Assembly (NCBI RefSeq): GCF_963921235.1 | Contig: NC_086114.1 | Span: 44,888,001 to 44,952,000 of the forward strand | Direction of reading: 5' to 3' | DNA: 64,000 bases | From: Mobula hypostoma | Lineage: Eukaryota | In this document: positions 1 to 64,000 of the stretch, piece by piece | Layout of the letters: each line of letters begins with the position of its first letter | Position numbering within the stretch: the stretch's first letter is position 1 | The notes under the pieces: model-generated | Database searches by the model: none | The model's input: the letters and a program-made list of their open reading frames with translations, nothing else | Told to the model about the DNA's origin: nothing | Made by a program: the position numbers and the translations under genes

Positions 1-428
1 GTAATCAACAAACAGCATCCTGATGTATGCATCTTTGCTGTCCAGATGTTCCAGGGTTGTGTGAAGAGCCAATAAGATGGCATCTGCTATAGTGCTGGTG
101 CTTTGCTTGGCAAATTAGAGCAGATCCAAGTCGCCACACAGACAGGAGCTGATATGCTTCAACACCAGCCTCTCTAAACACTTCATCACTGTGGACGTAA
201 GTGCAACAGGTTGATAGTCATTGAGGCAGATTACCATGCTCTTCCTGGGCTCCGGTGCGATTGAAACCTGCTTGAAGCAAGTGGGTACCACACACTGCTG
301 GAGTGAGAGGATGAAGATATCTGAGAAGACACCAGCCAGTTGGCCAACACAGGTCTTCAGTACTCATCCAGGTACTCCACCTAGACAGGATGTTTTCCTT
401 GGATTCACTCTCTTCAAAGCAGCTACCA
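1..428 (-). mobile_element. Rex1/Babar LINE reverse-transcriptase fragment
   Basis: Minus strand reads CLNDYQPVALTSTVMKCLERLV, a typical Rex1/Babar RT N-terminal motif; runs off the window edge. Confidence 0.75.
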
Positions 429-429
429 G

Positions 430-1020
430 GTTATAAAATTGAGACTGTATTAAAGCACTAGTGAGGCCTTATTTGGTGTATTGTGAGCAGTTTTGGGCCC
501 CTTATCTTAGAAAGGATGTGCCGAAACTGGAAAGGGTTCAAAGGAGGTTCATAAAAGTGATTCCAGGACTGAACGGCTTGTCATATGAAGAGCATTTGAT
601 AGCTCTGGGCCTGCATTCACTAGAATTTAGAAGAATGAAGGGTGATCTCATTGAAACCTATCAAATTGTGAAAGGTCTTGATAGAGTGGATGTGGAGAGA
701 ATGTTTTCTACGGTGGGAGATTCTTAAACCAGAGAGAACAGCCTCAGAATAGAGGGGCATCCTTTTAGCCAAAGAGTGGTGAATCACTGGAACTCATTAC
801 CTCAGGCAGCTGTAGATGCTGAGTCTTTATGTATATTTAGGGCAAAAGTTGAGCAACTCTTGATTGGTCAGGGCATGAAGGGATATGGGGAGGGCGGAGG
901 GGTGGGGGGAAGGCAGAAGATTGGGGCTGAGAGGAAAAAAAGGATCAGCCATGATGAAATGGCAGAGCAGACTCGATGGGCCAAATATCATAGCTCCTAT
1001 ATCTTATGCTCATATGGTCC
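430..1020 (+). mobile_element. CR1 LINE 3' fragment
   Basis: ORF 461-727 (RPYLVYCEQFWAPYLRKDV...LERVQRRF...GDLIETY) and WNSLP motif are the CR1 ORF2 C-terminus; 3' UTR follows. Confidence 0.9.
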
Positions 1021-2069
1021 TTTGAGAGAGGTATGGTGAGCTATGATCTGGGTGCAGGTAGATAGGACTAGGCAGAAAACCATGCCAGGATCGACAAGAT
1101 GGGCTGAATTGCCTCTCTCTCTGCTGTAGTGCTCTATGCCTCTAAAAAATCTATTCATAGCCTATGCACACATTAGGAAAAATCAGGAAGTTCCATGGAC
1201 TAAGCTACTCCATAGGCAGCAGAAAGTCTACCAAGAGATAAGACAAAGAATTGGAACTGGAATTGGAATTACTTTATTATTGTCAAACGTACCAAGTTAT
1301 AGTGAAAATCTTGTCTTGCATATACCGTTCATACAGATCAGTTAATTAGATCAGTTAATTCAACACAGCGAAATGAGATCATTGCACTAGATCCAAAATA
1401 GTCAATGTGGTTTACAGAGCAATTGTATGGTTCCATCACAATGGTTACTTCCTTCTGAACTGAGGTTTTGACATTGAATGAGAGATAAAGCAAGGCCGGG
1501 AGCTGAATAAAATGTAACTCTTCTTCAAAGCCAATCACACCCAATCCTTTCCACCATCTTCAGAGATTAGACAGCCAGCTTCAACATTATTCTGGAAGCT
1601 CGGCATCATTATTCTGCTTGACTGGTACTTCATCCATCATCCGAATGATTCCCTCCGCCTCTGGAGAACCATGAACTGTGCAGCTTCTACAAAATGAGAA
1701 GTGACGGCAGCTCTGTCAGTAACAGTGGCATCAAGAAGCATAAGGACAATCATTTAAAGAGAATACTATCAATTGTCCCTCAAAGTCATAACTGTTCTTT
1801 ATGGGGACAAGGTCACCACCCCTTCATCGACACTGAGTCTGAATTCTGGAATTTCTCCCGAACAAAACCACACAGGTATTGTGGCAGTTCAAAAATATGA
1901 TCATTCCTCCTTTCAGTGGCCACTTCTCGGTAGGTGATACATGACCCTTGCTCAGATTCCAGCTAAACATTGACAAAAGGTGAGTTTTGATTTTGAATTT
2001 GGGAGTCTTTTGATTGCAGTCAATCCATCAATTCAAAAACTAGAAAGCCTAATAATGCAGTTGAATCAC

Positions 2070-2234
2070 AAACAAGAGAAGGTCTGCAGATGCTGAAAAC
2101 CCAAGCAACACACACAAAGTGCAGAAAGAAATCTGCAGGTCCTGTTGAATGGTCTTGGCCTGAAACGTCAACCGTACTCTTTTTCATAGATGCTGCCTGG
2201 CCTGCTGAGTTCCTCCAGTACTTTGTATGTGTTT
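2070..2234. mobile_element. Old short fold-back Penelope-like (PLE) terminal insertion
   Basis: Reverse-complement PLE end with the 35-nt tail (2070-2104), then a forward arm starting at a decayed hammerhead (gtcctgttgaa...gaaacgtc); flanks taatgcagttgaat / taatggatttcaat resemble a decayed TSD. Confidence 0.7.
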
Positions 2235-2895
2235 AATGGATTTCAATATCATGTGGTTCATTTTCCATTAAATACACCAGAGTAGAAGTTATTCTATCTT
2301 TAAGCTATTTCACTATGAAGATCTTGGTACAGCAGTGGTGAGTCCAACGATAATTGTACACAATTGGCATAAGACATTATCGTTTACTAATTGATGCCAC
2401 AAGTTAGAGTCACTGTGTGGTGAGCTGACTCATACATTGACTCACAAAGGTATTATTGACAATAATGCAGCATTGCAGTAACAATACGATCATCCTTGAG
2501 TCTATGATACCAAAGTGTGCACTTTGGTTTGAAAGACCAATAAGCAACACACTAAAATATCAGCCTGTTTACTTGACATTGAAAATCTGGAAGTATAGAT
2601 TCTACTTTTGATTTATCCAGTTACTTGACCTCTGCTTAAATATAACTGCAAATCTAACAGCAGGCTCCCCAACCGGGTTTACTCAGCAAATGAATTTAGT
2701 CATGTATTATAATATACATTCATGCTAAAAGTAGATTGTCAGGGCATACAGACTGTTAATAGGCAGATGGTCTCAAAAACAAATAACCTTAGTTTTTATG
2801 GGTATTTATTTCTGCAAAATTGTTGCAATCATGAAGTAAATTATGATGCTTGTAGAAAGTGTAGAACTTGCAAAATATCTTGAATGGCTCTATAA

Positions 2896-2975
2896 CAAGG
2901 GTTTCCAACCTTTTTTATACCATGAAGCCTTACCATTAACTTAGGGGTCAATGGACCCCAGGTTGGGAACTCCAG
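2896..2975. mobile_element. hAT-type MITE (80 bp)
   Basis: Imperfect TIRs caagggtttccaacc / ggttgggaactccag; perfect 8-bp TSD CTCTATAA at 2888-2895 and 2976-2983. Confidence 0.85.
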
Positions 2976-4311
2976 CTCTATAACTATAATTCTCTTGATT
3001 GAAAGTACCAGGAGATTGCCCTGGTGATTACAGATTACTCCAATCACTGGTCACCATACTGTTTCAGGCTCTTTCTGCTCTCCAGACGTCTGGCAGTGGA
3101 ATTCCTTCCCAAAACTATCCAAATCTCTCTGTTGTGGGCAGATTCCTGGAAGATACTGAAAAGCAGAAGGCACAGAACCACAGGTGAGGAGAGAAAGCTG
3201 GAGATGAGCAAAAGGTTGTGATGGAAAAACCTTAAGAGTGTTTTAAGATTGAAGAAGGCTATTGAGATGGAGGTGGGGAGGATAAATAGAGTTTCAAAAT
3301 TTGATGCATTGCTCCCTACAGAAGCCAACATGGATCACCAAATGACTACCTGGTAAGTAAGCAGAACGAAGTTGAATGTGGCGGGACACTGGGGAGCCTT
3401 GAAGAGCAGAGGAATCTTGAGGTATAAGTCCATAGCTCCCTGAAAATGGCAGCAAGTAGATAAGTTGGTAAAGGAGGCATACAGTATTCTTGGCTTCATC
3501 AGACACAGTGTTGAGTCTAAAAGTCAGAAAGTCATGTTGCCACTGTGTAAATCTTTGTTTTATTGGAGAATTTTGTGTAGTTCTGGTTGCCTCATTACTA
3601 AAAGGATATGGAGACTCTGGAGGGGGTGCAGAAGAGGTTCTCCAGGATGTTGAAGTATTGGATTGACAAATCTGGATTGTTTCTTTTCTGGAGCATGAGA
3701 GGCTGAGCAGAGACCCAACAATAGTATATTTTTAACAAAATAAACTTTATTCATAACAAAAATATTAGTTGCAAGATTAAAACATTAAATTCCTTTCATT
3801 CTTTCCATTCATAGTCAATGTCTTCCATACTGTTCTTTTGCATTTATACACATCAAAGCAAGTCAGCCACTCATGTGAGACTCTTGGGTGTGATACTGCT
3901 ATATTAATATTAATTGAGAAGCTTCTCCCCTAACCCAGTCCCTCTCTCTGCAGTAGGAGAAGTACCCTACACTGCGGTCCTTCCCCACGGAGCCCTTATG
4001 GTGGCAGCACTGAGTTTCAGTGAATCCCTCAGAGCGTACTCTTGCAGCCTGGAATGTGCCAGTTGGCAGCATTCTTCCATGGACATCATGACTTTGCTAG
4101 CAGACCAACAAGTGTTGGGCAGACCAAAGAGTGTCTTTCACTGAATTAATGATCTGCCAGCAGTACTTGATGTATGGCTCCTTTGGTATCCCTGGGAATG
4201 GCCGTAGATCAGAGAGTTCTCTGTCATGGAATGAAACGCGACACAGGCTTTTTCATCTTTCTTCCACACCCTCTTCGCAAACCCACAGTCTGCAAAGAGG
4301 TGAGTTACTGT

Positions 4312-4553
4312 TGATGCACTATCAATTACTCCAAAAGACTGGAAGTAGAGTAAATACTGAAAGGCTTTTATTAACAGTAAAATTGACCCACGTCCATGCT
4401 GAGTATCTGCCCTGGACTGTGGGAGGAGCAGTGACACAATCGCCTTTATTCAGGGGTCTGTGGGAGGAGCCACAGGAGCAGTCAGCAGAGGGGCGTGTCC
4501 AGACATGTCCAGACAAGTTACCCAGTTACAACCTATATACATGGTTTACCACA
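4312..4553. mobile_element. Solo LTR
   Basis: TG...CA termini with 5-bp TSD ACTGT (4307-4311, 4554-4558); sits inside the Tx1 fragment. Confidence 0.8.
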
Positions 4554-4589
4554 ACTGTCTCTTCCCCACTATAGTCAGAAGCGCAGTGT

Positions 4590-4846
4590 GGGAGTTTTTC
4601 TTCCTTCACCCGTCTGCGTGAGATGTGGGACATTTGAGAAACTTTGAACTTTACTGTGCTCACCGACTTTCTTCATCAAGTTATGGTATTGTTACACTGT
4701 TTGTAACTATACAGTTTTGTCAGTTTTTTCAGTCTTGGTTTGTCCTGTGTTTTGTGATATCACACCAGAGGAAATAATGTATCATTTCTTAATGCATGCA
4801 TTACTAAATGACAATAAAAGGGGACTACATGTCTTCATAATCTAAT
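4590..4846 (+). mobile_element. Truncated copy of the non-autonomous retroposon family also at 11005 and 62410
   Basis: Reverse complement of about 11005-11250; ends aataaaagggactacatgtcttcataatctaa. Confidence 0.8.
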
Positions 4847-7718
4847 ACTCCGGGTATGCAAAAAAGACCTGCCTGGGAGGGCCCCTCTCATTGCCAGCTG
4901 GGCAAGGTCTTGGTGCCTATTGGTGAGATTTGGTGACGAGGCACCATCCAGCTGACCAGGATGTTGTGTAGCAATGGGGCCAAACCCAACCTTCACAACA
5001 ATGAGGACAGATAGAACCTTGGCATGTAGTGGTATTTGGTGCCCTTGTAGTTAGGTTCCACACGCATCCTGATGCAGCCACATGTGAAAGTGGCTGTCAG
5101 AGTGATGTTTTTGCCCCATTGTCCAAGCAATTATACATTGTGACCAATTCTTCCTGGATCCCCAGATAAACCTGAAGAAAGCTCGGGTGATTCCTAAGCT
5201 GGAGGAGTGGGAGATAGGCCACACCTGCGCCAGTGCAGAGGCCTGAGAGCATCTCACTCCTGATGACCAGGTTCTTCCTAGTTATCAACAGGGAGCCCCC
5301 TCCCCACAGTCCTAATTTCTGTTTAGCTTCCCAGACAACTGCAGCCAATTTTTTGTTGAACATAGAAGTATATAAAATCATTAAAGATATAAATAGCGAA
5401 GACGATCAGAATCTTTTTCCCAGAGTGGAAATACCAAATACTGGAGTACACAGCTTAAAGATGAGATGAGGGAAGTTTAAAGTAGATTTATGACACAAGT
5501 TTTTTTGTTAATACAGGAAGTACAGTAGTGAGTGCCTGGAGCAGACTGCTAGGGAAAATGGTGGAAGCAGGTACAACAAGAATGTTTAGGTTGCATTTAG
5601 GCAGGCACAATAACAGGCAGGAAATGGGGGGATATAGTCTGTGTACAAGCAGATGGGATTATCTTAAAATGGCATTATGGTTGACACACATATGGTGGGA
5701 CGAAGGGCTTGTTCCTGAACCGTACTGTTGTATGCCCTATGTTCTGTAGTACCTACCAAGGCATTTTTACCAGTAAATCTGGTGATCTCTGGGTAAATAC
5801 AAGCCTCCGTATTTTGAACGACTATCTCACTGGACAGCAGCATTTGGCATATTTCTTTGGTATCCACATTATTGGAATATGATGGACATTCCCCTGTCTA
5901 CCTCATGAAAAACTCCAGAAAATTATCGATCAGCAGTCCCTGGCTGGAAACAGGCTGGCCTGAGGTAAACATGACAGCGCAGGTCTGCTTAGATTTGGTG
6001 CTCTTGTGTTGGGTGGGAGATATGAACTAACAATCTTCTGGAACAGATTTCAATGGTGCTGTCACCTGCACCAAAGATAGCATCCTTTATAGCCAGGAAC
6101 CTTCAGCAAATGTGCTTAACCCATGGTAAACCAAGATGGATTAAGAAACCTTCTGACTCAGAGACAGGAGTCTATCTGTGGACTGATAATTTAATTCCAA
6201 CTTGCTGTGAGAAACCGAAATGATCTGTACCGAGCTTTCCAACAAACTCTTAAACTTGGAGGAAATCCTGAAGAAACTGTTATTCAAATACAAACTCTTT
6301 TCCTGGAGCCTTGAAATGTGGCTATCACCAAATATTTACAAACCAACAAATAAGTGAGAAAGATGGCACCATCTGTCACCAAGAGGCATTTTAAAGTGTG
6401 TTAGAATTGTACTTAGAGTGAATGAAACTCATTCACAACTCTTCAGAATGTATCTAAACTCAGATATTTCCCTATCAAAGCACCTTTGCTGCTCGTATAG
6501 CTTGAATATCAAATGTTCCTATAACAAACAATTCTTTGTCTTGTTGCATGAAGATGGTATGATAAGCGAAGAAGTTGCATCAATCTGAATGTCATTTTTC
6601 AATTATAAGATGCAGAAGGTAAGTTAAATCTTTGGAAATGTCAATACCTGCAGACAGGAATAATCCCTGTACTCACCTGAAGCAATTGCTAACTTATTCA
6701 CTGTATGTTCAAAATCATCCAAACTCAAAGAGTGAATATAACTTCTTCCAGTTACTCCAGACTCTATCCTCATTCAAAGACAAAGGTGTTGGTAGCTAAT
6801 TGGCCACTGTAAATTACCCATATTATGTGTGGGTGATGGGTTAGTTCTGGAGGGAGAGATTGATGGGAATGTGGGGAGAATAAAATGGGATTAGTGTTGG
6901 ATTAGCAAAAATGGATGTTTGATGGTCAGCAGAGAATCAATGGGCCGAAGCACGAATTTCCAAGTTGTGTGATCCTACATCTGTCTCTGACAGTTTGTGA
7001 GGGGACTGTGGACAGAGTTGATAGCCTGTACAAAGCCAAAGAGAAGTATAAGTGGATGTCAGAGACTGTGTAAATCATATAATACAGAGGTCATGTTAAT
7101 GCTAATTTACATAATACACCATTTGATAACTTCATATGTTATCAAAGGGTGTATATTACATGTATGATTTCCCACATTATTTGTAATGTTTGTGTTTTAC
7201 TTGTGCTGTCCTCTCAGTATGAATAAACTTCTAAAATAGTCCTGGGCTGCGAATGTTGATTAACTTTCACTATCCAGAGGGGTTTAGAGGGAATTCAAAG
7301 AATACGTGAAGGAGACAGCCACGTATACCAGAATCAACTTATCACTTGCCAACCCTCAATTGTGTTTATTCCATTGTTTATATTACACACATATAAATTA
7401 TGCATAATTTATGTTATTTTAAGTTATGTTAACTTATGTTTATCCTCCTCTTGTAACGTACTGTACTGCTGCTGCATAAAGCTAACTTCTTTGGCATTTA
7501 TACCCTGTGTTTGTAAGCCTGTGACAACAATTAACTTAAACACAGTATAGCTGTGAGGCAGTAGTTCAGCATGTCACTGTGCAAGTAAAGCAACTCTTTC
7601 GTCTCCTTTCCTCCACCACAGCAATGCCCCACTGTTACCCCCCCCCCCAAGAATACAGCAACGTGTAAAAGTAGCAAACCGTAAATACAGGAAATTTGGG
7701 AAATGCAGGAGGAACCGA

Positions 7719-8010
7719 TCAGGTTAGCAGCATCTTTGGAAGGGAATAAACAGTCAATGTTTCATGCTGAGACCCTTCATCAGGACTGGAAAGGAAGGAG
7801 GAAGAAGCCAGAATAAGAAGGTGGGGTGAGGGTGAGGGGAAGAAGTACAAGCAGGCAAGTGGGACCAGGTGAGGAGAAAGATAAGTGGGTGGAGGAGGGG
7901 GGAAATGAAGTGAGAAACTTGAAGGTGATAGGTGGGAAACTTGAAGAGTAGAAAAAGAAGAAATCTGATAGGAGAAGAGAGTGGACCATGGGAGAAAGGA
8001 TAGGAAGTAA
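7719..8010 (-). mobile_element. Old PLE 3' terminal fragment with decayed hammerhead
   Basis: Homologous to about 16950-17160; minus strand agtcctgatgaagggtctcagcatgaaacattgact at about 7752-7787. Confidence 0.75.
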
Positions 8011-10899
8011 TGCCAGTAAATCATCTGTGTTTGTGGTAACTCTGCAGTAAAAGCAACAGACTCGATGCAGACTGCAGCTGAAGTTGGGATCAAACCTGAG
8101 TCCCTGGAAATATGTAGTACAAAGCCAAACATCGGTTACTGTGCCCTCTTTACCTAGACTCCATTGAAGTTGAGAAAGGTTTCATTAGTGACTTAGCAAG
8201 GTCAGTCCTAACCTTATTATGTACTGTGTCATCCATTGAGATCATAATCCCGTTAAGTAGCATATTGGCATTCCAAGTGATTGACTGAAGCCAGCCCATC
8301 TGAAGTTGTGGAAGATTATGTTTCATTCAGTCTAATCAGAAGATGCAATCTCCTCTGTAATTTATCACTTGGATAAATCTTTGCTGCACTTTCTCCAAGA
8401 CCAGTCTCCCCTTCCTATGGTTTGGTGCTCACAGCGGGCCAGATATGTCTCAGCAGGCGTTTGTGTAGCTCTGGCAGTGAGCTCAACTGGGCGGTTTAAC
8501 ACCATTGTCTAGAAAATCTTGTGATTTGATTGTATTTCTAACTATCATGTAAACATGGAAACAAGTGAAGTCATTCAACTGCTCCAGGGTCTACTATCAT
8601 TGAGGACAAGCTGTGACCTAACTTCATAAACACTTTGCTTTCTTGTTTTCCTTAATGCTGTCACTTAACAAACATTTAAAATTAGATTTAAAATTAAGAA
8701 GTGGTCTTGAAGCAGTTGCTATTTGAGGAATATCCTTGAGTGTGAGTGTTTTCAGAAAGATTTGGCTGTAATATGTTAACCTAATCCTGAAACCAGACAC
8801 TCCCAGTCAATAAAAAAACTTTCTCCCCATTTAGTCAATCAGTTCCTCATAATATTTTGAAAAGTGTCACCTTTGTTGATGTATTCTTCAATTCAAAGAC
8901 AAAGTCACCTGTAATTTATCCATGGGAATCCAGTATTATTTTGTTGAATCTACTTAGTGCTCTCTCTAAAACTAGCCCCATCGTTCCTTAGGTTTAGTGG
9001 TGCCCAAGACAGCTCACTGTGCTTCTGCTGTGGCTTCTGCTTCTGTATACCTACAGCAATCAGAGAAGATTTACAATGGGTTGCATCAAGCTGTCCGATG
9101 TTCTGTCGGGAACATCTGGCTGGCAGATGATCTCACGGTGCAGATTATCCCAGACTTAAACATAAGCTCATACATTCACAGATCTGAAAGTGCCTTTGAA
9201 CTCCTACCCCACTGTTGTACTGGCTATGTACTAGAGAGAGGAACCTAATGCACTTCACATCTGACCCCTCAGTTTTAAAGCCAGAGAGAGAGCTGGCCGG
9301 CCTATACACTGTGATCTTTACAGAGACTTTGTTGGATAATATTAATGCAGATCATTATTTATTTTATCGTAATTGTTTGTTAGGTTGTTTTGGGCTTTAA
9401 TTACATTTCTTTTATTTATAAAATGTTTTGTTTTTATTATTAATGATTTATATATATTTGACTTACTTTTCATATTTCGACTATGCAAGGCCCCCTAGAC
9501 AGTTCAAGAGACTTTCACAGATGGTGAGTTCTTTAAGGCTATCCATGAGGCCCAGAGAATGGGCAGTCTAAATGAGGTCAACTGCTCACTCAGAGTGTTC
9601 CCTGTTTTCTGGGAATAGAGAGATATTTCATTCAGGCCTATATACCTGGCAAAATGTCAGTGGTAAGGATGGGCACTGAGTCCATGTGGTGGCCAGGGCA
9701 ATACAACCTGAGAGACACTGGCTATGTGTAGTTGCTTATAAAAGAATAGATGAAAGAGTGGCTGTTACTTCATCTGCACCCAATTACCATCTCACACAAA
9801 GTCAAGATGAACACCTATTTCCAATTGGAATTGTATTTATATTCACTATTCTCTTCTTCAAAAAAATAGGTCAAAGGTCTTGGCTGGCTAGCAACTCTTA
9901 AAGATCATCAAGAACCAATGGTCAAAAAGTCCCATGTAAGATTAGTAGGATGGGTGCATGGCCTTGAGGTTCTCAATCCCATCCAAGTCCTTCACTATTT
10001 TAAGCAGTCATGGGCTGACGATCCCCAGCAGTCTGTGGGGATGATGCATTTCTTCAAGGAGACTTTGAGCTCAGCAATTGTTTAAGCCATTGTAGCAAGA
10101 CAAGGACATAAAGAGACTTGGGAGCTTGTCTGGTGCTGGAACAAAAGGGTCATTATTGGATTTACAGCTTGATCCTCACTTCCATCTCATTTCAAATGGA
10201 TGAATTTAGATTTCATAACCTCATGGGACATCCTATTAATGGTAGTCAAAGGTTTTAACCAATTTCCCCCAGGATCAATAAAGTATGAGTATGACTATGA
10301 CTATGATAATCCTTACTTGGCACTTTTTGATTGAATACTTGGTAAGGAAAACGTACAGCTCATTTCACTAGCAAACCAAATAAGTGGCAAAATAGTGGTA
10401 TGGACAGGCAGGATGCTCCCTCAAGTCCCCAGGAAAAGTGGGTTCAGTCAAATTTCTGGTGCTGCATGTGTGGAGTTTGCATGTTTTCTCTGTGACAATG
10501 TGAGCTTTTTCTGGTGCTATGGTTTCCTCCAACATCCCAAAGGTGTGCTGGTAGATTAACTGGCCATTGCAAACTGCCCTTAGTATGTAGGTGATGGTGG
10601 GTGCTGGGGGAGTTGATGGTTGTGGGGGGGGGGGGAAGAACAGAATAGTGTAAGTGTGGGATAGAGATATATTTGTTGGTAGCTGTCCATCATGTCCAAC
10701 AATGACAGGAATCCTGGGAGGGAGAAATTTTAAAGTGGAAAAGTAGTTGCACTGGGGCAGTTCTGCTCTCTCAACAAGCACCTTCACCAGAGGTGCCACC
10801 CCCTCCCTGGACAATCCATACACCCCTCAGAGATAAATAGGAGCTTTCTAACATTCTGGAGGCCACAGTAGCACATAGAGTGGCAGGTTACTATAAAGG

Positions 10900-11835
10900 G
10901 TGACGTGGTTGTTACATCTGCTTACAATGCCAGTGGTAAGATTAGGACTCAATTCCCGCCACTGTCTCTAAAGCGTTTGTACTTTCTCCCCATGACCATG
11001 TGGTTTAGATTATGAAGACACACAGTCCTCTTTTATTGTCATTTAGTAATGCATGCATTAAGAAATGATGCATTATTTCCTCCAGTGTGATATCACAAAA
11101 CACAGAACGGACCAAGACTGAAAAAACTGACAAAACCACATAATTATAACATATAGTTACAACAGTGCAACAATACCATAACTTGATGAAGAAGTCCATG
11201 AGCACAGTAAAGTTCAAAGTCTCTCAAATGTCCCACATCTCACGCCGACAGGAGGAAGAAAAACTCTCCCTGCCATGCCGACCACAATCCGACTCTGAGT
11301 CATTCGAAAACTTCGAGTTCTGATAAGCTCTCCGACACTGAGTACTGAGCGCCATCTCTGTCCGAACGATTCGACCTCCTTCTCGGTCGCCAAAAGCAGG
11401 CAAGGCTGGGGATTTTGAGGCCTACCCACCGAAATATTCTCGACCACACAGTAACGACAGCAGCAAACGGGTGTTTCAGAAATTTTTTGCAGATGTTCCT
11501 CTGTGCTTTCTCGTCCATTCTCCATCAAATCAGAATTGTTCACGGCCCCTATTTAACAGATACAATATCATTTTTCACTGGAGGGCTGCGCACACGTGGG
11601 CACACCGCCATCTTCACCTCCCACCTCTCAAGGTTTCCTCAAGGTGCTCTGGTTTCCTCCCAGCTTCTAAAGATATAATAGTTCAGGTTAGTGAATTGTG
11701 GGCATGCTATGTTGGCGCTAGAAGAGTGGTGGCACTTGTGGGCTGCCCAGCACAATCCTCACTGATTTGATTTGATGCAGATGAAGTGTTTCACTGTATG
11801 TTTCGACGTACATGTGACAAATAAAGTTCATCTTT
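10900..11835 (+). mobile_element. tRNA-derived SINE interrupted by the 11005-11630 element
   Basis: B-box-like ggactcaattccc; SINE core resumes at ggtttcctcaaggtgctctggtttcctccc; GGTTT repeated around the insert. Confidence 0.6.
11005..11630 (-). mobile_element. Non-autonomous LINE-dependent retroposon, near full length
   Basis: Minus strand starts near AAGATGGCGG and ends AATAAAA...ataatctaa; similar to 62410-63040 and 4590-4846; no coherent ORF. Confidence 0.7.
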
Positions 11836-12936
11836 TATATGGTCAGTGCAGGCTCAGTGGGGCACAGGGCCTGAGTCTGTGCAGTACATCTTTAAATTAT
11901 ATAAAATATGAGTGCAAATCATACTTTGAAAGGGCTACATTTGCTTAGTTAGTAAAGAGTACCTGCACAAACAACATCTTTTACCTCTGGAATACACTTC
12001 AAAGCTAATAAATTAGCTTTCAAGGAGTGCAGTCACTCTTGTTGCAAAGGAAAATATAAAGGGACAAAGCAAGATGCCATAAGCAAAAATCATGTCATTA
12101 ATATGATCCATAGCCTTCCTCCATCTGCAATAGTTTACCTTCCTCTTAACTTCTTTGCATTCTGCAGCCTGGTTGACTGGTGTTCAAAGGTGTTCCACAG
12201 CACAGAAACAGGCCCTTTGGCCCATTGATACAATGCTGATCATCAAGCCCCCATTTGCACCAATCTTATACAAATCCTATTTAATTTTCCTGATATTTCT
12301 ATCAACTGGCCTCAGCTTCTACCAATCACTAGGGGCAATATACAGTGATCAGAAAATCCATGTTTGGACTACAGAATGTATCTAGAGCACCCAGAGGGAA
12401 GCACAATTTCACAAAGAGTATGTGCCAACCCCATATAGACTGCAGCAAAGATCAGGATTGAACTTGAATCACTGGTGCTGTGAGACAGCAGCTCCACTAG
12501 CTGTGCCAACTGTGCTGTCCTTTTTGATGGTACAGCACAGACCAGTTGAACGTAACATCAACAAGTTACTAAACAGGTACTGGTATGTTGGGTTTTATAC
12601 AATTGCTTTTATATTTATATCTATTATGTTCTAATGCTCATTGTATTTTTATGCTGCATCGGATTTGAAGTAACAAACATTTCATTCTCTTTTACACTTG
12701 TACTGAAGAATGGCAGTAAACAATCTTGAATCTTGAATCTGTCCTTCACAGTACCAGAGACAGCAAGAACCTCAACATGAGGTGACACTTCCTTGCACAA
12801 CTTACTCAGAACGTAGCACATTACAGCACAGTACAGGCCCTTCGGCCAAAGATGTTGTGCCTGTCGTTATTTTGGGATCTATCCCACAGCTGGCCACTAG
12901 AAGCCCTCAATGTTCTTCTGGTCTCTAAACATTCTA

Positions 12937-13403
12937 AGGCCCAATTTATACTTCTGCGTCAAATGTACACCGTAGGTACCGCATACCCTACGCCGTAGGG
13001 TGACGTGCACCTCCCCAAAAATGTAACTCACACGTCGCGACGACGCAGTCCGTAACAACTGTGATTGGTCCACTTGACAGCATCGCATTTCCTCCTACGC
13101 ATTCCAGTTGCTTTTCTCTGCCATGTCTGTACACTCATGCGAAATAAGTGGTTGGAGACGATGAACCAAATCGTCAAATCTACCTGCCAACATCCGAAAA
13201 TATTTGAAATGCATTTCCTCGTCCATGTCTCTCATGAAGAAACTCAACACAGTGGCATAGAAACCCCACCGTCAGCTAGCATTTTGGCGGTGAATTACAG
13301 AGCGACGCAGACACAACTACACATGTTCGCTACGGCATAGGGCTGCGCAAAAGTACAAGTCAGGCCTACGGCGTAGCCCGTACGCGCAAGTATAAATCAG
13401 CCT
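12937..13403. mobile_element. MITE, probably PIF/Harbinger-like, inside the 5' LTR
   Basis: TIRs aggcccaatttatacttctgcgt / acgcgcaagtataaatcagcct flanked by TA(A); absent from the 3' LTR; CpG-rich. Confidence 0.75.
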
Positions 13404-13817
13404 TAAGCCTGCTGTGTTACTTGTATGGGAATTGACAACACCTGTGCCTAGATATTCTAGTTAAGATGTGTGAATTATGCTGTTCTTTGCTCAGTCGTTG
13501 AGCCAACACTTGCTAGAGAGCCTGTCTTGTATCCAGCGCTGTATTCCTTTTGAGTGTATTTTTGCCCCACCCTTGCCCTACTATTTATTTGTACTTTGGA
13601 CCTGTTTTACTTTAGAACTTTGAATTCAGTCTATTGTGTTTTTGGATCTGCTTGCCTGCTTCTTTTAACTCCTGTTTTTGTTATATTGAACCACTGCCTG
13701 GGTTCTGATTTGGATTATTGCCTTTGTTTTGGAACTTTGCTATCTGGTAGAGTACCTGTCTGAATACTCATTCTGACCTCCTGTGTGATCTTGGTACCTG
13801 GGTTCATTTCTCGCTCA

Positions 13818-13886
13818 GCCCCTTGGGTACAGTGGTAAAGTTCTGGACTGCCATGCCGGAGACCTGGGTTCAAGACCAGCCAGGAC
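13818..13886 (+). ncRNA. tRNA-Gly(GCC)-like module in LTR U5 (second copy 17446-17506)
   Basis: GTACAGTGGTAAAGTTCTGGACTGCCATGCCGGAGACCTGGGTTCAAGACCAG aligns by eye with vertebrate tRNA-Gly-GCC; A and B boxes present. Confidence 0.65.
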
Positions 13887-15384
13887 TGACAATAAGACTG
13901 GGCCAAAGTGATGAACCCAGTGGAGACAAGCCATCCCGACTCAGAACTGTCTGATGCTGACTGCCTCTTGACTGTGATGGCCAGTCACGGGGCTACCACG
14001 GATCAACACGAGCAGGCCTAAGCAAAGCATGAGCAGATGCTAGGCCAGATCCACTGCAGGTTCTCTCAGCACACCAGCAACCTCTATCGCCAGTCCCTGC
14101 CCTGACAACCTTGCCTAGTACATTTGCGCCCCCCCCCCCCCGGGGTCCTCTTTCCCCTCCTGCTTCATCTGCCTCGCTGGGTCCTCCTAGTCCACTGATT
14201 TAGGGGTTTGAGCTATATCTTCCAGCCCGCCCTCCCAGTAATATGATGGTACTCAGGGGAATGCCCAGGATTTCTCACCCAGTGTTTCCCTACCCTTGAA
14301 CTCCAGCCGAGTGCCTTTCCCACTAAGCAATCCCGCATGGCGTACATCATCAGTCTACTTGCCGGAAAAGCACTTGCCTGAACCTCTGCCATCTGCCAAC
14401 CGCAGGGTCCTATTTGCTCCAGTTATCAGCTCTTCATCAACGAAATGAAGAAAGTTTTTGATCAAACTGACGGTGGTCACGAAGCAGGCAAACAGCTTCT
14501 CTGTTTTTGCCAGAGTAGTCTTTCTGTAACTGACTATGCCATCAAGTTTGTACCCTCACAGCAGAGAGTTGTTAGAATCCTGAGGCACTCATTGCCACCT
14601 TTCAACATGCCTTTCAGATGTCATCAAGGATGAGCCTGCATCCTGAGAAGATCAAAGCTCTTAATGACAGTTATGTTATTTATTTTAAACAATGAACAAC
14701 AAACTGGACTTGGTAGTTTATCCTTAGAATAGCTTCAGATTTACTTCCATTTAAATTTCAGTGCGCACATGTTGTTGTCACTAGGCAAAAAAATTGCACA
14801 GTATAAGATTTTTGTGCACAATGGTTATTACAAATTAGAGGGAACAACTGGTTTGCCCACCTTCATGGTCTGCCAACTGCTGGATTAATGGATGGCTCCA
14901 TTACTTGGTGGGCTGGGAGGGATATGACCCAGAAGAATGTTCCTGGGTCCCAGCTCAGGACATACCGGGAATTGATTCGGGACTTCCGTTGTCAACCTAA
15001 CCATCCTTGTGGGTTGGGGGTGGGGTGGGGGGAGTTGCAGTCCTGTCAGGGCTTTGAGGTCCATCTTACAGTTGGCCACAAGAAGCCCTCAGTGGGCTTC
15101 TAGTTTCTAAACTTTCTAGCCTTGCTGTGTTACTTGTATGGGAATTGACTACACCTATGCCTAATTATTCTGAGTATTTAAGCTTTGTGAATTGTGCTGT
15201 TCTTTATTCAGACTTTGAACCAAGACTTGATAGTGTGCTTCTCTTGTAATCCAGTGTTGTATACCTCGACACTGTTTTATTCCCCCTTGTTCAATCCCTT
15301 CCCACTTATGTTCCTGACACTTCTCGCGCTCTGGATTTTTTCAATGATTTTAAGTTTCCTGGCCCCCACCGCCTTATTTTCGCC

Positions 15385-16750
15385 ATGGATGTCCAGTTCC
15401 TATATACCTCCATCTCCCACCAGCAAGGTCTCAAAGCTCTCCGCTTTTTTTTGGACTCCAGACCTAACCAGTTCCCCTCTACCTCCACTCTGCACTGTCT
15501 ATCGGAATTAGTCCTTACTCTCAATAATTTCTCCTTTGGCTCCTCCCACTTCCTCCAAACTAAAGGTGTAGCTATGGGCACCCGTATGGGTCCCAGCTAT
15601 GCCTGCCTTTTTGTTGGCTTTATGGAGCAGTCCATGTTCCAAGCCTATACTGGTATCCGTCCCCCTCTTTTCCTTCGCTACATCGACGACTGCATTGACG
15701 CTGCTTCCTGCATGCATGCTGAGCTCGTTGACTTCATTAACTTTTCCTTAAACTTTCACCATGCCCTCAAATTTACCTGGTCCATTTCTGACACCTCCCT
15801 CCCCTTTCTTGATCTTTCTGTCTCTATCTCTGGAGACAGCTTATCTACTGATGTCTACTATAAGCCTACTGACTCTCACAGCTACCTTGACTTTTCCTCT
15901 TCCCACCCTGTCTCTTGCAAAAACGCCATCCCCTTCTCGCAATTCCACCGTCTCTGCCGCATCTGCTCTCAGGATGAGGCCTTTCATTCCAGGACGAAGA
16001 AGATGCCTTCCTTTTTTAAAGAAAGGGGCTTCCCTTCCTCCGCCATCAACTCTGCTCTCAAACGCATCTCTCCCATTTCACGCACAGTTGCTCTCACCCC
16101 ATCCTCCTGCCACCCCACTAGGAATAGGGTTCCCCTTGTCTTCACCTACCACCCCACAAGCCTCTGGGCCCAACATATAATTCTCCATAAAATCCACCAC
16201 CTCCAATGGGATCCCACCACCAAGCACATCTTTCCCTCCCCCCCTTTTCTGCTTTCCGCAGGGATTTCTCCCTATGCGATTCCCTTGTCCATTCGTTTCC
16301 CCCGCCCCACCCCTTTCCACCGATCTCCCTCCGGGCACTTACCCTTGTAAGCGGAACAAGTGCTACACATGCCCTTACACTTCCTCCCTTACCACCATTC
16401 AGGGCCCCAGACAGTCCTTCCAGGTGAGGCAACACTTCACCTGTGAGTCAGCTGGGGTGATATACTGCTTTCTGTGCTCCCGATGTGGCCTTCTATATAT
16501 TGTTGAGACCCGACGCAGACTGGGAGATCATTTCACTGAACACCTACGCTCTGTCCGCCAGAGAAAGCAGGATCTCCCAGTGGCCACACATTTTAATTCC
16601 ACATCCCATTCTCATTCTGATATGTCTATCCATGGCCTCTTCTACTGTCAAGACGAAGCCACATTCAGGTTGGAGGAACAACAACTTATGTTCCGTCTGG
16701 GTAGCCTCCAACCTGATGGTATGAGCATTGACTTCTCTAACTTCCATTAA
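15385..16750 (+). pseudogene. PLE RT + GIY-YIG endonuclease ORF, frameshifted
   Basis: Protein continues across three frames (ORFs 15385, 16206, 16274), with shifts in pyrimidine homopolymer tracts near 16245 and 16300; ends DFSNFH*. Confidence 0.9.
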
Positions 16751-17079
16751 TGCCCTTCCTCCCCTTCTTACCCCACCCCTTATTGTATGTATGTATGTAT
16801 GTATTTATTTTTTTATTTCCCCCTTTTATTTCTCTCTCTCTGTCCCTCTCAGAATAACTCCTTCCCTGCTTTCCATCTTCCTTTGGTGCTCCCCTCCCCC
16901 TTTCTTTCTCCCTAGGCCTCCCGTCCCATGACCCTCTCCCTTCTCCAGTCTGGTATCCTTTTTACTAATCATCTTTCCAGCTGTTGGCTCCATCCCTCCC
17001 ACTCCTGTCTTCTCCTATCATTTCGGATCTCTCCCTCCCCCTCCCACTTTCAAATCTCTTACTATCTCTTCTTTCAGTT

Positions 17080-17115
17080 AGTCCTGACGAAGGGTGTCAG
17101 CCCGAAACGCCGACT
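17080..17115 (+). ncRNA. Minimal hammerhead ribozyme motif (cleavage triplet mutated to GCC)
   Basis: agtc-CTGACGA-agggtgtcagccc-GAAA-cgcc-gact. Confidence 0.65.
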
Positions 17116-17789
17116 GTACTTCTTCCTATGGATGCTGTCTGGCCTGCAGCGTTCCACCAGCATTTTGTGTGTGTGTTGCTTGTATTCTTTTTGAGTGTTT
17201 TTGACCTTGCTTTGCTATTTTGTTTTGTATTTTGAACCTGTTTTACTTTAGAGCTTTGGTACTAGTTTTTGGAATTGCTTGCCTGCTGCTTTTTGACTCC
17301 TGTTTTTATTATATTGAATCACAGCCTAGCCTTCTGATTTGGATTATTGCCTTTATTTTTGGCAAAATATCTAGAAGAAATAGCTGTCTGAATACTCATT
17401 CTGGCCTCCTGTGTGATCTTGGCACCTGGGTTCATTTCTCACTCTGCCCCTTGGGTACAGTGGTAGAGTTCCAGACTCCCATACCTGGGTTCAAGCCCAG
17501 ACAGGCCTGAAAGTGCCACCCTTTTAACCAACTTAACCAAGCAGTCTGGAGGTGGAGGGCTCTGCATGACCTGTAAGGAAATGTTTTTAGTGTTATTTAC
17601 TGCTGGGGTCCTGAGGGAGCAGGTAGATGGGTTTCACCCTCCCACACTCTATGCCATGAGGAGGGAACACTGCCAGAGGAAGAGAGTCAAGGAAGCCATT
17701 AAGGGAGAAGGGTCATTCTCCAAGACCTCCTCAGATGAAGGTTCCTTCTGCCTTCCTCAGGATTCCTCATATTCTGCTCAAGGCTCCTT

Positions 17790-18055
17790 GTATCCCTCAT
17801 TGGAGGTTCTGGAAAAGTCATCGGCGGACCTTCAGCAGCATGTTGTGGTTGGCGTCCACCCACCCCACTCAAGTAGAGAGGGAGTCAGGACTCCCGGACT
17901 GCTCAGCATTTATGGCATCCCCTGGTAGATCCAATCATACAACGCTCACATTTTGCAGGACCCAAAGTCCAAAAGTGGGCTGTGGAGTGTTCCACATCCC
18001 CTACTACCTACAAGTGGCAGGGCTGATCAAGCAATTCAATGGGCTGTTGAAATAG
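17790..18055 (+). mobile_element. Retroviral (ERV-L/class III-like) integrase relic
   Basis: LEKSSADLQQHVVVGV, IYGIP and VFHIPYYLQVAGLIKQFNGLLK, resembling retroviral HxPYHPQAAGLIERxNGLLK. Confidence 0.6.
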
Positions 18056-18494
18056 TGGAGTAAGTTAATAACCCCCACCAGCACCTTTCTGGGTGGTTTA
18101 CTGTACTGCAGGGTCCCCAATATCCCAGCTTTTGGCAGTGTCAGATCCTCCAAAGGTGGGAGAGGAGTTGGAAGTGGAATCAGGGAAGGTGTGGGTGCAG
18201 CACCCACAAGGGCCACCAGAGCACGAGGAGATTGTGACGCACGGACTGAGGAAAACATGGTGTGTGATGTTACCAGGGAAAAGGGGAATAGTCTGTTTAA
18301 ATACCCAGCAACTAACCAGGAGAGAATGAGTTTGCATCTTCCTTCATTAACGAATAGCAAAGTGATTGATGCTGACAGCAGTAGTGATCATGGTGGTTGC
18401 TGTGAGATCCTACAACACATTCCTACAGGTGGTACTTGAGTATACGAAATGCGCCAACCCTAACCCTAATGCGAGGGTCAGCATGAGGATGCCA

Positions 18495-18910
18495 TCCATA
18501 TCTCTCCCTCACCATTTCCCATCCCCTTTTCCTTTTCTCACCTTCTCTCCTTGCCTGCTCATTGCCTCCCTCTGGTGCTCCTCTCCCCCTTTCTTTCTTC
18601 CATGGCCTTCTGTCCTCTCCTATTAGATCCCCTCTCCTTCTCTAGCCTGTATCTCTTTCAGCAATCAACTTCCCAGCTCTTTACTTCATCCCTTCCCCTC
18701 CTGGTTTCACCTATCACCTTGTGATTCTCTCTCTCCCCCCCGCCCCCCCAACTTTTAAATCTATTCCTCATCTTTTTTTTCTCTAGTCCTGCTGAAGGGT
18801 CTCAGCCCAAAACATCGACTGTACTTTTTTCCATAGATGCTGCCTGGCCTGATCTGTTCCTCCAGCATTTGATGTGTGTTGCTTGGATTTCCAGCATCTG
18901 CAGATTTTCT
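18495..18910 (+). mobile_element. PLE 3' fragment with decayed hammerhead and part of the tail
   Basis: Homologous to 16850-17179; continues into ttggatttccagcatctgcagattttct. Confidence 0.8.
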
Positions 18911-21422
18911 GTAGTCTGGGAACAGTACAGCTATGTTTTGTAATCCCTAAAATATAAAATTAATTGGAAGGAAAACAAAGGAGTCTGAAGTGCAAGTTTA
19001 ACTTTGTATTTACTTTAAGTGAGGTGCACACTTATCATGTGGTAGCATCATGACGTATGCAATACACTTACTTTTACATATACAGTAATCCATAATTATT
19101 TAAACAAACAAAGAATGTTTAATCAACATCTTAAATACACAACATTACTCCCTGCTTAACTATGAACTACAACTCAATAGAGGATACATCTCAACTAAAT
19201 ACACCGTATACTAAATTTACAGCTGCTATACACAGACATCCACAGCAAAGTAAATCTTTAAATGTCCCATTCAGGCCTAAAGATTTAATCACTGTGGAGG
19301 CTTTCCTACTCTTGTGGGATAATGTCTTTCCTGACAAGGGGTGGATGGGGAGGTCACTCTGAGACTTGCAGCTAAGAAACAATCTCATGTTCTCTGTGGT
19401 GGTTGTAAGAGTTGACTCTGAGACTGCAGGAAGTGGTTCTGATAGCAGTAGCCAACCTTTTTCTCTAGCAATTGACACTGCTGTCCTCAAATGATCGAAT
19501 GTTGTCTCCAGATGATATCAGATACAAACTCCACTGTGTATGAGAGTGGTCCCGTTCTGTCCGTAATCTTTCTGAGTAGTCGCTCCCCAGAACTGCTTGT
19601 CCAGCAGCAGAACATTGAACCTCCTTGTTTGAGGAGCCTTCGATTTGTCTCAGATGTTTGTCCTGCATACTCTTTCTGAGACTGGGTTTGAGGAGATCCA
19701 AGCGTGAAAGCAAGGGACGACCCAGGAACAGCATAGCTGGTTTGTTGGTTGTGGATTGTGCTGCATTGTGATGAACAATGAGGAGCTTGAGCTTCTGATT
19801 TCAGTGTCAGTGTAGTGTGTTCTGTTGACTTCTTTAGACTCTGGACAAACCTTTCCACCAAGCCATTTGCAGTTGGGTGATACGGTGCAAATACATATGT
19901 CTTATTCCATTCATTTTTAGGAATGACTGAAACTGTTCCACAACAAACTAAGGTTTATTGTTACTGATTCAGTATTCTGGAACACTAGTCCTTGAGAAGA
20001 GGTCTCTCAACTCATCAACAGTGTATGAGGCTGTGGTGGAGGCTATTGGGAACACTTCTGGCCACTTTGTAGCTGCATCCACTATTACTAAGATATTTGT
20101 GCCCAAGAATGGTCTCGCAAAATCTACATGAAACCTCTGCCAGGGCAATGCAGGCCATTCTCAGGAATGGAGAGGCTCTGCTCTTGGCGCCTTCTGGACA
20201 TGTTCGCATCCTAAGCAGTGCATGGCAAGCTGCTCGATCTGCTGGACTATTCCAGACTACCAGACAAAGCTTTGAACCAATGCTTTAATTTTGACCATGC
20301 CTAGATGACCGGCATGTAGCTCCTCCAACACTTTAGCTCTCAGCTTGGATGGTACAACAACTCTCAATCCCCACATAATGCTACCTCTGTCAAGGGCAAG
20401 TTCACCCTAGCACTATTAAAAATGTTGGAATTGGAGTTTCTGCTGCATATTCCAGCCACTTTGGGTGGCCAGGTAGTCCTGACAGTCCACTTTGCCAAAG
20501 TGTTTTCCTCCAGAAAGATTTGCAAAGATATCCTTTGTGTGAGGCATTTTCATTTAATGCTATTTTTCCCTTGATATGTTTGAATTTTCCAATGCCATCC
20601 TTGAACAATGCTGTGGCATCATCCAGTAACTTTCTTAATTTGCTTTTATTTGGCTATTTTGTTGGGGATGTAGATTGCAAATGGTCAATGGATCTCCAAT
20701 CAAGTTGTAGTTTCCTCCATCAATCACATCCCCTCCTATTTTTACCACATACAAGCCCAATGTGGCTTGTCGATTGTTGTATTTCACTGTTACAAATGTC
20801 ATTCTCACATGGTTTCTTTTTTCCAGTATAAGTTCTTAGATGGGATATCTGCAAGCTTTATTTAGAATCTTTGAAATGTCATTCAAACTCATTCTGTAGA
20901 ATGACTGAAACAGCTGAATAAGCGTCCAATTCCATTTTAATTAATTTGTCATTCACTTCTGGTGTAAGCTATATTGCTTGTCTCTTGTTAGTTTTCACAT
21001 AGTAAATCTCAAGGCTACCAGTTCACTGCCACTCTCATCATTATATGATATTCATCTACAGCTTGCAGATTAGAGCTCTTTTTGGAAGTGTAACTTGACT
21101 TTTTATCTTTATGTCTTCCTGTGCAGTCCATTTACTTCTGTCTGCCCGACATGCTGTTGGTATATGTCCGACTCTGTTGCATTTTCACATTTAAATCTGC
21201 ATTGGTCTGGTGCATTTGAGCCCCTACCACAATGGTGACGCAATTTGTTCAGACAGGTCCATTTCTGTTTAGACGTTGCAATTTTGTTTACACCCACTTT
21301 CATTCCTGACTGCAAGTCAATTGTAAACACGCGGAATTCTGCAGATGCTGGAAATTCAAGCAACACACACCAAAGTTGCTGGTGAACGCAGCAGGCCAGG
21401 CAGCATCTCTAGGAAGAGGTAC

Positions 21423-21458
21423 AGTCGACGTTTCGGGCCAAGACCCTTCATCAGGACT
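21423..21458 (-). ncRNA. Minimal hammerhead ribozyme motif, core intact
   Basis: Minus strand: agtc-CTGATGA-agggtcttggccc-GAAA-cgTC-gact. Confidence 0.8.
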
Positions 21459-22502
21459 AACTGAAGGAAGAGCTAGTAAGAGATTTGAAAGTGGGAGGGG
21501 GAGGGGGAGATCCGAAATGATAGGAGAAGACAGGAGGGGGAGGGATGGAGCCAAGAGCTGGACAAGTGATTGGCAAAAGGGATATGAGAGGATCATGGGA
21601 CAGGAGGCCCAGGGAGAAGGAAAAGGGGGAGGGGGGAAAAACCCCCAGAGGATGGGCAAGGGGTATAGTCAGAGGGACAGAGGGAGAAAAAGGAGAGCGA
21701 GAGAAAGAATGTGTGTATATAAATAAATAACGGATGGGGTACGAGGAGGAGGTGGGCCATTAGCGGAAGTTAGGGAAGTCAACGTTCATGCCATCAGGTT
21801 GGAGGTTACCCAGACGGAATATAAGGTGTTGTTCCTCCAACCTGAGTGTGGCTTCATCTTTATAGTAGAGGAGGCCGTGGATAGACATGTCAGAATGGGA
21901 ATGGGATGTGGAATTAAAATGTGTGGCTCCTGGGAGATCCTGCTTTCTCTAGCAGACAGAGAGAGACTGGGATGTGTGGCAGACTGGGAGATCATTTTGC
22001 TGAACACCTACGCTCTGTCCACCAGAGAAAGCAGGATCTCCCAGTGGCCACACATTTTAATTCCACATCCCATTCCCATTCTGATATGTCTATCCACGGC
22101 CTCCTCTACTGTAAAGATGAAGCCACACTCACGTTGGAGGAACAACACCTTATATTCTGTCTGGGTAGCTTCCAACCTGATGGCATGAACATTGACTTCT
22201 CTAACTTCCGCTAATGCCCCACCTCCCCCTCGTACCCCATCCGTTATTTATTTATATACACACATTCTTTCTCTCTCTCACTCTGTCCCTCTGACTATAT
22301 CCCTTGCCCATCCTCTGGGGTTTTCCCCCTTCCCCCTTTTCCTTCTCCCTGGGCCTCATGTCCCATGATCCTCTCATATCCCTTTTGCCAATCACCTGTC
22401 CAATTCTTGGCTCCATCCCTCCCCCTCCTGTCTTCTCCTATCATTTTGGATCTCCTCCTCCCCCTCCCACTTTCAAATCTCTTACTAGCTCTTCCTTCAG
22501 TT

Positions 22503-22538
22503 AGTCCTGACGAAGGGTTTCGACACGAAACGTCGACT
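22503..22538 (+). ncRNA. Minimal hammerhead ribozyme motif, stem II weakened
   Basis: agtc-CTGACGA-agggtttcgacac-GAAA-cgTC-gact. Confidence 0.7.
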
Positions 22539-23644
22539 GTACCTCTTCCTAGAGATGCTGCCTGGCCTGCTGCGTTCACCAGCAATTTTGATGTGTGTTG
22601 CAAGTCAACTGTGTTTCTGTCTGCTGTTTCCATTGACACAGCAATCTCAACTGCTCATTTAAAGGTAAGTTGGGCTTCAGTTATGAACCATTTTTGAATG
22701 CTTTCTTGTAAGATTCCAAAAACTAAATGATCTCTCAGTGCATCCCATTATTGAACTGACAGATCTCAGACAATCTCTTCAATTGAGTCACGTACGCTGA
22801 AATGGACTCCTCTTCCTTTGGATTCCACTTATGAAATCTAAACTATTCAGTAATTAACAATAGTTTTGCTTCTAAATGTTTCTGCATTATTTCACAATAT
22901 CAGTAAAAATCATTTCTGCTGGTTTGGTTGGAACAGTCAAAAACCTAAGAAAGATGGTTGCCTTTACACCCAATGCACTCAGTAAAACTGGTCCATGTAT
23001 GTCATTGGTTATTCCATTTGCTTTAAGATACGGCTCAATTCACTCTGTACACAATATCAGTTATCTGTTGTGCAATGGAATGTTCAATCTTTCTGATGTA
23101 GCCAGCTATTCTGCTCTTTTTTTTTGTTATTACTATCACCCTGTACTCACTATTTGTGAATCTGGGAATTCTGTTTTTAGCCTTTTTTAAAAACACGTTA
23201 GTGTTTTTCCTTCCAAAGGACAAATGCTGTGCTTTTTTTTTTAAACTCAATTATCTTCCTTGTTTCCACAGGTAGGTAGCCACCTCCAGTTCATTTTAAA
23301 AGTTCCTCATCATCACTGTTATGGTTTGTAATTCCCGTAACATAAAATTAATTAAAAGGAAAACAATGGAGTCTGAAATGCGAGTCTAATTGAGGCACAC
23401 ACATATCACATGGTACCATCATGACATATGCAATTCACTTAATCAAAACATATTTACAGGATTACTCAAATATTATTGAAATATTAAATACACAACAGTT
23501 ATTCAACTGGCTGATTCCCAGCAGTTAATCACGGAGTCAAAGAGTTATTTATGCTTCCACATTCCTTGGTGTTTCCCAGGGTTAGCAGTTTCAGGTCCAA
23601 TATCCCCCTGCCAGCCTTCTAGTCGTCCTGTAGATGACTGTCGA

Positions 23645-24320
23645 GACCATAAAATATAGGAGCAGAATTAGGCAATTCGGCTCTTGAGTCTGCTCCGCCA
23701 TTCGATCATGGCTGACCTATTATCGCACTCAAACCCATTCTCTACCTTTTCCCCATAACCTTTGATGCCCTTTCTAATCAAGAATCTATTAACCTCCACT
23801 TTAAATATACCCAATGATTTAGCATCCACAAATACCCATGGCAATGAATTCCACAGATACACCACATTCTGGATGAAGAAGTTCCTCTTCACTTTCTGTT
23901 CTAAAGGGACATACTTCTGTTCTGAGGCTGTGTCCTCTCATCCTCAATTCTTTCACTATTAAGCAACATCCTTGCCACGTTTGTTCTGTCTGGGACTTTC
24001 AATATTCAGTAGGTTTCAGTGAGATCCCCCCCCCCCGCCTCGTTCTTCTGAACTGTAGTGAGTACAGACCCAAAGCCATCAAGGGCTCCACAAACATTAA
24101 CCATTTCATTCCCAGGGTCATTGTTGTGATCCTCCTTTGTACCCTCTCCAATGCCAGCACATCCTTTCTTAGGTAAGGGCTATAGCTGCTCACAATACTC
24201 CAAATGTCGTCTGACTAATGTCTTATAAAATCACAGCATTACATCCTTGCTTTTATATTCTATCATCTCAAAATAAATACTAACAGTGTATTTGCTTTCC
24301 TTACTACTGACTAAACTTGC
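23645..24320 (-). mobile_element. CR1 3' fragment
   Basis: ORFs 23999-24193 and 23668-23892 carry CR1 C-terminal motifs. Confidence 0.85.
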
Positions 24321-24649
24321 AAGGAGGCAGTATTCAGAGAAGAACACCAATGTGACTACAGTGGACCTGGTACTGAGTGCTTGGGACAGAAGGAGAAAGC
24401 ATGATTGCAATGAACTGTGCCATCTGGTCTCAACAGGTGCTCCATCTGCAGAGTTGCTGAAGAGGTCACAGTACTTGGCACCTTTTACCATCTCAAGCAG
24501 TACTCTTGATATGGCATCCAGTTTGTTTTTTGGCCATGCTGATCATCCAGACAGATAAGGCTGATGATATGTCTTTTATGATTTAGTCATAAAAAATCTA
24601 AAAAATAATAATTCAAAACCTTCAATATTTCTGTTATTATGCCAATTAA

Positions 24650-25015
24650 TGTAGACACAATATCGATGAGCTATCCTGGACCCAACACACCGATATAATC
24701 AGAAAGAAGGTACACCATCAGCTATACTGCATTAGGAGTTTGGGGAAATTTGGCATGTCACCAAAGACGTCTGTATCTACCTATGTGGAGCGCATTCAGA
24801 CTGGTTGAATCACAGCCTGGTATGAAGCCTCTAATGCACAGGGTTGTAAGAGGCTGCAGAGGGTTGAAGACTGACCCAGCTCCATTAGGCACACAAGCCT
24901 CCCCACGATCATGGACATCTTTAAGCGGCGGCAGTTCAAGAAGACAGCATCCATTATTAAAGACCCTCACCATTCAGGACATGCCCCTTTCTCATCATTA
25001 CCATCGGGAGCGGGG
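24650..25015 (+). mobile_element. Rex1/Babar 3' ORF fragment
   Basis: KTASIIKDPHHSGHAPFSSLPSG motif. Confidence 0.75.
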
Positions 25016-25689
25016 TATGTTGAGGGAGCACAAAAGGAAAACAAAAACAGAATGCAGAACATAGTATTGTGTTTACAGAAAAAGTGCAGTACAGGTAGAT
25101 TAAAGATTGTCTTTATTTGTCACATATACCTTGAAACATAGAGTGAAATGCGTCATTTGTGTCAAGTAATATCAAATCAGCAAGGATCATGCTGAGCAAC
25201 CTGTAAGCGTTGCCACACTTCCAGTCCCAATATAGCATCACAACTCACTAACCCTAAATGTGCATCTTTGGAAGGTAGGAGGAAACTGGAGCATCCACAA
25301 TAAGCCCACATAGTCACAGGGAGAACGAACAACCTTCTTACAGTGGGCAGCAGTACGAATTGAATCCCTATTGATAATCACTGGCACTGTAAGGCAATGT
25401 GATAACCACTACAGTGCTGTGCTGCAGATTGAAAGCCCAGGAACTCTCTTTATCACAGAAGAATGAAGAAATCAACTTTGTTTTTCATTTCTAATGACAT
25501 ATATTCCCAATGAATTTAGACTAGGAACTATTATTTTGATTTTTCCAGTGGCCCAGTGAAATTGGGAGTGAGAGAAGAGGCAGCTCACAGGCTGAGAAGA
25601 GAGATTTAAAAAGGAGTATTCGTGGACTTTCAGCATCTTTTGGTAGCCCAATCAAATTGCAATTCGTTAGCAAGGACAAATAAAATTAA

Positions 25690-28600
25690 GGCAGGTTCAA
25701 GCGGAGTGGCATTTGGTGGAGTGGCTATTGTTGGAGTGGACCAGACTAGATTCGGAGAGAAAGGCTTGGGCAAGGTAAGTATCTGGTAAGTTTTTCTTTA
25801 TTCTTCACTCTTAGTCTGATAGTGCACAGTTAGAGTACTGAAAATGGCTACTCCATTCATTTGGCAGCTTTGGACCTGTACTCACTGGAATTTAGAAGAA
25901 TCCAAGAGGACCTTATTGAAACCTATCAAATGTTGAAAGGATTCAACATTCAAAAAGGTGCAGGTCAATGGGACTAGGCAGAAAAATGGTTCAGCACAGC
26001 CAAGAAGGGCCAAAAGGCCTGTTTCTGTGCTGTAATGTTCTATGGTTCTATGATTAGATAGGGTGGATGTGGAGAGGATGTTTCCAATGGTGGGGGTATC
26101 CTGAACTAGAGTGCACAGTCTCAAAATTGAGGGGAAACCCGTTAGAACAGAGGTAAGGAAGAATTTTTTTTAGCCAGAGAGTAGTAAATCTGTGGAATGC
26201 TCTGCCACAGACTGCGGTAGAGGCCAAGCCCATGGGTATATTGAAGGCGGAAGTTGATCATTTGCTGCTCGGTCAGGCCATCCAAGGATATGGCGAGAAG
26301 GCAGGTGTATGGGGCTGAGTGGGATCTGGGATCAGCCATGATGGAATGGTGGAGCAGACTCGATGGTCTGAATGGCCTAATTCTGCTCCGATGTCTTATG
26401 GCTCCAGGGTCTGTGTTGTGTTCTTTGTGTGAGATGTGGGAACTCTGGGAGAGCTCCAGCCTCCTGGATAACCACATCTGCACCAGGTGCACCCAGCTGT
26501 AGCTCCTCAGAGAACGTGTTAAGGAACTAGAGCTACAACTCAATGACCTTCAGTCCATACAGGAAACTGGGGAGATGATAGATAAGAGTTACAAGGAGGT
26601 AGTCACCTCTAAGTTGCAAGAGGCAGGTACCTGGGTGACTGTTGGAAGAGGGAAAATGAATGGGCAGCCAGTACAGGGTACTCCTATGGCTGTTCCCCTC
26701 AATAATAAGTATACTGCTTTCGATACTGTTGGTGAGGGCATGGGGATGTTGAGGATCTGCAGCGACCGAGTCTCTCGTGTAGGGCAATGTAATTGGTGAA
26801 AATGTATAGAATTCACAATCACAAACAATGGTTGGGGTTCAATTTTAGAGGCCTGATGAGGAGGTAATTATGTAAAGGACTTCTACTGTGCTTTGAGTTC
26901 AGTTTTTGGTGTTCAATAAATAAGTTGCTGCAGTTCTTCTTAAACATAAAATGCCTTTCCCATTTTCTTTGCGAAAACCTACATTGGTGACCCCGATGCT
27001 TTAGGATGATTCCAGAGTTATTGAACATGTTTGCCAATGAAACTGCCAGAGTTTGGGAGCAAAATGCTGTTGCTTGGTTGGTACAAGCTGAGGCCCCATT
27101 CACACTGCAAGAAATCTCCGCCTTTAATACCAAATATTTCTATGTGAGAGTGTCACTTAGTAACTCTACAGCAGCAAGAGTAGTAAGTCTACTAGAACAT
27201 GATAAATTCCAATCGCTGAAAGTTCACCTTTTACTGACTTTTGGACGATTGGAGTCTGAGCATGCCAAACAGCTGCTCTCCTTGCCCAGCCTCGGTGATA
27301 CTAAGACCTTGGAGCTAATGCACCACATGCTGCCTCTCCTGGGAAATCACTATCCTTGTTTTATTTTTAAAGGACTCCTCATGCAGCAAATGTCTGATCA
27401 AGTTTGCATAACACTCGTGGATGCGCCTGTGAAGGAATATAGGGAACTTGCTGAAATGGCAGATGGTCTACACTCAGCCAGGCACTAGTATATCATTCTT
27501 CCTCCTTTCTGTACCTCAATAAGCCCAGTCAGCAAGGCCCCCAACATAAGGACAGCTGAGGCAGCGAAACAGATAATGTCGGACTTGTGTTTTTACCATG
27601 CACACTTTGGTAGGAACGCTAGAAAATGCCAACCGCCTTGGAACTTTGACAGTGCCAGCACATCGAGACATCAGAGGTCTGTGAACACGGTGAGTTCCAG
27701 CTGCCAGGGTCATCTACTGTTCATTACAGACTCCCTTTCAGCGCAACGCTTCCTCTGTGACACGAGCGCTCAATTGAGCGTGCTGCCAGCATCACCTATT
27801 GATGAAATCTCACTGGAGGCCATTGACAGCAGCAGGATTGAGACCTACGGGACATAACGGGTGAAGCTCTGCTTCAGCAAGCAACGTTATACGTGGGACT
27901 TAGTCCTGGCTAAAGTGGCTAGACCTCTGCTCGGTGCAGATTTCCTGTGTGCCCAAGGACTGTTAGTCAATCTTAAGAACTACTGGCTTGTGGATGTCAA
28001 GGACTTTGGGTCGCTACCCGGCTCCCCCAGCAGGTTCCCCACAATGACTCAGTCAAGCACATGCACCACCACATGTGAGTTCAGTCAGCTGCTGGGCAAA
28101 TTCCCAGATCTCACCAAGCCCACATTCTCCACCACAGTTGCAAAACATGGGGTCCAGCACCATAGTTCTACAACTGGCCCGCCAGTCCATGCCCACACCT
28201 CTAGACTGGACCCAGAAAAACTGGCAAACATAGAGGCTGAGTTTGCCAACATGAAAAGACTCGGTGTTGTACACTGGTTGAATAGGCCCTGAGCTTCCCC
28301 TTTCCATATGGTCCCTAATTCTGATGGTAGTTTCTGCCCATGTGGCGATTACTGACTCATCGACCCCTGATGGTGGGTTGGAGGACAGTCCCAAAATGGC
28401 TGTGATAACCTCATTTGACCTCTTAGAGTTTCTGCACATGCTGTCTGGGCTGAAAAATACCAGCAAAGAGCTGATGAACAAATGCTCATGGACTCTGTAT
28501 TAAAGGAGTTACATTTCCTTTTTGCTTACCTGGATGACATACCTGTTGCCTATGCATCCAAATCCAAACATGTATCACATCTCTGCATTCTTTCCAAGTG

Positions 28601-31600
28601 CTTAAACCAATTGGGGTTGATTATTAACCCTACTAAATACCAGTCTGGGTTGTCAACCATTGACTTTCTAGACCATTACATCTATGCAGAAGGTTCTAAA
28701 ATGTAGCCACTATTATGGATTTCCCAATGCCCCACACTATTAAAAAAACTACAGTTTTTATTCAAGGTCAATTTCTATCACTGCTTCATTCTACGAGCTG
28801 CTGAACTTATGCTTCCAATGTATAGTGTGCATAAAGGCTGTACCTTTAATCACGTGCTTGACTGGTCAGCCGACATAGCCACCGCATTTGATGATAGCAT
28901 ACAAGCTCTTTCCAGGGCGACCCCACTGGTGTATCCACTTCCTAACACACCTATAGTCATTACTACTGATGCTTCAGATGATGCTCTGGGTGTTGTGCAT
29001 GAACTGTTGGTCAAAGGCATATGGCAGCCACTTGCCGCCTTCAAGCGGAAGTACAGCATGTTTGACCAAGAGCTTCTTTATCTCTGTCTAGCTGTCTGCC
29101 ATTTTTGTTGTCTTCCAGAGGGTCACCATTTGCAGCATTTGTGACCACAAACCCCTCGTGCACAAAATTGCCAAAATATGAGACCCTTGGTCTGCATGGC
29201 AGCAACGCCATGCCTATCAGAGGTCACAACTGCTACACAAAATATCAAAGGGGAATATAATGCCGTGACTGATTGCCTCTCATGACCTGCCATTGAGGCC
29301 ACACTCATAGGAGCTGACTAATCTACTGACCTAGAGGATCAGGCTTATTGAACAGCAGTCACGGGCTTGATATTAAGTTCAGGGAAGCTGGGATTTCTCT
29401 CCTGTGTGATGTCTCAACTGGTTGCTCTCACTCCATAGTGCCTGCAAACCGGCAGTGAACTGTTTATGACTCCATACATGGCCTTGCGCATCTGGGCCAG
29501 AAGGCTTCAGAGAAACAGGTTGCACTAAAGTTTGTGTGGAACGGCCTTAGAAAGGACTGTGTGATTGGACTGCAGCGTGTGAAGTTCCAGTGGGCAAAAA
29601 TTAACTGTCACATCTAGGCATCATTAGCACCTTTTGAGGTCCCTGAGTGATGGTTTGACCATGTCAATGTGGACCTTAATGGTCCTCTTCCCCCATGCCG
29701 TGGTTTCACTCATTTCCTTACCATGGTGGACTGTCCACCAGGTGGCCAGAGGTCGCCCCTCTAGCATTGACAATGGCTGCAGACATGGCTCCAGTGTTCA
29801 TCAGCACACGGGTTGCTCAGTTTGGCACCCCCATCTGATATTTCCTCTGACCACAGTCCCCAACTGATATCGGACCTCTGGGCTGTGATGGCCCAGAGCC
29901 ACAGTGTTAAGCTACATCACACCACGGTGCATCACCCGCAGTCCAATAGCTTATGCAAACGGTTTCACCACTGCTTAAAGGCTACTCTGAGGTGCCTGAC
30001 GGATGAGGGTTGGACTGATAGTCTCCCATGGCTGCTGCTGGAACTCAGAACAGCTCAAAAAGAGGACTTGCAGTCGTCCGCTGCTGAATTGGTATATGGG
30101 CAGCTGATATAAGTGCCAGGTGATTTCCCAGATGCCACGACTGCCTGGTCGGCCTCTCAACAGCGTTCCACCCTCCTCAGCAAATTCAATTCCTTTGTAC
30201 CTATTCCTACCTCCCATCATGGCATAGAGCACTCTTGGGTTCCTGTTGGCCTACATTCCACCTTGTTTGTTTTCATCCAACATGATGCACACCCACATCC
30301 CTTTCGGCCCCTTTACAATGGCCAGTTCCTCGTTCTGGAACAGGGAGAAAAGACTTTTACTATAGACAAGAGGGTAAACCTGAATGTTTTTCAGTCGATT
30401 GCCTTAAACTGGCCCACCAAGATCTGGAGGATTCTGCTACCATGACCTTGCCATCACAACATAACCACGAACGTGTCAACATACCTCTGGACGAGCCAGA
30501 GGCACCTACTGTTCCTCCACCTATGGAACATAGGACCTGAGCCGGGCAGCTCATCTAATCTCCTGACTGGTTCACAGTGCCGGTTTTTGTGAATTCTGTG
30601 CGGGCAGTATAGGGTAATGTAATTGGGGAAACGTACAGAATTCACAATCACCGACATTGGGTTGGGGTTCACTTTCAGGAGCTGGTCTGATGTGATGAGG
30701 TAATTAAGTAAATGTCTGTTACTGCACTTTGTGTGCAGTTCTTGGTGTTCAATAAATGAGCTGCTAACGTTTTTCTGAAAATTAAATTGCTTCGGCCATT
30801 TTATTTGTGAAAACCAACAGTGACACTGACTGTGGCTCAGTGGTGGGGGAGGGGGTAGCTGGGAGAAGAGGACTACATCAGTGATAGGAGAGTAGACACG
30901 AGATTCTGTGGACATGAAAGACACCCAGATGGTACATACGTTGTCTCCAAGGTGCCAGGGTCAGGGACATCTCAGATCAGGTCCACAGCATTCTAAAGGA
31001 GGAAGGTGAGCTGCCAAATGTCTTGGTACATGTTGGGTATAAGATAGGTAGAGGGGCAGGTAGTGTTGAGGAAGCAGGGAGGTTGAAGAAGGACTTAGAC
31101 CAATTTGGAGAATGGACAAGGAAGTGGCAGATGGAATGCAGTGTTGAAAAGTGTATGGTCATGCACTTTGGTAGAAGGAATTAAAGCATATACTATTTTC
31201 TAAATGGGGAGGAAACTCAAAAATCTGAGATGCAAAAGGACTTGGGAATCCTTATGCAGGAATCCCAAATTAAGTAGGTGGTGAGGAACTCAATTGCAAT
31301 GTTAGTGTTTGTTTTGAGAAAACTAGAAAGTAATGCTGAGGGTTTATAAGGCACTGGTGAGGCCTCACTTAGAGTACGGTGAGTAGTTTTGGGCCCCTTG
31401 TGTGCTGACATTGGAGAGGGTTCAGAGGAGGATTATGAGAATGATTCCAGGAATTAAAGGATTATCATCTGAGAAGCATTTAATGGCACTAGGCCTGTAC
31501 TCGCTGGAATTTAGAAGAATGGGAGGGAATCTCATTGAAACCTATCAAATGTTGAAAGGCCTAGATAGAGAGGATGTGTCCTGTGATGGGGGTGTCTAGG

Positions 31601-31870
31601 ACCAGAGTGCACAGCTTCAGAATAAAGGATGTTCATTTATAATGGTGGTGAATCTGTGGAACAGATTGCCACCGGTGGCTGTGGAAGCCAGTTCCTTGGG
31701 TGTATTTAAGGTGGATGTTGATATGTTATTGATTAGTCAGGGTATGAAAGGTTATGGAGAGAAAGCAGAAGTATGGGATTGACAAGGAAATGAATCGGCC
31801 ATGATGAAATAGTGGAGCAGACATGTTGGGCCAAACAGCCTAATTCTGCTCCTATATCTAATAGTCTTAT
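25690..31870 (+). mobile_element. CR1 element with 5' UTR and ORF1, internally deleted, carrying nested insertions
   Basis: ORF1 MAPGSVLCSLCEMWE...HICTRC (Zn finger/leucine zipper) from 26398; esterase-like part 30820-31035; ORF2 C-terminus 31040-31800; a second CR1 fragment about 25851-26397 flanked by ATGGCT. Confidence 0.75.
26778..30819 (+). mobile_element. Decayed full-length Ty3/Gypsy provirus inside CR1 ORF1
   Basis: LTRs 26778-26983 and 30608-30819; PBS tggtgaccccga; gag 27006-27488, CFYHAHFG knuckle, protease FLCDTSA, RT AYLDD, RNase H TDAS, integrase HHPQSN; many stops and frameshifts. Confidence 0.92.
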
Positions 31871-32179
31871 TATTCTAGATGCTCAGATTAAATACAGAAA
31901 ACCATGGACATTCATAAAGTTCCTCCAAAAACGATCTTTTTGACCATTTCTCCATATAGTTTCATATGCAAGAAGACTTATAAAATGGGCACAATCAAAA
32001 CGTGTTGGCATGGAAACCCGTATTCATGTAACATGATCATGTTTCTCTTTTCCAGGAACTGGAGGTTAGCCTTCAAAACAATGATGGAAACAACAAAAAA
32101 AATCAACTGTGTTAATTTTAATAATGATGATAATAATAATAATTTTAATAATAATGAAACTGGAATAGGCTTTATTCCC

Positions 32180-32763
32180 AAACAACAGGAATTCTGCAGA
32201 TGCTGGAAATTCAAGCAACACACATCAAAGTTGCTGGTGAACGCAGCAGGCCAAGCAGCATCTGTAGGAAGAGGTGCAGTCGACGTTTCAGGCCGAGACC
32301 CTTCATCAGGACTAACTGAAGGAAGAGTGAGTAAGGGATTTGAAAGTTGGAGGGGGAGGGGGAGATCCAAAATGATAGGAGAAGACAGGAGGGGGAGGGA
32401 TACCTCTTGCCCATCCTCTGGGTCCCCCCCCCCCGGTCTTTCTTCCCGGACCTCCTGTCCCATGATCCTCTCCATCCTCTGGGTCCCCCCCCTCCCCCGG
32501 TCTTTCTTCCCGGACCTCCTGTCCCATGATCCTCTCGTATCCCCTTTTGCCTATCACCTGTCCAGCTCTTGGCTCTATCCCTCCCCCTCCTGTCTTCTCC
32601 TATCATTTTGGATCTCCCCCTCCCCCTCCAACTTTCAAATCCCTTACTCACTCTTCCTTCAGTTAGTCCTGACAAAGGGTCTCGGCCTGAAACGTCGACT
32701 GCACCTCTTCCTACAGATGCTGCTTGGCCTGCTGTGTTCACCAGCAACTTTGATGTGTGTTGC
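32180..32763. mobile_element. Fold-back PLE terminal insertion, about 585 bp
   Basis: Left arm 32180-32401 is inverted relative to the right arm; TSD atagg(c/t)tttattcc at 32165-32178 and 32764-32777; about 61-bp tandem duplication 32411-32535. Confidence 0.95.
32278..32313 (-). ncRNA. Minimal hammerhead ribozyme motif, core intact
   Basis: Minus strand: agtc-CTGATGA-agggtctcggcct-GAAA-cgTC-gact; the mirror copy at 32665-32700 has CTGACAA (core mutation). Confidence 0.8.
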
Positions 32764-33254
32764 ATAGGTTTTATTCCATTGGTTTTTCCAGTCACTCCAC
32801 CATTGTCACAATAGGCAGGTAAATGGGTAGGAGGGATATGTGGCTTGTAATGATGGAGGTCAAGTGATGAATGGACCCTGGAGATTGGCAAATCTACTCT
32901 GAATTGATTTGTCGACCACCACTCCTCAATTTGAAGCTCTTGATCACATTTCATGCTGTACAATATGTACCACTAGTGAGAATGAGTGAAGCTTCTGAAA
33001 TGACATGGGTGAATTGAGTTTCCCTCTGAAGCCACTCCTCTGTACCTTTCACCTGCTGCTAAGTTGGAACAGATCTACTTTGAGCCCAAACTCCCAATTA
33101 ATAAGGTTATTCCTGTCAATGACATGGGGAGGTGAAGAAAACGACTGTCCATTCAATTCACTTTCAAGCTCCTTGAGCTATAATAGTAAACAATGTATGT
33201 GCCTTTTAAGGAAACACATGAGTTACTAAGGCTAGAGGTGATTCAATCAAGCTG

Positions 33255-33506
33255 TGAGTGAGAGAGAGACAGCAAGTGAATGAGAGAGAGATTAAGAAGG
33301 AGATGGTGAGAGAGAGATGGGAAGGGAGAGGAGAAAAAAGACGGGGCAGAGAAAGTGAAAGAAGTAGAGGGGAGGGCAAACAGGAGAGAGATAGAGAGAA
33401 GTGATAAAATGAGAACAAGGTGGAGAAAGATTGGGTGGGAAAGAGCAAGCATCCAGAAGAGAGCATGGGAGAGAAAAGAAAGTAGAGATAGAGAGACAGA
33501 GAGAGA
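33255..33506. repeat. GA-rich polypurine low-complexity tract
   Basis: Decayed (GA)n, strongly purine-biased on the + strand. Confidence 0.85.
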
Positions 33507-34224
33507 GTTGAATTTATAGAATATCCTTCACTCCAGAATATTTAATGAAGTAATTTTTAAAGATAGAATAAAGAAATGAGGTAATGAAGTGGCACCCAGC
33601 AAACTCTATCACAAAAATGTAACATTGGCCAGATTCTCTAATTTGATTATACAGAATGAGGACAGGACAACAGGGAATATTAATGTACAATCTATTATTT
33701 TCATAGATTGTCTCAGTACAGTGAAGCTCTCCCTCAGTTACTGCTGAGACAAGAAAGTTGAACAGAGGCTACAGTTCTTTCGCTCAGCCATACATCTTCC
33801 CACTGACCAACTTCCAATGTGACACCTGTCAACTTCGTCTTTATGTGGATCACCTCCAAGGAGGTAAAAATCACACCTTGCATGAGTTGCGTTGGGTCTA
33901 TAATAAAATTCGCTGCTTGACAGCTGCCGTACACTGTGTCTGCCATTGTGCCAGACAACTCACGGTTCTCCACCAGAAGAGGGAGTTCTTCACTCAATCC
34001 AGTGAAGTACCTCACAATAGTGATTCCCCAGCCCATAATCATTAATCGTGAACAAACCTAAAAATAATTTATTATAAAATTGGCTTCCTAAATAACATTT
34101 AAATCATTACTATAAATAAATATTTTATTTTAATCTAAAGAAACCCACATTTCTTTCCATTAATCCGCTGGGGGAAATCCTTAGGTCGAGCAACATCTGT
34201 GGGGGGAAGGGAATTAGTCGTAGA

Positions 34225-35745
34225 GTTTTAGACAATTACAGCACAGAAAAAGAGCAGTAGGCCCATCCAGTCCAGGCTGAGCCATTTAAACTGCCTTCTC
34301 CCATCAACCTGCTCTGGGTCCATAGCCCTCCATACCCCTACCATTCACCTACTTATCAAAACTTCTCTGCATCTGCCTGCCATAGGGTCCGAGGGAACAC
34401 CTTGTCAGCGTCTGAGTGTTTAACCACCCTAATTTTCCTCAGGACAGCAAACATCTCCTCCTCTGTAATCTGTATAGAGTCCATGGTTAATGCTATTTCG
34501 CTTCACTTCTGTAGACAGAAGCAAAAAATACGTTTAAGATCTCCCCAATCTCTTTTGACTCCACAAATGGATTACCATTCTGATCCTCCAAAGAACCAAT
34601 TATGTCTCTTGCAATTCTTTTGCTCTTAACAAATCTGTAGAATCCCTTAGGATTCTCTTTCAACTTGTCTGCCAAGGAAACCTCATACCTTCTTTGAGCC
34701 CTCCTGATTTCTTTCTTCAGTGTTCTCTTGCATTTCATATACTTCATAAGCACCTCATTTGTTCCTACCTGCCTATACCTGCAATGTACCTTCTTTTTTT
34801 TCTAACTCAGGGCCTCAATATCTCTTGAAAACAAAATGTCACTACACCTTTTATCTTTATCTTTTATTCTGACAGGCACGTACAAGCTTCGTACTCTAAA
34901 AATTTCACTGTTGAAGACCTCTCACTTACCATGTACACTTTTGACAGAAAACAACCTATTCCAATCCATACTTGCCAGATGCTTTCTAAAAACATCAAAA
35001 TTGGCCTTTCTCCAATTTAGGATCTCAACCTGCAGTCCAGACCTATCTTTCTGCATATATGCTTTAAAACTATTGGTATTGTGATCACTAGATGCAAAGT
35101 GTTCTCCGACACAAACTTCTGTTACCTGCCCTGTCACAGTCTCTAATAGCAGATCAAGTGTCACACACTCTTTCATTGGGACTTCTAGGTACTGACTAAG
35201 AAAACCTTCCTGAACACACTTGACAAACTCTATCCCATCTAGTCCTTTTACAGTATGGGAGTCCTGGTCAATATGTGGAAAGTTAAAATTACCTACTATA
35301 GATATCTTATGTATCTTGTAACCATCTGCAATCTCTGTAACTTTGTTCCTCAAAATCCCTACTCTGTTGGGTGATCTGTAATATACCCATATGTCTCACT
35401 AGTCGAGTTCTCCAGTCTCTCCTGGCTGAGCACTGTCATGATATTTTCCCCGACTAATAATGCCGCCCCTCCTCCTTTAATCCCTCCTGCTCTGTCAAGC
35501 CTAAAACAACAGAACCCTGGAATATTAAGCTGCCAGCCCTGCCCCTCCTGCAAGCAAGCCTCACTAATGACTACAATATCATAATTCCAGGTGTTGATCC
35601 ATGCCCTAAGCTCATCTGCCTTTGCTACGATACTCCTTGCATTGAAATATACACAGCTCAGGACATTATTCGCACTATGCTCAACCTTTTCATTCCTGAC
35701 TTTATCTACGGTCTTAATAAAATCTTCCTCCACTTCTCCACTCTA
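34225..35745 (-). mobile_element. CR1 ORF2 fragments including the APE endonuclease
   Basis: YFNARSI...IVVISE, VGNFNFP, TLDLLL, SDHN, KENPKGFY motifs. Confidence 0.9.
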
Positions 35746-36384
35746 TTGTCAACAGTTCAAGGTCATGGGCTGAGATCTTACTATAGAGGATTATTCTGTA
35801 TTTTTCCCTCAAAAAGTATATTTTAATAACGCTACCTACAGTAATCCAATTGGGGCAAGTTCATTCATAGTACCAAGTTGTTATATACTGTATATTCCCT
35901 TATTAAACGTCTATGTCAGTAATGTTTCATCCTTAAACATTATATCAATGAAACCTGTGAGAGGCTGTACACTACACAGGATCCAGCGCCTCAGTGGCTA
36001 CTGGTGGCTGGACTCTAGATAGTAGTCCTTTCCAACAAAGCCTTTGTGATTGCTGAACTATGCTACTATTCATCCACTGGCTGTTTTTTAATTGACTGAT
36101 GGAATTAAAAACTTCTTGTTGGTCTGGGCTGACAGTGAGACTTCCCGGACAGTTTGCTCTGGGATGAAGTCAAGGAGATTCATGGCTGGTGTCAGGAATA
36201 AAGCCGCTGTTGGGGGAATTCATCAAAAAGTTCCGACCGACAACACTCACCTCCTTCCCATTCTTGACTCTCTGCTTTCAACTCTCTATAAGGTAAGCCC
36301 TTGTGTTTGGTCAAACAGCATTTGCGGAGAGTGCAAGAAAATCTAATCTACAAGTCAATGACTTTCTGTTGGAATATCTTTAAT

Positions 36385-37180
36385 CAAGTTCAAGTTTCAA
36401 AGTACATTTATTATCAACATAGGTATACAACCCTGAGATTTGTCTTCCTGCAGGCAGCCTAGAAACAAAGAAACACCAGACAACCATTTAAAGAAAAACC
36501 CCACACAACAAAGAGCATCAAATATCCAATACGAGAAAAAAAGAACAATTCCTGCAAGCAGCAAAATGCAAGTAAATTTCACATAGATAATATGCATCAA
36601 ACCACAGAGACCCCGAAACAGACCTGGAGCCGCAGCCACCAAATCGGTCAGTTCCGCACTGTACCAATTGCTGCAGGCTATAACCACAGAGCCAGTTCTG
36701 CGCCAAAGTTCCTCGATCAAATTGTGCAAGTAGTAAAAAACACATGGAGCGTGAACTGCAGAATCCCCTAAAGCAAATCCATAGCTGCAGAGTGTATTCA
36801 GCACTGATGACGTTAATCAAACCGCAGAGTCCCCCAAAAATGAGTCCATGGCCACAAACCGCTAAGGTGATTGGACCTTGCAGCATGGGACCAAGACTCC
36901 TGCACCTTCCGCCAGCAGCTGCAAGAGGGAGACCATTCATACAGTGCCGAACACTGTTCCTTTCTCGCTCCCGTCCTCGTTGATTTGAATGTTGCTCAAC
37001 ACTTTAATGGGCATGGAGTAATGGACCTGACCACCGGGTTCGCATTCCACCATTAGGAATTGATGGCCGCCCAAGCACACTTTCCTCTTAATATTGCCAA
37101 TTTCCGCCAGAGATCACTAAAGCTCAGATCATTTAGTCGACTGAAAAATATATCCTTAAAATGGAAATTACAGGCTGCAA
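36385..37180 (-). mobile_element. Non-autonomous LINE-tail retroposon
   Basis: Minus strand ends aataaatgtactttgaaacttgaacttga (Rex1-like tail); non-coding body. Confidence 0.5.
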
Positions 37181-38003
37181 TCAATTGCAATTCAGGAAAA
37201 AAAATAGTACGTTTAAAAATAGAAAAGTATCTATCAGTTTCATGAGCTGTCTGCAGGATGTTACCATTAGTCACTGGCTCCATCTTGCTAGATATAACTT
37301 TATTGTCATTTCAACTTTATACACATATACTGCAAAACAAAACAAATTTCCTCTGGAACAAGGTACACAACACGGGACATATAACTCACACAGTGCATAC
37401 AACAATATTACCATAAATAAATTCACAAATAATAAGATGCATTTATGACACAAGTTAAAAAAGAAACACTATGATACTACTGCCGGTTCATATGTGGTGA
37501 GACCCAGGCGGCAGAAGGGAGATCAGTAGTCTCACGGTCTTGGGCAAGAAGTTGTTTCCCATCCTAACAGTCCTTGAGCTAATGCTACAGTACTTTCTGC
37601 TTGATGGTGGTCGGTCAAAGAGACTGGTGAACGGATTGGACAGATCTTTGACATTGCCAAGGGCTTTGCGTATGCAAATATTTCAGATCACTAGTTGCTG
37701 AATGCAGATACTCTAGATATTTAACTTAACGAAAAATTATACAAATACTGCCAGTAATAAATATCACAAGAAATATGATATATCTTGTTGATATTAACGA
37801 TCACAGGATTTTATATACAGCTTGTATTTAGAATTATAGAGTCACAGAGCAATACAGCACAGAATTGGGCCCTTTGCCTCTTTGAGACAATGCCAATCAG
37901 ATATCCACAAGGTTGATTCCAATCTCCCACATTCATCCCATTTCCCTCTAAGACCTGCCTCGGTGCGTACTTATCCAACTGCTTCTTAAATTCTATTATT
38001 GTA

Positions 38004-38677
38004 TGTAGCCCCCTGCCCAGCCTCAGGGTCGCTCGGCTCGCTGTCATCTAGGGAAACAGCCCTCAGCCCCGCCAGACTGGGTAATTAGTTTTTGCGGATG
38101 CTGTGTGATGTACCCCACCCCGCCCGAATAACAGACAATACACCAGATACGATTAAATGAGTTACAGTTTATAGATATTACTGGAACTATATAATTAATA
38201 GAGAATAAAATATAAAAGGAAAATAAAAGGCACCACACTTATCAAAGTTCAATCTCTTCATGCACAAACAGCTGGAGCTCAGGACCCTTCTTCTTCACCC
38301 TGCGACCCCTCGGACCACCTCGACCGGCCACCTGGGACCAACAATGGTAGTCGACCAGACACTCCACACGAGTCCGTCTCCGTCTCCTCTCCACGCAGAC
38401 CGCCCCACTCGGGGTCCAACCCCGTTAGCGGACTCACAGCACCTGGTCCATCCTCTGTCTCTCTCTCTCCCACCTTCTGCCCCAAAACCCTGCGCATACA
38501 ATATCTTACAGACACACCACAAGCATAACAACTATCCCAATTGGTTCATAACATTTTCTTATCAGTAACATGATCCAAACAAACTGCTAGCGGGAGAACT
38601 TTCTCAGCAGTTAACATAACAAAAAAGCCATTTTAATTAGACTACGCAGTGACATAACAAAAAAGAAACCCCTTACA
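38004..38677. mobile_element. Young solo LTR (674 bp) inside a minus-strand CR1 relic
   Basis: TGTAGCCCC...CCCCTTACA termini; 4-bp TSD TGTA (38000-38003, 38678-38681); CpG-rich. Confidence 0.85.
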
Positions 38678-40013
38678 TGTATCTGCCTCAAACACTTCCT
38701 CTGGAAGCACATTCGAGGAACTCACCATACTCTGCAATAAAAAGTTGCCCCACAGATCTTTCTTAAATCTTTCTCTTCTCACTCCAAATTTCTGTGCTTA
38801 GCCTTGGACTTTACTCTCCTGGAGAAAAGGCTGTTAACATCCACCTTTTCTATGCCATTTACAATTTAAATCAATTTTAAAAGGTTGGCTCTCATTTTCT
38901 ATTTTGTTATTAAGACAAAGCATGGAAAACCTCAAAATCTTTAGGAGTGACATTCCCTTATAATATCCTTCCTTACATTTAAATGCTTCCTGCATCAGCT
39001 GACTCATTCAGGAGAATATTTATAGAATTGACACTTTCAGAATATATATAACATTCATGGAGGTTTAGTACTTACAGCTTCCTGGCAGTACAACCTAGAA
39101 GTACAATGTCATTTGGAGTAACGGAAATCACTTAGTTCTATTCTCTGAGGGAATGATGCATGGGCATAGGTTGAATTCATTGTTTAGAATACACTGGTCC
39201 AAACTACCCCTGGAATCCCCAGCTGATGGAACACACAGCAGAAAATTTTGAAATGGGCAGAATCCTGTTAGGCCTAATTTTCACTACAGAATTATTCTGC
39301 TTCCATCACTCTTTCTTGAAATAAGAAAGTCAAAGCCAAGTTTATTGTCATATACACAAGTACATGAATGCACAGATGCAAGGGAAAACCCACTATTAGA
39401 AGCACATAGTATTCACAAGAAAACTCTAAATTAAAAATGGATTATACAGAATTTTCACAAATAAGAACTCAACTAAAAGAAAAAAAATAAAGTTCATTTT
39501 CATGCAAAGTGATCAAAGTGGCCATAATGTTGTTAAATTGTAAATATTGGGGTTGTGCCAGCTGGTTGAAGGGAAATAGCTGTTCCTGAACGTGGTGTTG
39601 TGGGACTTCAAGCTTCTGTACCTCCTGCCCAATGGTAGCTGCAAGAAGATGGCATGGCATGGATGGTGGGGATTGTTGATGATGGATGTTGCCTTCTTGA
39701 GGCAGCACCTCCTGTATGTGCTAATGATAGTGGGGGGGGTGTGCCCACAATGTATTGGGTTGAGTCAATTACACTGTGCGGCTTCTTACATCCTGTGCTT
39801 TCAAATTGCAAAAGTTCAAGGTTCAAATTTCAAAGTAACTTTATTACACAGTACATATATGTCACTAAATACAGCCCTGAGAATCATTTTCTTGCAGGCA
39901 TTCACAGTAAATACAAAGATATAAGCTGCAAACAACAAATACTTACTAACAACGTGCAAAAGATAACAAACTACACAACAGCAGGAAATTAAAAAAAAAG
40001 AAACAAACAATAA

Positions 40014-40860
40014 ATAGTCATAGTCATAGTCATACTTTATTGATCCTGGGGGGGAAATTGTTTTTTGTTACAGTTGCACCATAAATAATAAATAGTAATA
40101 AAACCATAAATAGTTAAATAGTAATATGTAAATTATGCCAGGAAATAAGTCCAGGACCAGCCTATTGGCTCAGGATGTCTGACCCTCCAAGGGAGGCATT
40201 GTAAAGTTTGATGGCCACAGGCAGGAATGACTTCCTATGATGCTCTGTGTTGCATCTCAGTGGAATGAGTCTCTGGCTGAACGTACTCCTGTGCCCACCC
40301 AGTACATTATGTAGTGGATGGGAGCCATTCTCCAAGATGGCATGCAACTTGGACAGCATCCTCTTTTCAGACACCACCGTCAGAGAGTCCAGTTCCATCC
40401 CCACAACATCAATGGCCTTACGAATGATTTTGTTGATTCTGTTGGTGTCTGCTACCCTCAGCCTGCTGCCCCAGCACACAACAGCAAACATGATAGCACT
40501 AGCCACCACATACTCGTAGAACATCCTCAGCATCGTCCGGCAGATGTTAAAAGACCTCAGTCTCCTCAAGAAATAGAGACAACTCTGACTCTTCTTGTAG
40601 ACAGCCTCAGTGTTCTTTGACCGGTCCAGTTTATTGTCAATTCGTATCCCCAGGTATTTGTAATCCTCCACCATGTCCACACTGATCCCCTGGATGGAAA
40701 CAGGGGTCACCGGTACCTTAGCTCTCCTCAGGTCTACCACCAGCTCCTTAGTCTTTTTCACATTAAGCTGTAAATAATTTTGCTCACACCATGTGACAAA
40801 GTTTCCTACCGTAGCCCTGTACTCAGCCTGATCTCCCTTGTTGATGCATCCAACTATGGC
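40014..40860 (-). mobile_element. Young Rex1/Babar LINE 3' end nested in older Rex1 fragments (about 39330-41310)
   Basis: ORF 40162-41031 (LQLNVKKTKELVVD, YKYLG, LYFLRRLRSF); (ATAGTC)n tail at 40014-40033; same tail as a roughly 50-nt insertion near 10260-10306. Confidence 0.9.
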
Positions 40861-41569
40861 AGAACAAATATCAAGAACATGGGCTTTATCCCTGATGGAC
40901 TGGGCTGTATTCACTATTTTGGGGGGGGTTTCATTCAAGGACATTGGTATTTCCATACCAGGACTGATGCAACCAGTCAGTATACGCTCTGTCAGACATC
41001 TATAGAAGTTCGTCAAAGTTTTAGAAAACATGCCGAATCTTTAAACTCCATGTCTTCATCGTAATGGCACTTACACGCTGGACCCAGTATCCTCTGAAAT
41101 AATAATGCTGAGGAATTTAATGTTACTGATCCTCCTCACCTCTGATTCCCTGATGAGCGCTGGCTCAGAGACCTCAGGATTCCTTCTCCTGTAATCAATA
41201 ATCAGTTCTTTGACTTTGCTGACATTGAGTAAGAGGTTGTTGTTGTGACACTAATTGGCCAAATGTTCAATTTCCCTCCTATATATTGATTCATCAGCAC
41301 CTTTGATTCTTTGAAAGGTATTCTCCTCATCTTCCTTCTAATCATCTGCTTAGCTCTGAGAAATAGTGCTGGAGATTTTCAGAAATACATGGGCAATCCA
41401 GCTCATTGTGGCAGAAACAGGATACAGAGAGATCCTCAATTTCCATAATATTGAGCATTAGGTAGATTTCAAAATTAATTTTCCTAAAGTTATACATTAT
41501 TCATGCATACATGCAATCTGAAGATGTAATAATTTTCATTCATTCAACTGAACAATTCAATATATATTT

Positions 41570-42170
41570 TTGAGGCAGGATCTTATTGAAACCTACCAAT
41601 ATTGAAAGGCTTGGATGGAGGGGATATTTTCGTTAGTGGGTTAGTCTAGAATTCAACAGCACAGCTTCAGATTAAAGCAACGTTCATTTAGAACTGAGTT
41701 GAGGAAGAATTTCTTCAGCCAGAGGTTGGTGAATCAGTGGAATTTGTTGCCAGAGAGGGCTGTGGAGGCCATGTCATTGAGTGTGCTTAAGGCAGAGATT
41801 GATAGGTTTTGGATTAGTATAGAGGTTAAGGGTTATGGGGAGAAGGCAAGAAAATGGGGCTGAAAAATATCAACCATAAAAGAATGGCAAAGCAATCTCG
41901 TTCGGCTGAATGGAAAAATTCTGCTCCTCTATCTTATGGTCGTATAGAGTGAAACGCTTTAGTGTGCATGTCACGGAGCTGAGGAGTCCAAGGCATTGGG
42001 TATATTTAAAGTGGAGGTTGATCGGTTCTTCAATAGTAAGGGTGTCAAAGGTTACTGGGAGAAGGCAGAAGAATGGGGTTGAAAGGAAAAATAAATCAAT
42101 CAAGATTGAATGACAAAGCAGATCCCATAGGCCAAATGGCCCAATTCCATTCCTATGTCTCATGATTTTA
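41570..42170 (+). mobile_element. Two tandem CR1 3' fragments
   Basis: DLIETY and WNLLP motifs and two 3' UTR ends. Confidence 0.75.
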
Positions 42171-42539
42171 TAATTTATCAATATCACTAATGTTTCATCC
42201 TTTAATCCTGTATCAGTAAAACATATAAATGATAGGACCAAGCCCCTCGGTGTCTAGTGGCAGGAGGATCCTAGATTGTGGTTCTTCCCCACTGCCTTTC
42301 TCCTGGCTGCCTTGAACTTCAATATGTTCCCCATCACATACTACTGCACCCCAAAATAAGTTAATCAGCAGCATTTATTTTCTTTTCATTTAAATGACCA
42401 CATCAGACTCACAGGTGAAGCACCACCTCACCTGGAAGGACTGTTAAGGGCCCTGAATGGTGGAGTTGGAGGAAGTATAGGGGAGGGTGTAGCACTTAGC
42501 TTGGTTGCAGGGATAAGTTATGACCTCTAACGCTTTATC

Positions 42540-43350
42540 CAATCAAATAATACTAGACAACAAAGATTTTGCTTCCTGAATACATTTGGGTGTATCTTAT
42601 GGACTTTGGGCTGCTGATCATGAAAATCACCATGAAGTTTCTGTATCAAACACCATTTTTTTTAAAAAATTGCCTGTATTTATTATATCCATTCATAATT
42701 CAAGTCAGAATAATTGATGGCAAGGTTAAGGAAGGCATTTTTGTTGGTCCACAAAGGAAACAGGTCATCAATGATAGGCAACTCAAAGAACTTCTAGTGA
42801 GTCTGGAGAAAATTACATGGATGACATTCAAGAATGTTGTTGAAAATTTTCTTGGCAACTACAGAGCATCAGACTATGTGCAGTTGGTTAACAACATGCT
42901 TCCAGCATACAAAACCAGGAAGTGCAACATGTCACTAAAGATTCATTTTCTGCATTGCCTACTTAGACTTCTTCCCTGCAAATTTTGGCACTGTCAGTGA
43001 CAAGCATGGTGAAAGGTTTCACTAGGACATTGTGGTCATGGAGAAATGGTATCAGGGTATCTGGAATCAATCAATGCTGGCTGATTATTTTTGGACACTA
43101 AACTGAGAAGCTTCAGACACCGAGTACAAATGAAATTCATCAACAAAACATGTTTAGTTTAGTTGAACTATTGCAAAGCATCAGCACTGTTATGCAATTA
43201 AACATATTATATTCAATAAAAGTTAATTTCTGGTTTCTTCAAATTTCTGTGTGATACAAGTAGCTTGAAATTGCATTTGTGTTCAGCTTCAAGTGGTTTA
43301 TAAACACAAAAAAAATTCTGAGAAAGCAACACATTTGAAAAATTTTGTTG
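42540..43350 (+). mobile_element. Chapaev3 (CMC superfamily) DNA transposon relic
   Basis: KEGIFVGPQ, FLGNYR, CNMSLKIHFLH, then after a frameshift LDFFP...VSDKHGERFH*DI...YQG.WN.SMLADY. Confidence 0.75.
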
Positions 43351-43589
43351 TCGGTATAATAGGAGCAGAATTAGACCATTCAAATCACCACATTGACAAT
43401 GCAGCCACCAAACAATCAAAATCAGGTTTATTATCCCTGGCATGTGTCGTGAAATTTGTTACCTTAGCAGCAGCAGTTCAATGCTATACGTAATATAGGA
43501 GAAGAACAAAAATAATAATAAATAAATCAATCAGTTACAGTATATGTATATGGAATAGATTAAAATGGTGCAAAAAACAGAAATTATAT

Positions 43590-44860
43590 ATATTAAAAAA
43601 GTGAGGTAGTGTTCATGGATTCAGTCCATTTAGGATGGCAGAGGGGAAGAAGCTGTTCCTGAATCACTTAGTGTGAGTGTGTGCCTTCAAGCTTCTGTAC
43701 CTCCTACCTAATGGTAACAGTGAGAAAAGGGCATGCCTTGGGTGCTGGAGTCCTTAATAATGGACTCTGTCTTTCAGAGATACCGCTCCTTGAAGATGTT
43801 GTGTGTAATCTGTAGGCCAGTACCCAAGATGGAGCTGACATTAATATAAATTTACAACCCTCTATAGCTTCTTTCGGTCCAGTGCAGTAGCCACCCCCTC
43901 CCCCCACCATACCAGATTGTGATGCAGCCTGACAGAATGCTCTCCACTGTACATCTATAAAAGTTTTTGAGTGATTTTGTTGACATATCAAATCTCTGCA
44001 AACTCCTAATGAAGTATAGTCGCTGTCTTGCCTTCTTTATAGCTGCATCAACATGTTGGGACCAGGTTAGATCGGCAGAGATCTTGACACCTAGGAACTT
44101 GAAACTGCTCAAGTGGGGTCTGACCCTGGTCAGGCCCCACCTGGAGTACTGTGCTCAGTTCTGGTCGCCTCACTACAGGAAGGATGTGGAAACCATAGAA
44201 AGGGTGTAGAGGAGATTTACAAGGATGTTGCCTGGATTGGGGAGCATGCCCTATGAAAACAGGTTGAGTGAACTCGGCCTCTTCTCCTTGGAGCGACAGA
44301 GGATGAGAGGTGACCTGATAGAGGTGTATAAGATGATGAGAGGCATTGCTCGTGTGGATAGTCAGAGGCTTTTTCCCAAGGCTGAAATGGCTGCCACAGG
44401 TTTAAGGTGCTTGGGAGTAGGGTCAGAGGAGATGTCAGGGGTAAGTTTTTTATGCAGAGAGTGGTGAGTGCGTGGAATGGGCTGCCAGCGGCGGTGGTGG
44501 AGGCGGATACGATAGGGTCTTTGAAGAGACTTTTGGATAGGTAAATGGAGCTTAGAAAAATAGAGGGCTATGGATAAGCCTAGTAATTTCTAAAGTAGGA
44601 ACGTGTTTGGCACAACTTTGTGGGCCGAAGGGCCTGTATTGTGCTGTAGGTTTTCAATGTTTTCTATGTTTCTATGCTCACTCTCTCCACTTCTCATCAC
44701 TCTATGTGGGTTGGTATGTGTTCCTTCGTCTTACCCTTCCTGAAGTCCAAAATCATATGTCTCATCATATGTCTCTTTGCAATCACTTCCTTACTCTACC
44801 ACACGCCCAATCCAAGACCCCGCAACAAATATTTAAAGCCACTTTTGCAAACTTGTGAAT
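43590..44860 (-). mobile_element. Rex1/Babar fragment interrupted by CR1
   Basis: ORF 43852-44112 SSFKFLGV...RLYFIRSL; resumes after 44675. Confidence 0.85.
44112..44674 (+). mobile_element. CR1 3' fragment
   Basis: [15 protein letters not shown]; tttctatg tail; TGCTCA duplicated at the flanks. Confidence 0.9.
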
Positions 44861-46527
44861 AATTTAAAAAACAACCTCTCTGTTATCTGATTAGATAAAG
44901 CTTTAGGAGTTTTAGCCTTCTTGTCAATGATTGGTCAGTAATCAATATTGATTGCCAATCAATAATTCCGACCAGTTCCTATAATTGGAGAATCATGGCT
45001 ATAGCACAACTTTTTCCGCTCTTGCTCTGATTGGCAGTACCTCGAGCAATTCATTGAATTCTTGGTCTGTGAAAGGGAAATTGTCCCAAAATCTTTGAAA
45101 TTCCACATTTTCAGTAATTATATTTCTTTAGGATGGGCAATGTTACAAGTAAAGTCAAACTACAAGTATAAGATAATGCAGCAGGTATAACAAATCAAAA
45201 TCTATATTTAAATAGATATTTCTATATCTGATTGATCAATATTCTAAAGTATTGATGTTTAAGGCTACAATATTCTTAGAAATGTTTAAAATATGCATTT
45301 TAAATCTACGTTTAGTGTTATCTTGAGCCTAGGAATCTACAGAGCCTTGGAAATATTAATTTCATTTGTTAAAGATGTCTTATTAATCTCTTATCCTCTG
45401 ATGGGGTCAAGTGGATTTTATAAATACATACTTGCCCATAAGCTGACTATAGCTGTTGCTATTTTGAGAATTGGAATAGCTAATGTTAATGCAAGGATCT
45501 GACATAAATTGTGACTTTTCAGAGATTTTACAAAAATCTATGAACACAACGACTAAAGCCAGAAAAAGATTTATCTGATTTATTTCACACACAGCAAATC
45601 TCCATTAACAGAAAGCAACATTGATTATCAGAATCTTCAGAATCAGGTTTAATATCATCAACATATGTCGTGATATTTGTTGTCTTTGCAGCAGCAGATA
45701 ATCAGTCTTTTAGTGAAGTTGTTCAAGTGGGAAATCTTACTAGAAAAACATCTTGGAAGAATAAGTCAGGTTGCTTTATGTACATCTGAGAGTTAGAAGG
45801 GATCTCCATTTAATGTGCCACCTAAGAGAGAGAGGAAACAAGACGGTGCATGACCATCAGCTAGAATTATAGGTTCAAGATGAGTGGACCTTAATTGAAT
45901 CCTGATACGGGGTTTCAACCCCAAAAGTTGACAATTCTATCCCCTCCCCTCCCCCACAGATGCTTCTCAACCCACTGATTTCCTCCAGCAGATTATCTGT
46001 ATAATCTTTAACCTTCTGACTCAAGATTCCTGCCACAGGGTACCACCCACTACCACCTACTGAATGCTTAAAAGAGCTATACTAATCATTCATTCATTCA
46101 CATGTATTACCAGCAATAACAATACTTTTATAACTGATTATTCATGAGCTAAACACTAGTTTAAAGTTAACCAGATTGGTGGTTCCCAAGACGCCTGTGA
46201 TTACTGATCTAATAAGTCAAAAGTAGTAGCAGAGTGGACCATGCACTCTTCTTGTTGCTGCCATTGGGAAGAGGGTACAGTAGCCTCTGGTTTAGGAACA
46301 GTTATTACCTTTCAACCATCAGACTCCTGAAGCAGCAAAGATAACTTCACTCAGCTCAAGTCTGAACTGATTCCACAACGTATGGATTCACTTTTGTGGA
46401 TTCTACAACTCATGTTCTTAATATTGTTTATTTATGTTGTATTTATTTTTGTATTTCCACAGAAATAAATTGGTTGCTTGTCAGTGTTTGTTTCTTGTGT
46501 AGTTTTTCATTGATTCCTTTGTATTTA

Positions 46528-49500
46528 CCATAAGACCATAAGCTATGGGAGTGGAATTTGACTATTCGGCTCATCATCTGCTCTGCCATTTCATCATGGC
46601 TAATCCATCTTCCCTCTCAGCCCTTATCTCCTGCTTTCTCCTCATATCCCACCATGCCCTGACTAATCAAGAATTGATAACCACTGCCTTAAAAATATGT
46701 AAAGACTTGGCCTCCACAGATACCTGTGGCAACAAATTCTATAGATTCACCACTCTCTGGCTGAAGAAATTCCTCCTCATTTCTGTTCTAAAAGGATGTC
46801 CCTCTATTCTGAAAGTGTTTCCTCTGATCCTAGACTCTCCCACCATAGGTTTCAATGAGGTCACCCCTCATTCTTCTGAATTCTAATGAATATAGACCTA
46901 GAGGCATCAAACACCCTTCATATGACAAGCTGTTCAATTTTGCAATCATTTTTGTGAACCTCATTTGAACCCTCTCGAGTGTCAGCACGTCCTTTCTGAG
47001 ATAAGGGGCCCGAAATTGCACACAATACTCCAAGTGATGCCCCACCAGAGCTTTATAAAGTCTCAACATTACATCCTTGCTTTTAAATTCTAATCGTCTT
47101 GAAATGAATGCTAACATCACATTTTCCTTCCTCACCAAGGATTCAGTCTGCAAATTAACCTTTCGGGAATCCTGCACAAGGACCCCCAGGTCTATTTGTA
47201 CCTCAGATTTTTAAATTTTCTCTCCATTTAGAAAATAGTCCGTCCTTTTATTTCTTCAACCAAAGTGTATCATCATACACTTCCCGACATTGTATTCCAC
47301 CTGCCGCTTATTTGCCCATTCTCCTAATCTGTCTAAATCCTTCTATAGCCTCTCTACTTCATCAAAACTACCTGTCCCTCCACCTATCTTCATATCATCT
47401 GCAAACTTTGAAATAAAACCATTAATTCTGTCATCCAAGTCATTGACATATAACGTAAAAAAAAAAGCGGTCCCAACACAAGTCTCTGTGGAACATTACA
47501 AGTCACCGGCAGCCAACCAGAAAAATTTGCTTTCATTCCCTCTCTTTGTGTCTTACCACTCAGCCGTTGTTTATCAATCGTTTATTAGTTTATTGATGCT
47601 AATATCTTTCCTATAATACCATGGTCTCTTAGCTTGTTAAGCAGCCTCATATGAGGCACCTTGTCAAAGGCCTTCTGTAAATCCGATACACAACATCCAC
47701 AGATTCTTCTTTGTCTATCTTGCTTTTTATTTCTTCAAAGGATTCCAACAGATTTGTCAAGCAAGATTTTTCCTTGAGGAAACCACGCTGACTACAGCAT
47801 ATTTTATCATGTGCCTCCAAGTACCCCAAAACCACATCCTTAACAATTGTCTCCAACATCTTCCCAACCACTGAGTTCAGACTAACTGGCCTATAATGTC
47901 TTTTCTTCTGCCTCTCTCCCTTCTTGAAGAGCAGAGTGACATTTGCAATTTTCCAGTCTTCCGGAACCATTCCAGAATCTAGTGATTCTTGAGAGATTAT
48001 TACTAATGCCTCCGCAATCTCTTCAGCCACCTCTTTCAGAATCCTGGGGTGTGCACCATCTGGTCCAGGTGGCGTACCTACTTTCAGATCTTTCAGTTTC
48101 CCAAGAACCTTATTCCCAATAATGGCAACTTCACACACTTCTGACCCCTGACACTCTCAAGCTTCCAGCACACTTCTAGTGTTTTGCACAGTGAAGACTG
48201 ATGCAAAATACTTATTTAGTTTGTTCCCCTTTTCCTTGTCCCTCATTACTAGCTCTCCAGCATCTTTTTCCGGTGACCCGTTATTCACTCTCACCTCTCT
48301 TTTACACTTTATATATCTGAAGAAATTTTTGGTATCCTCTTTAATATTATTGGCGAGTTTACTTTCAGATTCCATCTTTTTAGTTGCCTTCTGTTGGTTT
48401 TTAAAAGCTTCCTAATCCTCTAACTTCCCACTAATTTTTGCTCTATTATATATTCTCTCATTGGCTTTTATGTTGGCTTTGCTTCTCTTGTTAGCTACAG
48501 TTGTGTTATCTTGCCTTTAGAATACTTCTTCCTCTTTGGAATGTATATATCATGCACTTTCTGAACTGCTTTTATAAATTCCAGACATTGCTTCTCTGCC
48601 AGCATCCTTGCCAGTGTTCTTTTCCTGTGAATTTTGGCCAACTCCTCTCTCATACCTTTGTAATTCCCTTTACCAATACATCTGTAATACCAATACATCT
48701 GATTTATAGCTTCTCTTTCTCAAACTTTAGGGTGAGCAGAAAGGAGTAATGATGGTGCTAAACAGAGACTCCTTTGCTAGCATATTCAGAAACAGCTCTA
48801 TTTCCATCATTAATATCTTTATTTTTCCCTTTCAGTGTTCTTTTGAAGACCCTGACTGGGAGTTACATGCTGACTTTGGTTCTTTGCTAGAAAGGGACAC
48901 GTTCTCGGAGTTTCACAATTGGCCTTTGTTCAGCACCCCAGGAGCTCGGCCTAAGAGTCTGGCTCGGATTTGGAAGCCTAGGATCTTGGTGCTCTGGAGA
49001 TGGGCAGATCGAGAGTCGGTGTCATGACAGGAGAACCGTGTGTCATCGGGGGAGCCAGAATATCTGCGGCTGTGTGCCCAGAGACTTATCTTTGGGGACA
49101 GGGCTCGAAAAAAGCGACGTAATGGATCTTCAACATCGTAAACCAGCAAGTTGTTTGTTATGTCTCCCTGCTCGCTGGGAAAACGGAGACACCTCCTTCT
49201 CCCTTATTAGGGAGAGAGACAGAGCCTGTGCTATGTCGTATACTGGGTGAAACGCGAAGTCTTTGGGGTAACTACAAGTCTGTATCTTTGCTATTGCTTT
49301 TCTCATGCTTGAGTGCTCAGTGACAGGTGCTGATGGGTTTTTTTATGCCAGTGGAGGAAGGGGGGATTGTTGCTTTCTGCCGCTTACTCATGGGAGGGAG
49401 GGGAGGGAGGGGGGACTTAGGGTTTCTAACATTTAACGGTCATTCATTCTTTGGGGCACTCCTCTGTTTTCGTGGATGGTTGCGAAGAAAAAGCATTTCA

Positions 49501-49870
49501 GGATGTATATTGTATACATTTGTCTGACTGTATGTTGGACCTCTGAGCCTTTGAATTCGATCATATTATGATCACTTTCCCCTAAGGGTTCTTTTACCTT
49601 AAGCTTTCTAAACAATTCTGGTTCATTACATATATCAGGGAATATTTGATCCCCTAGTAAAAAGCCATCTCTTAGGCGTCCTAGAATTTTCCCCTCTTGG
49701 GATCCAGCGCCAACTTGATTTTCCCAATCAACCTGCTATTGAAATCCCCCATGACTATTGTAACATTGCCCTTTTGGCATGCGTTTTCTATCACTCGTTG
49801 CAATTTGTAGACCAGATCCTTACTACTTTTTGGGGGTCTGTATATAACTCCCATCAGGGTCTTTCTTTTT
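46528..49870 (-). mobile_element. Long CR1 ORF2 remnant (EN, RT, 3' end)
   Basis: GVIYRPP, MGDFN, SDHN, PGPDG, PEDWKIANV, YRPVSL and C-terminal motifs; ccataagaccataag tail. Confidence 0.92.
48736..49550 (+). mobile_element. Non-autonomous retroposon inserted in CR1
   Basis: CR1 sequence agggtga|attcgatc is split here; starts with gatggtgctaaac; Rex1-like 3' end; non-coding. Confidence 0.6.
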
Positions 49871-50348
49871 TCTAATGTAAATGCCTGCAATAAAATAAAT
49901 TTTAGGGATAGTACTGTGACATATACATAATGTGATAATAAATTTACTTAGAACTTTGAACCTTGAGTAGCTTGCCAGTTTGCTCCTTTACCAGTGATTT
50001 TCCCGTCAAATTTGTAAAATGGGTAAATTTATATATAATTAGATCTGATTGTACATATGCTCATCATACAATTAATTTAGTGCCACCTCCTATCATTCAA
50101 ACATGTACTTCATTACTGCAAAAGACTTCAAACACAATGAACACAATGTTCACTGAACATAGTGAATGGGAGCAAGTGGAAGCACTTTGCCCTGCTCCCC
50201 CATCCCACATCTACCACACTATTCAATAAAACCATGACAGATCTTTTACCTCAGTGCTCTTCTCTTGTACTAATCCATTTACTCTGCTTTCCTTGAAATC
50301 CATCAATCTATTGATCATTGTCATGAATATAATGGCTGAGCAATCACA

Positions 50349-50479
50349 AACATGAGAAAATCTGCAGATGTTGGAAACCCAAAGCAACACACACAAAATG
50401 CTGGAGAGCCTCAGCAGGCCAGGCGGTATCGATGGAAAGGAGCATACGGCTGATACTTTGGACCAAGACCCTTCATCAG
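50349..50479 (-). mobile_element. PLE mini-insertion (decayed hammerhead to tail)
   Basis: Minus strand starts at ctgatgaagggtc and runs through the tail; TSD-like ggctga(g)caatcaca at 50334-50348 and 50480-50493. Confidence 0.75.
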
Positions 50480-51159
50480 GGCTGACAATCACATGTCCTC
50501 TTGGCAGCAAATTCTAAAGATTCATCAACTGGTGACTGAATAAAATTTCTCCTTAATTCATCATAAATGGTCTATCTCTACTATTTGTACAATTGTCCTA
50601 GAGTCCTAGAGACAACCCAATGAATCAGCACTATATATCAAGCAGTTGCACACTAATATTAACTCTATATTATTCTTCCCATTTTTCCATCACCCCTCAG
50701 ATTCTACCACTAGGGAGCCAAGTAAAGTATGATGGATCTGTAGATGATATCATCCAGGAGGTTCTCAGGAAGATAAAAATGAAGCATAAACCTCGTGGTT
50801 ATGGTCTATTTTGTTAGATGCTCATAACAAAGGAAGAACAATAAACTAATGTGTGTAACACCCGCACTCTTCGTGGTCATTGTTTCTACTGAAGATCTGT
50901 TCAAGCTGGACAGATAAGGGAATCTTCTTTGATAGTAACAACAAGGACAGCCTTGTTTTACTCTGCTATGATATCTCAGGCTTACAGTCAAATTAATTAC
51001 AGAAGTACAGAATTAGCTATACCATAAAAACTCAATAAAGAGTCTTGCTTCGAGCCATGACCCTTCGGTTTCTAAAGCATTGATAATTTATGCCCCTCCA
51101 TAGGTTCTGAGCTTCTCCAGCATTTTGTGTGTGTTGCTCAAGATTTCCAGTGTCTGCAT

Positions 51160-51780
51160 AATAGAAACGTAGAAAATAGGTGCAGGAGTAGGCCATTCGG
51201 CCCTTCGAGCCTGCACCGCCATTCAGTATGATCATGGCTGATCATCCAACTCAGAACCCTGTACCAGCCTTCCCTCCATACCTCCTGATCCCTTTAGCCA
51301 CAAGGGCCATATCTAACTCCCTCTTAAATATAGCCAATGAACTGGCCTCAACTGTTTCCTGTGGCAGAGAATTCCACAGATTCACCACTCTCCGTGTGAA
51401 GAAGTTTTCCCTAATCTCGGTCCTAAAGGGCTTCCCCTTTATACGCAAACTGTGATCCGTCATTCTGGACTTCCCCAACATCGGGAACAATCTTCCTGCA
51501 TCTAGCCTGTCCAATCCCTTTAGAATTTTATACGTTTCAATAAGATCCCCCCCCCCCAATCTTCTAAATTCCAGAGAGTATAAGCCTAGTCGATCCAGTC
51601 TTTCAACATATGAAAGTCCTGCCATCCCAGGAATCAATCTGGTGAACCTTCTTTGTACTCCTTCTATGGCAAGAATGTCTTTCCTCAGATTAGGGCACCA
51701 AAACTGTACACAATACTCCAGGTGTGGTCTCACCAAGGCCTTGTACAACTGCAGTAGTACCTCCCTGCTCCTGTACCTCA
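51160..51780 (-). mobile_element. Young CR1 3' fragment
   Basis: Nearly intact C-terminal ORF (51251-51780) [17 protein letters not shown]...WNSLP. Confidence 0.92.
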
Positions 51781-51785
51781 GCACA

Positions 51786-51983
51786 TCAGGCAGCATCTGT
51801 GGAAATGAATAAACAGTCAACATCTCAGGCTGAGATCCTTTCTCAGTACCAAAGAAGAAGGATTTCAGCCCAAAATGTCGACTGTTTGTTCATTTCCATA
51901 GATGCTGCCTTGCCCGCTGAGTTCCTCCAGCATCTTGTATGTGTTGCATTGGATTTCCAGTATCTACAGAATTTATTGCGTTT
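51786..51983. mobile_element. Old fold-back PLE terminus, truncated on the left by CR1
   Basis: ggcagcatctgtggaaatgaataaacagtc mirrored by gactgtttgttcatttccatagatgctgcc; right arm carries the tail. Confidence 0.75.
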
Positions 51984-54359
51984 ATGACCTGCAAAATTTC
52001 TTGTGTCAAAAGATTCCTATTGGTTTTTTTTGGAAGGGAAGGAAGTAGCCCTGCATCACATTTGGGTGGTGGGAGTTGGAGGGGGGGGGATGCACGGTGG
52101 CAGCTGTGAACTAATCCTTTGTGTAAACATTCCCCGGTCCCTGTGGTCAGAAATGCACAGGGTACAAAATAGCTATTGTAGCTTTCAAAGGAAGAGCAGC
52201 TCAGATTACAAACATCTGCGAGCTTTCCTGCCATGCATTCATTCAACAATGAATGGTACCCATTTCCCATGAGCTGAAGGCTAACCTTGTTGATCCCAGC
52301 AACCACCTCAATATGCATTTGCGGTGTAACATCAATCAGTGTTTGGCAGCCAGGATGAATGAAAGAAGGGTCGCCAACAGACATTTATTCCACCTCTTCA
52401 CTCTAAAATGCTGCCGTGAACATAATGATTTAGAAGAATGGATGAAGCAGCTTAAAAGTATTTTTTACCTTGTTCTTAACCTAAATTTGCAGAGTTAAAG
52501 GCCAAAGAGAAACTCATTTGTTGCCACTGTGTACAAGCTTATATTAATGAAACTGTGGTGAAAACAATATGTTTTCCACACAGCTAAAATGTACAAGCAG
52601 CAATACCTGGATGTGTTAAGGAAGTGCTAATGTCTGCAAATTCTATAATGAACTATTACTTATGACCACTTTCCCTAAGGTATTGTAAACATTTTTAACA
52701 GCCTGCAAGGCGAGAAGTGAGTATTTGCATTTATCTGTTTCACCTCTTTCGCAACTAATGTGTTATCTAGTAACTTGTTAAATGGGTAATGGCAATAGGA
52801 TTCTGCGTACAAGGTATTATGAAAAATGGCCAATCAATGACTGTTGTTATGGTCCGGATCTACTGTATGGGTCATCTCCATGTACTATGTGGAATAATTT
52901 CAAGGCATTTTAAACAGATGGAACTTCAGTTTAACATCTCAACTGTAGTACAATCATTCAGAGAGTATATCATGCACTTTGCTCAGATATTGAATTGTTC
53001 GGTGCAACTTTTCTCTGCAAGAGATTTTCATGTATTGTTATTTTACTGAAGATCAAAAGTACATTTGGTCAGGAGGTGCATTTGGGTACTTACCATATTA
53101 TGTTTCCTTGTTACTTGGAAGGAGGCTACTTGGCCACAGAGTCTGTGCTGGCTCTCAGAGCAGTTGCCTCATTCTTATCTCCTGGTTCTTGCTTGATTAT
53201 CCCACCAGCCATCTGCTCTATGGGCAATTTACAATACCAACCAGCATATCTTGGGAATGTGGGAAGAAACCCCTACATTCAGATAAGACTTGATAAGATG
53301 CAATTTAAATTCATGCCATTACGTCATTACATGTCAAACTATGAACCTCCCCACCCCCAGGACCTCCAGGAAATTAAGAACCCTCAGCACCCAGGACATG
53401 CTCACTTCTTATTACTAACTTCAGAGAGGAGGTACAGGAGCCTGAAGACACGCACTCAATGTTTGAGGAACAGCTTCTTCCCCTCCATCAGCAGACGTCT
53501 AAAGAGACAAATAACTAACCCATGAACACTACCTCACTACTTCACAGTTTCCTTTTTGCACTACTTAATTAATTACATTTTTATGTATAGTTCTTTTCAT
53601 AATTTATAGTATATTTTATGTATTGTACTGTACTGCTGCCACAAAGCAAAATATTTCACAACATACATCAGTGATGTTAAATCTGACTTTGATCATGAAA
53701 CTATGACCATCCTTAATAAAAGGTAATTTAAACACACACACTTAATATTCAATGACATTACCTTTGCCATTACCCAAACGTGCATATCCTGGGACTTGCT
53801 ATTGAGCAGAAACTCAGCTAGAACAGTTACATGAATAGTGAGACTTTAAGAATAGGTCAAATGCTAGATACCTTGAAATGATTGACTCACCGAAGCATTT
53901 CTGCCATCAAGGCACATGTCAGAAGTAGAATGGATAGTCTCTGACCTAGATAAATCCAGCTATAACAACACCTAAGAAGATTAGCATCTTCCAGCTGCAC
54001 ACTTGAAGGAGAAACTGAGTTAAGGTTTCAAGTCAATGAAAAAGCACATCTCCAGTATTTTGTTTATTATTTCAGATTTACAACATCTGCAGGATTTTTC
54101 CCCTTTTGAAAATTAGTATTTTCTCCTTGAGGTTTGTATCTAATGATAGCATGTATGTGAATCAATGAAATAAGTATGAAAAAGAGAAATTAAGGAGTTT
54201 AGCTTTATTTGTCACATGTGCATCAAAACATCCAAACATACAATCAAATGTGGCGTTTGCAACAATGGCCAGCACAGACTGAGGGTTGTGCTTAAGGCAT
54301 GCTGTAAGCATCGCACGTTTACAGTGCCAACATAGCATGTGCAATAATATACTAACCCT

Positions 54360-54915
54360 GTTGTTGTTCGTCCATCGTTGACATCGATGAGGACCTCGGC
54401 ACCATAATGATGGTGTCGAGACTAGCGCGTGATTTGGATTTAAGTGAGGGAGAGTTGTGCAGCGTCAGCCTCACTCTCCCTTCCCAATTCCCATCTGGAT
54501 CCAGTGGCAAGACAGAGTCTAGACGGCTGGAGATGGGACTAGGCGCAGTGGATGACCAGGACGTCTTCTGTGTCTTATCCTGCTCTACACGTTCCACGAC
54601 GCTTGCAGAGACCGCCTTCTTGACCGTTGGACCTTCCATTGGTGTCGTCCGCTCAATCCGCTGGAATCTGTCTTCACATGCTGGGATAGACAACTCCCTA
54701 TCTCACCGCGGGTTTGAGACCCGTCGGCTACCCTCACCTGGTTTAGCCGGCTTGTCGAAGCCGTTGCCCGGGGTGTGGCCGCTGTTGCATGCAAACAGCT
54801 ACGGGGAGCCACAGGTGAGAGCTGAGTGCCAGGTGGGGACCAAAGGTGGACTAACCGTCTTGAAGAGGATGCGACATTTTCCCCCACCAGAGGTGCTACC
54901 CCTCCCTGACACCCC
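54360..54915 (-). mobile_element. RTE-type non-autonomous retroposon inside a tRNA-SINE
   Basis: 11-bp TSD ATACTAACCCT (54349-54359, 54916-54926); minus-strand (AAC)n tail; CpG-rich. Confidence 0.75.
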
Positions 54916-56034
54916 ATACTAACCCTAATACATATTGTCTCTGCAATGTGGGAGGAATCCAGAGCACCCAGGGGAAACCCACGTGTTATAGGCGGCGTTG
55001 AGAACTGAACCCTGAATGCGTCATGGGTGCAGTAAACTGCTACGCTATCAGGCCGTCCATTAGGAGCTCTACTTCATTAGGAGTTTGGGGAGAATTAGTA
55101 CGTCATCAAAGACCATCGTGGGCACTAGCCTCCCTAGCACTGAGGATATCTTTAAAAGGCAATGCCTGAAAAAGGTGGCATCAAACACCAAGGACGCCCA
55201 TCACCCAGGAAATGCCCTCTCCTCCTTGCTACCATCAAAGAGGAGGTGCGGAAGCCTGAAGACACACACTCCATGTTTCAGGAACAGCTTCTTACTCTCT
55301 GCCATCAGATTTTTGAATGGACCCTCACTATACTTTTTCTTTGTTTTTTGCTGTCTTTTTACACTACTCATTTATTTTTTATGTATATTTCTTCTTGTTA
55401 CTTTTTTAAAAATTATATATTGCAATGTACTGCTGCCACAAAACAAATGTCACGATATAAATAAACTTGATTCTGATTTTTGCTACTCTGAACCAGACTT
55501 TATTGTTATTTGCTTTACAGTCAGATATTTTCAGAAGGTCAGTGGATAAGGAATGGGATTTTGGCCTAGTTTTTGGAGGCTTCCAGAATACAAAATGCAC
55601 TGAATTTTCTGTTTTATTTCAGACTTCCTGCATTTGTACTTTTATTTGCTTCAACTACAGAAGAGGAGTTTACTTTGAGGAAAAATTGATCAATAAATAT
55701 GCAACACTTTGTGTTAAATATAATGACTTGTACAAAGGTAAATGTTAACTGTATTCATTATAATTCTAGAATAAAATACAATACAATCAGTATTTCTCAT
55801 GTTTTATTTTCCAATTTCAGATTTCCTGCAAGCGCAGTTTCTTTCTGATTTTCATTTCATTTAAATTAATGCTGTCTGCATCTTCAGTCCCTCTTCCCAC
55901 CATGGAACATTAACTATAGATCACAATCTTTCAAACACTTTCTTTTTTCTGGAAATCTGAAATAAAAGCATAAAATTAGGGAAACACTCAACATATTACA
56001 TTTATTCTGGAATTATAATGAATACAGTTGATGC

Positions 56035-56531
56035 ACACTCAATGGTCACTTAATTAGGCACACCTGCTCATTAATGCAAATATCTACTCAGCTAATCATG
56101 TGGCAGCAACTCAATGCATGAAAGCATGCAGATATGGTTAAGAGGTTCAGTTGTTGTTCAGACTGAACATCAGAATGTGGAAGAAGTGTGATCTAAGTGA
56201 TGTTGATCTTGGAATAATTGTTGCTCCCAGAAAGGGTGTTATTGTATCTCAGAAACTGCTATCTCCTGGGATTTTCACACACAAGAGTCTCTAGAGTTTC
56301 AATGAACGGTGAAAAATAACTAAAAGCAGCCAGTTCAGTGCGTTAAAACGTCTTGTTAATGTAAGAGGTCAGGAGAGAAAGGCCAGGCTGGTTCAACAAG
56401 AACCACGTGTTATAACACTGGTATGCGGAACAGTCTGTCGGAATGCACAGCCCATCGAACTTTGAAAGTGGTTGGACTGCAAGAGCAGCATACCACAAAA
56501 ATACTCTTAGTGGTCACTTTATTAGGTACAG
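56035..56531 (+). mobile_element. Tc1/mariner relic
   Basis: TIR-like cactcaatggtcacttaattagg; transposase N-terminus MWKKCDLSDVDLGIIV, similar to Tc1 MGKxxDLSDFDRGxIVG. Confidence 0.75.
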
Positions 56532-56829
56532 GAGATATTGATGAATGGAGATTAGTGTAGATCAGGCTAATGTGCATGTTGAGGTTAAGAAAGTGCATGT
56601 GTTGAAAATTTCCAAAAACATTATGATAAATAAGTCCCCAGAGAGATAGTATGTATTATGAGGAAAGATTGAGCACGTTTGGGCTTTTCTTATTAGAGTG
56701 AAAGGGGTAGAGTTTTTAACACAGAGAGCGGTAAATGCGTAGAACACACTGCCAGGAGTGGTGGTAGAGGCAGATACATTAGGAACATTCAAGAGACGCT
56801 TAGATAGGCACATAGCTAAAAGAGAAATG

Positions 56830-59250
56830 TAAACCGCTTTACTATTCTGCTGCAGAACACGCGAACCCGCTCAGTCCTCAATTTAGCCCAATCACGTGTA
56901 TCTGAGTACACCCTCCCTATTGGGCAGCTGTTGCGTCACAGCTTGCAATGAAATCCATCCTCTAGAAAATATAGTTCCTTTTAATGAAACTATACCAACC
57001 AGATCTTTGACAATTATTAACTTTATGACGTTTCAAACACACTTAATTAATTAATGAAGTCAAAGAAAAAGTTGTGCTAGATTTTTTTTTGTGTGGGTTT
57101 GCCAACCGGCGAATGGATAACCGCAGTTGGTCCTCCAAGAGTGAAAAAGCTGGTCCTCCAGTGGAGTTCCGCGCCGGTTCCTTGTGCTATATGAGGAGCC
57201 GCAGAGCCGGGAGGCGGGCACTTTGTCGGAGCATCTTGGCTGGTCTACGGTTGAGAGAGGTTTGTGTCGGTGAAGTAGCTAAACGGAGGTGGGGGGACTC
57301 AGGGCGGGTTGGATCGGCGTGCACCACGGGTGATGGAGCCATGGGTGGACGAGGGCAGTTGTGCCCGCGAGGCAGTCGGCCTCGGCTGCCTGGCAACCGA
57401 CGAGGTGACCCGACCTGATCTGGGCCAACTGGCTCCACCCTACCGTTCCGCTTCCACCTTCACAACCAGTATCCCATTCAGTAGTTAAACTAGGTTATAA
57501 ATGTTCCACCGATGTTTTAATCTGACTCTGAAGTTCTACCTATTTTCATATCTCGATCGTAAAGGCTTTATTGCGTTATAAATAATCCGTAGTTTTTTTA
57601 TTATTTGTATGTAGGTCTTGCTTTTAAATTTTATTACTTTTCAGCTCGTATTCATTCTTGTTGTGACTTCATTATTTTCTCCGTTTTAATCTGTATTTGT
57701 ATTCTCCTACCCCTCTTTTGAGAGCTGCAACCTTTCTTCCTTGAAGGGCAGTCATCCTGCGGTGGGTTATTCGCACGTAGCCGAGGTTCTGGGGATTGAG
57801 ATTAGCATTTAAAAAAAAAATCCAGATTTTTTAAGAAACTTTAAATATTTACCATATTGATCAGTTTTTTAAAAATTGTTATCTTATCCGGTGCTGCTGT
57901 TCTCCAGCGGAAGCCACTTTTGACAGGCCTATTGTAGAATCAACTGCCCTTGAAATGCACTTAGTTACGCAGTTTTATTAAATTCGTATCAATTCGCATT
58001 TCCTTTTAGTTCGTTAGTCATATTGCTGAACCTCATTGGAGCACTTCTAGATTTTTTTTACGCCTTCACTAGAGACCAAGGTCAACTCAAGCATTGGCAG
58101 GCGGAGAATTATAGCCCGCTGCTTAGTTTAACTTAAATCTCCAGTAACCGCAATCTGCCTGAGAGGTTGGATCCCCTTACCGATAGTGAAGGCGGCAATA
58201 ATGATTCCTGGTGCCAAGCAATGTGATACCTTGGCGCCGGCGAAGCAAGACTGAAAATGAACTTTGAAATCGAATTACCCAGCCAGCTTCTCTTTTCGAG
58301 AGAGATCCTCGCTCTGACCCAATGACTTGGCTGTCTCCCAAGAAGAGAGTTTTGGTTTAAAAATGCCAGTGGTCTGCAACTCACAGGCTCTGTTCCCCTG
58401 TTAAAGATTCTGCATTATTTAAAAAAGATATCTTTTGTATTTGTTGCGCATGGCTTGCACAGTCCTAGAGAGGCCGTTATAAATCCGTTTGTGTAGGAAC
58501 GCATTCCGATTACAATTCAAAGCAAGTTTGTCTAACACTTTTCTGCGTGTTTAAACGTCATTGTGAATATTGTGTAGGTGGGGCTGGCACTACCGGTACT
58601 AGGAACTGCTGCGTGGCTTTACGGTAATGCAGCCACCGACTTGTCCTAATGATCGTTGGGACCCGATAAGCTATCGGTTCAGGGATCAGTGCAGGTTGCT
58701 GTAATTCTTTCTGTTTCTGGGGAGAGGGAAAATGGAACCCATAATTGATTCATTGGTTGATATTTCAAAGCCGAATACTGGTAGCAGACGCCATGATGTC
58801 CATTCTCCAGGTGAAAGAAGGGGTCGGTACGACGCAGTTTGGTGGTTTAAGAATTCGCTATTAAGAATACTGATTTGATTAAGCGCATATAATTTTGAAA
58901 TGTATCGGTTGCCGTTTTTTCTTGTAAGCTTTTGAGCAATTTCCGGAATGATTCACATTTTCTCCTGTGATGTCATTGTATGATTCTTTCTAATCCCCTC
59001 ACTGGGTCCAATTCTGAATGCGAGCCGGATGGCACGTACGCGATATGCCACTGCGACGTGACTGGCACGTGGCCTGAGATGCTTCTGCAGCATTAATCTC
59101 AGCCAGTCGTCAAAGGTTAACATAACAGTAAAATTCTGCTTGATGTCTGAAATGATAATTCTGAAAACGCTGGGGTCAAAGTAGCATCTGTGAAGAGTTA
59201 GCGTTTGGGTTGGTGGCGGTTTTAAAGGGTCTGAATTATCACAGAACCGT
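56830..59250. promoter_or_regulatory. CpG-island-like promoter region
   Basis: Repeat-free and CpG-rich; CCAAT fused to a CACGTG E-box (about 56888-56898), reverse CCAAT (about 56919), TGCGTCA (about 56932), GGGCGG box (about 57302). Confidence 0.7.
57333..57404 (+). CDS. Candidate first coding exon of an unidentified gene (MEPWVDEGSCAREAVGLGCLATDE)
   Basis: Good Kozak context gtgATGG in the CpG island; GAG|GTGACC possible phase-0 donor followed by AT-rich sequence; product not recognised. Confidence 0.3.
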
Positions 59251-59705
59251 ATAACCTTGTGCCATTGTATCAACACTACTGGAAAAGCTGTTTCCAGCAT
59301 CTACTGATAATTTTTTTCTCCTCTCTCTCCCCCCCCCCCCCGTGTTCCCCTAGTAGTTTCCATGTGCATGTAATCGATATCTGATGGGAAAGCTGTGTTT
59401 TAAGCTGAGAACTACTTTGAATTTTGGAGCAGACCTCAGAGTTTGTGATTTTAAAAACTACATTATTATATCTTGTATTGTCACAATAGTTATCATGGTC
59501 ATTTGCCACTGAACAGGTTGCCTGGGGTTTGATTTTATTGCATGGTAAAGGTTTTCGCTAATCTCAGTAAATATCTTAATATGCTGTAAGAGTTTATAGT
59601 GTCTAAATGGTGAAGCAACTCTGTATATTTGAGAGCTTAAAATTACTTTTATAGATAAGCAGATCACACCCTTTTTCAGAGAAAAGCATTTGGTAATCAA
59701 CACAA

Positions 59706-59798
59706 TCCTGACGAAGGGTCTCGGCCTGAAACGTCGACTGCGCCTCTTCCTATAGATGCTGCCTGGCCTGCTGCGTTCACCAGCAACTTTGATGTATG
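59706..59798 (+). mobile_element. 93-nt hammerhead-headed PLE mini-insertion
   Basis: Perfect 16-bp TSD TTGGTAATCAACACAA (59690-59705, 59799-59814); intact core CTGACGA-agggtctcggcct-GAAA-cgTC. Confidence 0.92.
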
Positions 59799-60189
59799 TT
59801 GGTAATCAACACAAATGCTCTTCTTGAAATCTCAGCAAAATGACTGATTTTTTTCCTTTTATTCCTCCATACATTCTTATCTAGGCCCAATTTGAATGCA
59901 TATTCATTATTTGTATTAACGTGTCATTTGGAAGCAATTCTACAATCAATAATTTGTTGATGCAGTTTCTTAATCTCTTGGATTTTTTTGTTTTGGATTT
60001 TCTTTTGAAAATGCTTGTTTGCTCTTTACCACAATTGGAAATACTCCCTTTTCTACTAACATTTTCATAACTGTCTATTTTTCAATATTTTTATTGATAT
60101 TATATAAATTACATGAATACAAATACAAAATTCATAAGGATACAAGTAAATAATACAAATAATATTACATAAAAAAACCTCATATAAAT

Positions 60190-61520
60190 AAAGCTCACCT
60201 TCAAAAAACCAAGCGGAATGGAGGATTTGCCTTACCCAATTTTAGGTTGTATTATTGGGCAGTTAATATACAAAATATTATGTTCTGGATATATTATATT
60301 AACCATGAGAATTGCCCTATATGGGTTTCTTTAGAAGTCAACTCTATTATAAAATTTTCCATTATTTCTTTACTTGGATTCTTGCTTCCTTTATCTTTAA
60401 ATTAACTAATTGACAATGTGGTGGTTAAACATATACAGGTATTGAGGATTTGGTTACAGTTTAGAAAACATTTTGGTTTATTGAGACTCTTCCTCTCGAG
60501 TCCCATATTTTCTAATTGTTTTTTTTAAACCATCTTTAATTGACTTATCTTTTAAAGAATGGGATAGATTGGGTATTAAACAATTTCAGGATTTGTTTGA
60601 TGGAGGGAATCTCTCTTTTGTGCAACTTTCAATGAAATTTAACTTTTCCAACACTTACAGACTTACAGACTAGAGATTTTTTAAGGTCTAAATTACATAC
60701 ATTTCCTACAAGTCCAGACAAAAATATAATACAGTTTTTAATCTGAAACCCCCTGATGACGGTTCAATATCTTACATTTATGGTCTACTGTTGGGACTGA
60801 AAAAGGCCTCTTTAGATAAAATTAAAGGAGATTGGGAGAAGGATTTACAGATTTTCATATCTGAAGAGAGCTGGAAGATTATTTTAAAATTGATTAATTC
60901 TTCATCATTATGTGATGGTCATTCTTTATTGCAATTCAAAGTGGTACATAGAGTTCATATGTCTGAAGACAAGCTCTCTCATTTCTACACAGATATTTCC
61001 CCTTACTGTGATAGATGTACTAATGGAGTGGCCACACTAATTCATATGTTTTGGACATGTCTGAGCCTTGAAAAATTCTGGAAAGATATATTTCACACTT
61101 TTTCTGCACTTTCCAATGTCAGCTTTAAGCCCAATCCTTTGACTGCCGTGTTTGGTATTGTTTAGGATAGTGCTACAAAATTGAAGCCATCTAATTTGCG
61201 GGTATTGGCCTTTGTCTCTTATGGCCAGGAGGGCGATCTTGCTCAAGTGGAAGGAGGCTGCCCCGCCCACTCATGTTCAGTGGCTATCTGACATTATGTT
61301 GTGCCTTGATCTAGAGAAGATTTGTTGTTCGATTTCTGATTCTAAACTTGATTTTCTAATGTTATGGGGACCCTTTCTGAATTACTTTCACAATCTTTGA
61401 ACTGTTATTAAAGTATGGATCTGAGCCATTCTTAATATCATATGGTAAGGTATTGTGTTTCTTATTTTTTTTAACCAACCAGCTCATTTTGGTAGTGGGG
61501 TAGATCTTTTTTAATAAAAT
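60190..61520 (+). mobile_element. L1-clade LINE ORF2 3' fragment
   Basis: GGFALPNFRLYYWA; QFKVVHR; Zn knuckle CDRC...HMFWTC; ILLKWK. Confidence 0.88.
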
Positions 61521-62409
61521 AGTTATTTAATTTCATAATTCAATCTTTTTTCTACATGATTGATTTGGAATATGGGATACTCTGATCATATTACTGTGAT
61601 AACCATCTCAACTTGGTTGACTTCTGTTTTGGAGAGGAAGTAGATTTGCTGTTCATTCATTGGTGCATAACTTTGCAAATCTGTGGGCTACAAAGCTGCT
61701 GAGGGATGAGTTATCAAGACTGACTCTGGCATTTAGTTTCTGTAGCCAGTATTTTAAGGGTGTTTGTAATGGAGCTACTGGCAGATAATTGGAATGTATT
61801 GAGATGGTGTGGAAGAAAATGAATTGTTAAAGTATAAATCTCAAGATAATGGTCTCTATCACCAGAACATAAGTGCGAATGAGCAAGGTTATTCTTTTGT
61901 TGACTTTAGGAATAGAGTGTAGAAGTAAATTCTTACTTCTGTATAAAGATAGCAAATGCTGGAAATTTCATCAAAATTGGGATCTGTTATTTACATGGAG
62001 TGCTGGCATAAGAAGGCAGTATTCATCAGACATCATCCAGGCCATGTTCTTTGATCTATTTGCATATGACAGTGGCTACGCCCTAGTACAGCTCTTTGAC
62101 ATTTTGGCTCAGCCAGCTGAGGGCAGCTGGTGGGCCTCATACCCCAGTGAGATGGTGACTCTGGTGGACTGGATGGATGAGATCAACAGTGAGATATAAA
62201 GCCCAGGATGGTGGCTCTGCAACACTTTGTGGAGAATGAAAGGGCATGGTAAAGCACAGAAGAAGTAATAGTCGTTTACTGCAACCAAGCAAGACCCCAG
62301 TTCGTGACGACTACGCGTACAACAAGACTCAGACTTCTGAGGTCAAGGGAATAGTCCAACGGCTTCTCCACTAAAAACACTCCTGCGCGAATCCCATCAT
62401 TGTTGAATA

Positions 62410-63040
62410 TTAGATTAGATTATGAGAACACTCAGTCCTCATTTATTGTCATTTAGAAATGCATGCATTAAGAAATTATACAATGTTCCTCCAGTATGAT
62501 ATCACAGAAACACAGGACAGACCAAGACTAAACTGACAAAACCACATAATTATAACATATAGTTACAATAGTGCAAAGCAATACTGTAATTTGATAAAGC
62601 GCAGACCATGGCCATGGTAAAAAAAAAGTCTCAAAGTCCCGATAGCCCCATCATCTCACGCAGACGGTAGAAGGGAGAAACTCTCCCTGCTATGAACCTC
62701 CAGCAGCGCAAACTTGCTGATGCAGCACCCTGGAAACAGCTGACTGAGTCCGTCCGGAAACTTCGAGCCTCGGCCAAGCATCATCTCTGCCAAGCGCTTC
62801 GACCTCGCCCCGGCTGCCGAGCAACAAGCAAAGCCGAGGACTCGGGGCCTTCCCCTCCAGAGATTCTGGATCACACAGTAGCAGCGGCAGCGAAACAGGC
62901 ATTTCAGAAGTTTCACCAGATGTTCCTCTGCGCTGTCATGTCTGCCTCCATCAAATCAGGATTGTGCACGGCACCCTACTTGACAAATAACAGATATTCA
63001 TCACCGGAGTGGCCGCTGTGTCGTGCCACCGTCTTCTCCT
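62410..63040 (-). mobile_element. Non-autonomous retroposon, same family as 11005-11630
   Basis: (TTAGA)n tail and shared body. Confidence 0.75.
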
Positions 63041-63334
63041 CTCTTATATGACAGATAACCAACCTTACATATTTTGATAATAAACATCTCAAATTTCAAG
63101 TATAGGTTGCATAGAAAGGTGGGGGTGGGTTAGAGGATGAAAGTAAAAGTGATGGGGAGGAAATATAGAGATTAAATGGCATAACAGGGCATAGTTTGAA
63201 AGATGTGGTAATAGAACGTCTGGAAGGCTGTAAATGGCTGAAAATTTTATATTCAAGAGCAGAAGGGGAAGGAACTGCAGTAGAGGATGGTATTGCACCA
63301 TCTGAGGTTGCTGCATTGAATGTTCTGAAGGCTA

Positions 63335-63620
63335 TACTGTAGCCTAGTGGTTAGCATGAAGCTATTGTAGCTTGGTGCTTTAGAGTTCAGAGTTCAATTC
63401 CAACATCATCTGTATGTATGTCCCCCATGTGAAATGTGTGGGTTTCCTCCGGGTACTCCAGTTTCCTCCCACAGTCCAAACTCCTGGTTGTTAGGTTAAT
63501 TGGTCATTGTAAATCATCTCATGGTTAGGTGAGGGTTAAATCGGGGAGTGGGGTGTTGCTGGGCAGTGCAGTTCAAAGGTCTGGAAGGACCAACTCCACA
63601 CTGTATCTCTAAATAAATAT
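63335..63620 (+). mobile_element. tRNA-derived SINE
   Basis: A box tagcctagtgg, B box gttcaattcc, core ggtttcctccgggtactccagtttcctcccacagtccaaa, aaataaa tail. Confidence 0.75.
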
Positions 63621-64000
63621 CTCCTTTAGGATACAAGATGCTGTCTTGAAGTTTTTCACTGAGGTTTGGAGAAGTGTGAGTGAGCAAACGGAGGTTAGAC
63701 TGGGATAAAGGATTAATGTAGCTAGACTGAAAAAGCTGGGTGGTTCTCCTTGGACAAGAAGCTACAAAAGATGTACAGGGAACTACAAACGGTGTAAATG
63801 AAGTAGGGTAGAATAAAGGTGATCAGTAAAAGAATCAAAATTGATGTGAAACAGTTGTTGGTGTCTAGAATGTACAGTACGCAAGGCGCTCAAAAGAATC
63901 TGTTGTGTGATAGGAAGATTAGGGGAGCTGGATTGTTTCTGCAATACGATGGGGGAGTGAAATTCAAAAGTCGCATGTTGCTTTTACCCTGTATTTCTTG

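Follow-up and report, generated by a model that had tools for sequence, protein, structure and literature searches.

The window analyzed here, a 64,000-nucleotide stretch of the Mobula hypostoma genome, harbors a decayed Tf1/sushi-type chromovirus with a tRNA-derived module in each of its two long terminal repeats (LTRs). Judged by its sequence, the module at 13825-13886, which spans tRNA positions 8-72, is real and derived from tRNA, and a second copy lies at 17453-17507 in the 3' LTR. A homologous module occupies the same place in a second family of elements in this genome. The likeness of the module between the two families, amid LTRs that cannot otherwise be aligned, is the main evidence that it was retained while the elements were active. 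Tentatively, and at somewhat less than an even chance, we favor that the module was captured through template switching of the reverse transcriptase (RT), was kept as a DNA site for TFIIIC by way of its B box, and served neither as a tRNA nor as a primer.

Architecture of the element

The chromovirus occupies 12862-17512 and is bounded by 5-bp target-site duplications, the 5' one at 12857-12861 and the identical bases recurring at 17513-17517. All features given below for the window lie on the plus strand, with the exception of an insert in the 5' LTR to which no strand is assigned. The 5' LTR (12862-13891), of what we term family A, is 80-82% identical to the 3' LTR (15044-17512) in three blocks. 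Both are interrupted by later inserts; an uninterrupted family A LTR measures about 560-590 bp. The DNA-element-like insert of the 5' LTR (12936-13404, ends approximate, about 470 bp) is missing from the 3' LTR, has imperfect terminal inverted repeats with 33-nt arms that are 73% complementary, and is probably a non-autonomous DNA element. The 3' LTR is split by a 1.9-kb insert (15265-17180), an RT-bearing high-copy retroelement (RVT_1 E 0.0013, below cut-off) which we take to be Penelope-like. Related copies of the latter elsewhere in the window, at 21325-22609 and 32166-32771, are large inverted pairs, with arms of 285/267 nt (94-95% complementary) and 188 nt (98%). The host genome measures 3.5 Gb and is rich in LINE-like repeats.

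Along the 5' LTR, a decayed TATA-like box (13456-13465), found at the same place in family copies and better preserved in the 3' LTR (at 15175), represents the putative promoter. It is followed by the predicted self-primer, corresponding to the RNA 5' end (13485-13500), by the site of a poly(A)-signal-like word (13745-13756), decayed here and reading AATAAA or AGTAAA in other copies, and by a conserved U5 motif (13791-13808) with predicted pairing to the gag start region in a U5-leader stem. Beyond the module, the LTR closes with a terminal inverted repeat (att end, 13885-13891) that is the inverse of the first seven LTR bases in family copies. Downstream lie a primer-binding site of the self-priming type, complementary to the self-primer and with no TGG start (13892-13907), and a broken gag (13910-14650) with weak DUF4939 and Retrotrans_gag matches below cut-off and with 52% and 42% identity to the Gag proteins of sister chromoviruses (E 4e-14 and 6e-12). 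These are followed by a chromodomain remnant from the integrase end (14896-14970; PF00385, E 1.4e-7, 31.8 bits versus a cut-off of 25.1) and, 9 bases ahead of the 3' LTR, a polypurine tract recognized by its sequence (15011-15034). The window copy has lost most of pol. The order gag, PR, RT, RNase H, integrase is complete in the sister element L186, and the family A copy L049 retains pieces of RT and then RNase H, hence family A was coding. The proposal of the first-pass annotation that a tRNA-like sequence was captured and replicated within a chromovirus LTR is supported.

A tRNA-like module that decays with its LTR

The D arm with its A-box-like stretch (13825-13835), the anticodon arm (13843-13859) with the loop CTGCCAT (13848-13854) and the T arm (13864-13879) with the B box (13868-13876) were recovered where the first-pass annotation had placed them, as was the fully paired T stem of the 3' LTR, with all five pairs formed and a loop of 6 nt (17485-17500). 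In this second copy, whose A-box-like stretch is at 17453, seven bases are gone from the anticodon arm and the variable loop. The outer boundaries required revision: the tRNA-like core comprises only 13825-13879 (tRNA positions 8-65), the final seven bases belong to the inverted repeat of the LTR, and the 3' LTR ends at 17512.

Comparison of the window module with the tRNA-Gly(GCC) gene of the same genome yielded a score of 82, the best of 300 dinucleotide shuffles reaching 45 (z 13). An unbiased genome search with 13740-13960 returned 38 matches, namely 34 family LTRs and four ARAGORN-called tRNA-Gly(GCC) genes, the latter with 87% identity over 46 bases. Among 14 tRNA types from this genome, a sample of about half of all types from which a false tRNA-Pro call with an intron was excluded, Gly(GCC) scored highest in 23 of 24 independent family A copies. 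In the 53 columns that span D stem through T stem, the most frequent family A letter agrees with tRNA-Gly 45 times, as opposed to only 2/7 and 3/8 columns of the acceptor strands. The variable loop comprises four bases, as in the sampled Gly, Asp, Glu, Gln, His and Cys genes; most other tRNA types have longer variable loops.

Family A matches about 45 places in the genome, which is a lower bound. We recovered 33 loci, and 24 independent copies remained once nine segmental duplicates had been dropped (L006, L008, L010, L017, L018, L024, L025, L026 and L052); alignment A1 holds 20 of these 24, while A2 combines 15 family A copies with 18 copies of the second family, family B. Family A copies are 70-82% alike and mostly solo LTRs. 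Solo LTRs with their flanks are segmentally duplicated at G000:C9:74.06-74.31 Mb (at least 6 copies) and C12:17.0-17.9 Mb (at least 8). A 5-bp target duplication is present at the window element, L003 and L007; the other flanks are mostly decayed or ambiguous, two being readable as 6 bp. The first-pass annotation had raised the possibility of family members devoid of the module. None was found among 33 + 10 loci, where all copies with an intact LTR end carry the module or a deleted remnant of it.

The LTR-gag junction of the window element recurs in one contig under each of four other organism labels, from four studies, with 6, 19, 19 and 19 differences over about 250 bases. Since the junction is orthologous in all four, the insertion is older than the split of those organisms. 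Here, 7 of 74 module positions have changed, versus 12 of 177 beside it. Across copies, module decay is similar to that of the rest of the LTR. The inserted copies are without visible constraint, with departure rates of 0.099 versus 0.117 in family A (p 0.09) and 0.094 versus 0.106 in family B (p 0.20); none of the copies seen is alive, and their decay is neutral.

A second family with the same module

Family B was found via a weak match beside a distant relative, leading to a 5.9-kb element of the same layout (L135/L136, G000:C36:123933873-123939818, minus strand; further loci L217-L246). At least 117 candidate places were detected, 40 of which were scored and 32 examined. The module is homologous to that of family A and located at the same place, and the self-primer and primer site are also the same; the 5' LTR of the L135 element holds a shortened, decayed version of the module. 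The RT DNA of the two families is 62% identical, and they are separated by 0.78 changes per site on the RT tree, within which later decay amounts to about 0.11-0.12 per copy. In this tree, which holds elements of this genome only and from which L137 was left out as too short, A and B group together to the exclusion of 20 sister RT sequences, with support of 100/100 for a branch that consists of two decayed rows with long branches. Joining family A with its nearest sister group was rejected (p 0.001).

When nine 65-nt windows of the family A LTR were compared with family B, the module alone aligned (z 5.0; 0.1-1.5 for the others), with agreement in 49 of 61 module columns. Five departures from tRNA-Gly are common to both families (positions 12, 24, 29, 31 and 41), and the letters common to A and B at 12, 24 and in the stretch 67-72 are absent from every sampled tRNA there. 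Retention of the module while the rest of the LTRs lost alignable likeness argues for a TFIIIC site. Alternatively, it may have been a functionless passenger, arising from a single accidental capture at a loop of the priming structure that tolerated it and repeatedly overwritten from packaged host tRNAs or by swaps between A and B, which we regard as unlikely, yet worth serious consideration. The private letters at 12, 24 and 67-72 speak against such a passenger, as overwriting from tRNAs would erase them, and so does the unalignable remainder of the LTR. Congruent with a passenger are, on the other hand, the self-primer common to both families, the lack of constraint after insertion and the absence of the module from sister elements. 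Likewise, an 8-nt tandem repeat in the D-arm region of family B has lost one unit in 9 of 32 copies, with no subfamily formed: the deletion was considered as the mark of an active B subfamily and rejected, as it comes with no diagnostic columns and is scattered on the tree.

Mosaic make-up and proposed capture from host tRNAs

The likeness to tRNA-Gly(GCC) proposed initially stands for most of family A, but does not extend to the entire module. Over positions 27-56, family A agrees with Gly(GCC) at 26 of 29 positions and with Gln(TTG) at 20, whereas family B is Gln-like, agreeing with Gln(TTG) at 26 of 29 and with Gly(GCC) at 19. Positions 27-33 match tRNA-Gln at 7/7 in both families. The anticodon is GCC in 16 of 24 family A copies and TTC in 20 of 32 family B copies. 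At positions 44-56, the commonest Gly-GCC variant of the sampled loci fits family A best, with 12/12 versus 10/12 for the standard form.

The module is thus a mosaic, which suggests repeated template switching onto host tRNAs. We infer at least two switches onto different tRNAs, because a single capture followed by drift explains the mosaic poorly. An over-extended copy of the primer is excluded, since it would run antisense, whereas the module is in sense orientation and lies 5' of the primer site. There is precedent for RT copying stretches of Gly, Asp or Glu tRNAs, 60-70 bases long, into the DNA of retroviruses (PMC12220202). The mosaic also shows that overwriting took place, which is in favor of a passenger. 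As a separate observation, the genome contains single-isotype tRNA gene clusters (Gly-GCC, Glu-TTC, Lys-TTT and His-GTG) at G000:C80:32.59-32.67 Mb, C82:11.95-12.07 Mb, C90:4.0-4.3 Mb and C5:116.3-116.9 Mb.

Boxes, arms and fold

The B box is intact in 13 of 18 family A and 20 of 31 family B copies, despite decay. A strict A box is found in none of 23 family A copies and in 9 of 18 decayed family B copies, and its T8 in 0/23 and 19/21, respectively. Family A has a T loop that is one base short, family B has lost two of five T-stem pairs (49-65 unpaired in 28/28 copies, 52-62 in 29/31), and pair 12-23 fails in both, the D stem having two G-U pairs and a mismatch. Kept in both families are the D-loop GG, four of five anticodon-stem pairs and the invariants 21, 32, 33, 37 and 48.

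Survival of the B box in both families while the canonical fold is lost is congruent with retention as a TFIIIC site. However, the B box coincides with the T loop and is present in any tRNA-derived stretch, the strict A box is gone throughout family A, and a pure DNA site needs neither the invariants outside the boxes nor the anticodon-stem pairs that are kept. Moreover, conservation between A and B is not significantly higher at the invariant positions (15/17) than at the others (34/44, p 0.48); the corresponding comparison of B with Gly (17/17 versus 25/40, p 0.002) is confounded by the Gln-like part of B. That a different feature is broken in each family is, again, what a passenger would be expected to display.

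A further source to consider is the head of a tRNA-derived SINE that inserted into an ancestral LTR and may or may not have driven Pol III transcription. Such heads are frequently hard to assign to one isotype, and the full A box in half of the decayed family B copies, along with the near-complete presence of T8, would suit a SINE head. Nevertheless, no SINE body, tail or target duplication was seen beside the module. A genome search with the module alone, the counts of such searches being lower bounds, placed 17 of 17 matches inside family LTRs, and a module profile search detected no free copy in 1.2 Mb of sampled loci. A four-T run within 60 bases downstream is present in only 3 of 24 family A copies. 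Considering this, an origin from a SINE appears quite improbable.

The covariance-model search advised in the first-pass annotation gave no significant score for any natural copy. ARAGORN made no call on the module, neither in the window nor at 30 + 33 loci, and RF00005, with a gathering score of 29, did not report the window copy and yielded only sub-threshold scores for L003 (15.1 bits) and two family B copies (14.3 and 19.5 bits). A functional tRNA gene was thus rejected, as no natural copy passes the ARAGORN or Rfam cut-off. A mascRNA-like match (10.9 bits, E 8.9) is at chance level, and the idea of 3'-end processing by RNase P was therefore dropped. The RNAalifold consensus fold of the module contains 0 pairs, and its folding z ranges from 1.3 to -1.4, a true tRNA-Gly gene likewise reaching just -1.4. 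Covariation across copies, also advised as a check, does not exceed shuffles within family A (313 of 500), as expected for copies that decay after insertion, and is marginal in the A+B alignment with two tRNAs included (36 of 500).

Predicted priming, U5 structure and RNA start

In Tf1/sushi elements, the primer is the 5' end of the element's own RNA, held in a three-duplex structure (PMC10085805, PMC4600332, PMC6317226). The primer site of the window has a longest match of 6 bases to any of the 14 tRNA types, and at six A/B primer sites we found no TGG start and at most 5-9 bases matching any of the sampled types. The self-primer at 13485-13500 is the best-pairing 16-nt LTR window over 20 copies, at -12.2 kcal/mol (mean -6.4, sd 2.2), while the pairing is weak and not significant in the single-copy energy test of the decayed window copy. 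The top-ranked partner window lies 25-30 nt behind the TATA-like box for one of two family A and three of four family B primer sites; for the more decayed L049 site, the self-primer window ranks 4.

The RNA start, predicted from this pairing and the TATA-like box, would be located about 30 nt behind the box and 340 nt upstream of the module. As the predicted RNA has to begin at the self-primer, the module is not supported as the promoter of the genomic RNA; this applies to the Pol III promoter initially envisaged, for which T8 is also absent throughout family A. The suggestion that the module serves as a priming structure fared no better, as the self-primer window pairs best with the primer site across 20 copies. 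Specifically, the module end pairs with the window primer site at -11.4 kcal/mol, at second rank, and does not figure among the top sites for L049, and the D-arm region ranks first at only one of four family B primer sites; both were rejected as primers.

The U5-leader stem of the window reaches -17.8 kcal/mol, with 0 of 200 shuffles as good, and also occurs with covarying letters in 10 sister elements, these being the 10 of 20 with LTR ends clear enough for comparison. Two duplexes of the three-duplex 'pretzel' structure were found, the self-primer and the U5-leader one. The LTRs of these 10 sisters end 29-38 nt after the U5 motif and those of family A 100-101 nt after it, hence the module is extra sequence, which we place in U5, presumably behind the poly(A)-signal-like word. 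The sisters (L170-L189) lack a tRNA module and display a clear self-primer along with U5-leader stems whose letters covary; a T-arm remnant considered in the U5 of L173, L175 and L185 was rejected, with 143-184 of 1000 shuffles as good. These sisters are young and high-copy (12,538 RT candidates), with LTR pairs that are 85-94% identical, and L172 (G000:C71:47017852-47027851) comprises two near-identical chromovirus units in tandem with a common LTR (93% over 2.8 kb).

The predicted fold places the module in the loop that separates the U5-leader stem from the primer site. Nine bases of the U5 motif (13798-13806) repeat in the module T arm (13864-13872), and the family A T arm is the second-best leader partner, at -12.7 versus -14.2 kcal/mol. 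Modeled in this manner, a tRNA-shaped RNA domain could recruit RT or Gag, or toggle the leader, a role that we deem unlikely. It would profit from the place of the module directly before the primer site and inside the predicted U5-leader stem, from the pairing rank of the family A T arm, from the four anticodon-stem pairs kept in both families and from C41, which in family A pairs with G29 within an otherwise Gly-like strand. On the other hand, the T stem is broken in B, the T loop is short in A and the D stem is poor; covariation is at shuffle level within A and marginal for A+B, and the T arm of family B is not among the top leader partners.

Proposed capture and possible retention as a TFIIIC site

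In the capture and TFIIIC-site reading that we favor, Pol II would transcribe the element RNA from the TATA-like box, and this RNA would self-prime like that of Tf1. U5 would then be the first stretch copied, and the nine-base likeness of its motif to the T arm of tRNA-Gly may have offered a landing place for the switching RT. With a tRNA-like stretch in place, further switches onto Gly and Gln tRNAs could have followed, giving rise to the mosaic, and strand transfer would have copied the module into both LTRs. We are least sure of a further point, that TFIIIC bound at each LTR end may help to keep the LTR promoter open. Chromodomain integrases are thought to favor heterochromatin, and a promoter kept open by TFIIIC would therefore suit the element. 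TFIIIC sites act as barriers in yeasts (PMC10530723). Inserted copies that show no constraint, and sister chromoviruses that are far more numerous without the module, speak against this reading.

Relation to known elements and significance

The earlier statement that this arrangement had not been described is correct in part: tRNA-derived sequence in LTRs is known from Helenus (TRIMp3; Kojima 2024, PMC10886601), though for non-coding mini-elements only. Helenus and families A and B alike carry a sense tRNA-derived stretch in both LTRs that is not the primer and is unlikely to be a working tRNA. In Helenus the boxes are conserved, and not the fold (PMC10886601), while A and B keep the B box and hold a strict A box in 0/23 and 9/18 copies. 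Helenus is furthermore non-coding and 311-1263 bp long, tRNA-primed (by the tRNA 3' end in vertebrates) and associated with 4-bp duplications in animals (PMC10886601), whereas A and B are coding chromoviruses of 5-6 kb, predicted to self-prime and to use a TATA-like Pol II promoter, and the window element has 5-bp duplications. The Gly/Gln mosaic and the defective A box of family A are additional differences. According to the Helenus report, autonomous partners are unlikely to have such LTR sequence, and 'not a few' LTRs in Repbase are similar to a portion of a tRNA, with only mini-elements followed up; a term search for 'Chondrichthyes' gave no occurrence in its supplement (PMC10886601). SINE insertion is the origin proposed for Helenus and Cassandra.

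With Tf1/sushi chromoviruses, the families share Gag, PR-RT-RNase H in members, a C-terminal chromodomain and TG...CA ends (PMC10085805, PMC4600332, PMC6317226, PMC3601003), as well as a primer site complementary to their own predicted 5' end and the U5-leader duplex of the 'pretzel'; they differ in that 60-70 nt derived from tRNA are added downstream of the U5 motif, ahead of the LTR end. Measured against Helenus, the element departs in three defining respects (size and coding capacity, primer type, duplication length), and it fits Tf1/sushi on the features tested. Cassandra and Ajax likewise have small-RNA-gene sequence in both LTRs, which is however 5S rRNA-derived and in non-coding elements, and Cassandra RNA starts at its Pol III promoter (PMC10886601), impossible for an A/B RNA that would have to begin with the self-primer. 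RT-copied tRNA-Gly in MMLV and HIV DNA, and tRNA-Asp/Glu in HITME recombination, similarly span 60-70 nt with the first bases missing (PMC12220202). Such copies arose as isolated events in the laboratory, some of them lying outside the LTR or disappearing afterwards, whereas the A/B module is fixed in U5 and inherited by two families.

More broadly, an autonomous, self-priming vertebrate chromovirus clade may have kept the module under selection across deep divergence, refreshed by recombination with different host tRNAs, and used it either as a TFIIIC insulator that it carries along or to replace in cis the primer tRNA that it does not use, a proposition that we find possible, if rather doubtful. 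No account of a tRNA module in the LTR of a coding chromovirus was found in the literature searched, Repbase and Butler et al. 2001 aside, the latter reportedly being the main description of vertebrate Tf1/sushi members. These considerations concern copies that, among those seen, are all dead and families that are small, with about 45 (A) and at least 117 (B) candidate places. In gene-less mini-elements, small-RNA-derived LTR modules are interpreted as Pol III promoters that yield a short RNA. This use is not available to a coding element of 5-6 kb, and its module would therefore have another job, as a TFIIIC site or as an RNA domain by the primer site. The finding also indicates a route to Helenus-type elements, by internal deletion and with no SINE needed. 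Finally, the Gly/Gln mosaic would represent a fixed, heritable record of an RT recombining with the tRNAs of its host.
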